The translations under genes were made by a program, and so were the position numbers. Shown here one piece after another: positions 1 through 64,000 of a stretch of 64,000 bases of DNA. The notes beneath the pieces were generated by a model. That model ran no database searches, had not been told where the DNA came from, and worked only from the letters and a program-made list of their open reading frames with translations. The DNA is from Sphingomicrobium sp. (lineage in GTDB: Bacteria > Pseudomonadota > Alphaproteobacteria > Sphingomonadales > Sphingomonadaceae): assembly GCA_051953395.1 (NCBI GenBank), contig JBQCIU010000040.1, forward strand, positions 25,880 through 89,879, written 5' to 3'. Numbering within the stretch: the stretch's first letter is position 1; every line of letters begins with the position of its first letter.

Positions 1-1359
1 AAGGAACGCCAGCGAATGGAGGAGGCAGCTTCCTGTCGAGCTTCCCTGCTTCTGCGCGAGCATGAACAGCGCCGCCGCGACCGCCGCCCCGACCGCAACT
101 CCGATCGTCAGCCAGGTGGCGAAGCCGCTGGCAAGCGCAACCGCCGCCGCCGCGAACCAGAGTGCCGCGATGAAGATCCCGAGCCCTGCCGCCGCCCAGC
201 CGTAATTGCGCTTGAACAGCTTGCCATCGTACTTGCCCTTGAGGACGTCGCTCAGAGCGCTCTGAGAATCGGAGAATTTCTTCCAATTCTCCTGCTTTAT
301 CGCAATGATCTCACCGGGCGACAGCAACATCCGGAGAGCGGCATCCTCGTCTTCGGGAAGGGGGGTCTGGCTGGCCAGGCGCTCGATCGTTCGGCTATCG
401 CTGGACAGCAAGCCGCCGTCGACTTCCTCGATCCTGACATGGCCTCGAACGCCCATGTCGACCAGGGCGGCCGCGAACGCGCGATTGTCCGCGCTCATCT
501 GATGCACGTAGCGCATACCCGCCGGGCTGAGATCGTCAGGCGGCGAAAAGAGCGGAACGACCGCTCCCGCCTTCGGGTCGCGCCCCGCTCGTTGCCAGGC
601 GACGAAGTAGAAGGCGAGGACAGCAAGCAAGCCAAGCAGGCCCACAGCGGGCGGGCCGTAATCGCTGAGCCACCAGCCCAGCTTCGTGCCTTCGTCAGCA
701 TTGCCGACGATCCCCTTCGGAAAGGCCGCGGCGACAGTCAGGCCTTCGTAGGGCCCGAGCGGCCAGGTGGTCCGAAAGGTGATCTGGCCAGGAGCTTGCG
801 AAACGACCTGCGCATTATGCTCGGTCGAGCCCTGCGGACCGGTATAGGCGGAAGGCCTGCTGAACTCTGCCGGGGAGGGGAGGTGGATTGTCGCTTCGGC
901 GACATCGATCGGAAAGTCCCAGCCGTTGCCTGTGACGTTCCAGTAAAGCTCGTCATATCCGGGAAAGCGTCCGACCTGCCGGGTCGTTCGATAGCGGATC
1001 ACGAAGCGGTGATCGCCGGGCTGGAGCTCGGTATCCGCGCTCCCGATCTTCATCCGGACGCCGTTCGACATCGGCTCGACCGTCGCCGGCTCCGGATTTC
1101 CGTCCCGCTGCGCCCCTTCGAAATGGAAGCCGACCCGGACCCTGCTTCCGTTCCTTCCGGAGTAAAGAGTGGGGAAGTCGCGGTAGATTCCGTGCCGGAT
1201 CCGGTCGCCTTCCGAGTGGACGTCGATCGTTTCCGTGACTTCGAGGGTGGAATCCGGCTGGATTGCGACGTCGCTGACGTAACTGGTGATCCGCTCTTCG
1301 GCCGCGGCCGGCGCCGAAGCGAACAGGAGCGCCGCGGCAAGCCAGTAAATTTGCCGCAT
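1..1359 (-). CDS. DUF2207-like membrane protein, partial (runs off the left edge)
   Basis: Not in the ORF track because no stop falls in the window. Translated by hand from ATG at 1359: MRQIYWLAAALLFASAPAAAEERITSYVSDVAIQPDSTLEVTETIDV, i.e. a signal peptide plus the typical DUF2207 start. Hydrophobic segments lie near the window edge, and the gene sits 2 nt after lemA, a common pairing. Confidence 0.75.
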   Translation of the reverse strand, partial: MRQIYWLAAALLFASAPAAAEERITSYVSDVAIQPDSTLEVTETIDVHSEGDRIRHGIYRDFPTLYSGRNGSRVRVGFHFEGAQRDGNPEPATVEPMSNGVRMKIGSADTELQPGDHRFVIRYRTTRQVGRFPGYDELYWNVTGNGWDFPIDVAEATIHLPSPAEFSRPSAYTGPQGSTEHNAQVVSQAPGQITFRTTWPLGPYEGLTVAAAFPKGIVGNADEGTKLGWWLSDYGPPAVGLLGLLAVLAFYFVAWQRAGRDPKAGAVVPLFSPPDDLSPAGMRYVHQMSADNRAFAAALVDMGVRGHVRIEEVDGGLLSSDSRTIERLASQTPLPEDEDAALRMLLSPGEIIAIKQENWKKFSDSQSALSDVLKGKYDGKLFKRNYGWAAAGLGIFIAALWFAAAAVALASGFATWLTIGVAVGAAVAAALFMLAQKQGSSTGSCLLHSLAFL

Positions 1360-1361
1360 GA

Positions 1362-1928
1362 TCACGCCGCCGAGCGGGGGAAGGCCACCTTCGGCGCCGT
1401 CTGAATGCTCTTGTCGTCGTCCTCGTAGAACGGCTCTTCGGAGAAGCCGGCGGGCCGAGCGATCAGCACAGGCGGGAAGCTCTGAACCGTCGAGTTCAAG
1501 TCGCGGACTGTCGCGTTGTAATAGCGCCGCGCGCCCTGGAGCTCGGTCTCGATGCTCGCCAGCTGATCCTGAAGCTGCAGGAAATTCTGGTTGGCCTTCA
1601 ACTCGGGATAATTCTCGGCGACCGCCATCAGCCGACCGAGAAGCCCCGTCATCGCTGCATCGGCCTGGGCGGTTGCCTGTACGCTTTCGGCGCTGGTCGC
1701 TTCAGCTCGGCGGGCGGTGACCTGGTCGAACACCTCGCGCTCGTGAGTCGCATAGCCCTGGACCGTTTCCACCAGATTCGGAATGAGATCGGCGCGGCGG
1801 CGAAGTTGCACGGTAATGCCGCTGAAGGCTTCCTTCACCAGAGCGCGAAGGCGCACGAGACGGTTATAGATGGCTACTGCATAGAGAAGCAGCAGCACGA
1901 CGATTGCGAGAATTATCCAGCCGATCAT
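1362..1928 (-). CDS. lemA: LemA family protein
   Basis: N-terminal TM, then YNRLV...QLRRRADLIPNLVETVQGYATHE, ENYPELKANQNF and RRYYNATVRDLN motifs. Confidence 0.92.
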   Translation of the reverse strand: MIGWIILAIVVLLLLYAVAIYNRLVRLRALVKEAFSGITVQLRRRADLIPNLVETVQGYATHEREVFDQVTARRAEATSAESVQATAQADAAMTGLLGRLMAVAENYPELKANQNFLQLQDQLASIETELQGARRYYNATVRDLNSTVQSFPPVLIARPAGFSEEPFYEDDDKSIQTAPKVAFPRSAA

Positions 1929-1978
1929 GTGAAACCCCCCGGTTTGTCAGAGGGGAACATAAGACCGATGTTGAAGCG

Positions 1979-2063
1979 CGTCACCCCGGCGAAACGGGTG
2001 CCTCAACGCGTGAAGAGCGCTGCGTTTTGGCGACCTGAGACCCCGGCCTTCGCCGGGGTGACG
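1979..2063. repeat. REP-like intergenic inverted-repeat element
   Basis: Perfect 15-bp inverted repeat CGTCACCCCGGCGAA (1979-1993) / TTCGCCGGGGTGACG (2049-2063). The right arm is itself a GC hairpin of the type common between sphingomonad genes and could act as a terminator or stabiliser. Confidence 0.6.
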
Positions 2064-2070
2064 GGAAGGA

Positions 2071-3261
2071 TCAAAACGCGCTCAGCCCCGTAATCGCGCG
2101 GCCGAGGATCAGCGCGTGCACGTCGTGCGTGCCTTCATAGGTGTTGACCGTCTCAAGGTTGGCGGCATGGCGCATCACCTGGAATTCGGCGGAGATTCCG
2201 TTGCCGCCATGCATGTCGCGCGACATCCGGGCGATATCCAAAGCCTTGCCGCAATTGTTGCGCTTCAGCAGGCTGATCGCTTCGGGGATCATCTGGCCGT
2301 CGTCGATTCGGCGGCCGATCCTGAGCGCCGCCTGCAGGCCGAGCGTGATCTCCGTCACCATGTTCGCCAGCTTGAGCTGCACCAGCTGGTTCGACGCGAG
2401 CGGCCGACCGAATTGCTTGCGGTCGAGCGTGTACTGGCGGGCGGCGGCATAGCAGAATTCGGCGGCGCCCAGAGCGCCCCAGCCGATGCCATAGCGGGCG
2501 CGGTTGAGGCAGCCGAACGGCCCTTTCAATCCTTCGACATTGGGGAGGAGCGAGTCCTCGCCCACCTCGACATTGTCCATGACGATCTCACCCGTGATCG
2601 AGGCGCGAAGCGAGAGCTTCTCCTTGATCTTCGGAGCCGAGAGACCCTTCGCGCCTTTTTCGAGAACGAAGCCGCGGATCTTGCCGCCGTGGGCGTCGGA
2701 TTTCGCCCACACGACGAAAATGTCGGCGATCGGCGAGTTGGTGATCCACATCTTGTTGCCGGTGAGGACGTAGCCGCCGTCGACCTTGGTCGCACGGGTG
2801 CGCATGCTGCCGGGGTCCGATCCGGAATCCGGTTCCGTCAGGCCGAAGCAGCCCACCATTTCGCCCGTTGCGAGCTTCGGAAGATATTTCTGCCGCTGCT
2901 CTTCGGAGCCGTAGGCGTTGATCGGATGCATGACGAGGCTGGATTGCACCGACATCGCGGAGCGGTAGCCGCTGTCCACGCGCTCGACGGCGCGGGCGAT
3001 CAGCCCGTAGCTGACGTAGCCGAGACCGGCACCGCCATATTCGTTCGGAATCGTCGCTCCGAGCAGCCCGAGCTCGCCCATTTCGCTGAGGATCGAGCGG
3101 TCGAAGCTTTCGTTGAGATAGGCCTCCGTGACGCGCGGCTGCAGCTTCTCCTGGGCATAGCCTTCGGCCGTATCCCGAACGAGCTTTTCCTCGTCGGTCA
3201 GCTGGCTGTCGAGATCGAACGGATCGCTCCAGTCGAACGGCATGATGGCAGGCTCGCCCAC
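2071..3261 (-). CDS. gcdH: Acyl-CoA dehydrogenase, glutaryl-CoA dehydrogenase-like
   Basis: FDWSDPF...LT.EE N-terminus, [55 protein letters not shown]. The start could be at 3243. Confidence 0.88.
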
Positions 3262-3408
3262 GTTTTCTTCCCCGCTTTCGTGAAATCCCGCGGCTCTTAG
3301 CCGCCGCCGGAAATTCGCGCCACCCCCGTATCGAATGGGCAGGATTCCGCGGTTTCTTGCTGCTGAATTTGCCCGATGGATCCCGAATCGGGACGCTAAG
3401 TTTCAAGG

Positions 3409-3457
3409 ATTGTTAACAATATTTGGTAAACCGGCTTGCTCTTATCAAAAGTTAACT
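3409..3457. promoter_or_regulatory. AT-rich csgF promoter region with TTAA-centred palindromes
   Basis: Perfect 12-bp palindrome ATTGTTAACAAT (3409-3420) and AGTTAACT (3450-3457) in the divergent gcdH/csgF intergenic region. Confidence 0.35.
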
Positions 3458-3503
3458 GGTATCTCTCCGCCAATCCGAGGCGACTCGGAAAAGGGGGGAA
3501 GTA

Positions 3504-3929
3504 ATGCGTTTAAAGCTCGCCGCTCTTGCGGCAGGGCTGTGTATTGTCTCTGCTTCACCGGCACTTGCAGGTGACCTGGTCTACACGCCCATAGATCCGA
3601 CGTTCGGCGGAAATCCGTTCAATTCCTCGCATCTGCTGGGGATTGCGAACGCCCAGAACAAGTTCAAGGACCCGGATGCGCTGAGCAACGGCTCGCAAGC
3701 CGACATCTTCGCCAGGCAGCTGCAGTCGCGGCTGCTGTCTGCGCTCTCCGGCCAGATCGTCGACGCCATCTTCGGCGACAATGCGCAGGACCACGGCACC
3801 GTCGATTTCGGCGGACAGACGATCGAATGGGTGCGCGATCTCGACCAGGTGACATTGACGATCACCAACGACGGCACCGGCGAAGTCACGACCATCGTCG
3901 TTCCGACAATCATCGACATCGGCGGCTGA
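3504..3929 (+). CDS. csgF: Curli assembly protein CsgF
   Basis: Signal peptide then LVYTPIDPTFGGNPFNSSHLLGIANAQN, matching the CsgF LVY.P.NP.FGGNP.N...L...A.AQN pattern. Directly upstream of csgG. Confidence 0.88.
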   Translation: MRLKLAALAAGLCIVSASPALAGDLVYTPIDPTFGGNPFNSSHLLGIANAQNKFKDPDALSNGSQADIFARQLQSRLLSALSGQIVDAIFGDNAQDHGTVDFGGQTIEWVRDLDQVTLTITNDGTGEVTTIVVPTIIDIGG

Positions 3930-3934
3930 CGGAC

Positions 3935-4936
3935 ATGCTGAAAAGGCTCGCCGCCCTGGCCACGCTCTCGCTGTTGTCCGGCTGCACCAGTCTTGCGCAG
4001 GACGGACGCGACACGATTCCCGAGACGACCTCGCTCGCTTTCATTCCGCACAAGACCCAGACCCAGACCATGCTCGCCGCCATCCCGGCGCCGGAGCGTC
4101 CGGTGGCGGTCGCGGTCTATGATTTTTCCGACCAGACCGGGCAGTTCAAGCAGAGCGACACCACGCAAACGCTGTCCCGCGCTGTTACGCAGGGCGCGAG
4201 CGCCATCCTGGTGAAGGCGCTTCAGGATGCCGGCAACCGCAAGTGGTTCACCATCGTCGAGCGCTCGCAACTGAAGGACCTGCTCAGCGAGCGGCAGATC
4301 ATCCGCGAAATGCGTGAGCGCTATCTCGGCGAGAAGGGCGTCAACCCGCAGGCGCTTCCGGCGCTCCTGTTCGCGGGCGTGCTGCTCGAGGGTGGCGTCA
4401 TCAGCTACGACACCAACACCGTCACCGGAGGAGCAGGCGCGGCCTTCCTCGGGATCGGCGGCCACACCGAATACCGGCAGGACACGGTCACCGTTTACCT
4501 GCGCGCGGTGTCGGTTCGTACCGGAGAAGTCCTGACGACCGTGACGGCGTCGAAGACGATCGCGTCCAAAGCGATCAGCGCCAACGCCTTCAAGTTCGTC
4601 GCCTTCAAGGAATTGCTCGAGGCCGAGGCGGGGATCACCACCAACGAGCCCGACCATCTGGCGCTTCAGCAGGCAATCGAGAAGGCTGTCTACGGCCTCG
4701 TGATGGAGGGCGTTGAGCTCCATCTGTGGAATTTCGCCGATCCGAAGGCGGGCTGGCCGCTGCTGTGGCGCTACAAGCAGGAGCGGGACGGCGTCTTTTC
4801 CGCGGCCGAGGTCCAGGAAGCGATGGAGCGGTCGGGCGAGCTCGCGCCGAAGATCAAGCAGACGGCAAAGAAGAAAGAAAAGGACCAGCCGCGTTCCGCA
4901 AGCCGGGACGGGACCGGACACGGCTCCGGCCGTTGA
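3935..4936 (+). CDS. csgG: Curli secretion channel CsgG (lipoprotein)
   Basis: Lipobox LLSGC, VAVYDFSDQTGQFK, SRAVTQGA, WFTIVERSQL..LL.ERQIIR, EGGVISYDTN, YRQDTVTVYLRAVSVRTGEV. Start placed at ATG 3935. Confidence 0.92.
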   Translation: MLKRLAALATLSLLSGCTSLAQDGRDTIPETTSLAFIPHKTQTQTMLAAIPAPERPVAVAVYDFSDQTGQFKQSDTTQTLSRAVTQGASAILVKALQDAGNRKWFTIVERSQLKDLLSERQIIREMRERYLGEKGVNPQALPALLFAGVLLEGGVISYDTNTVTGGAGAAFLGIGGHTEYRQDTVTVYLRAVSVRTGEVLTTVTASKTIASKAISANAFKFVAFKELLEAEAGITTNEPDHLALQQAIEKAVYGLVMEGVELHLWNFADPKAGWPLLWRYKQERDGVFSAAEVQEAMERSGELAPKIKQTAKKKEKDQPRSASRDGTGHGSGR

Positions 4937-4944
4937 ACTGACGA

Positions 4945-5105
4945 GTTTCGGAGCGGCCTGACCGCCCTCCGGAAGGAAGTGCCGACGGGTTGGCCTGGAA
5001 CCCGGCGGCGGGACGAAACCCAGGCGGGTGCCGGTGGAGTTGCAGCTCCGGCGGTTGCCCAAACGAAAGCGCGCACCGGAGTTGCAGCTCCGATGCGCGC
5101 GACAA
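4945..5105 (+). promoter_or_regulatory. Structured leader upstream of the first curlin, with two identical hairpin loops
   Basis: GGAGTTGCAGCTCCG occurs at 5036-5050 and 5078-5092 (42-bp spacing). The second copy is extended by GCGCGCA (5069-5075) / TGCGCGC (5094-5100). Further hairpins lie upstream. Confidence 0.45.
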
Positions 5106-5181
5106 GTAGGCGGTAACCTCCATGTCACCCCTCGCGAGAGGGGCGGCATGGTTATCACTCCTGAAGAAAGGAATGACAACC

Positions 5182-6663
5182 ATGAAACGGGCATTTTACA
5201 CCACTGTGTCGGCCCTCGCGCTGCTCACCGCGGCGCCGGCTTTTGCCGACAACAACAATTCGACCGTGACCCAGTCCGGCACCAACGCGATCGCGTCGGT
5301 CAGCCAGGGCGGCCAGAATTCGGATTCGACCGTCACCCAGGGCGGCGACCTGAACCATGCGACGGTCAATCAGGACGGCTCTCTCGTCGGCGGCGATTCC
5401 AAGATCGAGCAGACGGGCAACGGCAACACTGCAACCGTCACCCAATCGGACGACGGAAGCAACCTGATCGGCGCCGATCACATCAATAGCTCGACCGTCT
5501 CGCAGAGCGGCAGCAGCAACACGGCCAACGTTACGCAGACCACGGCGACGATTTCGGTTCCGACCGTTTCGACCGTCGACCAGTCGGGCAACAGCAACAT
5601 CGCCAACGTGACCCAGCTCGACGACGTCCAGGCTTCGTCGGTGAGCCAGAGCAGCGACAACAACACTGCCAACGTCAGCCAGGGCGATGCGGCGCTCGTC
5701 GCCAGCGACGGCTCGTTCGGGAACCACTCGACGGTCAGCCAGGGCGGCGACGGCTCGCACGACGCGACCGTATCCCAGCGCAGCATCGGCAACTCGAGCA
5801 CCGTCAACCAGACCGGGTTCACGAACAGCGCGAGCGTGGACCAGTCGGGCTCCTCTTCGAACATGTCGGCCATTACCCAGTCCGGTCAGTTCGACAACGC
5901 CACGGTCGGCCAGAACGGAAGCGTGAACTTGTCGACCGTCGGCCAGGCGGGCGGAAGCGGCACGGCGCTGGTTTCGCAGTCGGGCGCGCTCAACTCGTCG
6001 GGCGTGGCGCAGAGCGGCCCGTCGAACTATGCCGACATCAACCAGATCGGCACTGCCAACGCCTCGAGCGTCAGCCAGTCGTCGGTTGCGGGCAGCTATT
6101 CGAGCGAAGGCGCCTTCCCGAGCGACACGGGCTATGCGTTCGTGGAGCAGATCGGCGACAACAACGGCTCGACGATCAGCCAGACGGGCGCGAGCAACTG
6201 GGCGGTCCTTCACCAGGGCGCGTCGGGCAACCGCTCGCTGATCGACCAGACCGGCAACGGCACGTTCGCCAATGTCAGCCAGACCGGGGCGAACAACTCG
6301 TCCGAGGTCCATCAGTCGGGCGTTGCGACGAACCTGAACATGAACGTCGGAATCAGCCAGTCGGGCAACGGCAACACATCGCTGGTGAACCAGGCCGGGA
6401 CCGCGACGGTGCTCAACTCGGTGCAGAACACGGTCGACATCGACCAATCCGGGGACGGCAACGATTCCACGGTCAACCAGAGCGGGGTCGATAACGAGAC
6501 CCGCGTGGTCGAGGTCGGAGACGACAACCTTTCCGACATCCTCCAGGGCGGCTCCGACAACCACGCCTTCGTCAACCAGTACAGCAACGGCAACACCTCT
6601 GCGATCACCCAAAGCGGCAGCAACAATGTCGCGACGGTGACCCAGGGATCGTCCGGAATCTGA
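5182..6663 (+). CDS. Long curlin-repeat protein (CsgA-like major subunit 1)
   Basis: Signal peptide then about 20 (estimated by eye) x-S-x-V-x-Q-x-G-x-x-N-x-A-x-V-x-Q curlin repeats. AAGGA RBS before ATG 5182. Confidence 0.92.
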   Translation: MKRAFYTTVSALALLTAAPAFADNNNSTVTQSGTNAIASVSQGGQNSDSTVTQGGDLNHATVNQDGSLVGGDSKIEQTGNGNTATVTQSDDGSNLIGADHINSSTVSQSGSSNTANVTQTTATISVPTVSTVDQSGNSNIANVTQLDDVQASSVSQSSDNNTANVSQGDAALVASDGSFGNHSTVSQGGDGSHDATVSQRSIGNSSTVNQTGFTNSASVDQSGSSSNMSAITQSGQFDNATVGQNGSVNLSTVGQAGGSGTALVSQSGALNSSGVAQSGPSNYADINQIGTANASSVSQSSVAGSYSSEGAFPSDTGYAFVEQIGDNNGSTISQTGASNWAVLHQGASGNRSLIDQTGNGTFANVSQTGANNSSEVHQSGVATNLNMNVGISQSGNGNTSLVNQAGTATVLNSVQNTVDIDQSGDGNDSTVNQSGVDNETRVVEVGDDNLSDILQGGSDNHAFVNQYSNGNTSAITQSGSNNVATVTQGSSGI

Positions 6664-6671
6664 ACTGACTG

Positions 6672-6699
6672 GCCGGCGGCCCCGACAACGGCCGCCGGC
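6672..6699 (+). other. GC-rich stem-loop after curlin 1 (no U-tract)
   Basis: GCCGGCGGCC-8 nt-GGCCGCCGGC, a 10-bp perfect stem. Confidence 0.55.
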
Positions 6700-6731
6700 G
6701 CATCCTTCCATTCCTTTGCAGGGGAAAGACA

Positions 6732-8036
6732 ATGAAACGGACCATCTACGCAACCGTCTCCGCGCTCGCGCTTCTGGCGGCATCGCCGGCGCTCGCCGAC
6801 AACAACAAGTCGACCGTCGACCAGTCGGGGACCAACGCCACCGCGACCGTCAGCCAGGGGGGCGACAATTCGAAGTCGACCGTGACCCAGGAAGCCGACC
6901 ACAATGTCGCGACCGTCGACCAGGACGGCTCGCTCAACGGTGGCGATTCGACGATCACCCAGACCGGCAGCTCGAACAACGCTTCGGTCACGCAGGCGGA
7001 CGACGCGAGCTTCGCTTCTCCGGCGAACGTTTCGACCATCACCCAGGCCGGCAACAACAACCAGGCGCTGGTGAACCAGAGCAGCGCGACGATCGCGCTG
7101 ACGAACACCTCGACGGTCGCCCAGAGCGGCAATTCCAACGGCGCGACGGTGACCCAGGTCGACGACAGCCAGACGTCCTACGTGACCCAGGGCAGCGACA
7201 CCAACACCGCCCTTGTCTCGCAGGGCGATCCGGCGCTTGTCGGAGGCGACGATTCGTTCGGCAACTATTCGAACGTGAACCAGGCGGGCGCCGGCGGTCA
7301 TACCGCCCTCGTCAGCCAGGGCAGCCTCGTCAGCAGCAGCAACATCAACCAGATCGGCGACGGCGATTACGCCAGCGTCACCCAGACCGGACTGGGCCAC
7401 AATTCGAGCATCGGACAGGCCGGGATCAACAATGACGCGACGGTGACCCAGGGCGGGGCCGGGCAGGGTTCCGTGGTCAACCAGGCGGGCGACAACGCCA
7501 TGGCGACGGTCAACCAGGCCGGAAACAACAACAACTCGTCCATCACCCAGGCGGCGGGCGGCTCGCAGGTCTATCCCGACGCTGACAGCACCTACGCCCA
7601 GGTCCACCAGGACGGCACGGCGAACGGCTCGACGATCAGCCAGGAAGGCAACGCCCAGTGGGCGTTCGTCGACCAGATCGGCGGAGCGACGGGCAACAGC
7701 TCGACGATCGGCCAGATCGGAAACGCCAACACGGCGCAGGTCACGCAGACGGGGACGGGCAACACGTCCGAGTTCAGCCAGGCCGGAGACCACAACAACT
7801 GGGCTCTCGGTTCGGGCGGCGTGGTCCAGTCGGGCAACGACAATTTCTCGCACATCGAGCAGACCGGCAGCTACGGCCTGATCAACGTTGCCCAGTCCGG
7901 CAGCGACAACCAGTCGTACATCTACCAGGGCGGCACGTCGAACACGGCGAGCGTCACCCAGGGTAGCAACCTGAACATCTCGACGATCACCCAGGGCGGC
8001 AGCGGCAACATCGCCACCGTCACCCAGGGCCACTGA
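6732..8036 (+). CDS. Long curlin-repeat protein (CsgA-like major subunit 2, paralogue of 5182-6663)
   Basis: N-terminus nearly identical to curlin 1 (MKR..Y.TVSALALL.A.PA.ADNN.STV.QSGTNA.A.VSQGG), followed by curlin repeats throughout. Confidence 0.92.
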   Translation: MKRTIYATVSALALLAASPALADNNKSTVDQSGTNATATVSQGGDNSKSTVTQEADHNVATVDQDGSLNGGDSTITQTGSSNNASVTQADDASFASPANVSTITQAGNNNQALVNQSSATIALTNTSTVAQSGNSNGATVTQVDDSQTSYVTQGSDTNTALVSQGDPALVGGDDSFGNYSNVNQAGAGGHTALVSQGSLVSSSNINQIGDGDYASVTQTGLGHNSSIGQAGINNDATVTQGGAGQGSVVNQAGDNAMATVNQAGNNNNSSITQAAGGSQVYPDADSTYAQVHQDGTANGSTISQEGNAQWAFVDQIGGATGNSSTIGQIGNANTAQVTQTGTGNTSEFSQAGDHNNWALGSGGVVQSGNDNFSHIEQTGSYGLINVAQSGSDNQSYIYQGGTSNTASVTQGSNLNISTITQGGSGNIATVTQGH

Positions 8037-8044
8037 TGCCTGTG

Positions 8045-8068
8045 ACCGGCGGCTAAACGGCCGCCGGT
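8045..8068 (+). other. GC-rich stem-loop after curlin 2 (no U-tract)
   Basis: ACCGGCGGC-6 nt-GCCGCCGGT, with the same CCGGCGGC/GCCGCCGG core as the hairpin after curlin 1. Confidence 0.55.
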
Positions 8069-8137
8069 AATGGCCCGGAACCGTCGGCGAGTTGCCGAAT
8101 GCCGGCGGTTCCGGTCCTCATTCGAAGGAGGAAGACC

Positions 8138-8890
8138 GTGCGCAAGCTGATCGGGACTGTCTTTGGAGCGCTGCTCTTGATGAGCGTCGCACCGGCGCAC
8201 GCCGACACCGCCAGCACTCCTCCGGGAGCGCCCTGCTCGAAGAACAACGGCAATCCCTGCAACGGGAATAACGGCAACCTCGGCGACCAGGGCAACGTCG
8301 GCGGCGGAACCGTGATCTCGAACGATCCTCCGCCCATCGACATCACCATGCCCGACGTCACGGATCGCGGCGTCTTCATCACCCAGATCGGCGATTCGAA
8401 CGATGCGGACGCCGTCCAGACGGCGCCGAACGCCTATGCGCGGGTCGACCAGGACGGTGACGACAATGATGCCGACCTTGCCCAGTCCGGAACCGGGACC
8501 GGCTATATCCAGGCCATGCAATCGGGCACCGGGAACTTCGCCCGTCTCGAGCAAGGCGGAAGCGGCCAGAACGTCGTCTACGCAATGCAGGACGGCAACA
8601 ACAACTGGATGTGGAGCAGCCAGACCGCCGACGGAGCGTTGTTCAACGGCGCGCGCCTGACACAGACCGGCAACAACAACGACATGCTGCTGTACCAGGA
8701 CGGCAGCGACAACCTTGCGCTTTTGACGCAGGACGGGAACAGTAACGGAATGACGGCCGTGCAGATTGGAGAGGGCAATCGGCTCCAGTGGACCCAGGAC
8801 GGCAACAACCTGTCCGACCTGCAGGTCACGCAGACCGGCGGCACGAGTAGCGGCGGCCAGCTGATGATTACCCAGTCGAACGGCCATTGA
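8138..8890 (+). CDS. Short curlin-repeat protein (CsgB-like minor/nucleator subunit)
   Basis: GTG start after GGAGG. Signal peptide, a Cys/Asn-rich segment, then about 6-7 curlin repeats (A.V.Q.GD.N.A...Q.G..N). Confidence 0.75.
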   Translation: MRKLIGTVFGALLLMSVAPAHADTASTPPGAPCSKNNGNPCNGNNGNLGDQGNVGGGTVISNDPPPIDITMPDVTDRGVFITQIGDSNDADAVQTAPNAYARVDQDGDDNDADLAQSGTGTGYIQAMQSGTGNFARLEQGGSGQNVVYAMQDGNNNWMWSSQTADGALFNGARLTQTGNNNDMLLYQDGSDNLALLTQDGNSNGMTAVQIGEGNRLQWTQDGNNLSDLQVTQTGGTSSGGQLMITQSNGH

Positions 8891-9564
8891 TGCGCAGGCT
8901 GGCGCTCCTGCTGGCCATCGCGCTGACCTCCTCGGCGGCCGCGCAGCCGCCGGGCTCGACCGACATTCCCCAGATCTCCAGTTCCGCTGAAGGCCAGGCA
9001 AGCCAGACCCAGATCGAACAGCAGCAATCCGACGCGCTTCCGGTGCAAATCTCGAAGGGCGCCGACAGCGCTCCGCATCAGTCGCAGCTTACGTCGGCCG
9101 CTCAATCCGACGAGCAGACTCCGCAGGTATCGTCCGCGCCGCGTAACGCGCAGCCGCCCAATCCCCTGTCCCGGCCGGAGCAGGGACGAACGGCGGCCGT
9201 CGCGAAGGTTGAAGGCCGGGACCGCTGCGATCCGGCAAATGCAAGCGACAAGAAGCTGCCCGAGTGCAGGCACGTCATCGAAACCCGCTCCGCGGATTAT
9301 GCGCGGCCGAGCCCGACCGAGCTTTCGCCCGAACAGAAGCTGATGATCGACCAGCAACTGCTCGCGAGCGAGGACAGTCTTTCGAGCGCCACCCGGCGGC
9401 TTGCGAATTCCGGCGACCCCAATTCCATCGAAGCGATGGGCGTGGCTTCGGTGGTGCTGACCCAGAATCAGCCGGAAGCGCAGAAGAAGCCCGAGCTCGA
9501 TCCTCAGGCCGACGCTGCGATCCAGGCGATCATCAGCACCCTCAACGTAGCGCCCCCGCAATAA
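8890..9564 (+). CDS. Hypothetical secreted Q/S/P-rich protein in the curli operon
   Basis: TGATG overlap with the upstream curlin, signal peptide, a Cys pair (DRCDP...LPECRHVIE), GC-type codon usage. Confidence 0.72.
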   Translation: MRRLALLLAIALTSSAAAQPPGSTDIPQISSSAEGQASQTQIEQQQSDALPVQISKGADSAPHQSQLTSAAQSDEQTPQVSSAPRNAQPPNPLSRPEQGRTAAVAKVEGRDRCDPANASDKKLPECRHVIETRSADYARPSPTELSPEQKLMIDQQLLASEDSLSSATRRLANSGDPNSIEAMGVASVVLTQNQPEAQKKPELDPQADAAIQAIISTLNVAPPQ

Positions 9565-9588
9565 GCGAGCGCGCAGGACAAGAAGCCG

Positions 9589-9960
9589 ATGCCGGACATC
9601 GTCACCATGATCGCCATCGCTGCCGCCGCTGCGGCAATTCCCGACAATGGCAATCCAGCGCAGCCGGTGCGGATCGAGGTCGAATCCAAGCCGGATGCCA
9701 GCATCGTCCGAGTCATCGCTCGGGGCAGCGCCACATGTACCGCGACCTACGAGCTTGCGGTGACGGCCAGCGGGGGTGGAAACCGCTCGGTCAATCGCGG
9801 AACGGTCAAGCTCCCCAACCACGGCGAAGTGACGGTCGCGACCGTGAAGGTCGGCCGAAACCCCGGATCTGCGACGACGGCAACGCTCGACGTAAGCCCA
9901 TGCGGAGGCGCGCCCTATCAGCAGGTCTGGACCTCCGCGGAGGGCTCCGCGCGCGGTTAG
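9589..9960 (+). CDS. csgH: Curli chaperone CsgH-like protein
   Basis: Small beta-rich secreted protein with two Cys (CTATYELAV...GGNRSVNRG...SPCGG) at the end of an alphaproteobacterial curli operon. Confidence 0.72.
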   Translation: MPDIVTMIAIAAAAAAIPDNGNPAQPVRIEVESKPDASIVRVIARGSATCTATYELAVTASGGGNRSVNRGTVKLPNHGEVTVATVKVGRNPGSATTATLDVSPCGGAPYQQVWTSAEGSARG

Positions 9961-12089
9961 CGCGAAGCCCCGCCGCTTCCGAAGCTCCGCTTCAAAGTCA
10001 GCGTGAACGCGGTGTGGATGTTCCGCTCACGGTTTTCGATGAGGGTCGGATCGATGATCGTTCGGTTCGGCTGGAACAGGAGGCGATGCGCATTCGCGTT
10101 CGTGTCGAAGATATTGTCTGCGTCCAGCCGGATCGTCGTCCGCGAATCCGGGCGGTATTCGACGAACGCCGTGCCGTACGGTCCACCGTTCCAGTTGCTG
10201 TAGATTTCGTCGGTCCGGAAGATGAAGAACTTGTCGCGATCGGAAACGGCGACGCCGTAGGAGAGGGGACCGGAGTCACGGCGAAGCTCCGTATACCAGT
10301 TGAACCACGGCCAGTTGGCATTGTTGTCCGTCCAGCGGCGCTGCGTGTGCCAGATCGGATCCTCGACCCGAGTGCGGTTCAAGGTCACCTCGGCCTTCCA
10401 GCGAACTCCGGACAAGCCGAGCTTCGATAGCGGCGCGTCGACGTTGATGTCGACGAACTGCCGCTTGCCGGTACCGATATTCCCCGGCGCGTCGAACGCA
10501 TTGCCCTTGTCGTCGAACACGAGGATCCGGTCCTGGAGCAGCTGAACGAGATCGTACCCAAGCTCGATCTTGATCAGGCCATCGCCCAGGATCGGCTTTT
10601 CAGCGAGCAATCGGGCCTCCCAGGTGCGCTGGGGCTGGAGATCGGCATTGCCTCCGTTGACCCTTTGCGAGGCGAGATCCGCCGAGCTGATGAAGTCGTA
10701 GAAGTTGAGCTGCGCGACGGTCCGTCTCAGGCTCGCCTGCGTGTGCCACCCGTTTCCGGGCCGCCAGTCGAGCGTGATGCTCGGCTTCAGAAACTTCAGC
10801 GTGCGGTCGGCGGTCGCGTCTCCCCGAACCTTCAGGCGAGAGGCTTCGTAGCGAAGGCCAAGATCGAGCCGGACATTCTTCGACAGCGCGCGGCCGGCGT
10901 TGACATAGCCCTCGCCACGGATCTCGGAGACCGTCGCATTGTCGATCGGCAGGTCGATCCGGGTCTTGTCCCCGGTGTCGTCGAGCAGGAAGAGCTCGAG
11001 ATTGTCTTCGAGCTTGTTGTAGGCGACCTCGACCCCGGCCTCGACGCTGAAGCCGAGGAATTTCGGCTTCGAATAGCTGAGGCGGCCGATCGTCTCCTGG
11101 AGCTTCGATTTCTCCGTCTGCTCGAACCCTCCGAGCACCGGACTGCCGCCGAGGCCGCGATTGTAGTTCGCATCGAAATTGTTGCGTTTCCGGCGGGTGG
11201 TGAGGCCGACGAACTTGATGGCGCCGTCGCCGAGCGGACGCGAGATATCGCCGCCCAGTTCGACGACCGGCGTCTTGTAGTCCTGGATCAGGAAGTCATC
11301 GCGTTCATCGCCGCTCGTCGGTGTGACGTGATTGGTCTGGGTCAGCTTGAATGTGCTCGGAGCCCAGCTCGCGTTGAGGTGGATCGCGTTGTTATCTCCC
11401 TTCTCGAGCGCCCAGCTCGCCGACAGGAAGGGGTTGTGCTGGCGAACGGTGTTGATCTTGCGCCGATGCTCGAGAAGGTCGCCGGACGACGCGTCGTAAA
11501 GATCGTCGGTCCCTTCTTCGGTCCAGTCGTTGACCCCGGTTCCGGCCGAAAGGTTGAAGCTGGAATCCCCACGCTTGATGAGCGCCGTGACCGTTCCGTC
11601 GGGAGCGAGATGGCCGGTCCAGTCGCGATGGACCGCGCCGCTGATCTCCCCGTCGAACCCGGATTGCGCCGACAGGACGATATTCAGCACCTGGCCCTTG
11701 CTCGCGTAATCCGCGCCATAGAGATCGCCGGGCCCGACCTCCACGCGGATCACCCGGCTTGCGGGGATGCGCGACAGCAGGGTGTCGAGCGCTTCGGACT
11801 TGGTGCTCGGGCGGGCGCCATTGATGACGATATTGCCAACCGCGCCCGAGAAGCCGCGAACGTCGCTGTCGCCGAAGTCGATGCTGAACCCGGGGACCTG
11901 GCGCGCGATGTCGAGGGCGGTGCGCGGAGCGAACGGCTTGAAGAAGCTCGCTTCGTACTGGATCGTCCGCGCGCCCGAGGGGGCCTTTGTCGCCGCGGCC
12001 TGCTCGGCCGGCTGGGCCTGGGCGGCGGAGATCTGAGGCACCGCGAGCGCGGCCAACGCAACGGACGCCCGCAGGATGTAGGTACGCAT
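9957..12089 (-). CDS. TonB-dependent receptor
   Basis: Signal peptide, plug region (FAPRTALDIARQVPGF...NIVINGAR...L.RIPAS.V.RVEV), beta-barrel-like alternation, C-terminal LTLKRSF. Confidence 0.9.
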   Translation of the reverse strand: MRTYILRASVALAALAVPQISAAQAQPAEQAAATKAPSGARTIQYEASFFKPFAPRTALDIARQVPGFSIDFGDSDVRGFSGAVGNIVINGARPSTKSEALDTLLSRIPASRVIRVEVGPGDLYGADYASKGQVLNIVLSAQSGFDGEISGAVHRDWTGHLAPDGTVTALIKRGDSSFNLSAGTGVNDWTEEGTDDLYDASSGDLLEHRRKINTVRQHNPFLSASWALEKGDNNAIHLNASWAPSTFKLTQTNHVTPTSGDERDDFLIQDYKTPVVELGGDISRPLGDGAIKFVGLTTRRKRNNFDANYNRGLGGSPVLGGFEQTEKSKLQETIGRLSYSKPKFLGFSVEAGVEVAYNKLEDNLELFLLDDTGDKTRIDLPIDNATVSEIRGEGYVNAGRALSKNVRLDLGLRYEASRLKVRGDATADRTLKFLKPSITLDWRPGNGWHTQASLRRTVAQLNFYDFISSADLASQRVNGGNADLQPQRTWEARLLAEKPILGDGLIKIELGYDLVQLLQDRILVFDDKGNAFDAPGNIGTGKRQFVDINVDAPLSKLGLSGVRWKAEVTLNRTRVEDPIWHTQRRWTDNNANWPWFNWYTELRRDSGPLSYGVAVSDRDKFFIFRTDEIYSNWNGGPYGTAFVEYRPDSRTTIRLDADNIFDTNANAHRLLFQPNRTIIDPTLIENRERNIHTAFTLTLKRSFGSGGASR

Positions 12090-12101
12090 TGAAAACCCCC
12101 T

Positions 12102-12119
12102 GTATTAAGTGACTAAGAC
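12102..12119. promoter_or_regulatory. Possible operator upstream of TBDR 1
   Basis: GTATTAAGTGACTAAGAC, 13-30 nt before the start codon. Same length and outer arms as the 14340-14357 site. Confidence 0.3.
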
Positions 12120-12205
12120 GCTATTTGACTCGTCCGGTCGCGGCCAGCGCAGTTCGACCAATCGACAGACGTTTTGGCGAACGGCGGTGGCCCGCCGCTC
12201 GCAGC

Positions 12206-14320
12206 TCAGAAGTTGCCGCGGATGGAAAGACTGAAGAGCAGGCCCACCAGCTCGTTGTGCTTCTCGAAGAAGGAGAGGGGGGTCCGGTCGCGATAGCCTT
12301 CGTAGACCGACCGCCATTCCTTGTGCCGTCCGTCGAGCACTCCGTCGAGGACGTTGTCGACGGTGAATCGGACGGTGGTTCCGAAGACGTTCTTGTCCTC
12401 GACGTAGAAGCCGGCGATCCACGGAATGTCGAGGGTCTGGTCGGTTTCCGTCAGGAGATAATTGGCGGTGTAATAATTATACTGGAGATAGGCGCTCCAG
12501 GCGATCTGCGTGCCAGGGACGTCATGGCGAACCTGGATGCTTCCCCATTTCGTCCGGACGTTGCTGATCGGCCGCTTCAGATGAGTCAGCGGGTCTTTGA
12601 CCGACGTCCATTCGCGCCCGAAGTTGAGGTCGAGCTTGGCGCCGCGCCAACCGATCGGGTCCAGCAGCAGCGTGCTCGTGCTTTCGAAGCCGAACCGGTC
12701 GGCGTTCTTGATGTTGCCGACGCCCTCGCCGTCGACTCCGATTGGGATGAAATCGACGATGTCCTGGACCCGGTAATAATGAAGGTTGAGGCGGGTCTTG
12801 CCCCAGCGGCCGAGATCGCGGGCGAATTCGGTTTCGACTTCCCAGCTCTGCGGAGGGACGAGCTCCGGATTGCCGGCATTTTCGCGGTCCTCTTCCAGCT
12901 TGGGCTGGGCGAGGAAGTCGTAGAAGCTGATCTGGCCGACACGGCGGCGCAGCTTCAGGCTGATGTCCCACGCCTTGGTCGGCCGCCAGCCGAGGTTGAT
13001 GCTTCCCTTCGGCCGGAAGAACTTGCGGGCCGGCTGGTCGTCGTCGACCCGGTCCAGCCACGACAGCTCGGCACCCGCGGCAACCTGGAGATCGAGGTTG
13101 GAGGTGATCGGCCGGCTTAGAGTGGCGATTCCTTCGTACCGGACCTCGGTCACCTTGCCGGTGCCGTCGGGGAAGGGGATTTCCTTGAACTCACCGTCGG
13201 GAGCGAGCGTGAACAGCTTGCCCTTCTGGTCGAGCGAGTTGAACGCACGCTCGAACGACAGCTGCCAGTCGTTCCTGCCGCTCTTCCAGCCATATTCGGC
13301 GCGCGCGATCGTCTCGCCGAGATGGGTGTCGCGGCTGAACCGGGTTCCGGTATCATCGGCGCCGGTGGTCAGGAACCGGAAGATCAGATCCTGGGTGAGC
13401 GGCTCATGCTCCCAGTGCCGAAGACCGATGAGCTTGAGCCGTCCGGGCCCGAGCGCGAATTCATAATCGCCGTTGATGTCGGCGTAATAGCCGTCGAGCT
13501 TGGTCGTGATCGTCCGTTCGCGCTCTTCGCCGGTGGCAATGATCGTTCGGCGATCCTGCTGGAAGGCGGGATTCCAGTAAGGCGTGTAGCCAAGCGTCAG
13601 GTTGCCGACGGACGAGCCCGGCCCGTCGTAGCCGAACTTCGCCTGCATGTTCGCCTGCTCATATTCGGAATGGTAGCGTTCGATCCGCTTCTCGGTGAGC
13701 ACGCCGTCGCGATCGTAAATGTAGATCGGTCCGCCCAATGCACCGCGGCCGGGCTCGTTCTTGATCGACAGGGTATAGTCGAGCGGTCCGGTCTTCCCGG
13801 TGTAACTCAGCGACCCGGCGAGGAACTCCGGCTTGGCGAAATGGGCCCGCCAGTTGGGATTATATTCGAACTGGCCGGACGCCTTTTGCACCTGCTTCAG
13901 GATGACGTTGGCGACCTGGCCGGTGAGGCCGGAGATCCCCAGGCTCGCCGCGTCGACGATCTCGATCCGCTCGACGTTGCTTGCCGGCGTCCTCTGCAAT
14001 TGATCGGTCGCGCCGCCCGACTTGTTGGCTACCCGCTGCCCGTTGATGAGCACGTTCTCGGATGCCTGGCCGAGCCCGCGCTCCTGGTCGGCGGTGTGGA
14101 TGCTGAAGCCCGGAACCTGGGTCAGCATGTCGTAAGCCGTCTTGGGCGCGAAGCGGGCGAAGTCCGCGGGCGTGTACACCCGCTTGTTGCCCACCGGCTT
14201 GGATTCGGGCGGAGGCGTTGCCGCCGGATCGGAGGACTGAGCGGACGCTTGCCCGATCCAGATGAAACCTGCCGCCGAAGCGAGCAGCGCAGTCCTGAGG
14301 CCCCTGTTGACGCGAGTCAT
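12206..14320 (-). CDS. TonB-dependent receptor (paralogue of 9957-12089)
   Basis: FAPKTAYDMLTQVPGF...NVLINGQR...TPASNVERIEIV plug and C-terminal LSIRGNF. Confidence 0.9.
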   Translation of the reverse strand: MTRVNRGLRTALLASAAGFIWIGQASAQSSDPAATPPPESKPVGNKRVYTPADFARFAPKTAYDMLTQVPGFSIHTADQERGLGQASENVLINGQRVANKSGGATDQLQRTPASNVERIEIVDAASLGISGLTGQVANVILKQVQKASGQFEYNPNWRAHFAKPEFLAGSLSYTGKTGPLDYTLSIKNEPGRGALGGPIYIYDRDGVLTEKRIERYHSEYEQANMQAKFGYDGPGSSVGNLTLGYTPYWNPAFQQDRRTIIATGEERERTITTKLDGYYADINGDYEFALGPGRLKLIGLRHWEHEPLTQDLIFRFLTTGADDTGTRFSRDTHLGETIARAEYGWKSGRNDWQLSFERAFNSLDQKGKLFTLAPDGEFKEIPFPDGTGKVTEVRYEGIATLSRPITSNLDLQVAAGAELSWLDRVDDDQPARKFFRPKGSINLGWRPTKAWDISLKLRRRVGQISFYDFLAQPKLEEDRENAGNPELVPPQSWEVETEFARDLGRWGKTRLNLHYYRVQDIVDFIPIGVDGEGVGNIKNADRFGFESTSTLLLDPIGWRGAKLDLNFGREWTSVKDPLTHLKRPISNVRTKWGSIQVRHDVPGTQIAWSAYLQYNYYTANYLLTETDQTLDIPWIAGFYVEDKNVFGTTVRFTVDNVLDGVLDGRHKEWRSVYEGYRDRTPLSFFEKHNELVGLLFSLSIRGNF

Positions 14321-14339
14321 GCTTTACTCCACCGATTGA

Positions 14340-14357
14340 GTATTGCTGTAGTAATAC
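14340..14357. promoter_or_regulatory. Possible operator upstream of TBDR 2
   Basis: Imperfect palindrome GTATTGCTGTAGTAATAC, 20-37 nt before the start codon. Confidence 0.35.
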
Positions 14358-14370
14358 ACTAATGCAAGCG

Positions 14371-15249
14371 TCAGCGTTTGCGGATGTCGTCGCTGACGGC
14401 TTTGAGCTGGACGAGATGGTCGGGCGAAGGCAGGGCGCCGCCCTGGGCGACCGCGCGGACATAGTCCGGCGTGATGTCCATCGCCTTCAGCTGGACGAGC
14501 GTGTCGATGGGCAGACGGCCGTAGCCGATGCGTTCGAAGCCGGCGACGAACTCAGGCGTGATTTCGAGCGCCTTCAGTTCGACGAGATCGTCGGCCGGAA
14601 TGTTCGTGTAGCCCGCACGGACGAAGCTGCCGACATATTCCGGCGTAATCTTCAGAGCGGCGAACTGGACGAGTCCGTCCAGGGTCTTCGGCCGATAACC
14701 CTGTGCGGAAAGACCGGCGATATAGGCGGGCGTCGCATCAACTGCGGTAAGCTCGATCAGCTTGTCGACCGTCGGCGTCGGATAGTGCGCGCGGGCGAGG
14801 GCGTCGACGAGCTCCCGACGAACGTCGAGCGCGATCATCCCGAAACTGTCTTCTTCGCTCGGCGGGGCGATCCCGCGGTCGGCGAGGAAGCGGTTGAATT
14901 CGGCGTTCGGAGTCATCGTGCAGGTGCCGCGCGCCATCGCGTTGCCGCCAGTTCCCGCACAATCGATCCGTCCTGCCTCGCGGACGACCGCGAAGCGGAT
15001 CGGCCGGGTCCCGGGGTTGTTCAGCGCAGCCAGATCCAGGCCGGCGAGGTCGACCGCCCGGAAAGAGGAGTTCCAGGTGTTTTCGGAATGGCCGTTGCGG
15101 TCGCGCTTGAAGCGCAGCTGCACGGTGCCCGCGTCGTGCGACGGCTCGATCGTGAACTGGAGCGGCGCGCCGGGCTGGGCAACGCAGGCGGAAGACACGG
15201 TGATCGCCGTTAGCAACAGCGCGGCGACGAAAGCCAACATCCTGGTCAT
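14371..15249 (-). CDS. Secreted hypothetical protein with ~35-aa repeats
   Basis: Signal peptide. Repeats LIELTAVDATPAYI, LVQFAALKITPEYV, LVELKALEITPEFV, LVQLKAMDITPDYV. Confidence 0.8.
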   Translation of the reverse strand: MTRMLAFVAALLLTAITVSSACVAQPGAPLQFTIEPSHDAGTVQLRFKRDRNGHSENTWNSSFRAVDLAGLDLAALNNPGTRPIRFAVVREAGRIDCAGTGGNAMARGTCTMTPNAEFNRFLADRGIAPPSEEDSFGMIALDVRRELVDALARAHYPTPTVDKLIELTAVDATPAYIAGLSAQGYRPKTLDGLVQFAALKITPEYVGSFVRAGYTNIPADDLVELKALEITPEFVAGFERIGYGRLPIDTLVQLKAMDITPDYVRAVAQGGALPSPDHLVQLKAVSDDIRKR

Positions 15250-15362
15250 TTCACGTCTCCTTCTTCACTTCGCTGCGGGCAAAGCTCGCCCGTCCGCCCC
15301 ATTGGAGCGCTTTGAAATTCAAGGACTTACGGTCAGTTCAGGCGGTCAGTCGAAACTGCCGC

Positions 15363-17159
15363 TCACGGCTCATATCGTTCGCTCGCGCGGAGCTCCTCCG
15401 GAGTGATTCCGAGTGTCTTCACCTCGACAAGCTTGTCGACGTCGAGAATTCCGAACCCGGCCCGCTTGAACCTTTCGACGTCGTTCGCGGTCACTCCGAC
15501 CGCTTTCAATTGCGTCAGTTCGTCGAGGGAGATTCGCCCGTAACCGGCGGCCGCCAGCGAGCGGATGTAATCCTCGCGGACTCCGACCGCATAGGCGCCG
15601 GTGATGTCGTCGGCATCGAGGTTTCGGTAGCCGAGGCGAGCAAGCTCCTGGATGAAAGCCGGCGTGACCCCGACAGCCTTGAGCTGGATGATGTCGTCAT
15701 GGTCGAGCCGAAGCTGCGGAGCGACTGCGCGGATCGAGGCCACATATTCCGGAGTAACTCCGACCGCCTTCATCTCGATCGCGCGGTCGATCGCCGAGTC
15801 ATGGCGGCCGGGCGAACCGGCGAGGGCGCCGGCCAGGCCGGGGACCGCGCGGGCATCGGCATAAGCGATGGTGCTTCCGCTGGGGCCCGTCAGGACGGCT
15901 CGGCGATGGCCGTTGGAGTCCGCCGGATAGACCTCGATGACTCCCCCGGACGGTCCCTTCATGACGAGCTTGCCGTCGCTTTGGGTGACGATCGAGCCGC
16001 CGCTGGAACTGGTCATGGCAACGACGTCCCTCGCCGTCGCGATCGCCTGCGGCGCTGCGACGGCGGCGGCGCCGGCAATCGTCGCTGATGGCGAGGCCAC
16101 AGCATGCGGAGCCGCCGGCGCCGCGGTCGAGGCCATTTCGGGCACTGCGGCAGTCGCCGGTACGAGATTGAGAGCGGCGACCGGCACGGCCATTCCGGCA
16201 GCGAAGAACGCCGCGGCGGATCCCCAGCGCCATCCGCCGGGCGCACGCTTTGCGGCACCGTCCAGAACCCGCTTCACGCGGCGGGCAAGCGAGTTCTTCG
16301 CCGGTGCGACGCCATGCGCACCGATCAGAAGCCCGCGGCATTCGTGGCGCGCGACGCCGACCAGCAGCCGTGCATATTCCGTCTCGTCGATGTCCGTGGA
16401 GAGCACGGCATCGTCGGCCGCTTCCTCGCGCAGCTGGTGCGCCTCGCGGGCAAGCAGCCACACGAACGGGTTGAACCAGAACAGCGCCACCGCGATCCGC
16501 GACAGGAGCAGCTTCGCCCAGTCGAGGCGGGCGACGTGCGCCAGCTCGTGGGTGATGATCGCTTCGGCTTCGCCATGCGATTGCGCGGCATCGGCATTGA
16601 GCAGGATGACCGGGCGAACGACGCCCCAGCTGATGGGCGACGGCAGTTCGTTGCTGGTGAGCAGCGCCGTGCCATGCTTGAACCCCATGCGCTGCTGGGC
16701 GCGGGCGAGAGCCGTCAGCCAGGGCGCATCGACCAGGACCGTCGCTCGCGCCTTCAGCACGAACAAGCGGACGAGGGCGATCAAGGTAAGCAGGAGGAGC
16801 AGAGCCGCAGGGAGGGTGTAGCCCCAAAAGGGCCAGTCCACGGGCGCGCTCCCGACGCCCGGCTCATCGGCCACGGGCGCCGATTTCACAGTCGGCTCCG
16901 GATCGGGTGCAGTTACCGGCAGCACGACCGAAGAAGGGGATTGGACTTCGGCCTTGCCAACCAGGAACTCCGGTCCGGCGACGTCGAACGTCGGGAGTGC
17001 AAAGGTTGCGATCGGAAGCAGAAGCAGCCCGGCGAGCGCGAGGTGCGCGATCCAGCTGCGGTCGGCCGCCGAACGGTTCCTGAGAAGCTTGAGTAGGAGC
17101 AAGGCTCCGCCCGCAATGAGGACGGACTTGGCGGCGAGCGGCACGAACCATTCCATCAC
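15363..17159 (-). CDS. BlaR1/MecR1-like M56 family metallopeptidase with a C-terminal repeat domain
   Basis: N-terminal TMs, SPISWGVVRPVILL, IITHELAHVARLDW (HExxH), WFNPFVW...E.AADD.V. The C-terminus has LKAVGVTP-type repeats. Confidence 0.9.
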   Translation of the reverse strand: MMEWFVPLAAKSVLIAGGALLLLKLLRNRSAADRSWIAHLALAGLLLLPIATFALPTFDVAGPEFLVGKAEVQSPSSVVLPVTAPDPEPTVKSAPVADEPGVGSAPVDWPFWGYTLPAALLLLLTLIALVRLFVLKARATVLVDAPWLTALARAQQRMGFKHGTALLTSNELPSPISWGVVRPVILLNADAAQSHGEAEAIITHELAHVARLDWAKLLLSRIAVALFWFNPFVWLLAREAHQLREEAADDAVLSTDIDETEYARLLVGVARHECRGLLIGAHGVAPAKNSLARRVKRVLDGAAKRAPGGWRWGSAAAFFAAGMAVPVAALNLVPATAAVPEMASTAAPAAPHAVASPSATIAGAAAVAAPQAIATARDVVAMTSSSGGSIVTQSDGKLVMKGPSGGVIEVYPADSNGHRRAVLTGPSGSTIAYADARAVPGLAGALAGSPGRHDSAIDRAIEMKAVGVTPEYVASIRAVAPQLRLDHDDIIQLKAVGVTPAFIQELARLGYRNLDADDITGAYAVGVREDYIRSLAAAGYGRISLDELTQLKAVGVTANDVERFKRAGFGILDVDKLVEVKTLGITPEELRASERYEP

Positions 17160-17536
17160 TTTGCTCCCTTCGCTTTGCGAGCCTTGGCGATCATCGCCTC
17201 GAGATCGTTGAGATCGTCGGTGCTGAGCTTGTCCGACATGCCGAGGAGGGCACTGGCCGCGCCGGCAGCCGAGCCGTTGAAGAAGACCCGGACGATCTCG
17301 CTGAGCGCCGATTTGCGCGCGGCGGTTTCGGGAACCACGGGACTGTAGAGATAGCCGCGCTCCGATTCGGCGCGTTCGACGAAGCCCTTGTCTTCCAGGC
17401 GCTTGAGCATCGCGCGAACGGCCGAGCCGCTGATCTGGTCAGGGAGCCGCTCCCCGACGTCACCCGACGTAAGCGGGCCGGCTTCATAGAGGATGTCGAC
17501 GATCTGACGTTCACGAGGTGGAAGCTTGCTGAGCAT
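17156..17536 (-). CDS. BlaI/MecI/CopY family transcriptional repressor
   Basis: LPPRERQIVDILY...SAVRAMLKRLEDKGFV...YLYSP...FFNGS. Overlaps the M56 gene start by 4 nt. Confidence 0.9.
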   Translation of the reverse strand: MLSKLPPRERQIVDILYEAGPLTSGDVGERLPDQISGSAVRAMLKRLEDKGFVERAESERGYLYSPVVPETAARKSALSEIVRVFFNGSAAGAASALLGMSDKLSTDDLNDLEAMIAKARKAKGAK

Positions 17537-17558
17537 TGATTCGAAATCCTGAAATTCG

Positions 17559-17594
17559 CGCTACATTTGTAGCGTGTGCTACATTTGTAGCGTG
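17559..17594. promoter_or_regulatory. Tandem BlaI/CopY-type operators (TACA-N2-TGTA)
   Basis: CGCTACA-TT-TGTAGCG palindrome. The 17-bp unit GCTACATTTGTAGCGTG repeats at 17560-17576 and 17578-17594, just upstream of the blaI-like gene. TACA..TGTA is the established box for this family. Confidence 0.82.
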
Positions 17595-17636
17595 AACGCA
17601 AGCTGAATGTTGCGGAAGCGCGAAATTTATTTCGAC

Positions 17637-17657
17637 GAGTGGCGAGCGGGGTGGGAT
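17637..17657. repeat. Degenerate att site (copy of the tRNA-Ser 3' end)
   Basis: GAGTGGCGAGCGGGGTGGGAT versus GAGTGGCGGAGAGGGTGGGAT at 59541-59561: 17/21 identical, same orientation, exactly where host genes end and the recombinase region begins. Confidence 0.6.
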
Positions 17658-17979
17658 ACCTTCGCTGATCCCACCGACGGCGTCCGCATCTTATTCGTGA
17701 ATGGCGGTGCAGACAGTCCGCTGCGAACTCGTCTCCACCTGAAACTCCCCGTTTCGCAGCTCCCTCCCTATTAAACTGCGCTGTCGATTGCGGCGGCTTC
17801 GGTTGGACAGCCGATACTCTTCGGACTTGCATTGTAGGGTTTCCGTGAGCAGACCGTTCCAGCCATCCCCACGGCGTGTCGAGTCAACGGGGGCGGGTGC
17901 CAGCTCGGGGCGCCCGCTTTCTCGGACGCGCGCTTTGCGAGATAATAGGCCGGGGGGGGATCCCAGGAGGACCCCCGCA

Positions 17980-19740
17980 ATGGCGACTGTGGACATCCCC
18001 GTCGTTCCGAAACGATGTGCAATTTACACCCGGCGCAGCGTTGAGCAGGGTCCCGGGCACCAATTCAGCTCCGTTGAGGCCCAGCGAGCAATCTGCTCTT
18101 CATATGTCGCCAGCCAGAGGCCCAATGGTTGGATTGAGCTTTCCAAGCACTACGATGACGAGGGTCAGTCGGGCGGCAGCCTCAATCGGCCCGCTCTTCA
18201 GGACTTGCTTACGGACGTTGAAAGCGGCGTCGTCGATGTTGTCGTCATCTACAAGCTAGACAGGATCAGCCGGACCCTGCTTGATTTTGTACGGTTGATG
18301 GATTTGTTCCAGCAGTTCGGAGTCAGTTTTGTCGCCGTTACCCAAAACTTCGACACGGCTGACAGTACCGGTCGGCTTATCCTCAACGTGCTGCTTACAT
18401 TCGCACAATTCGAGCGGGAAATCGCTTCCGACAGGCTGAAAGACAAATTCAGCGCCATGCGTCAACGAGGGCTCTTCGTCGGCGGCAATCCACCTTACGG
18501 CTACAATCTTTCGAATAAGAAACTGTTGGTCAATGAGAAAGAGGCTCAAGTTATCCGCTGGATGTTCAACCGGTATTTGGAAGCGAAGAGCTACGTCACT
18601 GTTGCGCGAGAACTCCGGGAGATGGGCGTTCAGCGCCGAAGCAGGATCTCGAAACGCGGCAATCACGTTCAGGGTCGCGGCATCTGTCAGGCAAGCGTTT
18701 GGAATATGCTTGGCAACCCCCTCTATGCCGGTCAGGTGCGCAGCAAGGGCAAATGCTATCCAGGCATCCACGAAGCGATTGTGAGCAGAGGGCTTTGGGA
18801 TGACGTGCAGGCCCTTCGTGCGAAGCGTACCCGAGCGAGAATTGTCGAAGTTTACAAGGACGACCTGCTTCGCGACCTCATCTACGATAGCTTCGGGCGC
18901 AAGATGGGCGTCTATCGCGATCGACGGTATCGCAATGTAAGGCGATACTACCTCTCCAACCAGTCGGAATGGGGCAAGCGCCACGGCGCCCGCCGTTACC
19001 GGGTCTTGGCGGACCAACTTGACCAGCTCGTAATTGCAGCAGTTGCGTCGCTACTCTCGGACCGAGAGCGTCTCCGGACGCTGCTGATCGAAGTGGGGGT
19101 ACGTGATGGGAGCGTGAACCGCTTGTGCGCATCCGGAGCGCGCGCTGCAAAGACGCTGGAGGCTGCGACACCGCGCCGTGCTCAGTTTATCCTCAAAGCG
19201 CTCATTGAACGTATTGAGTTGAGTGGTGCCTCAATCAAAATTTTGATCCGCGCGGTCGAGCTCCCACGGTTGCTGCTATGGGATGGTGTCGGCTTGTTCC
19301 GTGGCGACACCGAAGCTTGGACGCGCCCACATGTAACGCACGTGTTGGACGTCCCCGCAAACACGGTCTCGATGAAACGAGAGCTTACGCTTCTGCTCAA
19401 AAGACGGTCCGCCAGCTCTGACGGCAAGCTCAACAAACATCTCGTGGGATTGCTCGACAAAGCGCGCATGGCGCAAGCTGCGTTGGACGACAGGTCAGTG
19501 TCGACCGTGCTGGAGTTGGCGGCAAAGGTGCATTGCCACCCAAAGAAGTTCACTCGGCTTGCCAGGCTCAACTATTTGGCACCCGACATACTTGCATCGA
19601 TACGGGACGGGACGCAGCCGCCGACGCTGACTTGCCGGAGCTTGATGGCCGCGAAACTGCCGATGGATTGGGCACTTCAGCGCCGGCTGCTTGGATTTCC
19701 AGACCAGCCCGACTTTCTCAGAGCGGCGCCAGGCTGGTGA
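17980..19740 (+). CDS. Large serine recombinase (resolvase + recombinase domains)
   Basis: RCAIYTRRS catalytic motif, VVVIYKLDRISR, LLTFAQFEREIASDRL.DK, GNPPYGY. GGAGG RBS before ATG 17980. Confidence 0.92.
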   Translation: MATVDIPVVPKRCAIYTRRSVEQGPGHQFSSVEAQRAICSSYVASQRPNGWIELSKHYDDEGQSGGSLNRPALQDLLTDVESGVVDVVVIYKLDRISRTLLDFVRLMDLFQQFGVSFVAVTQNFDTADSTGRLILNVLLTFAQFEREIASDRLKDKFSAMRQRGLFVGGNPPYGYNLSNKKLLVNEKEAQVIRWMFNRYLEAKSYVTVARELREMGVQRRSRISKRGNHVQGRGICQASVWNMLGNPLYAGQVRSKGKCYPGIHEAIVSRGLWDDVQALRAKRTRARIVEVYKDDLLRDLIYDSFGRKMGVYRDRRYRNVRRYYLSNQSEWGKRHGARRYRVLADQLDQLVIAAVASLLSDRERLRTLLIEVGVRDGSVNRLCASGARAAKTLEAATPRRAQFILKALIERIELSGASIKILIRAVELPRLLLWDGVGLFRGDTEAWTRPHVTHVLDVPANTVSMKRELTLLLKRRSASSDGKLNKHLVGLLDKARMAQAALDDRSVSTVLELAAKVHCHPKKFTRLARLNYLAPDILASIRDGTQPPTLTCRSLMAAKLPMDWALQRRLLGFPDQPDFLRAAPGW

Positions 19741-20085
19741 AGAGATTTGGCCGTTTTGGATCGGCGGCCACCGAGTTTCGTTTGTACCTCGCCTGCTACG
19801 AGATCGGCAGCGTTCTGCCCTACGGTGAGATCGGGTTGTTCGAAGAATACCCTGAAACTCGCTAGGTGCGGAGCCGGCGCTTTGCGGAAACTCGCCTGAG
19901 CCAACAGCTAGAGCCGCGACCCGCGCGCACACCCGTCGCGGAACCGTTTTACGCGCTTGCGCCGCATTCTGCCCCTGGTCGGAGGCACTTTCGCGTAGGT
20001 CGGTCCTCGTTGGATGCGACTTCGCTCGACCGGGCGTGCGCAATTCCGAACCATGTGGCTTCTCGGTGCGGAGGAGTCGGTGGGA

Positions 20086-21951
20086 ATGAATTGCGATCGG
20101 CGAGGCTTTCTTGGCGCATCAATCGTAGCGGCGGCCTATCCATTTGCCGGCGTGCTCGCAAAGCCACCGAGCAACAATGCGGTGCTGACTCTGAGCTTCG
20201 AAGATGCCGGGGGATCGACGCTCAACAGCGGCGCAAAGAACAACAAGGCTTTCCTGAAAGCCATCAACTACCTGGACCGCCGGGGCGGCGGGACGCTTCT
20301 GGTTCCCGCCAAGGTCTATCCATTCTCCGGAGTATGCGCGGCCACGGCGACGAACGTGACGGTGGTCGGCTATGGCGCCACCTTCGCCGGCGACTTGATC
20401 GATCTGGTCATACAGCCAGACTCCCGCGGCTATAACCTGCACGGCCTTACAATCATCGAGACATCCGGCAACCGGGCGAGCTTTCCACTCGATTGCTACG
20501 GCGCCGGATGTCACTTCAAGGACCTCCACCTGGAGAAGAGCCCGCCGGCGGCCGGATACATTGCCTATTGCCGCGAAATGACCTTCGGCAATGTGTTTGA
20601 GAACATTTCCTTCTCCGGATCCAACGGCATCTGCCTCGGCGGCCATGATCACCAGATTATTGGCGGCTGGGCGGAATCGTCCTTCGGAGACGATTGCTGG
20701 GCAATCAAGTCGGCCACTTATCCCTGTTACAACATCCAGATCAGCGGCTTTCAGGCGCGCAGATTTGGCGCACTGGTTTCGATTGGCTCTGAGATCGGAA
20801 CGCCCCGGGCCGACAATCCCGATCGAAGCCGGTTCGTCCGGAACGTGGCCATCGAGAACTGCTCTGCCGATGAGTGCACCTATTTCGCTTACATTAAACC
20901 GGGCGGAGTCGAGTCGATTGATTATCGCGACGGGCTCGTCGAAGGCGTGGCGGTCAAGAACTGCCAGCTGACCGACAGCAGTGGGCGGCATTTCCGCGAC
21001 GGGATCTTCGTGGCGCCTGGGCGAGGCGCCATCGTTCGAGGAATCACCATCCAAGATGTGACGATTACCGCGCGGGGCGCGACGCCCGCGGTACAGACAG
21101 TCGCCGGACTGTACATGCGGCCGTCGAAAACCACGGATGGCGCCGGCCTGGGCGGCGCGATCGAGAATGTCTTGGTGAGTGGCCTGCGGTGCATCGATCC
21201 GTTTGAAGGCGCGGCAACCAGCGCCTCCGCGCCGGGCACTCCGATCCACTCGCTGGTCGCAATCGAAAAGGCCGACCCCATAATCGGGCGAGTCGGCCAA
21301 GTGGAGGTCGTCGATTCCGTTGGGAACGGCTGTGCGCGAATGGCGGTGGCGCTGGGGCCGAATCTGGAAGGCCCGGTGACATTCAGCCGATGCACGTTCG
21401 AAAATTTCGCGGCAGCGGTCTTTGCGTCAACGGACAAGGGATCCGTGATGGCGAGATCGCCGGTCACACTTTCGGACATTACCGCGATCCCTGCCTCTTC
21501 GTCGCCGCCGGACACCCGGGGCGTGATGCCCGACGCCAAGCCCGACAAGACCATCGATTATAGGGGCGATAGTGCCGCGGTGGCGGTTCCGTCGGTCGCG
21601 CCCGGCGAAAGTGCGGCCTGGCCGCTCTACACGAGCAATCGGGACACCTGGATCAGCAAGGTCGAAGTGAGCGTCGAACAGGCAATCCCAGCAAGCAATA
21701 CGAATTTCGTCCGCTTCACTTTGCGCAATTCGTCGAACGGGGCGGTGCTGGCCACCGCAACGACATCGAGCGGTCTGCTGGCGCAGGCCGGCGTCCCTGT
21801 TTCGCTGAATGGGGATATCCAGTTCAGCGGAGCCGCTGCGTCCATTCCAAAGGGAGCCCAATTGGCGGTTGAAATCTCACAGGGCGGCGCCGGCGCCAGC
21901 GTGACCAATCCGACGTTCACGGTTCATTGCGTCCCCTTTGGAGCGGCCTGA
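20086..21951 (+). CDS. Tat-exported right-handed beta-helix protein (pectate-lyase-3/tailspike-like) with a beta-rich C-terminal domain
   Basis: Twin-arginine signal DRRGFLG, KAFLKAINYLDRRGGGTLLVP (pectate_lyase_3-like N-terminus), repeated N/V-x-I-x-N/G rungs. Confidence 0.72.
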   Translation: MNCDRRGFLGASIVAAAYPFAGVLAKPPSNNAVLTLSFEDAGGSTLNSGAKNNKAFLKAINYLDRRGGGTLLVPAKVYPFSGVCAATATNVTVVGYGATFAGDLIDLVIQPDSRGYNLHGLTIIETSGNRASFPLDCYGAGCHFKDLHLEKSPPAAGYIAYCREMTFGNVFENISFSGSNGICLGGHDHQIIGGWAESSFGDDCWAIKSATYPCYNIQISGFQARRFGALVSIGSEIGTPRADNPDRSRFVRNVAIENCSADECTYFAYIKPGGVESIDYRDGLVEGVAVKNCQLTDSSGRHFRDGIFVAPGRGAIVRGITIQDVTITARGATPAVQTVAGLYMRPSKTTDGAGLGGAIENVLVSGLRCIDPFEGAATSASAPGTPIHSLVAIEKADPIIGRVGQVEVVDSVGNGCARMAVALGPNLEGPVTFSRCTFENFAAAVFASTDKGSVMARSPVTLSDITAIPASSSPPDTRGVMPDAKPDKTIDYRGDSAAVAVPSVAPGESAAWPLYTSNRDTWISKVEVSVEQAIPASNTNFVRFTLRNSSNGAVLATATTSSGLLAQAGVPVSLNGDIQFSGAAASIPKGAQLAVEISQGGAGASVTNPTFTVHCVPFGAA

Positions 21952-22000
21952 GCGGCGCGAGCCTTGCCCTCCCCTTCACTCGTATCCGATGGCGTAAGTC

Positions 22001-22192
22001 TTAGTGCGGTGGATCGGAATCGGGCGGCGCCGACAGGCGCTCCCGCAAGCGGCGAAGCGCCAAGTCAAGATGCGCCGCCGCTTCCGGACACTTCCCGCTA
22101 GCGTCGATGATGTCCAACGCCTCCGTCATCAATGACAATGCGCGCCGGACCGCCGCAGATTTCGGATCGTTCATGCTATTCTGGGCCAACAC
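22001..22192 (-). CDS. Small hypothetical protein
   Basis: 63-aa helical ORF (ALSLMTEALDIIDASG...AAAHLDLALRRL) of a type I recall next to MarR-like genes in sphingomonads. Confidence 0.55.
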   Translation of the reverse strand: MLAQNSMNDPKSAAVRRALSLMTEALDIIDASGKCPEAAAHLDLALRRLRERLSAPPDSDPPH

Positions 22193-22241
22193 GCGCCCCC
22201 CGGTGGAAAACCCTCAGCGTGTTCGGCTCAGTCCATTAAGT

Positions 22242-22769
22242 CTATGCGCGGGCCAAGCTGAGATACGACTGAACTGGCAACTTACTACAAAGAAGTGACG
22301 CAAGGTAGTTTTCAAGCCACGCCCGTCCCTTCGCGGTGAGATGCACAAGATGCACGCGCCGGTCGGAAGGCTCCGGTCGCTTGTCGATCAGCCCGCGCTC
22401 GGTGAGTGCAGCCTGGACGCGCAGGCCAGTCGTTTGAGGGACGTTCGCCGCATAGCTTAGCGCGGTCACGCTCAAGCGCTCGCCAGCCGCCGGAAGGCAG
22501 TAAAGCGCCAGCATCATATCCCACGCCGGTTCGCCGAAAAGCTCCCCGTGCAGAAGTTTGTCGCGACTGCGCCGCGCCTGGTAGATTCCCGATGCCAGCT
22601 GAGACAATTCGGCCACGCTTGGAACTGAACCAGACTTGTCCGCCGTGGCGCTCGCTTCCGCGACGCCGTCCACTTGTAAGCGTATATCGATCTGCAGCCG
22701 CAGATCGTCCGGTTGGCAATTTTTCGCGACGGAAACTTCGGTAGGTACAATCTTCTGTTCTCGTGACAC
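22242..22769 (-). CDS. MarR-like winged-helix regulator
   Basis: RR.RDKL...LFGEPAWDMMLALY...SVTALSYAANVPQTTGLR...L.ERGLI.K.P..SDRR...V.LT.KG. Start uncertain. Confidence 0.75.
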   Translation of the reverse strand: MSREQKIVPTEVSVAKNCQPDDLRLQIDIRLQVDGVAEASATADKSGSVPSVAELSQLASGIYQARRSRDKLLHGELFGEPAWDMMLALYCLPAAGERLSVTALSYAANVPQTTGLRVQAALTERGLIDKRPEPSDRRVHLVHLTAKGRAWLENYLASLLCSKLPVQSYLSLARA

Positions 22770-22993
22770 GATAGCGCGGACCTCCTCACCGCAACCGAGC
22801 GCCCGAGCAGACTTCTGTCCTAGGGCGCTGCGACGGCAGCTGCAACTTCATCCGCTTCCGAAATGGACGCAACCGAAGTGGAACAAACTGGCCGGTCCGG
22901 ATTATCAGCTCTGAGCGGGATTGTTGTGCCAGTTGGCGGCGCTCCCGTGCGGTCCCCGATCCATTAGACTGACGACTTCTGCACTCCGTGGCC

Positions 22994-24007
22994 TCAGGGC
23001 TCGCGAAAGGCGATTCGCTCGATCGTCCGATTTCCCGCAACGCGGCCAAGCTGAACGAACAGATCGATGGTGGCGGTTACAAAAGCGCGCACGTCGGCAC
23101 GCCCGAGGGCCGTGCCCCCCTGGAGGACCAGTAGCGTCAGTTGTTCGAGGGCCGATTCCGGCGAATCGGCATGGATCGTTGTCATCGAGCCCGGGTGCCC
23201 GGAATTGAGGGCGCGCAGAAACGCGAGGGCCTCCACCCCCCTGAGCTCGCCGAGGATGATTCGATCGGGGCGCATCCGAAGCGATGCCGAGACGAGATCG
23301 TTGGCACTGACCTGCGCCTCGCCGAGGCTGCCCCGGACGGCAATCAGGCCGAGAGCATTGCAATGGCCGATCCGGAGCTCCGGCGTGTCCTCGATGGTAA
23401 TCAACCGCTCCTGCGCCGGAATTTCGCCGATAAGGGCATTCAGGAAGGTCGTCTTGCCGCTTGATGTGCCCCCCGACACCAGGATGTTGAGGCGCTCGCG
23501 CACGGCCTCGGCGAGCGCCGTCGCCATTTGGCCCCGCCGCAGGAGGGAAATTACGGACTCGGGCAAGGGCGGTCTCTGGGCGATCGGTCCGGCCGCGGTC
23601 GCCGAAAAGGCGCCTGCCGCGTCATAATCTTCAAGCGCGAGCTGCGCCGCAACATGCTTTCGGATCGCAAGGGCCGGCCCGTCGAACGTCGCCGGCGGCG
23701 CTATGATCTGGATCCGGGAGCCGTCCGGAAGCACCGCCGAAAGCAAGGGATGCTCGCGGCTGATCCCCTGGTCAGTCAGCGCCGCGACTTGCCGGGCGAG
23801 CCGCATGAGCGTGGTGCCATCGAGCTCTTCCTCTTCACGGCGCTCCGTGCTTCCGCCGATCGTCTCGATCCAGATTTCGCCGGGCCGGTTGACATAAATG
23901 TCGGTCACGTCCGACCGTGCAAGGATCCCGGCGAGCGGGGCGAGGGCGGAGCGCAGATAGACCCCGGGCTCGGAGGCTGTCGCCGCAATCGCCCTGGCGA
24001 GATTCAC
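22994..24007 (-). CDS. virB11: T4SS ATPase VirB11
   Basis: TDIYVNRPGEIWIE, Walker A GGTSSGKTT, ITIEDTPEL, LRMRPDRIILGELRG, GHPGSMTTIHADS. Confidence 0.93.
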   Translation of the reverse strand: MNLARAIAATASEPGVYLRSALAPLAGILARSDVTDIYVNRPGEIWIETIGGSTERREEEELDGTTLMRLARQVAALTDQGISREHPLLSAVLPDGSRIQIIAPPATFDGPALAIRKHVAAQLALEDYDAAGAFSATAAGPIAQRPPLPESVISLLRRGQMATALAEAVRERLNILVSGGTSSGKTTFLNALIGEIPAQERLITIEDTPELRIGHCNALGLIAVRGSLGEAQVSANDLVSASLRMRPDRIILGELRGVEALAFLRALNSGHPGSMTTIHADSPESALEQLTLLVLQGGTALGRADVRAFVTATIDLFVQLGRVAGNRTIERIAFREP

Positions 24008-25104
24008 TCCCTGCTTCCCGAATCCGGAAACTCGAGATCGCGAGCGACGAAGACGCTGATGCTGGTCCCGGCCTTGATCCTGAGCGTCGGAAGGATCCGG
24101 CCGGACTGCGCCGGAACTGCCTGTTGCGGTGCGGAGCCGGGCAACGACAGGATCAGCGAGCCGGACGCAGCCCGCGTGGCGAGAGAGGTGCCGAGATTCG
24201 CCGCCGACCCGACGACAGCGTCCCCGAGCCGAGTCCAGAAATGGCTGTCGACACTCGCCCGAACGCCGCCGCGGCCGACCGTGTCAGTCGCCGGAGAATC
24301 AAGGGCGATGGTGACGCCGTCCGGACGGACAAGCCGGGTCCAGGTGATCGCCGCCCGATTCTGCCCGGCCGCGACCTCGCTTCCATATTGGCCGATGAGC
24401 CTGCTTCCGCGGGGGACCAGCACCTTCTTGCCGTCAAATCCTCGAACGTCACGCGAGACGATCGCTCGCGCGAGGCCGGCGCTTGTCGAATCGAAGGCGG
24501 TTTCAAGCACGGCCGGAATCAACGCGCCCTGCGCCACCGTGTTCGAACGATTGGCGAGCATGCTCGCTCGCGCTCGAGCAGCGGCTTGAGAGCCTGGGCC
24601 GGCGGGCGCCGAACCACTGGCGGCGGCAGGGGCGGACGCCGCGGTCGTGTCGATGATCAGGGCTGGGCCGCTTGACGGCGGTGCAGGCCGGGATGGCACC
24701 GGCATCGGCTGCATCATCGGTCGCTCGTAGATCGCCTGCGGCGGAGCCGCTGGTAACGTTCGCGACTTGGATTGGGAAATTGGCGCCGGAGGAGGAGGCG
24801 GTTCCGCAACCGGCAGGGCCCGGGCCTCCACTTGTGGAGCAGGGGGGATGTAGAGCGGCGGCGGCTCGGGCGAAAAAATTGCACCCTCGCCGCGTGGCCG
24901 GACCGCGGGCTCCGGCTGAGCGCCCCGCTTCGAGTCGAGGAACAGGAACAGCAGGATCGCTGCGCCGAGCATGACCGCGGCGATGATCCAGCCGGACGGA
25001 CCGGTGCCGGGAAGTCGCACCACGGGCTTCACCCCGGACGAGCCAGCCGCCTCCGGCCCGAACAATTGCTGAAGCGGCGGGTCGCCGATGTCGGTGGCGG
25101 GCAT
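24004..25104 (-). CDS. virB10: T4SS core protein VirB10/TrbI
   Basis: TM plus Pro-rich stalk, then QGALIPAVLETAFDS, VLVPRGSRLIGQY, WTRLVRPDG, GRGG...VDSHFW.R. Confidence 0.92.
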   Translation of the reverse strand: MPATDIGDPPLQQLFGPEAAGSSGVKPVVRLPGTGPSGWIIAAVMLGAAILLFLFLDSKRGAQPEPAVRPRGEGAIFSPEPPPLYIPPAPQVEARALPVAEPPPPPAPISQSKSRTLPAAPPQAIYERPMMQPMPVPSRPAPPSSGPALIIDTTAASAPAAASGSAPAGPGSQAAARARASMLANRSNTVAQGALIPAVLETAFDSTSAGLARAIVSRDVRGFDGKKVLVPRGSRLIGQYGSEVAAGQNRAAITWTRLVRPDGVTIALDSPATDTVGRGGVRASVDSHFWTRLGDAVVGSAANLGTSLATRAASGSLILSLPGSAPQQAVPAQSGRILPTLRIKAGTSISVFVARDLEFPDSGSRE

Positions 25105-25811
25105 CAGCGGCTCCTCTTGGGAGCGAGCCGGATGGCTTCCGCGACAAGATCGTCCATCCGGAAAACGAGCTTGGCCGGCACGCCGTCGACCACATAGACG
25201 TCGTCGCGCATCCCGCCATTGGTGAGCATCTCCCGCCCCGCGCGGTTCACCGCGTAGACTGCGGGGATAGGCTTGTCGGCCGACCAGCTGATATAGGTGT
25301 GGGTCCCGTCGTTGCTGACGGAATCCGGCTGCAGCACGCGGTCGCCGCTGATCCTGTAGCGGCTCTGCGCGCGGCGCAGCGGCGAGACGTCCACATAATT
25401 TTCCCCGTCCTGCGCGGCCTCGATTTCCGGGTAGGTGAAGCGGACCGTGTAGGGCGTGTCCGGCATCGGCGACGGCACCGGAAGCAGGTCGAAATTATAC
25501 ACCCGGACGGACGTAATCACCGTCATATTGCTCGGGACAGAGGCATTCGCCTTGATGAACAGATGATCGCCCGAGTGATCGACGCTCACCTGCCAGGCAC
25601 CGCCATCCCCGACCGCGACATTCCGCACCTGCTCATCGGGCGACAGCTCCACGGTCAGCTGATAGCCCGGCGCCGCCTCAAGCTGGACGACCCGGTCGGG
25701 ATCATAAGCGACGCTCTGCAGGTGCGGATCGCCTGGGCCGGGCTGCGGACGCACCTGGCCGAGCGCGGGGGTGGCGGCGAGGATCATCGACGCGATGACC
25801 AGCGGCTTCAT
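25104..25811 (-). CDS. virB9: T4SS core protein VirB9/TrbG
   Basis: Real start MKPLVIAS at 25811 (ATGA overlap with the virB8 stop). DPHLQSVAYDPDRVV, FIKA, NMTVITSVRVYNFDL, VSNDGTHTYI.W. Confidence 0.88.
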   Translation of the reverse strand: MKPLVIASMILAATPALGQVRPQPGPGDPHLQSVAYDPDRVVQLEAAPGYQLTVELSPDEQVRNVAVGDGGAWQVSVDHSGDHLFIKANASVPSNMTVITSVRVYNFDLLPVPSPMPDTPYTVRFTYPEIEAAQDGENYVDVSPLRRAQSRYRISGDRVLQPDSVSNDGTHTYISWSADKPIPAVYAVNRAGREMLTNGGMRDDVYVVDGVPAKLVFRMDDLVAEAIRLAPKRSR

Positions 25812-26593
25812 TGCGAACTTTCCGGCGCGGTCGCGGAGCTGCCTGGCGCGGGAACGGTTGCCGCGGACCCTGGGGCGTTCGGCACTGGTCTCGCTGCCTG
25901 CGGCTCGCCCACCGGCAGAGCTTCCGGGTCGCGGCGGTAGGAGGTGACCTGGAACCCGAGCGGGTTCACGAACCGGTCTTCCAGCTTCATCGGTTCTCCG
26001 GACCAGCGGTACCGGATCGTCGCGATCCATGGTCGAGGCGGCTGCGCCTCTCCGTTCGGGTCGGTCCGAACCGTGTCGAACCGCACCAGCGCGACATCCT
26101 TGCCGACCGGTGAAATGCTCTTCACGCGGGCATCGATTGCGGCGCCTCGGGGAAGCGCGACGAGCGGGCTCTCCGGATTGGAGACCTGCATTCCCGACAG
26201 ATAGGTGCTTCGAGCGCGGTCGACTGAGAACAACGCCACTTTCCGATAGGCGGCATTCACCGTCCCCAGGTCGAACCCCTCCCGGGCGATCACATATTGG
26301 ACGAGGAACGACTGGGTCAGCGCGGTATCCGGAGCGACTTTCGCAGGATCGAGGGGCTTCAGCGCCTGGACATAACCGGTCGTCCGGTCGACCAGCAGGG
26401 TATAAGGCTCGACCGTCTTGAGGGGGGTCAGAAGGAGTAGCGCCCCGGCCTCGAGCACCGCGATCAGGGCCGCTGTTCCGGCCACCCACCAGGCGGCCCG
26501 CTGCGACGAGCGTTGCGCGGAAAGTCGGTCCCGGTTCCAGCTTGCCGATTCGGCATAATAAGCGTCCAGCGATTTCCGGCTCTCGTCATTCAT
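25808..26593 (-). CDS. virB8: T4SS protein VirB8
   Basis: AWWVAG, PLKTVEPYTLLVDRTTG, QYVIAREG, FVNPLGFQVTSYRRD. Confidence 0.92.
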   Translation of the reverse strand: MNDESRKSLDAYYAESASWNRDRLSAQRSSQRAAWWVAGTAALIAVLEAGALLLLTPLKTVEPYTLLVDRTTGYVQALKPLDPAKVAPDTALTQSFLVQYVIAREGFDLGTVNAAYRKVALFSVDRARSTYLSGMQVSNPESPLVALPRGAAIDARVKSISPVGKDVALVRFDTVRTDPNGEAQPPRPWIATIRYRWSGEPMKLEDRFVNPLGFQVTSYRRDPEALPVGEPQAARPVPNAPGSAATVPAPGSSATAPESSQ

Positions 26594-27770
26594 CTCGCAA
26601 AATATCCCGTTTGCCGGCGCTTGCGCTCACGCGCGGCCGGGCTCGTCGGCTGAAGGAGTGCCCCAGTGGTTTGTCGAAACCTGCGGAATGAGCCTGCGAA
26701 GGAGGCGCACCGGCCATGCGCAATGGGCCGGTCACCCCGCGGCTGTTGTCCTCGCGCCTCTGGAGCGACACCAGGATGTCGGCGACCGCGGCAGCCCGAC
26801 TGCGCTCGTCTCCATTGGTGACAAGCGCCTGCTCAGGGCGCTCATACTGATTCCAGTCCACCAGTCGGCGTCCCTCGGCCCCGGCTTGCTGCCAAGGCTG
26901 GGGCAGCCGGAACGCACGCGCCACCCGCATGCAGGCGAACAACACGCCCAGGAGAATCAGGGTGAAGGCGCCGGTGAGGACGAACAGCTCGACAGGCACG
27001 GTCGGGAGGTCTTCGCCGGCCATTCGCCGGGCAAGGATCGCGGCGAGCCAGGGGCCGAGCATCGCCAGTTCGAATCCCAGCGCGATCGAGACTCCCACAG
27101 CTCCGAGTGCCGCCCCGGCAAGCACCCGAACCCAGCCTTCAAACAGGCTGCGAGTGGAGTCGAACATCAGGAAAGCGATGAAGAAAGGGCCGAGGGCGAG
27201 CATCAGGCCTGCCGTGGCTCGAACCCCCCCAAGCCCGGCGACCGCCGTAATCAAATAAAGGATTCTCGACCCTCCGAGCGCAAAGGCGTTGAAGCCTGCA
27301 AAGGGCGGTGGCGGAACATTGTCGGCAATGCCGACGCCGACCCCTACGATCGCCAGCTGCGCGAGGTGAGCGTCGGTGGCGTCGAGGCGCTCGACCAGGG
27401 TTCCATCCGATCCCGGGATTGCCGAGGGACGCCCGATGTCGGCGGTAAGCTGGGCGGGACCGTCGACAACCAAATCGTACACCAGCGTTCGGTAAGCGGG
27501 CCAGCTTGTTGCCAGAGTGAAGACCGCTCCGATCTTGAGCATGGCGATCGCGCCGCCCCGCAGCGTCAGTGAGCGGCCGAGGAGCAGATTATAGCCAATC
27601 AGCGCGATGAAGATCGTCAGGAAGCCGCTCAGCACGAGCGCCAGCGTCGAACCCGGCACGGCCAGTTCGTGCCAAGCATTGGATCCGAGCGCCTGCGCCT
27701 GGCAATCGATGTAATGGGTGGTCGAGCCGATGAACCCTTGAGTCAGCCGCGGACCCGAACAGAAGTCCAT
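26586..27770 (-). CDS. virB6: T4SS protein VirB6/TrbL
   Basis: Polytopic membrane protein between virB4 and virB8. LMLALGPFFIAFLMFDSTRSLFEGW motif. Confidence 0.85.
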   Translation of the reverse strand: MDFCSGPRLTQGFIGSTTHYIDCQAQALGSNAWHELAVPGSTLALVLSGFLTIFIALIGYNLLLGRSLTLRGGAIAMLKIGAVFTLATSWPAYRTLVYDLVVDGPAQLTADIGRPSAIPGSDGTLVERLDATDAHLAQLAIVGVGVGIADNVPPPPFAGFNAFALGGSRILYLITAVAGLGGVRATAGLMLALGPFFIAFLMFDSTRSLFEGWVRVLAGAALGAVGVSIALGFELAMLGPWLAAILARRMAGEDLPTVPVELFVLTGAFTLILLGVLFACMRVARAFRLPQPWQQAGAEGRRLVDWNQYERPEQALVTNGDERSRAAAVADILVSLQRREDNSRGVTGPLRMAGAPPSQAHSAGFDKPLGHSFSRRARPRVSASAGKRDILRDE

Positions 27771-30142
27771 CAAGCGACCTCCAGGAGGCGCGGAAGCCAC
27801 AGCGCCGGATCGTCGCCCGTCTCCAGCCGGATTTCATCGAGCAGCCGGACTGTCCGCTCGCGGCCGGAAAGCACCGTGAGGAGCTCTTTCTCGCCCGACA
27901 GGTTCAGGCGCGCCACGACGCTGTCGTTGCCATGCTTGATAAGAAAGCAATGGGCACTGTCGGGAAGCGTTCGCACGAGGTCGAGCTCGTGCTCGGTCAG
28001 GCCGAACCCATCGATATAATCGGCGGCGGCCGCCTTCGGATTCGACATGAAGATCTGGGTCGCCGACTGCTCGATGACGGCGCTTGCGATCCGGCTTTCG
28101 AGCGCATCGCGCGCGCTTTGCGTTACAAATCCTACGATCCCGTTGCGCTTGCGGATCGTCTTTTCCCAATCCTTGAGGCGAGCAACGAACACCTCGTCGT
28201 CAAGCGCTTTCCAGCCTTCGTCGATGACCAAGATCGCCGGGCTTCCATCGAGCCGCTCCTCGACCCTGTGGAACAGGTACATCATGGCCGGAGTCCGGCT
28301 GGCCGGATCGTCGAGGATCTGGGTCATGTCGAACCCGACCGTGTCGGCGGCGACGTCAGTCAGGTCCCTGTCATTGTCGAACAGCCACGCGCGCTCGCCG
28401 TCGCCCCACCACGGCCTCAAACGCGCCCACAGGTCGGAACCGTGGGGACGATGGCCGCCGCGAAACAGCTCGACGATGTAGCGCAGCCGCTGATGAACGG
28501 ACGGCTGCCGGGCGTTGGCGTCGACCGCGTCCTTGATCCGCGCGAGTTCCTCGGCGTCCACGCCGCCCGCGAGGACGCTCAGCCATTCGATCAGGAATTG
28601 CCGGTGGGCCGGAGTGTCGGGGAGCTGCAGCGGGTTGAGCCCGGATGGAACGCCAGGACGAAGAACGTCGTAGCGGCCGCCGATCGCCCGGACGAACAGT
28701 TCGGCGCCCCGATCCTTGTCGAAGAAGACGATCCGGGGCGCGTACTTGCGGGCTTGCGCCAGCAGGAAATTGAGGACGACCGTCTTGCCCGATCCCGACG
28801 GCCCGATCACCGTGAAATTACCCAAGTCGCGCTGGTGGAAGTTGAAGAAATAGGGTCCCGCTGCGGTCGTCTCCAGGAGCGTCACCGCCTCGCCCCAGTG
28901 ATTGCCGCTCGGGCGCCCAAGAGCAAAATTGTGGCAGCTTGCAAGGCCTGCAAAGTTGCTGGTCGAAACTAGGCCGCGGCGGGCAATATATTTGAAATTG
29001 CCCGGGAACTGCGCCCAGAAAGCGGGCTCAAGGGCGATGTCCTCGCGAACGCTCAGGATCCCGAGATCGGCAAGTGCGGCCTGGGCTTCGGCGCATCCGT
29101 CATTCACCTCCTCGGCCGAGTTGCCGCGTATCGCGATCGTCATGTGATGCTCACCGAACCCGGCGCGGCCGGCGGCGACCTGATCCTTGGCATCGCCGAG
29201 TTCGCCGCGAAGGCTGATCGCTTCGTCTTCGGCCGACCTCATCCGGCGGAGCGCAAGGTTCATCCGCGACAGCGCCGCCTGCCGCTCGACGAAGGCGAAC
29301 GACTGCGACAGAACCATCTCGAAAGGCAGTCGAAGAAGCTCGTCGAGCATGCCGGGCGCGGTCTGCCCCGGATAATCCTTGATCGACACCAATCCCAGGA
29401 ACGACCGGTCCGTCGCGCCGGTCCGGCCGAGCTCCACCAGATCCTCGCCGAAGCTCACGCGCCGATACGGGAGATAGTCGCCGATGTCCTGCATCGGAAG
29501 CAGAACTGGGCGCATCTCCCCGTTGAAAAGGTAGGACAGGAACTCGAGCAGCTCGGAACCGGGTCCCTGCCCTGTCTGGTAGACGCCGAGAAGCCTCGGC
29601 TCATAATTTGCGAGCGATGCAAGGAGGCCGTCGCGCGCCTGTTCAAGCGCCTGCAGCTCGAACCGAGCGCCGATCGGACCGCCGGCCATCGATCGTCCGA
29701 ATCTCTTCTGTAGCCGGTCGAGCGTACCGATGCGGCCCTGGATCGGGCGGCGAACCAGCGTCAGGAACAGGTCGTTGACGTAGAGCTTGCGGGTGGAGAG
29801 GCGCGCCTTCCAAGTCTCGTCGAGCTTGCGCGAGAAACCGTCCGGATAGGGCGAAGTCAGCGCAACGTCCGCCTGTCGACGGACGATGTGGTGGTAAATC
29901 GCGAAGCGCGACGAGCCGATTGACTGCAGCACCGCGTCTCGAAGCCGCTTGCGGTAGTTGAGCTCGTCACTGTCGGCGGTCTCAAACAGCAACCCGCGGA
30001 GCTGGACGATTTGAATCAGCAGGCCGTCGCGAGTCTCGATCGTATGGTCGTCGACATGCCGCGCGTACGGCAGGTGCCTGCCCGCCGATTGCTCGCGCGC
30101 GATGATCTTCGGGTCGTCGGTCAGGCGCGGTAGGAGTTGCAT
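27770..30142 (-). CDS. virB4: T4SS ATPase VirB4
   Basis: Start MQLLPRL at 30142. HLPYARHVDD, Walker A GPSGSGKT, FFDKDRGAE, ILVIDEGW, IRKRNG, FVTQS. Confidence 0.94.
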   Translation of the reverse strand: MQLLPRLTDDPKIIAREQSAGRHLPYARHVDDHTIETRDGLLIQIVQLRGLLFETADSDELNYRKRLRDAVLQSIGSSRFAIYHHIVRRQADVALTSPYPDGFSRKLDETWKARLSTRKLYVNDLFLTLVRRPIQGRIGTLDRLQKRFGRSMAGGPIGARFELQALEQARDGLLASLANYEPRLLGVYQTGQGPGSELLEFLSYLFNGEMRPVLLPMQDIGDYLPYRRVSFGEDLVELGRTGATDRSFLGLVSIKDYPGQTAPGMLDELLRLPFEMVLSQSFAFVERQAALSRMNLALRRMRSAEDEAISLRGELGDAKDQVAAGRAGFGEHHMTIAIRGNSAEEVNDGCAEAQAALADLGILSVREDIALEPAFWAQFPGNFKYIARRGLVSTSNFAGLASCHNFALGRPSGNHWGEAVTLLETTAAGPYFFNFHQRDLGNFTVIGPSGSGKTVVLNFLLAQARKYAPRIVFFDKDRGAELFVRAIGGRYDVLRPGVPSGLNPLQLPDTPAHRQFLIEWLSVLAGGVDAEELARIKDAVDANARQPSVHQRLRYIVELFRGGHRPHGSDLWARLRPWWGDGERAWLFDNDRDLTDVAADTVGFDMTQILDDPASRTPAMMYLFHRVEERLDGSPAILVIDEGWKALDDEVFVARLKDWEKTIRKRNGIVGFVTQSARDALESRIASAVIEQSATQIFMSNPKAAAADYIDGFGLTEHELDLVRTLPDSAHCFLIKHGNDSVVARLNLSGEKELLTVLSGRERTVRLLDEIRLETGDDPALWLPRLLEVA

Positions 30143-30408
30143 CGCCAGACACGAAAATTCTTGACCCGTGGGCAGTTCGCCATGCGGGCGAGCCACAGAT
30201 CGAAAATGCGCGGCTCCTTCAGACACAGCAATACGCCCGCGACATGCACAGCGAGTGCCGCAAGCAGCACCCAGGCGGAACGAAAGATGAGGAACAGCTC
30301 GGTCGAGACGATCAGGTTTGCGACGAAATAGCTGTAGGTCACGCCGGCAAACATCTGCGGCCGAGTCAGCGCGACGAACAGAGGATCTCGCTCGAGCGCG
30401 CCGCTCAT
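30121..30408 (-). CDS. virB3: T4SS protein VirB3
   Basis: DPLFVALTRPQMFAGVTY, two TMs, C-terminal NSYRA. Confidence 0.9.
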   Translation of the reverse strand: MSGALERDPLFVALTRPQMFAGVTYSYFVANLIVSTELFLIFRSAWVLLAALAVHVAGVLLCLKEPRIFDLWLARMANCPRVKNFRVWRCNSYRA

Positions 30409-30731
30409 TGTCCCAGTGTCGCGCTTGAGTGGATTCCGGCGACAATCGAGGAGGCGCCAAACAGAACGAAGCAGCCGATGATGACCGTCACACCATAGCG
30501 CCAGTTGATACGGCCGGTCAGCATCATGAAGCCGACCGTGGCGACAGCAATGATCGCCGCAACCGTTGCAACTGTGCCGAGCAATGTACCCTGCAACCAG
30601 CTCATTGCTGACACGATCGCGTTGGATCCTGCCGGATCAGAATAAGCGTATTGCGCTGCGACAGGATCGGAAAGCACGAGCGTCGAAAACGCCGCTACAA
30701 TTGGCCAGATCGCAATTCTAATGGGATGCAT
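30405..30731 (-). CDS. virB2: T4SS pilin VirB2/TrbC
   Basis: Signal peptide, WLQGTLLGTVATVAAIIAVATVGFMMLTGR...IGCFVLFGA. Confidence 0.88.
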   Translation of the reverse strand: MHPIRIAIWPIVAAFSTLVLSDPVAAQYAYSDPAGSNAIVSAMSWLQGTLLGTVATVAAIIAVATVGFMMLTGRINWRYGVTVIIGCFVLFGASSIVAGIHSSATLGQ

Positions 30732-30881
30732 GGCACCCGTTGTCCCACTGCGATTCGGCACAGCTATCCTGCGTCAGATGCAATGGGTTGCCAACGCCGA
30801 GTCTGGCGAAAATTACTTCCGAAATGGAAGGATTGAGCAGCTAACAGGAATGCCCACCGGCGTTCCTAAAGGGGTCGATCT

Positions 30882-31070
30882 TCACGCCGGCGATGCCAGC
30901 AGTTGCAGCACTTCGACGGCGAACAAACCGAAAAGCGCTCCTCCCAGGAATTCCACTTCTTCGAAAGGTGGTTCTCCCACCCGTCGAATGAGCCTCAAGA
31001 GCATAGTCCCGAAAACCAGAAAATTTGCCCCACCGATCAAACAGGCCAAAGCGGCTAGCGCTAACTTCAT
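30882..31070 (-). CDS. Small two-TM hypothetical protein
   Basis: 62 aa from ATG 31070 with two hydrophobic segments. Confidence 0.45.
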   Translation of the reverse strand: MKLALAALACLIGGANFLVFGTMLLRLIRRVGEPPFEEVEFLGGALFGLFAVEVLQLLASPA

Positions 31071-31231
31071 CGACTCATCTGGACTTGGATCAGCATTCCG
31101 ACGGCCGTGCCATCTTTGTCGCCGCTCGGCGATGGGGTGAAGGGCGCCGCTAGCTAGGGCGCGTTCCTGCCTCACATCACATCGCGAGGCTCCAAACCTC
31201 CGGCAAGCCTGGCACTTAGGGAAGCGCGACA

Positions 31232-31263
31232 ACGGATCTTATGTGAAATGCGGTTCGAGTCCC
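31232..31263 (+). repeat. 32-bp intergenic motif, copy 1
   Basis: ACGGATCTTATGTGAAATGCGGTTCGAGTCCC, 30/32 identical to 32493-32524. Confidence 0.8.
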
Positions 31264-31357
31264 TTGCACATCGGGGTGACGGCGAGAGGGACCGCCCGCT
31301 CCCTTCACGCGCCCGTCGAGCTGGACGACGGAGCCACCTTCGTGTCCAATCAGCAGC

Positions 31358-32434
31358 GTGACCGACGAAAGCGACTACTCTGATGAGTTGCCACTGCCGA
31401 CCGCGCCGGCGTCGATACCCTTCAGCATGCGAAACTTTGCGACCGCGGAGGATGCAAATCGCATAGCCAACCACCTTGCGTCCTGCATCTGCCTTATCAG
31501 TAGGTACGTAGACCTGAGCCGGTTGGACGGGGTGACTGTAGCCTATGACTACGACGCGGCTTTGGCGGAATTGGACCGTGGAGTCGAAGGGCTACGGGCG
31601 CTGAGCCGCTCCAACGACGACCAGCTGATCGGTGTCGGCATGGCGCCCGCCGTAATTCGCGACGGCGTGGTCAAGGTCCACATCGTCCTGAACGGTCCGT
31701 ACGTTGAGGGTATTGATCAGGACGACAGCGGCGAGCCGGGTGAGGAGTTTTCGACCGCTCTCTATCTGCTCGCCCACGAATGCGCTCATGTGCAGGTCAC
31801 CACGGACAAGGATCGCGCCTTCCCCAATACGATCCTGCAGCACCCGATATCCGGCTACGAGGAGGCGATCTTCACGCAGATCAACGAAGCCTGCTGGGAG
31901 GAGTATGCTGCCTGCCGCCTGAGCGCCATCTTTGGGCGTGGCCACCTCACCTATTACGAGGAAGGACTGCGCGGGGTCTTGGGCATCGCGGGCGAGCGCG
32001 CTGCCGAAGGCCGCCAAGCGTTCTGGCAGCACCGTGATCTCAATCGTGCCGTGAGCGAGATCGCCCCGCCTTTGGCCGAGCCGCTGCGGCTGGCCTCTTA
32101 TGTGCTCGGACACATCGATGGGTTGGGCGACGAGACCTCGATCAGCGAACAAACGCGGCAGGCAATTGCAAACGGGGGCTACACCGATTTCATCGAAGGT
32201 TTGGCCGGTGCGCTGCGCGCCTTGTGGGCCGAGCGTTGCAACCTGCGGCACCTCAGCCAGTTCGACGTCATAGGCGATGTGGCGCGCGATGTCTTTTGGT
32301 CTGGCGGGTTGCTGATCCGCCCGGGTCCAGATCAAGGTGCCACGATCCACGTATGGGAGCCGGAGGAGGTCGATCCGGCTGCTTTGGGACTGGAGAGGTT
32401 TTGGAGGATTGACGGCGGCAGCGAAGAGCGCTGA
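31358..32434 (+). CDS. Hypothetical protein with HExxH zinc-metalloprotease motif
   Basis: LLAHECAHVQ followed about 35 aa later by WEEYAA, a zincin/IrrE-like spacing. Acidic cytoplasmic protein. Confidence 0.7.
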   Translation: MTDESDYSDELPLPTAPASIPFSMRNFATAEDANRIANHLASCICLISRYVDLSRLDGVTVAYDYDAALAELDRGVEGLRALSRSNDDQLIGVGMAPAVIRDGVVKVHIVLNGPYVEGIDQDDSGEPGEEFSTALYLLAHECAHVQVTTDKDRAFPNTILQHPISGYEEAIFTQINEACWEEYAACRLSAIFGRGHLTYYEEGLRGVLGIAGERAAEGRQAFWQHRDLNRAVSEIAPPLAEPLRLASYVLGHIDGLGDETSISEQTRQAIANGGYTDFIEGLAGALRALWAERCNLRHLSQFDVIGDVARDVFWSGGLLIRPGPDQGATIHVWEPEEVDPAALGLERFWRIDGGSEER

Positions 32435-32492
32435 TCCGGAGTGAAGGCATTCGTTTGAAATGCTAGGCGACGGATTATCGTCGGCAATTACG

Positions 32493-32524
32493 ACGGATCT
32501 CGTGTGAAATGCGGTTCGAGTCCC
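32493..32524 (+). repeat. 32-bp intergenic motif, copy 2
   Basis: ACGGATCTCGTGTGAAATGCGGTTCGAGTCCC, flanked so that GACGG (32492-32496) can pair with CCGTC (32524-32528). Confidence 0.8.
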
Positions 32525-32638
32525 CGTCCTTTGACCTTGCAGGGCAGGGGTACGATAAGCGACAATGGACGAGTCAGCGTGCCGAGCTGAAACTGACCGA
32601 ACGAATGCGGACAACGTTCGCGTTGTGAGGAGGGTCAC

Positions 32639-32881
32639 ATGGCCTGGTATGTTGATGGCTCGAGCGTCATCGAGGCGACCGGTACCGAGAAAATCTGGAC
32701 GACCGACTACGACCCCGCCGATACTGTTCCCCTGTCGGGGATCTACAAATGTCGGGTCTGCCGGAAGGAGGTAACGTCCAATGAGGGCGATCGCTTTCCA
32801 CCGCAGAACCATCACCAGCATCCGCAACTCGGTGCTGTGAAGTGGCGGCTGTTGGTCTGGACGAACACGACGGGTGAATAG
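32639..32881 (+). CDS. Small zinc-ribbon protein (YjzC-like)
   Basis: P..TVP.SGIYKC..C..EV....G..FPP...H.H...W.L pattern; GAGGG RBS. Confidence 0.68.
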   Translation: MAWYVDGSSVIEATGTEKIWTTDYDPADTVPLSGIYKCRVCRKEVTSNEGDRFPPQNHHQHPQLGAVKWRLLVWTNTTGE

Positions 32882-32922
32882 AATCAGATCCCTGCTCCAT
32901 TGCTGATGTCGGAGACGTTCTG

Positions 32923-34128
32923 ATGCGCGTGTTCACCCGCGAACAGTTCCATGCGCTGGTCTGGTCGAAGCCGATGACCAGCCTCGCGAAGGAGTTCTTC
33001 CTCTCCGACGTCGCGCTTCACAAAATCTGCCGAAAGCATGATGTGCCGACGCCGCCGCCCGGCTGGTGGGCGAAGCAGCAGGCGGGCAGGAAGGTGAAGG
33101 TTACGCCTCTGCCGAAACTGAAGGCCGGCATTTCAGATCGGATCGCGATCGCTGCCGGTGAGCTGCGATCTGAAGCCGGCGCCCTTGCAGCAGTACGCGA
33201 GCGGGCGCGCGTGCTTGCGTCCTGTGACCTGCCGGGCGAGATCACGGCACCGCCTGTCGTGGTGAAAACAGTTTCGGCGCTGCGGAAAGCCAGACCCGGA
33301 GCGACGGGGCTGGTCACGACCGACGGTAGTCTGATCCGCTGCGAAGTTGCTCCGGCGTCGATTGACCGGGTCGAGCCGGCGCTGACCCGGATCGTCGCCG
33401 CGGCCGCGCAGCAGGGCTTCACGCTGAAGCCGCGCGGCAAGGATGTCTGTTTTTCCGGCGCGGACGAGGAGATCGGCTTCTCCGTCACCGAAACAGTACG
33501 ACGCATCAAACACGTGCTGACCGAGCGTGAGCAGGCCGAACAGCAGAGGTGCGAACGCAAACGGGAACGGGAGATCAGATCCGGGAGCTGGGGGATGTCC
33601 TGGTCTGAGCGGCCACGGTTTCCCGAATGGGACTATCACCCGACCGGTCAGCTCGCATTCGAGTTTGAGCACGCGTACGTCTCCGGCGCTCCCCGCCGAA
33701 CCTTTCGTGACGGCAAGGTCCAGCGCGTCGAGGACATGGCGGCAGATATTGCTGTCGGCCTTGCCGTTCTTGCGGCTGCGAAAACGGCCGACCGACTCCA
33801 GCGTGAGGAGCGGCGGAGGCACGAAGAGGAGCAGCGGCGCCTGAGGGAGCAGGCGGCCCGTGCGAGCCATCTCGAGGAGCGTCGGGCAGCTGCGGTTGAT
33901 CAGATTCTTGCTGAGATGCAGCGGGTCGAGCAGCTCACGGCATTGCTCACGCAGCTGTCTGAAAACGCGGGCGGCGGCGATCGCGTTCGCGAGTTCCGTC
34001 TGTGGATCGAAGCCGTGATTGAACGGAGCCGGTCGCGACTTGCATGTCAGGCGCTCGAAGAGCGATTCACCGCCTCACGACTGTTTGGCGACGACGATGA
34101 TTACGGCTTCAGAGCGCCGTATTACTGA
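32923..34128 (+). CDS. Hypothetical island protein with an N-terminal HTH-like region
   Basis: TREQ.H.LVWSKPM..LAKEF.LSDVAL.KICRK..VP.PP.GWWAK N-terminus and a charged coiled-coil C-terminus. Confidence 0.75.
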   Translation: MRVFTREQFHALVWSKPMTSLAKEFFLSDVALHKICRKHDVPTPPPGWWAKQQAGRKVKVTPLPKLKAGISDRIAIAAGELRSEAGALAAVRERARVLASCDLPGEITAPPVVVKTVSALRKARPGATGLVTTDGSLIRCEVAPASIDRVEPALTRIVAAAAQQGFTLKPRGKDVCFSGADEEIGFSVTETVRRIKHVLTEREQAEQQRCERKREREIRSGSWGMSWSERPRFPEWDYHPTGQLAFEFEHAYVSGAPRRTFRDGKVQRVEDMAADIAVGLAVLAAAKTADRLQREERRRHEEEQRRLREQAARASHLEERRAAAVDQILAEMQRVEQLTALLTQLSENAGGGDRVREFRLWIEAVIERSRSRLACQALEERFTASRLFGDDDDYGFRAPYY

Positions 34129-34256
34129 AATGCGAAGTCCTGGTCGGTTACGTTAGGTCTGATGTAACAGGTCTTGCGTATCGGGATGCCGGGCGTCTTC
34201 CCGGCAATTGGTCGATGAAGGCGGTTTCGCTGGTTGTTGCGTAAGAGGGAGCCGGA

Positions 34257-35021
34257 GTGATGCGGAAGAACTGCTGGCAGAGGTCTGCTGAATCTGTGGC
34301 GTTCACGTTGAGCGCGCTTCTTCTGTCGTTCGCGCAGCCGGCATCGGCGCAGACGCAGGCGCAGGTCGACCGGGCGAACCAGATCGCGGAGTACGGCATG
34401 CGCCTCGCGGTTTGCGAACGTCTGGGAATGAAGCTCGCGCCGGATGGTATTGATCGCATGGTCGAGCTTGCGACGCAGGAGGCGGCCACGTGGGGACTGC
34501 CCAAAGGCCAGGCCGACGTCGTGCTGGCGGAGGCGGTCCGGCGGCACGGGCAAATGTTTAAGCTGGATCTCGATGCTGCCGCCGCGAAGGCTGACAGCGA
34601 AGCAGAACTGCGACGGCTCAGTAAGGTGCTCGCCGACCTTGGCCGGGACTGCCCGGCGATGCTTCACGATCCGATCTTCTCGCAGGTCCTCAGCGCTACC
34701 GCGGGCTTTGACCTGCAGTCAGCGGCAAGAGACGCTGCTGACGCCCTGCTCGCCGATGGTGGCTTCGCCTCCTGGCAGACTCCCGATATTCAGGCGCGAG
34801 GCGATCTGATGATGCTGGCCGGGACGTGCCGCCAACAGATCGGTGCCGCCCGGTCAGACGAGATTGTAGCGAAGTACGGCCGCTCGGATGACAGCCGCGA
34901 GCGCGCCTATTACCTTCGCAGTTTCGACACGGGGCTGAGGGATACTGAGCTGAAGTTCACCAGGGCGCAGTGCGATCGGGCGATCCACGCAAACCAGGTG
35001 AAACTTACAGCCAGGCCATAG
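34257..35021 (+). CDS. Hypothetical secreted protein
   Basis: Signal peptide ending PASA; helical protein with paired Cys. Confidence 0.65.
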   Translation: MMRKNCWQRSAESVAFTLSALLLSFAQPASAQTQAQVDRANQIAEYGMRLAVCERLGMKLAPDGIDRMVELATQEAATWGLPKGQADVVLAEAVRRHGQMFKLDLDAAAAKADSEAELRRLSKVLADLGRDCPAMLHDPIFSQVLSATAGFDLQSAARDAADALLADGGFASWQTPDIQARGDLMMLAGTCRQQIGAARSDEIVAKYGRSDDSRERAYYLRSFDTGLRDTELKFTRAQCDRAIHANQVKLTARP

Positions 35022-35327
35022 CGCGCGTGGATGGCTTCAGCCGTACCGGACACGACGATTGGGAGGATCTGCAATCCGCTCTTCCCGGGTCGCTGCAGCT
35101 CGCGGCGGGATCCTATTAACCCTTAAAATACAGTTTGATCGCATAACGCGAACTTGACAGCCGCAGGGCGGGCGGCTCTTGTGTAAAGGCTCGGGGTCAG
35201 GGGGGAATATGAAGCCGCCGAGCTGTTGGCGATCCTTGCTTGTGCATTCGTCCGCGACGGCCAATCGGCCGGTGCTGAGGCGCATCTTTGGAAAGAGCAA
35301 CCCCGGCGAGCCCTGCCAGGATCATTG

Positions 35328-35831
35328 ATGCGCTTTCTCACCAAATTTGCGCTCGCGCTCGTCCTCCCCGCTTTTGTGCCCGCCGAGCCATTCCCGCCGC
35401 TGACGACGCTCACGTATACGGGGCACGCCGCTGTTGTCCCCGAGGGGCTCCAGTTCAAGTGCACCCCGACTGCGGTCTATGACGGCGATGGTCCGGTGTG
35501 GTGCGCCGAGGGCCCGAAGATCCGCATCGCAGGCGTTGCGGCCCGGGAAATGGATGGCACCTGCCGGTCAAACCAGCCTTGCCCGCCGGTGGGAGCGATC
35601 GACGCCCGCGACCGGTTGGTGCAACTCTTCGGCGGCCCGAAAGGCCGGTTGGCGACCGGTCATATCGTTGTCCACTCTGCGGCGATGACCTGTCTTTCCG
35701 AAGGATCGGCCGGTGGATCGCGGACGGCCGCGTGGTGCCGGTCGCCGGTATTCGGTGATCTCTCGTGCGCCGTCCTCCGCGCCGGCGGCGTGCTCAGGTG
35801 GCCCCGCTACTGGCGCGATCACAGGTGCTGA
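35328..35831 (+). CDS. Thermonuclease (SNase)-like protein with a signal-like N-terminus
   Basis: VYDGDG...KIRIAGVAARE, a variant of the SNase DGDT...RL.GIDAPE motif; Cys-rich. Confidence 0.72.
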   Translation: MRFLTKFALALVLPAFVPAEPFPPLTTLTYTGHAAVVPEGLQFKCTPTAVYDGDGPVWCAEGPKIRIAGVAAREMDGTCRSNQPCPPVGAIDARDRLVQLFGGPKGRLATGHIVVHSAAMTCLSEGSAGGSRTAAWCRSPVFGDLSCAVLRAGGVLRWPRYWRDHRC

Positions 35832-35835
35832 CGCG

Positions 35836-37245
35836 ATGAATCCGCTCGACGCTCTGCGCGAATTTCTAAGGCCGAAAGGCGTCACGATCGCACTGCCCGA
35901 CTCGCCCTTCGTCGCAATTGATGCCGACAGGGAGGCCGAAAGACTCAACATCGACAAGCGCGCGGAGGAGCGCGGCAAGTCCGAGCTCCCGGCAACCGAT
36001 TCTGCTGAGTCCGATGTCGTTGAGTCAGAGATTGCCGGTGAAATGGCCGAGCAGCTCAACCGCGCCCAGATCGACGCCGAAAATCACATCAAGGTGTACG
36101 GTCAGCGGCTGGCTGAGCTGTCATCGCTGCACGACCTTTCGTTTGTCACGGGTGCCAGCGAAACCGCGCTCGGCGATTACCGGACGGCAATCAACGTCCG
36201 TCGCAACCGCCTGGCGAATGCCCGCGACTCCATACGGGAGTCGTACGACGAACTTCAGTTATTCAAGAAGGATCACGGGCTGCGGAGGCCGGCGCACGAT
36301 ATTCCGTCGCCGGTCTATACGTGGTCCGTCGTCATCATATCCTGGATCCTGGAATCGCTGGGCAACACCGCGTTCCTGCGCGTGAATGATGCATTTGGCC
36401 TCGTCGGCGGATTCGTGGCCGCGACGGTAGTCGCCGGCGTGAATGTCGGAGTCTCCGCTTTCATCGGCCGCAAAGTCTGGCCCTACCTCTTTCATCGGGA
36501 CCGATGGCGCAATCTGCTGGCCTGGGCTGGCTGTGCCGCCTGGGTCATTCTGCTGGTTAGCTGGAATTTGCTCGCAGCCCACTTTCGGGACGCGAAATCG
36601 ATGGGAATCGCGGATCCTGAAACGCAGGCGCTTGCACTCCTCACGGCTCACCCGCTGAAGCTCGCAAGCATCTACTCGTACGGGCTGCTCCTGCTCGGTT
36701 TTATCTTCGGCTCGGCGTCCGCTGCCGCCGGTTTCAAGATGGACGATCCCTATCCCGGCTATGGTCCGATCTACCGGCGGCACGAGGCCAGGTGTGACGA
36801 CTATGCCGATGAAATCGAGGATGCGTTTGAGGAACTTCAGGAGATCCGCGGAGCCCACATGGCACTGCTCGAGTCGGTCCGGGATCAGATCCGATCCCAG
36901 TTCGCCGAGCGCGGTCAGATTATCGAAAGCCGCAAGGCACTGGTCAGTCGTTTCGCAGCGCACCAGGATTATCTCGAGACCGTCGGCCGCAGACTGCTGG
37001 ACCGCTACAGGGACGGCAACCGCGCCGCCAGGACCACGCCCCCGCCTGCGCATTTTGACGATCCGTTTCGCCTCGCTCGGGTGTCACTGCCGGCGTTCAC
37101 CGATCCACCCTCCATCGAAGACGAAGTCGAGCGCGCTCAGGCGTCGCTGGCACAGTCCATCCAGACCATAAGTCAGGCCTACAACGATGCGCTGCAGAGC
37201 TTCGAATCTCTCGATCATATCAAGGCATCGCTGACCAATGGCTAG
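35836..37245 (+). CDS. 4-TM membrane protein with N- and C-terminal coiled regions
   Basis: Four hydrophobic segments at about aa 160-300, followed by FKMDDPYPGY. Starts 4 nt after the nuclease gene and overlaps the next gene. Confidence 0.75.
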   Translation: MNPLDALREFLRPKGVTIALPDSPFVAIDADREAERLNIDKRAEERGKSELPATDSAESDVVESEIAGEMAEQLNRAQIDAENHIKVYGQRLAELSSLHDLSFVTGASETALGDYRTAINVRRNRLANARDSIRESYDELQLFKKDHGLRRPAHDIPSPVYTWSVVIISWILESLGNTAFLRVNDAFGLVGGFVAATVVAGVNVGVSAFIGRKVWPYLFHRDRWRNLLAWAGCAAWVILLVSWNLLAAHFRDAKSMGIADPETQALALLTAHPLKLASIYSYGLLLLGFIFGSASAAAGFKMDDPYPGYGPIYRRHEARCDDYADEIEDAFEELQEIRGAHMALLESVRDQIRSQFAERGQIIESRKALVSRFAAHQDYLETVGRRLLDRYRDGNRAARTTPPPAHFDDPFRLARVSLPAFTDPPSIEDEVERAQASLAQSIQTISQAYNDALQSFESLDHIKASLTNG

Positions 37246-38056
37246 GCGTCGTACCCGGGCGGCAGAGAGGAAACGTTCCCAGAACGTCAAAGCCGCGCGC
37301 AATATCGGAATTGCGGTCGCATTCCTCGCGATCGTCGCGGTCTTTTACGTGAAGGCGATGCTCGCTCACAGATCACTGGACGACGATACGCTCTGTCCCG
37401 CTGATCCCGCCAGCATCACGGTTCTGCTGGTCGATGTTACCGATCCGATGAATGTGCCGCAGCGGCAGGATTTCCTCAATCAGCTTGACCGACTTCGCTC
37501 CTCAATCCCGCGCTACGGCAAACTCGTGGTGTACAAGGTCGATCCTGTTTCGGATCGACTGCTGACACCGGTTATCACGCGGTGCAATCCGGGGACGGCC
37601 CGGGACGTCAGCGATGTCACGGGCAATCCGCAACAGGTTCAGAGGGACTGGAGCGAGAAGTTCAAGGCACCGCTTGATAAAGCCTTTGAGTCGGTGCTCT
37701 CGGCCTCGGGCGCTGATCGGTCGCCGATCCTTGAATCAGTGCAATCGGCTGCGTTGACCGATCTGCAGGCGCCGTCCGCGGACGCCAAGCCGAGGCGACT
37801 GATTATCGCCTCAGACCTTCTCCAGAACACGGATGCGATAAGCTTCTATCGTGGCCTGCCCGAACCGGCCGACCTTACGAGCAGCCAGGCCTTCTCGAGG
37901 GTGAGGACCGATCTTCGCGGCGTCGACGTCGAGCTGTGGATGCTGCAGCGCGATGACTCGCGACTGACGCAACCGCGCGCGCTCATCGATCTGTGGGATC
38001 AGATTATCACCAAGGAGGGCGGCACCCTCCAGCGCGAGTACACAGTGAGCGGATGA
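37238..38056 (+). CDS. Membrane-anchored vWA-like protein
   Basis: Single N-terminal TM, VLLVDVTD (MIDAS-like), SPILE, RRLIIASDLLQN. Confidence 0.68.
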   Translation: MARRRTRAAERKRSQNVKAARNIGIAVAFLAIVAVFYVKAMLAHRSLDDDTLCPADPASITVLLVDVTDPMNVPQRQDFLNQLDRLRSSIPRYGKLVVYKVDPVSDRLLTPVITRCNPGTARDVSDVTGNPQQVQRDWSEKFKAPLDKAFESVLSASGADRSPILESVQSAALTDLQAPSADAKPRRLIIASDLLQNTDAISFYRGLPEPADLTSSQAFSRVRTDLRGVDVELWMLQRDDSRLTQPRALIDLWDQIITKEGGTLQREYTVSG

Positions 38057-38059
38057 GTG

Positions 38060-39307
38060 ATGGACGAGCATAAAATTTCCTTCGTGAATCGGCTGCAGGA
38101 ACGGGGTCTTGTCGATCGGTGGGGATTCGCGCTGTTCGCCGGCGCGGGTGCAGCTGGAATTGTAGCCGCAAAATGGCTCGAAGCCCCCGCGCTCTGGGTC
38201 GCCGTCGGCGCCGTGATCGTCATGCTGGCTTACGCAGCATTGATCTCACGCTACGGGTCCGGCCGGCTGCGCTCCGATCAGGCGGGGGATAATTGCTATT
38301 ACCTCGGCCTCATCTACACGCTCGCCAGCCTGGCGTACGCCATCGTCACCTTCGACCCGGCGAACACCGCCACAACCATCGTCCAGGGCTTCGGGATCGC
38401 ATTGGCGACCACGATTGTGGGCCTCGTTCTTCGTGTGGTTTTCAATCAGGGGCGCCCGGATCTTGAAGAGGTCGAAAGCGGCGCCCGGCGTGACCTGCTT
38501 GAGGCCGTTGCACTGCTGAAAACCGAGCTTGGCCAAGCCGTCGTGTCAATGAACGATTTCGGTCGGCAGGTGCGCCAGTCGATCTCCGAAACTCGTGAGG
38601 CCGCGACCTCGGATATCACGAACTTCGCTGAAACCGCCGTCACTGGATTGCGGGAAGTCATGGACGCAGCGAAATCGGCTCTGGAGACCGAGGCGGCTGA
38701 TTTTGCCTCGCGAATCAAGCGACACGGCGCCGCGGTCGACAGGCTGGTTTCCACCCTTGAGGCGCATGGCGCAAATCTCGATCGGCTGGCAACCGCCCAT
38801 GAGCAGGTTGCCGGCACGCTCGAAAATATTGCCGCCGCAGGAGCCGAAGCGAGGGACGCCACGCGGGGATTGGCTGAGCAGGCTGAGGCCGCGTCCTCGG
38901 TACTCGCAACGGTTCGCGAAAGCAGCGATTCTGTCCGACAGTCATCAGATGCCCTCGGCCGCGCAGCATCGGACGTGCGGGAATCAGTGTCGAATTTCGG
39001 CCAGGAAATCAGCGAGCAGCTCCGATCTCTTCGGGTAGCTCCGGGCGCGGCGGTCGCCGAAGCGACGGACGCGCTGGCAAAATCGTCGGCTGCAGTGCGG
39101 GGAGAACTTGAGGCTCTGACGGCGGCACAGCGCAACGCCGCCAGTTCGATAAGCGAGCAGGCAGCAGCCGCGACCGAATCAGTCCGCCGCCACAACGCTG
39201 CAATGGAAGCGGAGCTCAGCCGCTCCCGCGACCTGGTCGAGAAGGTGCACGCAAATCTGGTGGATATGACCAGTGAGCTGGTTCGGCGGGTCGACGGTCA
39301 GCAATAA
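38060..39307 (+). CDS. MotA/TolQ/ExbB-like channel subunit with a long coiled-coil tail (ZorA-like)
   Basis: TM cluster with YYLGLIYTLASL and GFGIALATTIVGL, then about 280 aa of Ala-rich heptad sequence. Confidence 0.75.
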   Translation: MDEHKISFVNRLQERGLVDRWGFALFAGAGAAGIVAAKWLEAPALWVAVGAVIVMLAYAALISRYGSGRLRSDQAGDNCYYLGLIYTLASLAYAIVTFDPANTATTIVQGFGIALATTIVGLVLRVVFNQGRPDLEEVESGARRDLLEAVALLKTELGQAVVSMNDFGRQVRQSISETREAATSDITNFAETAVTGLREVMDAAKSALETEAADFASRIKRHGAAVDRLVSTLEAHGANLDRLATAHEQVAGTLENIAAAGAEARDATRGLAEQAEAASSVLATVRESSDSVRQSSDALGRAASDVRESVSNFGQEISEQLRSLRVAPGAAVAEATDALAKSSAAVRGELEALTAAQRNAASSISEQAAAATESVRRHNAAMEAELSRSRDLVEKVHANLVDMTSELVRRVDGQQ

Positions 39308-40228
39308 ATGGCGCGCTTCGATATCCGACAGGACCGACCGTATCGCCGCGGACTGGTGCTCGGCCTGACCATCGCCGAGATCATGATCCTTCTGATCTTC
39401 CTGTTGCTGATGGCGCTGGCTGCTGCGCTCGCAAATAGAGAAAAGCGCCTCAACGCACTTGAGAACGGGACGGGAAGCCGTCTGGTTGAGGCGATCCAGG
39501 CAGCATATCCGAATGCGGAGAAACCTGACGATTACTACAAGGAACTGGTCCGCGCGATTGAGGCCCGCCAGGCACTGGAGAAGTCCGGCCTGGATTCCGC
39601 CCGCGAGCACCTTGCGGATGATGCCGACCTGGGAAAGCGCGTCCGCGAGGAGGCAGCGAAAGCCGGCGCCGCCGATCCCTGGGATTTTGCAACGAAAGCA
39701 GTCGCAAAAGCGGGCGCAGGAAAGAAGGGGGAATGGCCGCCATTTTTCAGCCTGAGCGAGGCGGGCGGCTATTACTTCGACAGCGGCAAGGCAACGCTTC
39801 GCCCCGAGTTTGAGCGAAACCTTCGCTCGGTGATCATCCCGCTCCTGAAACGCAACATCGATGATTATGGCGTCGATGTTGTCGAGGTGATCGGCCACAC
39901 TGATGAAGTTCCCATGGTCGGCACCTCCAACCTGGACCGCGCGCTTATTCCGGCCTCAGTCAGCCGGATACCGATCGAACAGCTTCACTCGACCGATAAT
40001 GCCGGACTCGCAATCGCGCGCGCAGTTGCTGTGGTCAGAATATTGAGGGCCGACCCGCGGCTTCGCGGTGTGACCATACTTCCGCTTTCCGGCGCGCAGA
40101 TGATCGTGCCCGTTGATCATCCCGCCGATGGAAGTGCGAAGGGCGACGATCAGCGCAGGCGCCGGATTGAAATCCGCTTGCGGCGTTCAACTGAACAGGT
40201 CGCAACTTCGGTGCGGCCGGCGCACTGA
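39308..40228 (+). CDS. MotB/OmpA-like protein (ZorB-like)
   Basis: N-terminal TM LTIAEIMILLIFLLL and a C-terminal OmpA-like domain (FDSGKATL, VEVIGHTD, N..LAIARA..V, RRRIEI). Confidence 0.82.
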   Translation: MARFDIRQDRPYRRGLVLGLTIAEIMILLIFLLLMALAAALANREKRLNALENGTGSRLVEAIQAAYPNAEKPDDYYKELVRAIEARQALEKSGLDSAREHLADDADLGKRVREEAAKAGAADPWDFATKAVAKAGAGKKGEWPPFFSLSEAGGYYFDSGKATLRPEFERNLRSVIIPLLKRNIDDYGVDVVEVIGHTDEVPMVGTSNLDRALIPASVSRIPIEQLHSTDNAGLAIARAVAVVRILRADPRLRGVTILPLSGAQMIVPVDHPADGSAKGDDQRRRRIEIRLRRSTEQVATSVRPAH

Positions 40229-40692
40229 TGGACCGGATAGACGAAAACCTGCAGCGCCTTTGGGCCATCGTGCGGCAGGGCGACATCGGGGAGCTTCAAG
40301 CCGCGGAAGTTCTTCAGCCCTATGACGAACAGAGGAAGGAATCTCCTCCTCAACCGATATCGACGAAATCTTCTGCGCAGGCGAAGCCCGCAGCTGAGGT
40401 TCCGCAGCACCCAGAGGACGAGAGGGAGAACTCTGCCCTGGTTGGAACTCCCACTCCGCCCCTGCGGGGGATGATTACAAGCCGGAATGATGCGCAGCTC
40501 TCCCCGCGGGCGTCCTCGCTGACCAACTTTCGCCCCGAAACCGCGCACATGGATACGTTATTCGAAGAACCCCGTCGTGATGGTCAGGCATGGCCGGCTG
40601 TCGAAAGCGATCCACGACGTTTCATTCGTCGGGATCCGCCTCCCGAGCCGGAAGGCTTCATGAGGCGCCTCCTCAGACGCCTCGGCTTCTGA
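40228..40692 (+). CDS. Hypothetical Pro-rich protein, last gene of the MotA/B-like operon
   Basis: TGATG coupling to the upstream gene; low complexity. Confidence 0.5.
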   Translation: MDRIDENLQRLWAIVRQGDIGELQAAEVLQPYDEQRKESPPQPISTKSSAQAKPAAEVPQHPEDERENSALVGTPTPPLRGMITSRNDAQLSPRASSLTNFRPETAHMDTLFEEPRRDGQAWPAVESDPRRFIRRDPPPEPEGFMRRLLRRLGF

Positions 40693-41127
40693 CTAGCCGG
40701 TCGGTCGATCGGCTGCCGGACAATAGGGATGAATGGGTTGTGGGCCGAGATGGCAATACCAGACATCCGTGGTGCCGATCTCCGACGCGATCAAATTCCA
40801 GCGACCGTTTTGTACCCGCAGGACAGCGGTCGTTTCCCGGCCGCCGATCTCATACCAGTCAGGGAAATTGCGCTTCCCATCGATCGCGCCGCCGCCCTTT
40901 CGCTGGGGATCGGCCAACACGAACGCCCAACCGTCATAGACCTTGAGGTCTTTGATCACGAATTCGACATTCGGGCCAAGCTGGGCCTCAATCGATGGCC
41001 GGAGAGCATCGAGGATCGCAGCGCGCTCCGCCGTTCCGGGACGTGGCGTGTAGGCTTGCCCATTGGCGGGCGCGGCGATGGCCACCAAGACACATGAAGC
41101 GAGGATTACGGTGGCGCGGAAAAACAT
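40693..41127 (-). CDS. Hypothetical secreted protein
   Basis: Signal peptide; ERAAILDALR...LKVYDGWAFV...L....G.W motif. Confidence 0.7.
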   Translation of the reverse strand: MFFRATVILASCVLVAIAAPANGQAYTPRPGTAERAAILDALRPSIEAQLGPNVEFVIKDLKVYDGWAFVLADPQRKGGGAIDGKRNFPDWYEIGGRETTAVLRVQNGRWNLIASEIGTTDVWYCHLGPQPIHPYCPAADRPTG

Positions 41128-41552
41128 CAGCAGCGCACGTTCTCATATTTCGCACTGAAATGATCATCGGCCGACACGGCGTCTGCATTGCTCATGTAGA
41201 GCTTGCCGTCGAGCAGACTGATGCGACGCTTTCCGATGCCGACGTCGGTCTCGCCGCGATCTGCTGTCAGAACGACAACCGTGTTCGCCCACTGGCCAGA
41301 TTTCGGCCCACTCTGCCCAATCATCGGCGTCGTCTTCAGAAGTACGGCGTCCCACTCATATCCGTCGAGCCGGGTTTCGCTGATCGTGAAAGTATAAAGC
41401 GACTGGTCATCACGGCATTCTGCCGCGCTTTGAGACCACGTGCCGCGAAAGGCCGGCGCGAACACCTCTTTGCCGCCGACTTCGGTCACAAACTGGGATT
41501 CCGGAATATCGGCGACAGCGACGGCAAGAGCCAACAAAAGCATCACTCGCAT
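41127..41552 (-). CDS. Hypothetical secreted protein
   Basis: Signal peptide; F.GTWS....EC motif; coupled to both neighbours. Confidence 0.65.
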   Translation of the reverse strand: MRVMLLLALAVAVADIPESQFVTEVGGKEVFAPAFRGTWSQSAAECRDDQSLYTFTISETRLDGYEWDAVLLKTTPMIGQSGPKSGQWANTVVVLTADRGETDVGIGKRRISLLDGKLYMSNADAVSADDHFSAKYENVRC

Positions 41553-41860
41553 CCTACTCCATCGCGATCGCGATCAAGCTTCAGTGAGTATCCCGGATCG
41601 CCTGCTCGAACCGGAGCGGCGCCGGCTGCGCGGGCTTCGGCGCAATTTGCAAACGGACGGTTCGAATGCGACGAAGCTACGCCGCGACTTCCGGAGTGTG
41701 CAATGGATGCCGCTTTCCGGTGACAATGATTATCGCCTGTCTTCCGGTTGTGGTGACACCCGTTTGCATCGAGTCCTCCCGGATGGGCTGAGGTCGGCGA
41801 GGAGGCCGATACGGCAACGAATGGCGACGCAAGCAATACGAACACGCTCAGCAGGCGCAT
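41543..41860 (-). CDS. Excalibur calcium-binding domain protein with a His-rich N-terminal motif
   Basis: AHPGGLDANGCH...HCH and FANCAEARAAGAAPV..GDPGY..KLDRDRDGVGCE (DxDxDG loop). Confidence 0.85.
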   Translation of the reverse strand: MRLLSVFVLLASPFVAVSASSPTSAHPGGLDANGCHHNRKTGDNHCHRKAASIAHSGSRGVASSHSNRPFANCAEARAAGAAPVRAGDPGYSLKLDRDRDGVGCE

Positions 41861-42073
41861 GACCGCTACCCCCGTATGAACCGAGCAGGCGACAGGTGAC
41901 GGAGCATGAAGGGTGGAGTCAAGCTAGGGCGGGGCGCAATTTCAGGATCCGCCGGCCAGCCAGCCGTCTGATTCCGATTTTCCACAGGATTGTCGTTCTG
42001 CTTGCGTTCTCCACTTGAACGGCGGGAGTCTTTGCGCCATCGTGTCCCAAAGAGTCCCAGCGGAGCTTGATAT

Positions 42074-43309
42074 TTGCCCGACACCGCCCCCTTCTCCGCC
42101 ACCTTCGCGCGCTCCGGCCTGTCGATCACCGAAGCCCAACGGCGGCTTGGGGTGTCTGAGCGGCAGATTCATCGCTACCTTTCCGGCGAATGTCCGCCTC
42201 CCAAGTTGGTCGATGAGAAAGTTCGCGAGATCGCCGGTGCCCGCAGCGCAGATCGGCCGGAGCCTGCCTTCCGGTTCATTGACCTCTTTGCCGGAATCGG
42301 TGGGCTTCGCCTGGGGTTTGAAGCGATCGGAGGGCGCTGCGTCTTTACGAGTGAATGGGACCGGTTCGCTCAGAAGACGTACCTGCGCAATTTTGCAGAT
42401 GGCGAGGAACACGTCATGGCGGGTGACATCCGGCCTTACGGCGCGGCCCCATCGACGATTCCCCGGTTCGATGTTTTGCTCGCCGGATTTCCCTGCCAGC
42501 CATTCTCATTGGCCGGCGTATCCAAGAAGAACTCGCTCGGCCGTCTCCACGGTTTTGCCGACGAGAAGCAGGGCAACCTCTTTTTCGAGATCGAACGGAT
42601 TCTGCGACATCACCGGCCGGCGGCGTTTCTCCTTGAGAATGTGAAGCATCTCACGCGCCACGACCGAGGCAACACCTTCGAAGTGATCCGCCGCACGCTT
42701 GCGGATGAGCTCGGCTACGCCATCGACTGGCGCGTCATCAGCTCGGCACCTTGGGTACCGCAGCACCGCGAGCGCATCTTCATCGTTGGTTTCCGCGAGG
42801 AGGTCGGCTTCGGTTTCGATGGCTTCGACGCTGTCATCCCGGAAGTGAAGGACTGGCCGAAGCTTGGTTCGATCCTGCAGGGGCACAACGAAGTCGATTC
42901 CAAGTACACGCTCACACCAAGGCTCTGGGAATATCTGCAGGCCTACCGCGCCAAGCACGAGAAGGCGGGCAACGGCTTCGGATACAGTCTGTTCGGGAAG
43001 GACAGCGTGACCCGCACACTGTCAGCGAGGTACCACAAGGACGGGTCCGAGATCCTGATCGAGCAGAAGGGTACCCGGCCGCGCCGGCTGACGCCGACCG
43101 AATGTGCACGGCTGATGGGATTCGAACACGGTGAACGCACCTGGGACACGAGCGCCGTGTCGGACACGCAGGCGTACCGGCAGTTCGGCAACGCCGTGGT
43201 TGTTCCGGTTGTTGAGGCGATTGCGCGCTATATGGAGCCGTCGCTGAAGAAGATGCTGGAATTTGACCGCACCGACCGCACCCGGAAAAAAACGCGAAAG
43301 GTTGCGTAA
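42074..43309 (+). CDS. dcm: DNA (cytosine-5) methyltransferase with an N-terminal HTH
   Basis: FIDLFAGIGG, AGFPCQPFS, LLENV, Q.RERIFIVG, RRLTP.ECARLMGF, YRQFGNAV. N-terminal AQRRLGVSERQIHRYLSG HTH. Confidence 0.94.
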   Translation: MPDTAPFSATFARSGLSITEAQRRLGVSERQIHRYLSGECPPPKLVDEKVREIAGARSADRPEPAFRFIDLFAGIGGLRLGFEAIGGRCVFTSEWDRFAQKTYLRNFADGEEHVMAGDIRPYGAAPSTIPRFDVLLAGFPCQPFSLAGVSKKNSLGRLHGFADEKQGNLFFEIERILRHHRPAAFLLENVKHLTRHDRGNTFEVIRRTLADELGYAIDWRVISSAPWVPQHRERIFIVGFREEVGFGFDGFDAVIPEVKDWPKLGSILQGHNEVDSKYTLTPRLWEYLQAYRAKHEKAGNGFGYSLFGKDSVTRTLSARYHKDGSEILIEQKGTRPRRLTPTECARLMGFEHGERTWDTSAVSDTQAYRQFGNAVVVPVVEAIARYMEPSLKKMLEFDRTDRTRKKTRKVA

Positions 43310-43754
43310 GCCCTCGCCGGCCCGCAGCCGCAACATGGCGGCAATCGGACCGAAGGACACGAAGCCCGAGCTCATCGTCAGGAAGCTGCTCCACAGGGCG
43401 GGCTTCCGATTCCGACTTCATCGAAAAGATCTGCCCGGCAAACCGGATCTGACTCTGCCGAAGTGGAACGCGCTCATTGAGGTGCAGGGCTGCTTCTTCC
43501 ACTCGCATGATTGTCACTTCGTCAGGAAGCGGCCTGCCGACAATGCTGAGTTCTGGGCGAAGAAGCTGGATGGGAATGTCGCGCGGGATCGAAAAAATGC
43601 CGAGGCCGCTGCAGCACTGGGGTGGCGCAGACTTGTCGTGTGGCAGTGCGCCCTGACCGGGAAAGCGCGACTTGATCAGACGGACCTGCTTTCCCGGATT
43701 TCCGAATGGCTCCGCGGGAACGACAGGACAGGCGAGATCCGCGGGACGGACTGA
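43302..43754 (+). CDS. vsr: Very short patch repair endonuclease
   Basis: RSRNMAAI..KDTKPE..VRK.LH..GFRFRLH...LPGKPD...GCFFH.H.C. Start uncertain (TTG 43302). Confidence 0.9.
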   Translation: MRKPSPARSRNMAAIGPKDTKPELIVRKLLHRAGFRFRLHRKDLPGKPDLTLPKWNALIEVQGCFFHSHDCHFVRKRPADNAEFWAKKLDGNVARDRKNAEAAAALGWRRLVVWQCALTGKARLDQTDLLSRISEWLRGNDRTGEIRGTD

Positions 43755-43798
43755 CACCGGGATTGCGGCGGAGATGATGGGGCGTCATCGTTCGCTGC

Positions 43799-45142
43799 AT
43801 GCCCGTGCGTACCATTCCGGAGCTGCAGCAGCTGTTCGCCCGTCACGGCGTCCGCACGCTCTACATCAAGCATCTCGCGCCGAAGCAGGATAACGAGAAG
43901 AACCAGATCTATCTGGGCAAGGGCCTCGACGGCGTCCTCAACCTGTTTCCCGCGCGGATTGTCGAGCGGTCGGCGAGTGAGAGCACTGCAAAGCCGAAAT
44001 CCAGGACCGGAAAGCCGAAGCTCGAAGGGCTGATCGAACTCGCGTGGCTGCAGGAGGGCGGAGCTCTTGCGCGTGTGCCCGGCGCGCGCATTATCGATTA
44101 CTTCCAGTATCCGGAGGCTCGCCTCTCGGGGTTCCTCGCTGGATGTGAAGCCGCGCCCCGAGCGCTCCGCCGCGACGGGCTCAGCGACTTCGGCCGACGG
44201 ATCCTCGTGCTCGGAACGACGCCTTCCGGTCTGGTCGTGGGGAAGGTCCTCACCGAGCGTGATGATCCGCTGGTGCGGGATTTTCCGGAGCTCCCGGTGC
44301 TCGCAGCAGTACCGGTCTTCAGAGTCCTTTCTGTTGCCGGGGCTGCGGGCGTTTCGCCTCTTCAACTGCTGCTCGGTGAACTGCGGCAGATCGTTTCTGC
44401 AGGGTGGCACGCATCCGTGATCCTCAAGCCCGGCGCGTCGTCGCCGGTACCGTTCAGCGGCAATCAGGGTGCCGGCTACACGCTCGAGGCGTTGCTCGGT
44501 GTTGCCGCGAATGCCGCCAAGGAGCCCGACGCTCACGGCTACGAGATCAAGAGCTACCGTGGCGATCGGATCAGCCTCATGACCCCGACGCCGGATGGCG
44601 GATACCAGGGCGAACACAGCTTTCGGGAGTTCATGGAGCGGTACGGGCGGGAAGCGAAAAAGGCCGACGGCAGCCGCCGGTTTACCGGTCTGCATCGGGT
44701 GGGATCCGTCTCTGCGACAACCGGTCTCGGACTTCGGGTGCGCGGCTACGATCCGCATGCGGACAGCTTTGATGCGGATGGCATCGCCGTTGAAATGTTC
44801 GATCCCGAAACCGGGACGGTGGCTGCCTCCTGGTCGCTTGAGCGGCTGGCAAACAGCTGGAACGCAAAGCACGCGTCGGCGATGTATGTGCCGGCCGAAG
44901 CCCGCGAAACTGCCGACGGCGAAGCTCAATATCGCTATGGTTCAGAGGTCCTGGTCGGCGAGGGAACCGACGTCTTTCGATTGTTGCGGGCGATTCACCG
45001 CGGTCTCGTGTGGTACGACCCGGCGGACAGCATCTATGCTGACGGTACCGCGAAGGTAAGGCCGCAGTGGCGGACGGGCTCGCGTAGGCTCGAGCAGACC
45101 ATGCACACGCTCTACCGCAGCGCTCGTCAGGTGAGGATCTGA
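43799..45142 (+). CDS. MvaI/BcnI family restriction endonuclease
   Basis: GAGYTLEALLGVAAN...PD..GYEIKS catalytic segment; follows dcm-vsr. Confidence 0.8.
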   Translation: MPVRTIPELQQLFARHGVRTLYIKHLAPKQDNEKNQIYLGKGLDGVLNLFPARIVERSASESTAKPKSRTGKPKLEGLIELAWLQEGGALARVPGARIIDYFQYPEARLSGFLAGCEAAPRALRRDGLSDFGRRILVLGTTPSGLVVGKVLTERDDPLVRDFPELPVLAAVPVFRVLSVAGAAGVSPLQLLLGELRQIVSAGWHASVILKPGASSPVPFSGNQGAGYTLEALLGVAANAAKEPDAHGYEIKSYRGDRISLMTPTPDGGYQGEHSFREFMERYGREAKKADGSRRFTGLHRVGSVSATTGLGLRVRGYDPHADSFDADGIAVEMFDPETGTVAASWSLERLANSWNAKHASAMYVPAEARETADGEAQYRYGSEVLVGEGTDVFRLLRAIHRGLVWYDPADSIYADGTAKVRPQWRTGSRRLEQTMHTLYRSARQVRI

Positions 45143-45391
45143 TCCACCCCGACAGCGGAACGGAGTTGTACGCCGTCCCGGATCACATTGCCGTGAGCAG
45201 CCGCAGCTGAAGTGCCATGCAGTTGAGGCGGCACTGTAGCGTCGGCATTCGAGTGGACTTCTCCGCCATTCCGAGCATTGCTGTCTGAGTGAATCGCAGC
45301 CGCTGAGGCGGCTGCCGCTCCGGCGGTTCTCCGGCGGGGCCTTCCGGTGGTGGGAGCGGCAGTGTGCTGCTCCACAATGAGGAGACCACCG

Positions 45392-45628
45392 ATGGGAAAC
45401 CGCAAAGCCAAAGGTTCTGAGACTGCCGAGCGACAGACCAACTCCGGCCGCATTCTCGCACTGCTGCAGCGCGAGGAGGGGGCGACCCTCGCTGAGATGA
45501 TCGATGCAACGGGTTGGCAGCCGCACTCTGGGCGAGCGGCGCTGACGGGACTTCGGAAAAAGGGCCACCGCATCGAGCGCACGAAGCGGGGCGAGACGAG
45601 CTGCTGGCGCATCGTCGAGCGGAGCTGA
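45392..45628 (+). CDS. DUF3489 family wHTH protein
   Basis: ILALLQREEGATLAEM..ATGWQPHS.RAALTG.LRKKG. Confidence 0.85.
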   Translation: MGNRKAKGSETAERQTNSGRILALLQREEGATLAEMIDATGWQPHSGRAALTGLRKKGHRIERTKRGETSCWRIVERS

Positions 45629-45629
45629 G

Positions 45630-46043
45630 ATGGAAGACCTGGCCCGTCAGATTTCCGCTCTCGAAAAACTGCGTAAGGCTGAGCTGAGGGAGCGATGGAC
45701 GAAGGTCACCGCACGAAGAGCTCCGAGTGTCAGCGCGCCGCTGCTGCGTCTGGCGATCGCGTGGGAGCTGCAGGCGCGCATGTACGGTGGCCTCTCCCGT
45801 CAGACGCAGCAGCGGCTTGAGCAGGTCGCACGCGGGAAGACCCGCACGCGCACCTCAGAACCGGGCATGCGGCTGGTACGCGCCTGGAACGGACGCACGC
45901 ACATTGTCACAGTCGGAGAGGACGGCGTCATCCGCTGGAACGACCGGGAGTGGCGAAGCCTCAGCGAGGTTGCCCGCGCAATCACTGGAACGCGCTGGTC
46001 GGGGCCCGCCTTCTTCGGTCTAAAGCAGAAGCGCGTTGCGTGA
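45630..46043 (+). CDS. DUF2924 family protein
   Basis: AWELQAR.YGGL, PG.RLVR.W.G..H.V.V, SLSEVARAITGTRWSGPAFFGL. Confidence 0.88.
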   Translation: MEDLARQISALEKLRKAELRERWTKVTARRAPSVSAPLLRLAIAWELQARMYGGLSRQTQQRLEQVARGKTRTRTSEPGMRLVRAWNGRTHIVTVGEDGVIRWNDREWRSLSEVARAITGTRWSGPAFFGLKQKRVA

Positions 46044-47725
46044 CTCAGGTTCGCTGCGCCATCTACACCCGCAAGTCGAGCGAGGAAGGGCTCGAGCAGG
46101 ACTTCAACTCCCTGCATGCGCAGCGGGAGGCCTGCTCCGCATACGTGCTCAGCCAGGCCAGCGAGGGCTGGACCGCGCTTCCTGATGAATATGACGACGG
46201 CGGTCTGTCGGGCGGATCGCTCGGCAGGCCCGCGCTGCAGCGGCTGCTTGAGGACATCGAGGTCGGTCGGATCGACATCGTTGTCGTCTACAAGGTTGAT
46301 CGGCTGACCCGGTCGCTGCTCGACTTTGCCAAACTTGTCGAGGCGTTTGACGGGGCAGGCGTGTCTTTCGTATCGGTGACCCAGTCGTTCAACACCACCA
46401 CGAGTATGGGGCGCCTGACGCTGAACATGCTGCTGAGCTTCGCGCAGTTCGAGCGCGAGGTCACAGCCGAGCGCATTCGCGACAAGATTGCGGCGTCCAA
46501 GGCCAGAGGCATGTGGATGGGCGGAACTCCGCCGCTCGGTTACGCTCCCGACGGTCGGAGCCTCGCGATTGTCGAGGAACACGCTGGCCTCGTTCGGATG
46601 ATCTACGGGCGCTATCGCGAGCTCGGCAACGTGCGGCACCTGGCCGAAGAGCTGCAGGCTAAGGAGATCCTCACTCCGGTTCGAAGCACCCGCACCGGCA
46701 GGACCTTCGGCGGGTGCGCGTTCAGCCGCGGGCAGCTCTACGCCATTCTCCGCAACCCGGTCTACGTTGGTGACATCGCGCACCACGGCAAGGTGCACCC
46801 CGGTAACCATCCGGCGATCATCGACCGCGAGACGTGGGAGTCAGTTCAGACGCAGCTTGCCGACAACATCAGAGGCAAGCGTTCAGCCCGAGAAGCAAAC
46901 GCCAGCATGCTCTCGGGCCGGCTGTTCGACGAAACCGGAGAACCGCTGATCGCGGTGCACAGTCGCAAGGGCGACCGTCGGTATCGCTACTACGTCAGCA
47001 GGTCAGCGCACCATCAGGATGGGCGTAATCGTCGCACGACCGTCCGCATGCCGGCGAGCGATATTGAACAGCTGGTCTGCACTGAGCTGGCGAAGATGCT
47101 CGGCAGGTCAGTCGATCTGCTCGCAAGGTGTCACATCGATGTTGCGCCATCGCAGCTTGAGACGGCCCTGGAGAAGTGCGCAAAGCTGGCCATCAGAGCG
47201 GCGAAGCGCGACCAGACGCTCGTCCGCACATCCGTCGAAAGCGTCAGCGTGCACCCTGACGCGGTCGAGATCGCCGTCACTCCGGCGGGGCTGACGAAGC
47301 TGCTCGGGCTGGTGGACCCGAACGACGCGACACCAGTCGTCCACCGCGTTGCGGCACGTCTCACGCGCACTGGCCGCGCATTGCGTTTGGTCGACGACAG
47401 CGGTTTAGCTGCTTGTGAAGCGGCCCCTGACGAGACGATGGCACGGCTCGTCGTTCGGGCTCGAACCTGGTGGGCAACGCTGGAGCAGACAGGCCAGACG
47501 GTTTCTGAGCTTGCCACCTCGGAAGGCGTGACAGCCTCATATCTGACGCGTGTGCTCAGGCTCGCGTTTCTTTCGCCCAAGGTTGTATCTGCGGTTCTCA
47601 GTGGCTCATTGCGCGCAGGTATCGATTCATCGCGTCTCTTCTGCGCCGACGCCATCACTCTCGATTGGGCCGGACAACGTCGCGCGCTGCTGCCGAGAGA
47701 GTCCGCGGATGCAACATCGTCGTAG
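46040..47725 (+). CDS. Large serine recombinase (second copy)
   Basis: RCAIYTRKSSEEGLEQDFNSLHAQREAC, VVYKVDRLTRSL, LLSFAQFEREVTAERIRDKI, GGTPPLGY. GTG start overlaps the DUF2924 stop. Confidence 0.93.
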   Translation: MTQVRCAIYTRKSSEEGLEQDFNSLHAQREACSAYVLSQASEGWTALPDEYDDGGLSGGSLGRPALQRLLEDIEVGRIDIVVVYKVDRLTRSLLDFAKLVEAFDGAGVSFVSVTQSFNTTTSMGRLTLNMLLSFAQFEREVTAERIRDKIAASKARGMWMGGTPPLGYAPDGRSLAIVEEHAGLVRMIYGRYRELGNVRHLAEELQAKEILTPVRSTRTGRTFGGCAFSRGQLYAILRNPVYVGDIAHHGKVHPGNHPAIIDRETWESVQTQLADNIRGKRSAREANASMLSGRLFDETGEPLIAVHSRKGDRRYRYYVSRSAHHQDGRNRRTTVRMPASDIEQLVCTELAKMLGRSVDLLARCHIDVAPSQLETALEKCAKLAIRAAKRDQTLVRTSVESVSVHPDAVEIAVTPAGLTKLLGLVDPNDATPVVHRVAARLTRTGRALRLVDDSGLAACEAAPDETMARLVVRARTWWATLEQTGQTVSELATSEGVTASYLTRVLRLAFLSPKVVSAVLSGSLRAGIDSSRLFCADAITLDWAGQRRALLPRESADATSS

Positions 47726-47993
47726 CTGGCCACGCCCTTGCCGCGTCGGCAACGCACTTCTCCAGTCGCAAAAAGATGATGCTTGCCGGATCCCGAACAA
47801 CGTCGCCGTTGCTCCAGAAGCGGCCGCATAGGCGCGTTACTCAGTATGATAAGGGCGGACGGCCGCTTGCTAGGAACCGCGAGAATTGAATTTGCGAGTT
47901 CCGCGGCGTCCATTGGAGACAACGAATTTTCCCAGAGTGGCTTTGCCATTCCGGGACGTTCTTCGACAGTCGCCGCGTCAATGGCAAGCGACC

Positions 47994-49754
47994 CTACTTG
48001 CCCTTCAACAGTTCGGAAGTCTGCTCCGCGCCTGCGGGTAGCGACTGTTTGTGGTCGAGGAGAGCGTGGAGGAGTGCCGCTATCGTCTCGCGCTTCGCGC
48101 TCTCGTTTCGGAGCGCCTCAACTGCCGCATATGGCTTCTCACGAGTTGCCTCGTAACCGAGGTAAGCCTCCTCAAAGTTGGGAACTGACGCAATCACGCG
48201 GACCAAGTCTGGATTGGGAGAAGCGCTCACCTCATCCCAGATTCTTCCGTTCAGAGTCCATGCCGGGTTTACCTGCGACTTTGTCCCCCCGGTACTCTTG
48301 TCCTTCACTTCGATCGTCTCGGCGTCGCTATCGTGGAGAATGCTGTAGCGCGCCCCGAAATGGTTTAGGATCTTGGCGAGCGAGATCAAAGGCGCCTTTC
48401 CTCTCGCCCGTACGACAACCAGGCTTCTGAGGAGCGGCTCTGGTATCTGATCCTGCCCCTCCTCCTGCAAGAGTGCGGCAGCGACTAGCTTTAAGGCCGA
48501 GTACTCGGTGTCTCCTTCGACGAGCACGACGTGCCCGCCGAAAAAGAACTCGGCCACGTAGGGATCAAAGATATTGAGGAGTTTCAGGTGAACCCGATCA
48601 TCTTCGGAGAGCTTCGCGGTAGCGGGACGAAATAGCGTCGTACCCTCGACAGACCCAGCGTGCCCACGCTCAACCCTCACTATTGTCTCGTTGTTGCGGG
48701 AAAGGTCAATGAAACCCGGATGGTGCGTCGTCACCATCACCTGCCACCCAGCCCTCTCGGCCAAGTCATAGAGAACGTTTGCCGCCTCGTGGACGGCCCT
48801 TGGGTGCAAGCAAAGCTCCGGTTCATCGATGAGCAGTAGATGGGGCCGACCTTCATTCTTGTCGTCGCGCTCCGAAGCAACCTTTAGAGCAGCCCACAGA
48901 ATGCATCGTCGTGCACCACTGCCCTGCAGTTCAAGCGTGCTCTTGTAACCGGCAACGGGTCCGACCCGCATTTGGCTTCCGGAGAACAACGGCACCTTGT
49001 CAAACGGCGCTAGTTCTGGCGCGAACTGGACAACGTGCTCTGCGAAAATACCGGCTAGCAGCTCCGTCAGCTTCTCCTCAATCTCCGCGACATCGGCCTG
49101 TGACTGATGGATTACCTTGTTCTGGAACTCAGCGAGCCGCTGGCTGAGCTGCTCAAACTCTGTCCCCTCGCCGTCTGCAGCCGGGATGTTCTTCGCCCGC
49201 TGGTCAATCAGACTTGTAACGATCTTTGTGATCTCGGCCGCTTGCTTTTCGGGAGGGTCAAACGCCTTGACTGCATGAGGCTGAGGTCGCTGCTTGTTGG
49301 CAACGGCCGCGAACCCCCAAGGCTTTTTCGTGTCCCACTCTCCCTTGTCGTTGTTCCAGCCATGTCGGTCGCCCTTCCCCTCTTTTGAGAACACCCATCT
49401 CTCTCGGACAACCTTCACGCCGTCCATGTTCACCAGCCATTTCTCGGCAGCCGGACCTTGCACTTCGGTTTCCAGCTCAATGGTGGGCAGATTCTCGGGA
49501 TCAATCTTCCCGTTGGGGAAGTCCTCAATCGTGAGCTTTCCCGCGTTTGAACCCTCCGACATCGCCACCTCATACGCACGCAAGATTGAGCTCTTGCCGG
49601 CGTTGTTGGGTCCAACGAGGACGACGATGTTGTCGAGATCGACAACCACAGGCTTTGTGCCAATAGCTCGGAAGTTTGACACCGTGAGCCTCCGGACCTT
49701 GCCGAAGGTGACTAGATCAGCGGGTTCATCCTTGGGTTTTGCGACGGCAGCCAT
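47994..49754 (-). CDS. OLD-family ATP-dependent nuclease (ABC ATPase + TOPRIM)
   Basis: Walker A GPNNAGKS, QGSG signature, LLIDEPE.CLHP, TTHHP, TOPRIM LVEGDTE and DSD. Confidence 0.88.
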   Translation of the reverse strand: MAAVAKPKDEPADLVTFGKVRRLTVSNFRAIGTKPVVVDLDNIVVLVGPNNAGKSSILRAYEVAMSEGSNAGKLTIEDFPNGKIDPENLPTIELETEVQGPAAEKWLVNMDGVKVVRERWVFSKEGKGDRHGWNNDKGEWDTKKPWGFAAVANKQRPQPHAVKAFDPPEKQAAEITKIVTSLIDQRAKNIPAADGEGTEFEQLSQRLAEFQNKVIHQSQADVAEIEEKLTELLAGIFAEHVVQFAPELAPFDKVPLFSGSQMRVGPVAGYKSTLELQGSGARRCILWAALKVASERDDKNEGRPHLLLIDEPELCLHPRAVHEAANVLYDLAERAGWQVMVTTHHPGFIDLSRNNETIVRVERGHAGSVEGTTLFRPATAKLSEDDRVHLKLLNIFDPYVAEFFFGGHVVLVEGDTEYSALKLVAAALLQEEGQDQIPEPLLRSLVVVRARGKAPLISLAKILNHFGARYSILHDSDAETIEVKDKSTGGTKSQVNPAWTLNGRIWDEVSASPNPDLVRVIASVPNFEEAYLGYEATREKPYAAVEALRNESAKRETIAALLHALLDHKQSLPAGAEQTSELLKGK

Positions 49755-49967
49755 TCTCCCTCATTTCTACCGAGCACGCAGCGGCACGTTATTATGGCAC
49801 TCAAAGAGTTGTCCATGGCGTGCTTGAGCGAGACGCAGCTCAGAAAAACTCGGAACGGCTTCCGGCCGGTGCGGGTCGGCTGCGAGCTCGAAGCTGTCGC
49901 CGACCACGCCGAGCGCCGTGACGTTCTAATCGAGTAGACTCATTTGACGACGTCTCAAACGCGAAGG

Positions 49968-49994
49968 GTCCGCTCCTAAGCTGAATGTCCGCTT
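49968..49994. repeat. GTCCGC-type repeat cluster left of a small cassette-like gene
   Basis: GTCCGC at 49968-49973 and AATGTCCGCTT at 49984-49994. Confidence 0.4.
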
Positions 49995-50013
49995 ACGGCT
50001 AAGAGGTGGCTTC

Positions 50014-50385
50014 TTAGTCTTCTGTCGGCCACCCGCGGCGTTTTGCCTCAAACCAAATGTCGCCCTGTACCCGGGTCAGACGATAGACGCGTGCCGTGGG
50101 GTTATATTCGTCGTGATCGATGGTCAGAAACGCGTCACTGCCGCTGCAAGCCAGCCAATAATTCACGCCTCCAGGACCGGAATCGAAAATCTGAATGATG
50201 CCATCATCCCGATTCTGCCGCTCTGCGAAGACACGGCTGTAATCAAGATACGCGATCGACAACGCGGTCGGTTGGACTTCAACTGAGAACGGCACTTCCT
50301 TATCCCTGTCTTTAGGCAGATATGCGTAAAACCCAGAGCACGTTGAGTTCGCGGCGAGCGCGGCCGCAATAGCTAGAATCAGCAA
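50014..50385 (-). CDS. Small hypothetical secreted protein
   Basis: Signal-like N-terminus; AT-richer than flanking genes by eye. Confidence 0.6.
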   Translation of the reverse strand: MLILAIAAALAANSTCSGFYAYLPKDRDKEVPFSVEVQPTALSIAYLDYSRVFAERQNRDDGIIQIFDSGPGGVNYWLACSGSDAFLTIDHDEYNPTARVYRLTRVQGDIWFEAKRRGWPTED

Positions 50386-50435
50386 AGTTAATTCCCTCTG
50401 TCTGAGCAGCGGCCCGTTTTCACATTCGTGCCCCT

Positions 50436-50517
50436 AAAGCAGACGCTCCGCAATCGGCGCGTTGCAGTCATTCTGCGATCACACGCGGTGAAAGGCTGCT
50501 TTTGGCCGAAAGCGGAC
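50436..50517. repeat. AAAGC(A/G)GAC-type imperfect palindromes right of the small gene
   Basis: AAAGCAGACG at 50436-50445 and GCTGCTTT-TGGCCG-AAAGCGGAC at 50495-50517. Confidence 0.4.
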
Positions 50518-50611
50518 GGTCGGCGTTGAGGCAGTGGCGCGCCATTTTCTGCCGATCGACCGCGGCTGACTGCCGCGACGACCTCGATCTACCTTTTGTG
50601 GATAGTCGGGG

Positions 50612-51217
50612 CTACCTAGGGTCGCGAGCCCACACCTGCCACCAGCGCCGCCTCTTGAGAGCAGGCGCCGGCTTTGGGTGGGCGGAAGACTTTGGCGCAG
50701 GCTGGTCAGCCAAGGCGAACAACGCCGGATCCTTGCCGGCCTTCTGTGCCCTATGTGTGCGAACGAGCGCGCTAAGCGTTCTTTCGACCTCCCATGGAAT
50801 CTCGTCCAGCGCGTCGGCAATCTCGATGGCTGACTTCGGTGTTTTGGTCAGAGCCGCGAAAACCTTTGAATCCAGCTCGGCGTCATACCGCGGCGAGTAG
50901 TCGCCATCATCGTGGATTCCACACCAAAGGATGCAATCCTGCCACAGAACGAAGTGGGCGCCGCATCCCCCATCGCGCCAGACGGATGGATAGAGACTCA
51001 CTTTATTCCGCGCATAGAGCCGCCACGCCTTTCCAGCGCGAGGATCGAGATTGACAGTGAGAACCGAGCCGCATCCATCCGGGCAGACCATTACCAGCGA
51101 CCTCGGCCGGCCGCGGACTACGGTGACGCTATCCCCTGGCTGCTCCAGTAACGGGTTCGCTTCGTGGCGGCTTTCGACTGTCCCTCGAAACCGGATCTTG
51201 CGTGCCGGCAGCTGCAT
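50612..51217 (-). CDS. DUF6527-like protein with a C-terminal wHTH-like extension
   Basis: MVCPDGCG...V.L...W....SLYPSVW...GC.AHF pattern; GAGG RBS before ATG 51217. Confidence 0.75.
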   Translation of the reverse strand: MQLPARKIRFRGTVESRHEANPLLEQPGDSVTVVRGRPRSLVMVCPDGCGSVLTVNLDPRAGKAWRLYARNKVSLYPSVWRDGGCGAHFVLWQDCILWCGIHDDGDYSPRYDAELDSKVFAALTKTPKSAIEIADALDEIPWEVERTLSALVRTHRAQKAGKDPALFALADQPAPKSSAHPKPAPALKRRRWWQVWARDPR

Positions 51218-52751
51218 CTTCTTTCCTCGGATTTCCACAAACTAGCCGATCGGCCACCACTAGAGCATACGCGCGACGCTTAGCGTCGATTGCGCGCAAA
51301 TTTTCACGTACCGCCTGCGGATGCTCCTCGAAGCTTCCGGCCGGATGCATCGAGCGCCGGAGCAAATACATAGCAACCGCCGACTGATAACCCGTTTCGC
51401 AGGTCCGGGCTGCTTGCGCTAGGATTCGGACTTTCCGGATCGCATTGACCCGATGCTTCCAGGGAGCGTCGGCCTCAATGGGGAGTTGCGCGCCGAGGAA
51501 GTTATCCGGCGCGAACAAGCGATCAACGTCTTCGGTCCACTCCTCTTGATCCGCGTCGAGGTCAGAAAGGCGGACGTCCATCGCCAGCGCGACCTCGAGG
51601 CAGGCAGGATCTCCGCTGATTGGCCCCTCACGAGCCGACCCCAGATCGATGAGGATAGCGTCAGCGTTCCGGACGTAGATATTTCCCGGATGAAGGTCGC
51701 CGTGAAATGGCGCCCGGTAGAAGCTTTCCTCGCCGCGCCGGTCGCATAGCTGCTCGTAGATCTGAATCGGAAGCCGACTGAGCCCAAGTTCCTCCGCGCG
51801 CTTCAAATGCTCTTCGCGGACATCCCGATTATCGAAGATGTCCTTGCCAAGCTCGCCCGCCACGGCCCGGCCGGTCACTGGGCCGCGTTGGTCGCTGAAT
51901 GATTGGGCCCACCATCCCCGAAGAGTCATGTCGAACAGGGAGTTTAGTGGCGCGCTGAAATTTCCTTCCTCGACGGCAACCCATAAGGGCTGGGCGAATT
52001 CGACGAAGTTGCCGACGAAGCAGCCCCGCCTCGCGCCTTTGACGGTCCGGTTATGGTCAATGTTCGGCCGAAGGTGGAAGGGCACGTAGAAGTCCGCATA
52101 GTCACGATAATTGCTAAGCTCGCGATCGATCTTCGAGAGCCGTCCGAGCTTCGCGAAAAATGGAAGCGGCTGGACAATCACGCTGTTGCGCCAGAATTGC
52201 GCGTGGACACGGAAGACGTCTGCCGTCTTGCCACCAACCAACGGCTCGAGCCGGATCTTCACCGCGTCGGAGAAAGCGCGCCTCAAGAGCAACTCGTCGG
52301 TTACCGAAATCTCGCAATCCTCCGGCTTTTCGATATCGAGCTCACCAGACCATCCCAGCTGACAATCATGGCGAACGAAAATTTGCGCAAGGACACTGTC
52401 CGGTGAGTTGTTCGCCGTGCCGTTGCGGACGTGTCTGAGGCGGTTCAGCCCCGCATCCTCGATCGCCTCTTGGATATGGATTGAGTCATGATCGTTGGCG
52501 GCGAGCAGGATGACTTCGACTCCATGATTGTCGATCCGCTCGAGATTCGCCTGAAGGTGCATCCGAATGGCCGTGAGTTCCAGCCCATCGGTCGAGTAGA
52601 CGATCCCGCGCACCCCGACCAAATCTGCGTCGGCGAGATCGGCGAGTGGCCGGGGGTCGAGAATGAGGTCGCGGTCGACGAACTCGTCGTTTCCGGAGCG
52701 CCTGGACCGGCCGCCGAACCAGAGAATGCGGTTACGCTTCTCGTGCATCAT
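51129..52751 (-). CDS. Protein-kinase-like phosphotransferase (APH/TCAD9-like) with an uncharacterised N-terminal domain
   Basis: GGKTADVFRV Gly loop, FAK lysine, RE (alphaC Glu), HGDLHPGN catalytic loop, IDLG (DFG-like). ATGA overlap with the E1 stop. Confidence 0.78.
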   Translation of the reverse strand: MMHEKRNRILWFGGRSRRSGNDEFVDRDLILDPRPLADLADADLVGVRGIVYSTDGLELTAIRMHLQANLERIDNHGVEVILLAANDHDSIHIQEAIEDAGLNRLRHVRNGTANNSPDSVLAQIFVRHDCQLGWSGELDIEKPEDCEISVTDELLLRRAFSDAVKIRLEPLVGGKTADVFRVHAQFWRNSVIVQPLPFFAKLGRLSKIDRELSNYRDYADFYVPFHLRPNIDHNRTVKGARRGCFVGNFVEFAQPLWVAVEEGNFSAPLNSLFDMTLRGWWAQSFSDQRGPVTGRAVAGELGKDIFDNRDVREEHLKRAEELGLSRLPIQIYEQLCDRRGEESFYRAPFHGDLHPGNIYVRNADAILIDLGSAREGPISGDPACLEVALAMDVRLSDLDADQEEWTEDVDRLFAPDNFLGAQLPIEADAPWKHRVNAIRKVRILAQAARTCETGYQSAVAMYLLRRSMHPAGSFEEHPQAVRENLRAIDAKRRAYALVVADRLVCGNPRKEDAAAGTQDPVSRDSRKPPRSEPVTGAARG

Positions 52752-54067
52752 GTTGCCGCAATCCTCGTCGGCAGCGGCCATTCATTCGCGCGCGCCAGCC
52801 CGTTGTGAGCGCCGCAGACGTAGCAATCGGAATCGATCGCCCCGGCCACCGGCCTCACCAGCCCCTTGATCCCGTCGTACCGCAGGAAACTCGCCTCGAG
52901 CGGTGCGTCAGTGACCGCCCCTAGGAACATCGAAACCGCGAGCGACGACATGGTCGAATTGAGGGAAATGACAGACGGCTGTGGCTCGTGCGCGCCCTCG
53001 ATGTACGGATCTGCTGCCCGCTGCTCGGGGGTGAGCATCTCGCGGCGGATCGTCTCGCCGTCGAGCAATTCGAGACATGAGAAGCAAGGAAGGCCCGGCG
53101 ACAGGAGCTGCACACGCCCGGTGATTTTGGCCAGCCTGCCTGCCCGGACGCTGAGGCTGACGCCCATATCAATGACCGGGATCAAATACTGATAGGCAAC
53201 TTGGCCGAGCACCGCGCGGCTCGCGTGAGAGTCCGTGCAGCCAAAAATGAGGTCGCGATCCAGTAATTCGCACGCGACCACATCGTCGGCAATGTCTCCG
53301 GCGACTATCCTGACGACCGCGTCCGGATTGATTGTCAGAATCGTTCGCCTGGTAACTTCGATCTTGGGCGTGCCGACGTCGGCGCGCGCGGCACCGACGA
53401 GACGGTTCAGGCTGGTGGCGTCGACGCTGTCAAAATCGATCAGTAGAAAATCGCTTACCCCGAGATGAGCAAGCTGCTGGACCGTGAGCGATCCGGTCCC
53501 GCCCAGTCCGACGATACCGATCTTGAGCGCAGCGATTGCTGCCTGCCCCTCGGCGCCGAAGGCGCGGACCTGCCGGTCGAACCGATCCTCAGGATCGGGC
53601 ACGAAACCATTCTTTATTCCGATCTTCTGTCCAACGGAAATGACAATTGCCTCTTCGGCAGTGTCCAGTTTCCGGGCGGCAACCCCGCCGGGCGATATGA
53701 CGATAGCGCCATGCTCGCGTCCGGGGAAACGCTGGTCGAGAAAAGAGGCAAGGCGCCGTTCACCGGCATCGTCGACCAGCGAGAAGGCCGGGACGCTATC
53801 ATCGAACGGGTGGGTGTGCATGAAGACCAGGGATGAGCCGGTCGCCCGCGCCCGCTTCGCGGCATCAAAAATGAATTCGGGCGTCAGCTGGGCCGACAGG
53901 GGCGAACGGTCGAGATAATCTGCCGGGCCGGGATAACGAATGTCGTGGACGATCAGCCGGCCGTGGCTCGGTCGCGCGAGCCCGATCGCGCAGGATTCAA
54001 CGTCCAGCCTCTCGAGAAGGTTGAACTTGGCCGTCGACCATCGGTCCGCCGTGTGTACGATCCGCAT
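52748..54067 (-). CDS. JAB/MPN peptidase - ThiF/E1 fusion
   Basis: JAB: VESCA (Glu) and HTHP...FS.VD. E1: GLGGTGS, D.D.V...SLNRL, GCTD, PG.PCFSC and CYVC zinc knuckles. Confidence 0.9.
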   Translation of the reverse strand: MRIVHTADRWSTAKFNLLERLDVESCAIGLARPSHGRLIVHDIRYPGPADYLDRSPLSAQLTPEFIFDAAKRARATGSSLVFMHTHPFDDSVPAFSLVDDAGERRLASFLDQRFPGREHGAIVISPGGVAARKLDTAEEAIVISVGQKIGIKNGFVPDPEDRFDRQVRAFGAEGQAAIAALKIGIVGLGGTGSLTVQQLAHLGVSDFLLIDFDSVDATSLNRLVGAARADVGTPKIEVTRRTILTINPDAVVRIVAGDIADDVVACELLDRDLIFGCTDSHASRAVLGQVAYQYLIPVIDMGVSLSVRAGRLAKITGRVQLLSPGLPCFSCLELLDGETIRREMLTPEQRAADPYIEGAHEPQPSVISLNSTMSSLAVSMFLGAVTDAPLEASFLRYDGIKGLVRPVAGAIDSDCYVCGAHNGLARANEWPLPTRIAAT

Positions 54068-54471
54068 CAGCGGACGTCCGCGAGGCGCCCGCGTATCGTC
54101 GCGATCCACGTCTGAAGTCGGTCGCGGCCGGGCTTCCAAGACCGTGCCAGATGATAGGAGAACCAAAGTAGGTCACCGGAACCATCGACGTGCTGGATCC
54201 CGGAGCTCTGCGGCATATTGCCATTCGCCAGACGCATATCGGCGTCGACATAGAAGCAGTCGGGATTGGCGTGCGGATAGGCCGCCGACACGAAGAAGTG
54301 CAGGGTAGCGACGGATTTCGTCCAGCCGGGCGGCACCGGCACGTCAGGCACCGACACCAGCCATTGGTTCGACACCTGCCGCATCGATGCGTTGGGGAAA
54401 CGCTCGCGCACCTCCTCCAGTTCGCGCTCAAGCGGGGTCAAAGGCGCCGGCTCCGCCGCGGTTGCACTCAC
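54067..54471 (-). CDS. Prokaryotic E2-like protein (family E, Ser-His motif)
   Basis: VPVPPGW, AYPHANPDCFYVD, LWFSYH (S..H as in W.WSRH), WKPGRD.L.TW. Coupled to the JAB-E1 gene. Confidence 0.82.
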   Translation of the reverse strand: MSATAAEPAPLTPLERELEEVRERFPNASMRQVSNQWLVSVPDVPVPPGWTKSVATLHFFVSAAYPHANPDCFYVDADMRLANGNMPQSSGIQHVDGSGDLLWFSYHLARSWKPGRDRLQTWIATIRGRLADVR

Positions 54472-54475
54472 TTGC

Positions 54476-54739
54476 CTAGGCTCCGAAGCTGGCGCCCGGA
54501 ACGAGGGTCAGGCGCACCGGCCCCTTGTCCTTGCGCAGATCGACAATGTCGCTGTCGTTCAGCAGAACGTCCGGGTCGTCGCCATGACCGTCAATCGACA
54601 GCTTGTCGTTCGGTTCGGCATTGGGCAGCCGCGCCTTGATGTCCGCGGCGGACATTTCCGGCACGTCGCTCTCATACTTCACGCCATCGACGAAGTAGAA
54701 ATACTTCTCGGGCTTGTTCCCCTTATCGTGGGCTTCCAT
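54476..54739 (-). CDS. Ubiquitin-like (multiubiquitin-domain) protein
   Basis: 87 aa with a beta-grasp-like pattern (YFYFVDG.KYE...SAADI...D.LL...D.VDL), C-terminus PGASFG-A; first gene of the E2/E1 operon. Confidence 0.8.
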   Translation of the reverse strand: MEAHDKGNKPEKYFYFVDGVKYESDVPEMSAADIKARLPNAEPNDKLSIDGHGDDPDVLLNDSDIVDLRKDKGPVRLTLVPGASFGA

Positions 54740-54790
54740 CGCTTTTCCTTCCCGTGCTGACGACGCTCACGCGCCCTTGACCCGCACCCG

Positions 54791-54872
54791 ATTTTGGACG
54801 AATCACTGGATGTCCGTCCGGATTTAGACTATGTAAATGGACTGTATGCGCTGTTCAAGTACGAATTTGGAC
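54791..54872. promoter_or_regulatory. Divergent promoter with repeated GGAC-type half-sites
   Basis: ATTTTGGAC (54791-54799), GTCCGTCC (54812-54819), ATTTAGAC (54822-54829), AAATGGAC (54835-54842), ATTTGGAC (54865-54872). Confidence 0.45.
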
Positions 54873-54893
54873 CATCACATGGAGGAGTGTGAA

Positions 54894-55280
54894 ATGGTCG
54901 AAGCAGCCCCTCGGGACCTGTCGCCGGAGCGCGAGCGGGACCGGATTGCCTTCGCCGCTTTCTTAAAACTAGCCGACCTCTGGAATCTCACCACAGACCA
55001 GCAAATCACCCTTTTGGGATCCCCTGCTCGCTCGACATTCTTCAAATGGAAAAAGGAGGGCGGCCTGCTCCCCTCCGATACCCTTGAAAGGGTCTCTCAC
55101 CTCATCAACATCCACAAGTGCCTCAATATCTTGTTCCCCGATCCGGTCAGGGCGGACGAATGGGTACGGAGGCCTGATAGATATTGGTCCGAGCAGACAG
55201 CGCTCGATCGAATGCTGTCAGGTAAGATGGCGGACATCATCGATGTTCGGCGGTATCTGGACGCGCAACGCGGAGGATAA
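54894..55280 (+). CDS. Xre/MbcA/ParS family antitoxin-like protein (HTH + DUF2384)
   Basis: AF..LADLW.LT..QQ..LLG.P..STFFKWK, ERVS.L..I...L..LF, VRRYLDAQRGG. GGAGG RBS before ATG 54894. Confidence 0.88.
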   Translation: MVEAAPRDLSPERERDRIAFAAFLKLADLWNLTTDQQITLLGSPARSTFFKWKKEGGLLPSDTLERVSHLINIHKCLNILFPDPVRADEWVRRPDRYWSEQTALDRMLSGKMADIIDVRRYLDAQRGG

Positions 55281-55281
55281 G

Positions 55282-55983
55282 TTGTACCAAGTCGTGGAGA
55301 TCGATGAGGTCTGGCTCCGCCTGATCCCGTCCCGGTTCCCGCCGGTAGACATTTACCAGCGGATTGCCGCCCCGGAGAATTGGGATGAGCTGCACGCGAT
55401 TGAGGTCATGACCAATCCTCGGGTTCGTGAACGTCATCGGCTAACGGGACTTAACGGCGTGGACTTGGGCTCAGCTCGCTTCCAGAATTGGAACCACGCC
55501 CCCTTTGCCTACCTCAATCCGGAAGGAAGCTGGCTTCTCGACCCTTTCTTCGGGGTTCTCGAACTGTCGGATTGCCTTCAAACGGCGCTCGCCGCATCCA
55601 TACGAAAGCGTGAGCTGTTCCTTTCCAGGACTAGCGAGCCGCCCCTTGACCTCGACATGCGCGTGTTAGGACATCGCGTCACGGGTAATTTCATCGATCT
55701 AACCGGGATTGACCCGGATCTCACGCAGAGCGAGCGCTGGCAGATCGGCGAAAATGCCTTGCGCTCGGATGCCGATGGCGCGCTTTTCATTTGTCCCTAT
55801 CGTCGCGGGGCTAAATGCATTTCGGTGTTCAAGGGTGACGCGCTCGGCAAGAGCGACCAGCACGACCACTTCCGGTTTGTCTGGGACGGGGTCGCCATCC
55901 GGACCGTCTACTCCTTCAACGACGCCGAAACGCTCGCCGCCAACGAGATCTTTTCGGAGGAGCCGATTTCCCGCGCGGCTTAA
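55282..55983 (+). CDS. RES-domain protein, catalytic motifs apparently degenerate
   Basis: RLIPSRFPP...TNPR...APF...GS...T.EP..LDMRV RES scaffold. TTG start inferred from the GGAGG RBS. Confidence 0.82.
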   Translation: MYQVVEIDEVWLRLIPSRFPPVDIYQRIAAPENWDELHAIEVMTNPRVRERHRLTGLNGVDLGSARFQNWNHAPFAYLNPEGSWLLDPFFGVLELSDCLQTALAASIRKRELFLSRTSEPPLDLDMRVLGHRVTGNFIDLTGIDPDLTQSERWQIGENALRSDADGALFICPYRRGAKCISVFKGDALGKSDQHDHFRFVWDGVAIRTVYSFNDAETLAANEIFSEEPISRAA

Positions 55984-56158
55984 TCTCCCGGCACTGACGG
56001 TGAACAATTTCGATCGTCTGGATTAGGGAGAGTGGTCGTCGGCGCGCGATGACCGCCTCTGGCGCAAAGCTGACGTGCAGCCCCCAGCCGGGCGCGACGC
56101 CCCGAGCAGCGCCACGTCGAAATGACTTGAACTCGCCTACTTAGCGAGCAATCTGTCA

Positions 56159-56310
56159 CCGCCTTCGGTAAAAGCCCGGAGGTGGGGCGTGGAAACCCCA
56201 GCATACCAACTCGGTCAACAGCGAATGCTGAAGGCCGGGTGGCATGCGCGCATGTCCAGGGCCTCGGCCTAAAGGCGCATGCGCCTGTGTGTATGCCAGG
56301 TTTCCAACAT
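56159..56310 (+). ncRNA. C4-like antisense RNA with its downstream complementary target
   Basis: 10-bp hairpin with an AAAA-containing loop (56159-56185), then GGGCGTGGAAACCC. TGGAAACC (56190-56197) and GCATAC (56201-56206) are complementary to GGTTTCCA (56299-56306) and GTATGC (56291-56296). Confidence 0.68.
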
Positions 56311-56396
56311 CCGGCTTCGGCCGTCGCTCCGAGAGGACATAGGTGCGACGAGGAGCTGGTCCAGCTGTTCACGTCGCTCTGGACGGGGCGACGAGG

Positions 56397-57221
56397 ATGC
56401 TGACGTTCAATCAGGCGTTGCTGACGTATGGGCTGGAGCCCAGCGAAGTGCGCCTCCTGCGGCATCAGACGCGCGGGACAAATGGAGCGACGCCATACTC
56501 TCTTTGGCGTGACAGCCGCGACCGGTTCGAGGCGTACCAAGCTGCGCAACGCGTCAGCGACCGCAACCGATTGGATTCCGGCTTCTGGGCGAGCTTCGTC
56601 GCATCGCCCGACGGTCGCACGATGCTCGCGGGAGTTTATGCCGTTCAGGGTCGGGACACGGTGCCGCTGGACTGGCCGTATCCGCTCAGCGAGCGGCCCG
56701 TCGAAGGACAGGATGAACTCTATTGCCTCGACCGTTTGATGCAGTTCGCCGAACTTGAGGGGAGACTGTACGTCGAATGGGGATCGGCCACGCGCGTTTG
56801 GATCCAGCGGGCGGACCGGCAGGACAAGCAGATTACCGAACTCGCACGCGCGGTCGCCGAGCCTCAGTTCCCGGGATTCAGCGCGTTCATTGCGGACCTG
56901 TCGCAGATCGCGGCCTTGCCGGCTGCCTGGCGCGAAGCGCTCGGCGCCGCCCGGGGCATTTACTTACTCGCCTGCCCGCGAACCGGCGAGCTGTACGTCG
57001 GATCGGCCACCGGCGTCGACGGCTTTATCGGCCGCTGGGACCAGTATGCCGCCAACGGCCATGGTGGCAACGTTGGCCTCAAGGGACGCGAGCCCAGCAA
57101 CTTCCAGGTGAGCATCCTGGAAGTTGCCGGGTCGCTTGTCTCGGTCGACGAAATCATTGCTCTGGAAGAGCGGTGGAAAACGAAGCTCCGCTCGCGCCAC
57201 TCGGGGTTGAACCGTAACTGA
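56397..57221 (+). CDS. GIY-YIG nuclease with an N-terminal extension
   Basis: GIYLLAC..TGELYVGSATG...GRW..Y near the C-terminus; about 180-aa uncharacterised N-terminal domain. Confidence 0.85.
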   Translation: MLTFNQALLTYGLEPSEVRLLRHQTRGTNGATPYSLWRDSRDRFEAYQAAQRVSDRNRLDSGFWASFVASPDGRTMLAGVYAVQGRDTVPLDWPYPLSERPVEGQDELYCLDRLMQFAELEGRLYVEWGSATRVWIQRADRQDKQITELARAVAEPQFPGFSAFIADLSQIAALPAAWREALGAARGIYLLACPRTGELYVGSATGVDGFIGRWDQYAANGHGGNVGLKGREPSNFQVSILEVAGSLVSVDEIIALEERWKTKLRSRHSGLNRN

Positions 57222-57654
57222 CCCGCGGTGCGGAGTGCTTCTTGTGGCTCGCCATGAACTCTAACGCTTCGACAAGCCTGCCGGTCAACTCCTTTCGTTT
57301 CGCCAAATCCGCCGCTTCCTGTTCGGGATCGGGCTTCGGCATCATGTTGCGCCGTGCGCCCAGCTCCTTCGCAACGTTGCGCGCCGCCGCCTTATCACCT
57401 GCCAGGGCCATCGCCATCTGCTTCATCCAGAACGCTTCGTCGCTCGCCATCATCACGGTTTCGCCGTCGATCGTCACCCGGGTCTTTCGGGCCCGGGCAG
57501 TCTCAAATGCGTCGATGTGGGGCTCAGCCTTTCTGTTCTTGCCAAGCGGATTGCGGACTTCGCCGGGCTTGATCCTGCCGTTCTCGGGCGGGCGACAATA
57601 GCCGACAGCATAGTCGCCGCTGGGGGAATGCTTCACGTCACGCCGCTTGGCCAT
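57154..57654 (-). CDS. DUF5681 family protein (small-terminase-like island protein)
   Basis: Y.VGY.RPP...R.KPG...NP.G motif. The 3' end overlaps the GIY-YIG gene convergently. Confidence 0.75.
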   Translation of the reverse strand: MAKRRDVKHSPSGDYAVGYCRPPENGRIKPGEVRNPLGKNRKAEPHIDAFETARARKTRVTIDGETVMMASDEAFWMKQMAMALAGDKAAARNVAKELGARRNMMPKPDPEQEAADLAKRKELTGRLVEALEFMASHKKHSAPRVSYGSTPSGASGASFSTALPEQ

Positions 57655-59005
57655 GGGCTTCCTCCTCGGCCCGCGCGGTCGCCATTGCGGCGCGCTCGTC
57701 GAACGTCTCGCCGGTGGAAGCGTGGACTGCATTCTCGCCTGTCCACGCCTGCCACCGCCGAATTGAGAGGTCGACGTAACGCGCGTCGAGTTCGATCGCG
57801 CGTGCCCGGCGGCCCACTCGCTCGCAGGCGATGATCGTGCTGCCGCTCCCAACGAAAGGGTCGATCACCAGATCGCCCCGCCGGGTGGTGTCCAGCAGCG
57901 CATCCGCGATCATCCGCACCGGCTTGGGCGTGGGGTGCTCGGCGAGAATATTGCCTTCCTCGCTACCCTTGGCGCTGGTCACAGCAGCGGGATAGGTCCA
58001 GATGTTGCTGCGGTTGCGCCCGAAGCGGCCGAGCTGGACATTATTTCTCATCCGTCCGCGCGTCTTGAAGATCAGGATCAGCTCATGCTGCGAACGCAGG
58101 AATGAACCTTGTCCCGCGCGGTCCTTTGACCAAACGGCGAGGTTCACCAGCGGCCCGAGGATCGGGCGCGTCGCGTCCATGAGCAGATGCAGACTGCGCC
58201 AGTCGATTGCTTCGTAAACCACTGCCCCGGGCGCGAGATGCGGGATGAGGTTGCGGTTGAATCCCGTGAAGAGTTCGCTGAGCTCCGCCTCGCTCATCTC
58301 CCCCGAGGCCATCACGAACTCCCGGTGGCGGCCCTTGCCGGCAACGAACCCGTCGATCCGGCAGCCATAGGGAGGATCGGTGAACACTGCATGAGCCTTC
58401 GCCCCGTCCAGCAGCTGGTCGTAAACCCTGGGATCCAGGGCATTGCCATGAACCAGTCGATGCTGCCCAAGCGTCCACAGATCACCGGCCTCCGAAACCG
58501 GCACCGCGTCCAACCGGGGCACCTCATCCTCCTCTTCCGATTCCGGCTCTCCGATCATCAGGTCGATCTCTGCAACTTCGAAACCGAGATCGGTGGCCTC
58601 CAGGTCGAGCGTGGCTTCAAACTGCAGGATGTACTCGCCGATCTTGGCCCGGTCGCTGAGACCAAGGTCGCCGAGCTTCTGGTAAGCGATCGACAGCGCC
58701 TTGGCCTCGAGGGGACTGATTGCCTTCAGTCTTATGACTGGAACGGTCTCGATGCCGGCTTCCTGGGCAGCGATCAGCAGGACCTCGCCGATTACCACTT
58801 CGCTGTCGTCGGTGATGACGAGTGGCTGTTCGATCTTGAAGCGCCTGGCAATTGCTCGTGCCTTGCGCCGGTCGGCCGCCGAGAACACGCGGCAGCTGTC
58901 ACTCACCGTGAGTGCAGAGACGGGAACGATTTCGACTGCGAACGGCTGGTTCGAACCGCGCGCAGGCGCAGGCGATTCAGCGTCGATGGTGTCGATACGA
59001 GACAT
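57638..59005 (-). CDS. ParB-like N-terminal domain + N6/N4 DNA methyltransferase
   Basis: VFTDPPYG (motif IV) precedes HPT.KP and DPFVGSGST (motif I), i.e. beta-class order; the N-terminal region is ParB/Srx-like. Confidence 0.88.
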   Translation of the reverse strand: MSRIDTIDAESPAPARGSNQPFAVEIVPVSALTVSDSCRVFSAADRRKARAIARRFKIEQPLVITDDSEVVIGEVLLIAAQEAGIETVPVIRLKAISPLEAKALSIAYQKLGDLGLSDRAKIGEYILQFEATLDLEATDLGFEVAEIDLMIGEPESEEEDEVPRLDAVPVSEAGDLWTLGQHRLVHGNALDPRVYDQLLDGAKAHAVFTDPPYGCRIDGFVAGKGRHREFVMASGEMSEAELSELFTGFNRNLIPHLAPGAVVYEAIDWRSLHLLMDATRPILGPLVNLAVWSKDRAGQGSFLRSQHELILIFKTRGRMRNNVQLGRFGRNRSNIWTYPAAVTSAKGSEEGNILAEHPTPKPVRMIADALLDTTRRGDLVIDPFVGSGSTIIACERVGRRARAIELDARYVDLSIRRWQAWTGENAVHASTGETFDERAAMATARAEEEAHGQAA

Positions 59006-59543
59006 GATTATCCTCCTTTCGGTTGACTGATTTGAGGAGAATAAATCGGCAATTCTTAACGCGATTCGCGGGCCCGAGGAGCACTCATTAGGGAGGTCGC
59101 AATGAGGCAACCTGGCGCGGTTCGTCGAAGTGCTCATTATCGGTTGGAGCGAGATCATCCGGACAGCGATGTGACGGTTTCGAGCCTTGCGTCAGGCGCG
59201 CTGCGGACCCGTTATCGGGGAACAAATTTCCCATGTTACTCCCTTCCACCTGCGTGTTTCGGGGATTCGTGTCCCGTCAGATTGCTCGGAAATCGGGGAA
59301 TGCTGAGAACCGGCGTGGAGCGGAATTTTTGTAAAGTCCCATCCGAATTCCCATCCGGATGGGAAAGTGGCGCCTTAAAATCGAAACCGTACTGCCGGAA
59401 CGCGCGGCGGAGAATTGGCCTCGGAAAATCGCCAACTGCCCAGCCACATTGCTCTCTGCGGTACCGATTGACGCACAAAGTCGCGCGGAAACGCGCGATT
59501 TCGCAAGCGGATGGGAATGTCGGACGCGGGAGAGCAGACTGAG

Positions 59544-59633
<90 letters not shown>

Positions 59634-59730
59634 TTAAGGCGTGCGGTGATATCGCCGGTCGAGGCGGGCCGTGCAAGCTGTGCGACCAGTGCTTGTGGCC
59701 GGGAACGGCGGCGGCCCCTAGTCTGTTCTG

Positions 59731-60873
59731 ATGAGCGGGGCAGGGAGAGTGGCGTTGCGGTGGACGATCGGCTGGAGTCTCGCGAGTGCCGGGGCCCTTG
59801 CGCTCGGACCCGCCGATGCGCGGGAAAATGCCGTCATCCAAGCGTCGCAGCCGGCGAAACCGGCCATCCAGATGGCGGCGGCGCAATCCTATTCGGCGCA
59901 ACCGGCCTATGCGCAGGCGCAGAGCCCGTTCGATCGCTACAAGACCTATCTTGCCGCCAAGGCCCGGAGCCAGGGGATCAGGGAGACCACGATCAACGCG
60001 GTGATCCCGACCTTGCAGCTGAACTCGCGGGTGATCGAGCTCGACCGTGCGCAGCGGCCGACGTCGAGGAGCGACGATGACGCGCCCCCGTCCTTCGCGG
60101 GCTATCTCGATCGTCACATCACCAGCTCGCTGATCCGGCGGGGGCAGGCGCGCTATTCTTCGCACTGGCCGAACCTCTATCGGATCCAGCAGCGATACGG
60201 GGTCGATCCGGCGGTGATCATGGCGATCTACGGCAAGGAAACGAGCTACGGCTCGATTACGGGCGGTTTCGATCTCCTCGAGGTGCTTGCGACCCTTGCC
60301 TATGAAGGCCGCCGCAGGGCGCTTTTCGAGGATGAATTCGTCGCCACGTTGAAATTGATGGATATCGGCGTTCGTCGATACCAGCTGAAAGGCAGCTACG
60401 CCGGAGCGACCGGCTATCCGCAATTCCTCCCATCGGTCGTCCTTCGGCTGAGGCAGGATGGCAACGGCGACGGCTATGCCGACGTGTGGGGCAATGAGGA
60501 TGACGCATTCGCGTCGATTGCAAACTATCTTCGCGATGCAGGATGGAAGCGCGGATTGCCGTGGGGCGTACCGGTCACGGTTCCGGCGAGCCTGAACCGG
60601 GCAGCGATCCGGTCGCGGGTCAATTCGCCGCGCTGCCCGGCGGTGTTCAAGCGGCATAGCCGATGGCTCACCGTCGCGGAGTGGCGAACGCTTGGCGTGG
60701 TCCCCACCGGCAGGAGCATCCCCGACAGCGAGCTTGCGACCCTGATGGAGACTCCGGGCGCCTACGCACCGGGCTATCTGCTGACGCAGAATTATTACGC
60801 AATCCTCGATTACAATTGCTCGAACTATTATGCCCTGTCGGTGGGGCTGCTGGCCAACGCGATCGCGGGCTGA
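59731..60873 (+). CDS. Lytic murein transglycosylase (MltB family)
   Basis: AIYGKETSYG, GSYAGATGYPQFLPS, ASIANYL..AGW, ILDYNCSNYYALSVG. Start uncertain. Confidence 0.9.
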   Translation: MSGAGRVALRWTIGWSLASAGALALGPADARENAVIQASQPAKPAIQMAAAQSYSAQPAYAQAQSPFDRYKTYLAAKARSQGIRETTINAVIPTLQLNSRVIELDRAQRPTSRSDDDAPPSFAGYLDRHITSSLIRRGQARYSSHWPNLYRIQQRYGVDPAVIMAIYGKETSYGSITGGFDLLEVLATLAYEGRRRALFEDEFVATLKLMDIGVRRYQLKGSYAGATGYPQFLPSVVLRLRQDGNGDGYADVWGNEDDAFASIANYLRDAGWKRGLPWGVPVTVPASLNRAAIRSRVNSPRCPAVFKRHSRWLTVAEWRTLGVVPTGRSIPDSELATLMETPGAYAPGYLLTQNYYAILDYNCSNYYALSVGLLANAIAG

Positions 60874-60967
60874 GCGCCTGATTTAATCCGAATGCCCCCT
60901 CGCGTGCGGGAAAATCGCGCGATAGACAAAGGGGCTGCTTCACCCTGGAAGGATATCCGCGCCAACG

Positions 60968-62140
60968 ATGAAACGTGCACTTGTCTTTGCCACCACGGCC
61001 GCAATCCTGATCGCAAGCGCCGCGCCCGCGGCCGCTCCGCAGTTCGATACCACCGCTCCGATTGCCTACCTCATCGATCTCAATTCGGGCGCCGTCCTGT
61101 TCTCCAGGGACGCGGACCGGAGATTCCCGCCGGCTTCGCTGGCGAAGATGATGACGACGGAAGTCGCGTTCGAGCTGATCGACCGAGGACAGCTGCCGCT
61201 CAACAAGATGTGCACGGTGCGCCCGGAAACCTGGCAGAAATGGCATGGCCAGGGGTCGACGATGTTCCTGTCGCCCGGCGAGCAGGTCAGCGTCGAGAAT
61301 CTGCTGAAGGGCATCGTCACCCTTTCCGGCAACGATGCTTCGGTGGTGCTGGCCGAGTGCATCGCCGGTACGGAGGAGGCCTTCACCGGCCAGATGAACG
61401 CTCTGGCTCACCAGCTGGGGATGAACAACAGCCACTTCGGGACCGCCAACGGCTGGCCGGACGAGGGCGTCACTTACGTCACGGCTCACGACCTCGCGAC
61501 ACTCGCCAAGGCGACGATCCAGCACCACACGAAGCTGTACAAGGAATTCTACGGTCTTCCGAACTTCACCTGGGGCCAGACGATGGGCGGAAACGCGATC
61601 ACCCAGGACAATCGCAATCCGATCCTTGGGCATGTGCCGGGCGCCGACGGGCTGAAGACCGGGCATACCGAAGAAGCGGGCTATGGCTTCACCGGATCGG
61701 CCGAACAGAATGGGCGCCGCCTCATCGAGGTCCTGGCCGGAATGAAAAGCTGGAACGAAAGGGTCGAGCAGTCGACCCGTCTGATCCAGTGGGGCTTCAA
61801 CGCCTGGCAGGACAAGCCGCTGTTCAAGCAGGGCGCCGTCGTCGCCAAGGCGCAGGTGCAGATGGGATCGAGCAGCGAAGTGCCGCTGGTCGCTCCGCGC
61901 GACCTTGCGGTCACGATTCCCGCAGGGCTCAGCCTGACCCGCCAGATGCACGTGAAGGTGCAGTACGACGGCCCGATCAAGGCGCCGATCAAGAAAGGCG
62001 ACGAAATCGCGCAGCTCGTGGTGACCACGGGAGACACCGCGCCGCAGATCGTGCCGCTCGTCGCTGGAGAGGACGTCGGCTCGGCGGGCTTCTTCGGTCG
62101 CGCGTGGATCGGGTTGAAGTCGCTGCTCGGCCTTTCGTGA
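60968..62140 (+). CDS. D-alanyl-D-alanine carboxypeptidase (PBP5/6 family)
   Basis: PASLAK (SxxK), SGN (SxN), LKTGHT (KTG), C-terminal PBP5_C-like domain. Confidence 0.93.
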   Translation: MKRALVFATTAAILIASAAPAAAPQFDTTAPIAYLIDLNSGAVLFSRDADRRFPPASLAKMMTTEVAFELIDRGQLPLNKMCTVRPETWQKWHGQGSTMFLSPGEQVSVENLLKGIVTLSGNDASVVLAECIAGTEEAFTGQMNALAHQLGMNNSHFGTANGWPDEGVTYVTAHDLATLAKATIQHHTKLYKEFYGLPNFTWGQTMGGNAITQDNRNPILGHVPGADGLKTGHTEEAGYGFTGSAEQNGRRLIEVLAGMKSWNERVEQSTRLIQWGFNAWQDKPLFKQGAVVAKAQVQMGSSSEVPLVAPRDLAVTIPAGLSLTRQMHVKVQYDGPIKAPIKKGDEIAQLVVTTGDTAPQIVPLVAGEDVGSAGFFGRAWIGLKSLLGLS

Positions 62141-62757
62141 GCGCTGCAGGCCGCTTCATCAGCCTGGAGGGCGGGGAAGGGGTCGGCAAATCGACACAGC
62201 TTCGCTCGCTCGCGGCCCAACTTCGCCAACGCGGCCTGACGGTGGTTGAAACGCGCGAGCCCGGCGGCAGCGAAGGCGCGGAATCGATCAGGCACCTGCT
62301 TCTCCAGGAGCGGGACTGGACCATCGAGGCGGAGGCCCTTCTGTTTGCCGCGGCGAGGGCGGACCATGTCCAGAGGACCATTCGACCGGCGCTCGATCGC
62401 GGCGACTGGGTGATCAGCGACCGTTTCGTCGATTCCTCCTTGGCCTACCAGGGCGGGGCGGGCGGCCTTGGAATCGAGCGGATCCGCGAACTCCACCAGT
62501 TCGCGACAGGCGGGTTTTTCCCCGACCGGACGCTGGTTCTTTCCGTCCCGGATGCCAACGCGAGAGCTCAGGCGCGTGATGGGGACGCCGGCGACCGGAT
62601 CGGTGGGCGCGGCGAGGACTTCCATCGCAAGGTCGACCTGGCCTTCCGGATGATCGCCGCGGAAGAGCCTGAAAGGGTGCGGCTGATCGACGCATCGGGC
62701 AGCCAGGAGGAGGTCACCGAGCGGCTCCTCGGCGCGATTTCGGACCTTTTGCAATGA
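62137..62757 (+). CDS. tmk: Thymidylate kinase
   Basis: FISLEGGEGVGKST, TREPGG, LLFAAARADH, VISDRF.DSS.AYQG. Confidence 0.95.
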   Translation: MSAAGRFISLEGGEGVGKSTQLRSLAAQLRQRGLTVVETREPGGSEGAESIRHLLLQERDWTIEAEALLFAAARADHVQRTIRPALDRGDWVISDRFVDSSLAYQGGAGGLGIERIRELHQFATGGFFPDRTLVLSVPDANARAQARDGDAGDRIGGRGEDFHRKVDLAFRMIAAEEPERVRLIDASGSQEEVTERLLGAISDLLQ

Positions 62758-63764
62758 TCGCGGGGCACGAAGCGGCGGTCGAGCAATTCCGACGGGCGTG
62801 GGATTCGCGCGCTCTCCACCACGCATGGCTGCTCACCGGCCCTCGCGGCGTCGGCAAGGCGCATTTTGCGCTCCAGGCCGTGCGTCGGCTGCTGGCCGAA
62901 GCTGCCGGGCCGCCATTCGACGTTCCGGGGCTGGAGGTCCCTGTGGATCCGGCGAACTTCGACGAGCACGGCCGGCCAAGGGAGCACCCGATCGCGGCGC
63001 TTATCACTGCCGGAAGCCATCCGGACCTGCGATGGCTGGAGCGGGTCGAAAATGACAAGACCGGCAACATGGCGCGCAACATCACCGTCGCCCAGGTCCG
63101 CGAGCTCGGCGAGTTTCTTTCGCTTACTCCGGGGCTTTCGCCGTGGCGCGCGGTGGTTATCGACAGCGTCGACGATCTCGAGAAATCCGCCGCGAACGCT
63201 TTGCTGAAGATGCTGGAAGAGCCGCCGCCCAACACCGTCTTCCTGCTTGTCAGCCATGCCCCGGGCCGCTTGCTTCCAACGATCCGATCGCGTTGCCGAC
63301 GGCTGCAATTCGAAGCGTTGAGCGATGACGCCATGGCGTCGGTCCTGGCGCTGCAGGTTCCCGAAAGCAGCGCCGCGGAGCGCCAGCGGCTCATCGCGCT
63401 TGCCGGCGGCTCGGTCGGACGCGCCCTGGCATTCGCGTCCATGGATCTCGGGCCGCTGGAATCGGACGCGCTGGCGATCCTTCGCGAAGGCGATCCGGAC
63501 AACAAAAGGCGCTCGGAGCTTGCAAGCCAGCTCGCCCGCAAGGCGGCCGCGGACCGCTATTCCGCCTTCCTCGAGCTGCTCCCGGCGCTGGTCGCCAGAG
63601 AGGCCAGGACCCTTGCGGAGCCCCAGAGGGCGCGCGCTCTGGATGCCTATGACAAGGTTCGGGAGCTGGTCGGCATCGCTCCTCGGTTGTCGCTCGATCC
63701 GGCGGCAACCGTGTTCCAGCTGGCCGGAATCCTCGCTTCGGTCGCCGAACCGCGCCTTCCTTGA
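62754..63764 (+). CDS. holB: DNA polymerase III delta-prime subunit
   Basis: [39 protein letters not shown]; follows tmk. Confidence 0.92.
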
Positions 63765-63796
63765 AGGCGCGCAAGCGTCAGGGTAGGGCGCCCATC

Positions 63797-64000
63797 GTGT
63801 CCGATCCTTTCTATATCACCACCGCGATCAGCTATCCCAACGGCCCGCCCCATATCGGCCATGCCTATGAGGCCATCGCCGCCGACGTCATCGCTCGCCA
63901 CAAGCGCGCGGAGGGACGCGATGTGCGCTTCCAGACAGGCACCGACGAACATGGCCTGAAAATGGCTCAGGCGGCGCGCGCCGAAGGGGTCGAGCCGCAG
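63797..64000 (+). CDS. metG: Methionyl-tRNA synthetase, partial (5' end)
   Basis: [21 protein letters not shown] (HIGH motif) and [10 protein letters not shown]. Confidence 0.95.

Follow-up and report, generated by a model that had tools for sequence, protein, structure and literature searches.

An Xre/pseudo-RES pair as a probable domesticated transcriptional switch of divergent ubiquitin-like and other immune operons

Background

Two Xre-RES pairs have been described as regulators of their own genes. NatR and NatT form a hexamer that binds the promoter of its own genes and that still represses fully when NatT is catalytically dead (E29D R82A) (PMC11535050). In Pseudomonas putida, repression by Xre requires the 4:2 Xre-RES complex, Xre alone being monomeric and inactive (PMC12204516). 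Immune operons of the Bub type are known to be controlled by other proteins: 278 of the 544 catalogued Bub operons are covered by the three known regulator families, with 219 under CapW or CapH+CapP and 59 under CapK+CapS (PMC13373217). A type I Bub operon is defined by the presence of BubE, a peptidase-E1 fusion, an E2 and a Ubl in one operon, and BubE has been described as a serine peptidase (10.1101/2024.11.21.623953).

Here, we analysed an xre-RES gene pair that lies divergent from such an operon in a stretch of 64,000 nucleotides (hereafter the window, at its full length). An earlier note on this DNA had suggested that the RES protein is catalytically dead and that the pair, a toxin-antitoxin (TA) module, may have been repurposed to regulate the operon next to it. 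We assessed the fold and catalytic residues of the RES protein, compared the cargo operons of related loci, and examined the spacer that the two transcription units share. A literature search returned no published description of an xre/pseudo-RES cassette.

Methods

Two motifs of the clade, QNWNHAPF and HF[RK]FxWDG, served to retrieve 80 genome loci, so that their invariance in this set is partly by construction. Cargo operons were assigned by tblastn with cluster representatives, and a metagenome scan was run with the 8-sequence alignment A5. Residues were mapped through an RES family profile that aligns to NatT (E 4e-9), using the NatT active-site residues given in PMC11535050. PDB sequence searches with the RES protein alone and with the clade profile A1 matched no RES structure, and the link between the RES protein and NatT rests on a broader profile (A3) together with the fold search.

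Table 1. Genes, putative operators and predicted promoters of the locus (window coordinates)
Feature	Position	Strand	Details and evidence
BubE (DUF6527), last cargo gene	50612..51238	-	PF20137, 51 bits
TCAD9/APH kinase-fold protein	51129..52781	-	PF19974, 42.4 bits, and PF01636; extra gene in the Bub variant
JAB peptidase-E1 fusion, BubCD-like	52748..54067	-	ThiF PF00899, 126 bits
E2-like protein (Prok-E2_E)	54067..54471	-	PF14462, 46.4 bits
Small ubiquitin-like protein, BubA-like, 87 aa	54476..54739	-	First cargo gene; synteny
Bidirectional control region, 154 bp, common to the Ubl operon and xre-RES	54740..54893		
Predicted P_xre	54777..54805	+	-35 TTGACC 54777-54782, 17-nt spacer, -10 GAATCA 54800-54805
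Half-site TTTGGAC	54793..54799	+	Clade consensus tGGACtA; in the spacer, adjoining the rightward -10
Putative operator O_A, CGTCCGGATTTAGACT	54815..54830		AGTCC-N6-GGACT with 2 mismatches
Predicted Ubl-operon promoter	54830..54858	-	-35 TTGAAC 54858-54853, 17-nt spacer, -10 TACATA 54835-54830
Half-site AATGGACT	54836..54843	+	Between O_A and O_B, in the spacer of the leftward promoter
Putative operator O_B, AGTACGAATTTGGACC	54858..54873		AGTCC-N6-GGACT with 2 mismatches
Xre/MbcA/ParS-type HTH protein, 128 aa	54894..55280	+	Pfam, NatR match, orthologues
Pseudo-RES, 233 aa, TTG start	55282..55983	+	PF08808, AF2 model, Foldseek, residue mapping

Results

The xre gene and its coupling to the RES gene

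The Xre protein begins with an Xre-like HTH and finishes with a toxin-binding domain whose last residues are YLDAQRGG, and its matches to PF20432 (44.5 bits) and PF09722 (40 bits) both exceed the Pfam curated cut-off. Its top PDB sequence match is NatR (8qnl_A, E 1.6e-3). Both the recognition helix (RSTfFkWkK) and the C-terminus are near-invariant among 72 distinct orthologues, and comparison with the orthologue of locus L002 gave a pN of 0.035 for a pS of 0.66.

Translation most likely starts at the ATG at 54894, behind a GGAGGAG ribosome-binding site at 54881-54887, and the orthologues, also of 128 aa, are called from the equivalent codon. Longer reading frames for Xre (54837-55280) and for RES (55084-55983) were both rejected in view of where the ribosome-binding sites lie, overlap with the operators and the gene calls of orthologues. 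The TTG of the RES gene lies 1 nt after the xre stop codon (55278-55280). The antitoxin-then-toxin order of type II RES-Xre systems is present, xre being directly upstream of the RES gene in 87 of 88 loci.

An RES fold with lost catalytic residues

The RES protein matches PF08808 over residues 68-202 (37.3 bits for a cut-off of 23.2), and its AF2 model reached a pLDDT of 81. Foldseek placed NatT (8qnq_C/8qnl_C) best, with an E-value of 1e-8 and a TM-score of about 0.6, followed by RES(Pp), ParT and VPA0770 with probabilities of 0.90-0.99. The fold is of the ART/RES type, its N-terminal flap resembling that of NatT, and the scaffold is kept, as the earlier note had stated.

In the residue mapping, R82, Y93 and E104 of NatT correspond to W84, E94 and A105 of the window protein, and S184 corresponds to C171 or P172, the alignment of Ser184/Arg186 being ambiguous by one residue. 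The R-E-S signature of PF08808 enzymes (R82, Y93, E104 and S184 in NatT) is thus absent from this protein, which reads GSWL at 82-85, TALAAS at 101-106 and FICPYR at 169-174. These three motifs had already been read by the earlier note and set against a consensus of active RES toxins. That consensus agrees with a sister group of RES relatives in which R, Y, E and S are all invariant and the motifs are GSRF, TAIAE and YxSVR. Alignment to the RES HMM and to solved RES structures, which the note had proposed as a check, returned a member of the RES family with its catalytic residues replaced, which supports the claim of a dead RES, as does the existence of the intact sister group.

Position 94 is Glu across the 88 loci of the clade, except for Asp in two, and position 105 is non-acidic in all 88. 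Position 84 drifts between R, W, Y, H, T and F, and R18 is conserved as Arg, or as Lys in one sub-clade, while R174 is conserved in most members. In the unbiased set A1, Q68, N69, W70 and N71 are invariant and H72 is found in at least 90 % of the sequences; these clade-specific QNWNH residues (68-72) map to the flap/NatR phosphate pocket of NatT. With a pN of 0.07-0.30 and a pS saturated at about 0.7, dN/dS is well below 1: the RES gene is not decaying and is under strong purifying selection.

Sequence comparison strongly supports the RES protein being a pseudo-enzyme whose NAD-cleaving residues were lost clade-wide, and this loss disfavours a toxin activity. As Arg84 is kept in about 40 % of the clade, a ligand or NAD may still be bound to some extent, or an unusual chemistry be at work.

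Cargo operons in the window and in related loci

The cargo operon of the window matches the type I Bub definition, in a variant in which Ubl and E2 are unfused and a TCAD9 gene, conserved across loci L001-L010, is added. The window copy of the BubA-like protein had no Pfam match, and its orthologues in L006 and L007 gave weak Multi_ubiq matches. The BubCD-like protein likely starts at an ATG overlapping the E2 stop codon; a JAMM motif (HTHP...S..D) was read directly in its N-terminal part, and its orthologues are called at 439-450 aa. The PF20137 family, to which the last gene belongs, has been renamed BubE in newer Pfam. Close orthologues of the locus have a six-gene block in common, with different flanks.

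The xre/pseudo-RES clade comprises 88 loci, nearly all of them with a divergent cargo operon, and at least eight types of cargo were found among 87 related loci. Type II Bub was the cargo of 22 loci, type I Bub with TCAD9 of 11 and other type I Bub of 6. Three further types are Bil-like E1/JAB/Ubl operons, i.e. Multi_ubiq+CEHH+JAB+E1-N (11 loci), Ubl+DUF7665+ThiF (11 loci) and Multi_ubiq+109aa+172aa+ThiF (12 loci), and the remaining ones are SMODS/CD-NTase CBASS-like operons (type I CBASS; 5 loci) and Nmad2/DCD (dCTP-deaminase) operons (2 loci). Systems with E1 and Ubl make up about 84 % of the cargo, and the first cargo gene encodes Multi_ubiq or a small Ubl protein in most loci. The possibility that every cargo includes an E1 (type II CBASS with Cap2 being counted) was rejected: the SMODS loci carry SLATT/Tle1-like or HNH-SAVED effectors without E1, and the Nmad2/DCD loci are also devoid of it. 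Among 40 loci of catalytically intact relatives, none had a Ubl, E1 or SMODS neighbour.

Putative operators and predicted promoters of the shared spacer

With the Ubl reading frame starting at 54739 on the minus strand and Xre at the ATG at 54894, the spacer measures 154 bp, the value that the earlier note had given; its four (T/A)(T/A)T(G/A)GAC half-sites and inverted GTCC copies were also recovered. The half-sites start at 54793, 54823, 54836 and 54866, all on the plus strand, and two GTCC copies lie at 54813-54820. The spacer holds 4 of the 19 WWTRGAC matches on both strands of the window, and the density outside it (about 1.2e-4 per position and strand) would give about 0.04 per 154 bp, for a pattern that was defined after the fact. 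The GGAC cores of the half-sites are invariant across six orthologous spacers.

Two 16-bp palindromes, the putative operators O_A and O_B, were recognised 43 bp apart, i.e. about four helical turns. At least two AGTCC-N6-GGACT sites occurred in 68 of 80 non-redundant spacers, compared with none of 1459 background segments. Counted from the Xre ATG, the O_A equivalent is found near -79 in most of these 80 loci and the O_B equivalent near -35, their spacing is 43-46 bp in 80/80 (mode 44-45), and their positions are fixed whatever the type of cargo. The half-site at 54793-54799 also has a conserved position, about 19 bp left of O_A, and TGGACT, which 2.4 % of background segments contain, occurs in 79 % of the spacers. 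In many loci the half-site between O_A and O_B belongs to a third palindrome, weaker than the other two and 15-17 bp away from O_A.

A generic promoter and terminator scan of 54400-56400 called no sigma-70 promoter or terminator, and both promoters are therefore predicted from cross-locus conservation only. The sequencing runs containing the sequence included no RNA runs and were all soil and rhizosphere DNA metagenomes. For P_xre, TTGAC is invariant in six orthologues, and in 42 of 66 loci TTGA[CT] stands 36-38 bp to the left of O_A; the -10 consensus across loci is tAa.at, of which the GAATCA of the window is a poor match. The TCAAGT of the leftward promoter is invariant among orthologues and present in 76 % of spacers (3 % of background), within the consensus TCAAGTCC with an at.T.ta element. 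O_A covers the predicted start site of this promoter and the left half of O_B overlaps its predicted -35, so that the conserved palindromes would overlap the -35, -10 and start site of the cargo promoter.

Discussion

Taken together, the divergent coupling in 87 loci, the at least eight cargo types and the common operator and promoter layout strongly support, from sequence comparison, the regulation of the neighbouring operon by the pair rather than a stand-alone TA role, in agreement with the earlier note. Since one operator layout is shared across such diverse cargo, a portable on/off switch for immune genes is the most likely function. We consider it probable that xre-RES is a domesticated NatR/NatT-type module, acting as a portable two-protein transcription switch for a divergent immune or stress operon.

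According to this model, an RES dimer would join two Xre dimers into a 4:2 complex, as in NatRT and in the P. putida Xre-RES, and the two HTH dimers would occupy O_A and O_B, helped by the flanking GGACT half-sites. On the leftward Ubl promoter, the bound complex would then cover the stretch from the -35 through the spacer and the -10 to the start, and on the rightward xre promoter the -10 and the beginning of the transcribed region. Because the operators sit over both promoters, the complex would repress the cargo and itself; we infer repression as the direction of regulation only from the way the operators overlap the -35, -10 and start sites predicted here. Without its NAD-cleaving residues, the RES protein would not be a toxin; it would have been kept as a scaffold that Xre needs for DNA binding, and would probably also receive the inducing signal. 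Such a signal would weaken the contact between flap and Xre, or the RES dimer itself, leaving a form of the complex that does not bind DNA. The earlier note had also suggested a sensing role, in which the dead RES would respond to NAD, ADP-ribose or a phage signal and thereby lift the repression by Xre. The 4:2 stoichiometry, the promoter positions and the existence and nature of the signal are likewise what we infer.

A bolder and, in our opinion, rather unlikely extension would make xre/pseudo-RES a fourth family of portable immune regulators, in which the RES protein is the receptor of a small molecule through its remodelled flap/pocket (QNWNH) and binding dissolves the 4:2 repressor, turning Bub, Bil or CBASS on. 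Candidate ligands would be NAD+, ADP-ribose-type metabolites or phosphate. If this were true, ubiquitin-like defence would be coupled to the NAD/nucleotide state, not to ssDNA.

A working type II TA module, in which the RES protein kills or arrests the cell through a non-canonical site or non-catalytically, for addiction or abortive infection, and the defence linkage reflects island stabilisation, appears very improbable. The full RES fold with its flap, the intact toxin-binding domain of Xre, the translational coupling and the partial conservation of R18 (Arg/Lys), R174 (most members) and Arg84 (about 40 % of the clade) speak for such a module, and GndRX offers a NatT-like pair with a non-canonical phenotype (PMC12457610). 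However, the catalytic Tyr and Glu have been lost throughout the clade and the catalytic Arg is under no constraint, addiction would need neither a fixed divergent orientation nor operators over the cargo promoter across eight cargo types, and the intact relatives are devoid of such defence linkage. The pair might instead be split functionally, with pseudo-RES as a component of Ubl conjugation (a substrate, target mimic, adaptor or sensor for E1/E2) and Xre merely autoregulating. The frequency of E1 and Ubl operons among related loci (about 84 %) and the Multi_ubiq or small Ubl protein that leads most of them point in this direction, and leave room for a function tied more closely to the Ubl pathway. 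We nevertheless judge this improbable, given that the pair, with the same operator layout, also faces SMODS+SLATT+Tle1-like, CD-NTase+HNH-SAVED and Nmad2/dCTP-deaminase operons, all free of E1/E2/Ubl, and that CapK+CapS, an established regulator, is similarly biased to Bub operons (PMC13373217).

It is equally doubtful that Xre regulates alone, with the RES protein as a passenger that stabilises or titrates it without sensing and induction arising elsewhere, for example by Xre proteolysis. Antitoxins do often serve as transcription factors (PMC8987985), and a ligand role of the RES protein has no direct support. Against this stand the strong purifying selection on the RES gene, the invariance of the polar stretch Q68, N69, W70 and N71 (H72 nearly so) at the position of the NatT flap/NatR phosphate pocket, and the behaviour of the P. 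putida Xre, monomeric and unable to repress without RES.

The two-protein switch that we favour would bear on how bacteria silence dangerous immune operons and then switch them on. It would explain how a further set of Bub, Bil-like and CBASS operons, most of them alphaproteobacterial, is controlled, and would be a clear case of a TA pair domesticated whole, with the toxin kept as a pseudo-enzyme, in contrast to the usual picture, in which an antitoxin parts with its toxin and turns into a transcription factor. Being small and having a conserved 16-bp operator, the module could serve as a marker for new defence operons lying divergent from it, and the inducing signal, if identified, could help to reveal the biological role of Bub operons.

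Comparison with known systems

NatR-NatT (PA1029/PA1030) of Pseudomonas aeruginosa is the closest structural match of the RES protein and the best PDB sequence match of Xre. Both systems have the N-terminal flap, the C-terminal helix motif of Xre and the xre-then-RES gene order, and we count as a further likeness the autoregulation of NatRT through a DNA-binding 4:2 hexamer (PMC11535050), which is proposed for the pair of the window by analogy. Sequence identity to the NatT system is only about 12 %. NatT keeps R82, Y93, E104, S184 and N193 and is an NAD+/NADP+ phosphorylase, whereas the window protein has W, E and A in place of the first three residues; NatRT is a stand-alone core-genome locus, whereas pairs of the type studied here are divergent from a cargo operon. 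In Pseudomonas putida Xre-RES (PDB 6GW6, 9R35), two Xre dimers can contact two promoter sites, and the two palindromes of the window likewise share one face of the DNA. However, the RES of P. putida lacks a flap and is active as an NADase, whereas the protein described here has the flap and has lost its catalytic residues; the P. putida sites are about 20 bp apart and concern the TA operon only, in contrast to sites 43-46 bp apart that would also cover a second, divergent promoter. GndRX of Legionella pneumophila is also a NatT-like, flap-bearing RES-Xre pair, non-toxic and proposed to be domesticated (PMC12457610), but GndR retains the R-E-S residues, on which its phenotype depends, and GndRX has not been reported beside immune operons.

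In their genomic setting, the pairs resemble CapW/BrxR, CapH+CapP and CapK+CapS, which likewise lie beside the promoters of many unrelated immune operons (Bub, Bil, CBASS, BREX): the xre/pseudo-RES pair is found at the promoters of no fewer than eight cargo architectures, with Bub I and Bub II, Bil-like operons, type I CBASS and Nmad2/DCD among them. Two of the Cap systems also consist of two proteins, a DNA-binding repressor and a sensor partner, as proposed here for Xre and pseudo-RES. There is no homology to CapW, CapH/CapP or CapK/CapS, as Pfam gave only Xre-like-HTH, Xre_MbcA_ParS_C and RES, and PADLOC had no match for either protein; the WYL domain, the CapP metallopeptidase and the STAS/GHKL domains are all missing from the pair. 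CapW, CapH+CapP and CapK+CapS respond to ssDNA or DNA damage and, unlike in these Cap regulators, the proposed sensor partner here would be a dead toxin of the ADP-ribosyltransferase fold.

Gene content of the region

The five-gene operon on the minus strand (50612-54739) fits type I Bub, a bacterial ubiquitination-like operon earlier named 6E.1 (10.1101/2024.11.21.623953), but its Ubl and E2 are unfused and it carries one extra gene. The latter, i.e. the TCAD9/APH kinase-fold gene, sits between E1 and BubE, is absent from the published Bub gene set and is kept in all close relatives (L001-L010) at 30-68 % identity. The small Ubl ends in ...GASFGA, with no terminal Gly-Gly, so it may have to be trimmed at the C-terminus by the fused JAB domain before adenylation.

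In the divergent pair, the RES start codon (TTG, preceded by GGAGGA) lies one base past the xre stop. Xre-like-HTH and Xre_MbcA_ParS_C in Xre, and RES in the second protein, scored above Pfam curated cut-offs; PADLOC holds no model for either protein. The best PDB sequence match of Xre is NatR, the partner of the Pseudomonas aeruginosa RES toxin NatT. The Xre recognition helix (RSTfFkWkK) and C-terminal RES-binding motif (YLDAQRGG) are near-invariant among homologues, consistent with conservation of a single operator and a single partner.

The genes at 48-59.5 kb together resemble a defence island. The gene 360 bp downstream of RES, an adjacency not conserved at other loci, encodes a GIY-YIG protein with a PADLOC match to UzuA (Uzume defence system, E 4e-77), and an OLD-family ATPase gene lies just past BubE. 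At the island border is a tRNA-Ser gene, tRNA genes being typical integration sites; it adjoins a DNA methylase whose N-terminus carries a long extension, and a DUF5681 protein is encoded near the latter.

Features of the xre-RES region and its surroundings
Feature	Position	Strand	Details
OLD-family AAA ATPase + TOPRIM	47994-49754	-	AAA_15, AAA_21, OLD-like_TOPRIM
BubE	50612-51238	-	formerly DUF6527 protein
TCAD9/APH kinase-fold protein	51129-52781	-	
JAB-peptidase/ThiF E1 fusion	52748-54067	-	
Prok-E2_E protein	54067-54471	-	
Small ubiquitin-like protein	54476-54739	-	
Predicted P_xre	54777-54782 (TTGACC)	rightward	TTGACC, 17 nt, GAATCA; half-site at -10
O_A, putative operator	54815-54830		CGTCCGGATTTAGACT
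Predicted cargo promoter	54858-54853 (TTGAAC), 54835-54830 (TACATA)	leftward	TTGAAC, 17 nt, TACATA
O_B, putative operator	54858-54873		AGTACGAATTTGGACC; 43 bp from O_A
xre	54894-55280	+	128 aa; divergent from Ubl operon across 154-bp spacer
RES	55282-55983	+	233 aa
GIY-YIG protein (UzuA-like)	56343-57221	+	
DUF5681 protein	57154-57852		
N6_N4 DNA methylase	57638-59158	-	506 aa
tRNA-Ser	59544-59633	-	anticodon TGA

Cargo operons facing the pair

RES homologues 57-88 % identical to the window protein were found on metagenome contigs and a Mesorhizobium plasmid; they share the block Ubl-E2-E1-TCAD9(-BubE) facing Xre-RES, with differing outer flanks. In Sphingomonas sp. J315 (RES 50 % identical), Xre-RES faces Nmad2, HMUDK_hel, DCD, MazG_C and UDG. 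Scanning a single genome from each species yielded 80 further loci, nearly all in Alphaproteobacteria, with Xre directly upstream of RES in 79. Cargo classes were assigned by tblastn with cluster representatives and Pfam: type I Bub with TCAD9 (11 loci), other type I Bub (6), type II Bub (Multi_ubiq, DUF6791-ThiF, DUF6527; 22), Multi_ubiq + Metal_CEHH + Prok-JAB + E1-N/ThiF (11), Ubl + DUF7665 + 174-aa protein + ThiF (11), Multi_ubiq + 109-aa + 172-aa + ThiF (12), SMODS/CD-NTase with SLATT/Tle1-like or HNH-SAVED effectors (5) and Nmad2/dCTP-deaminase (2), a few loci being unassigned. Catalytically intact relatives (40 metagenome loci) also have an Xre partner; their neighbours are varied and partly housekeeping, and a Ubl, E1 or SMODS gene was found near none of the 40.

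Two unrelated genomes (loci L008, 4444-7451, and L040, 6558-9252) have the pair facing an Nmad2 + dCTP-deaminase-like operon, L008 additionally with HMUDK_hel, MazG_C and UDG. These are nucleotide-modification or nucleotide-depletion genes, and the set may represent an uncharacterised defence system.

RES as a probable pseudo-enzyme

A sequence search of solved structures matched no RES toxin, whether with RES alone or with a close-relative profile. The best Foldseek match of an AlphaFold2 model built from 32 homologues (pLDDT 81, flap region low) was P. aeruginosa NatT (E 1e-8, TM about 0.6), followed by P. putida RES, ParT and VPA0770. A wider family of RES proteins that carry the flap emerged from a search of 1.8 billion cluster representatives, and its 71-sequence alignment (A3) matches NatT at E 4e-9.

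Published NatT active-site residues (PMC11535050) were mapped through A3, using a numbering offset of 13 set from the E29D variant chain. R82, Y93, E104 and N193 correspond to W84, E94, A105 and C179 of the window protein, and S184 to C171 or P172 (one-residue ambiguity); C179 is not diagnostic since intact relatives have Cys there too. The wider-family consensus reads GSRFSDG..GVYYAA..TAIAE..YH...Y.SVR, with R, Y, E and S invariant in the 27-member sister set. Throughout the clade of 88 loci with window-type RES, position 94 is Glu (Asp in two), position 105 is acidic in none and position 84 drifts (R, W, Y, H, T, F, A). The earlier note, whose sequence statements all hold, had inferred a dead toxin from the motifs GSWL, TALAAS and FICPYR; the motifs read as claimed, and this replacement of catalytic residues bears out the view in outline.

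The clade has strictly conserved motifs of its own: QNWNHAPF.Y (68-77), LEL, LQTALA and DMRVL. QNWNH occupies the segment equivalent to NatT Y66/T70/Y74, residues that help to form a phosphate pocket where the flap meets NatR (PMC11535050), which hints at a remodelled ligand site. Non-synonymous divergence of RES is 0.07-0.30 while synonymous sites are saturated, indicating that the gene is maintained by selection, though not for NAD cleavage.

Control region and putative operators

Three hexamers, TGGACT, GGACTA and TCAAGT, are each present in 75-79 % of 80 non-redundant spacers versus 2-3 % of background segments. They resolve into AGTCC-N6-GGACT-type palindromes, at least two of which (with at most two mismatches) are present in 68 of the 80 spacers; among 1459 background segments, 5 % have one and none has two. 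Relative to the Xre ATG, O_A lies near -79 and O_B near -35, the two being 43-46 bp apart across the 80 spacers, often with a weaker third palindrome 15-17 bp from O_A. The consensus of 66 loci reads cTTGac, ~12 nt, tGGACtAa.at, ~8 nt, AGTCCcgATntGGACT, at.T.ta, gGACT, ~12 nt, TCAAGTCCaAaTttGGACta, ribosome-binding site, ATG. This layout is independent of cargo type and, judging from the sequences, the control region is part of a portable cassette.

In the window, the spacer contains the four WWTRGAC sites reported earlier (54793, 54823, 54836 and 54866, all on the + strand), i.e. 4 of only 19 matches across 64 kb, and inverted GTCC copies at 54813-54820. Both promoters are predictions, and a strict promoter scan of the spacer region called none; that of the cargo would have its -35 in O_B, a half-site in its spacer and its start in O_A.

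Two AGTCC-N6-GGACT-like sites also lie upstream of three intact relatives (L090, L113 and L118; Xre 44-48 % identical to that of the window) out of 40 whose upstream sequence was usable, so operator specificity may predate catalytic loss.

Proposed regulation and comparison with known systems

That xre-RES is still a toxic TA module is unlikely, given the clade-wide loss of the catalytic Tyr and Glu and the fixed geometry relative to the cargo promoter. A RES carried along as a passive passenger is hard to square with strong purifying selection and a new invariant polar motif. E1 systems make up 84 % of cargos, a point in favour of a dedicated Ubl-pathway component, but CBASS-like and Nmad2/DCD cargos without E1, E2 or Ubl make this role unlikely, and CapK+CapS shows a comparable Bub-operon bias (PMC13373217). 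The regulation of the Ubl operon by the pair, as the earlier note proposed, appears right in outline, and comparative evidence far beyond the window supports it.

In P. putida, Xre acts as a repressor only within a 4:2 Xre-RES complex, which has two DNA-binding dimers, the free protein being an inactive monomer (PMC12204516). NatR and NatT form a 4:2 hexamer that binds the promoter of its own genes, which catalytically dead NatT leaves fully repressed (PMC11535050). From these precedents, we propose that the dead RES is a retained scaffold. It would bring a pair of Xre dimers together on O_A and O_B, silencing the cargo operon and xre-RES alike, until a signal on the RES flap, pocket or dimer frees the complex. 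Repression, stoichiometry and signal are inferred; NAD or ADP-ribose, as suggested earlier, is a plausible candidate ligand.

Of 544 Bub operons, 278 are listed as regulated by CapW/BrxR, CapH+CapP or CapK+CapS (PMC13373217), and the Bub papers mention neither Xre nor RES. No description of an Xre/pseudo-RES regulator was found in the full-text literature searched, which takes in only a minority of subscription journals. The idea of antitoxins turning into transcription factors is already known (PMC8987985), and we rate xre-RES, from comparative sequence evidence, as a RES-Xre module that has probably become a switch for immune operons. Unlike the window RES, the non-canonical NatT-like pair GndRX keeps the R-E-S residues (PMC12457610).
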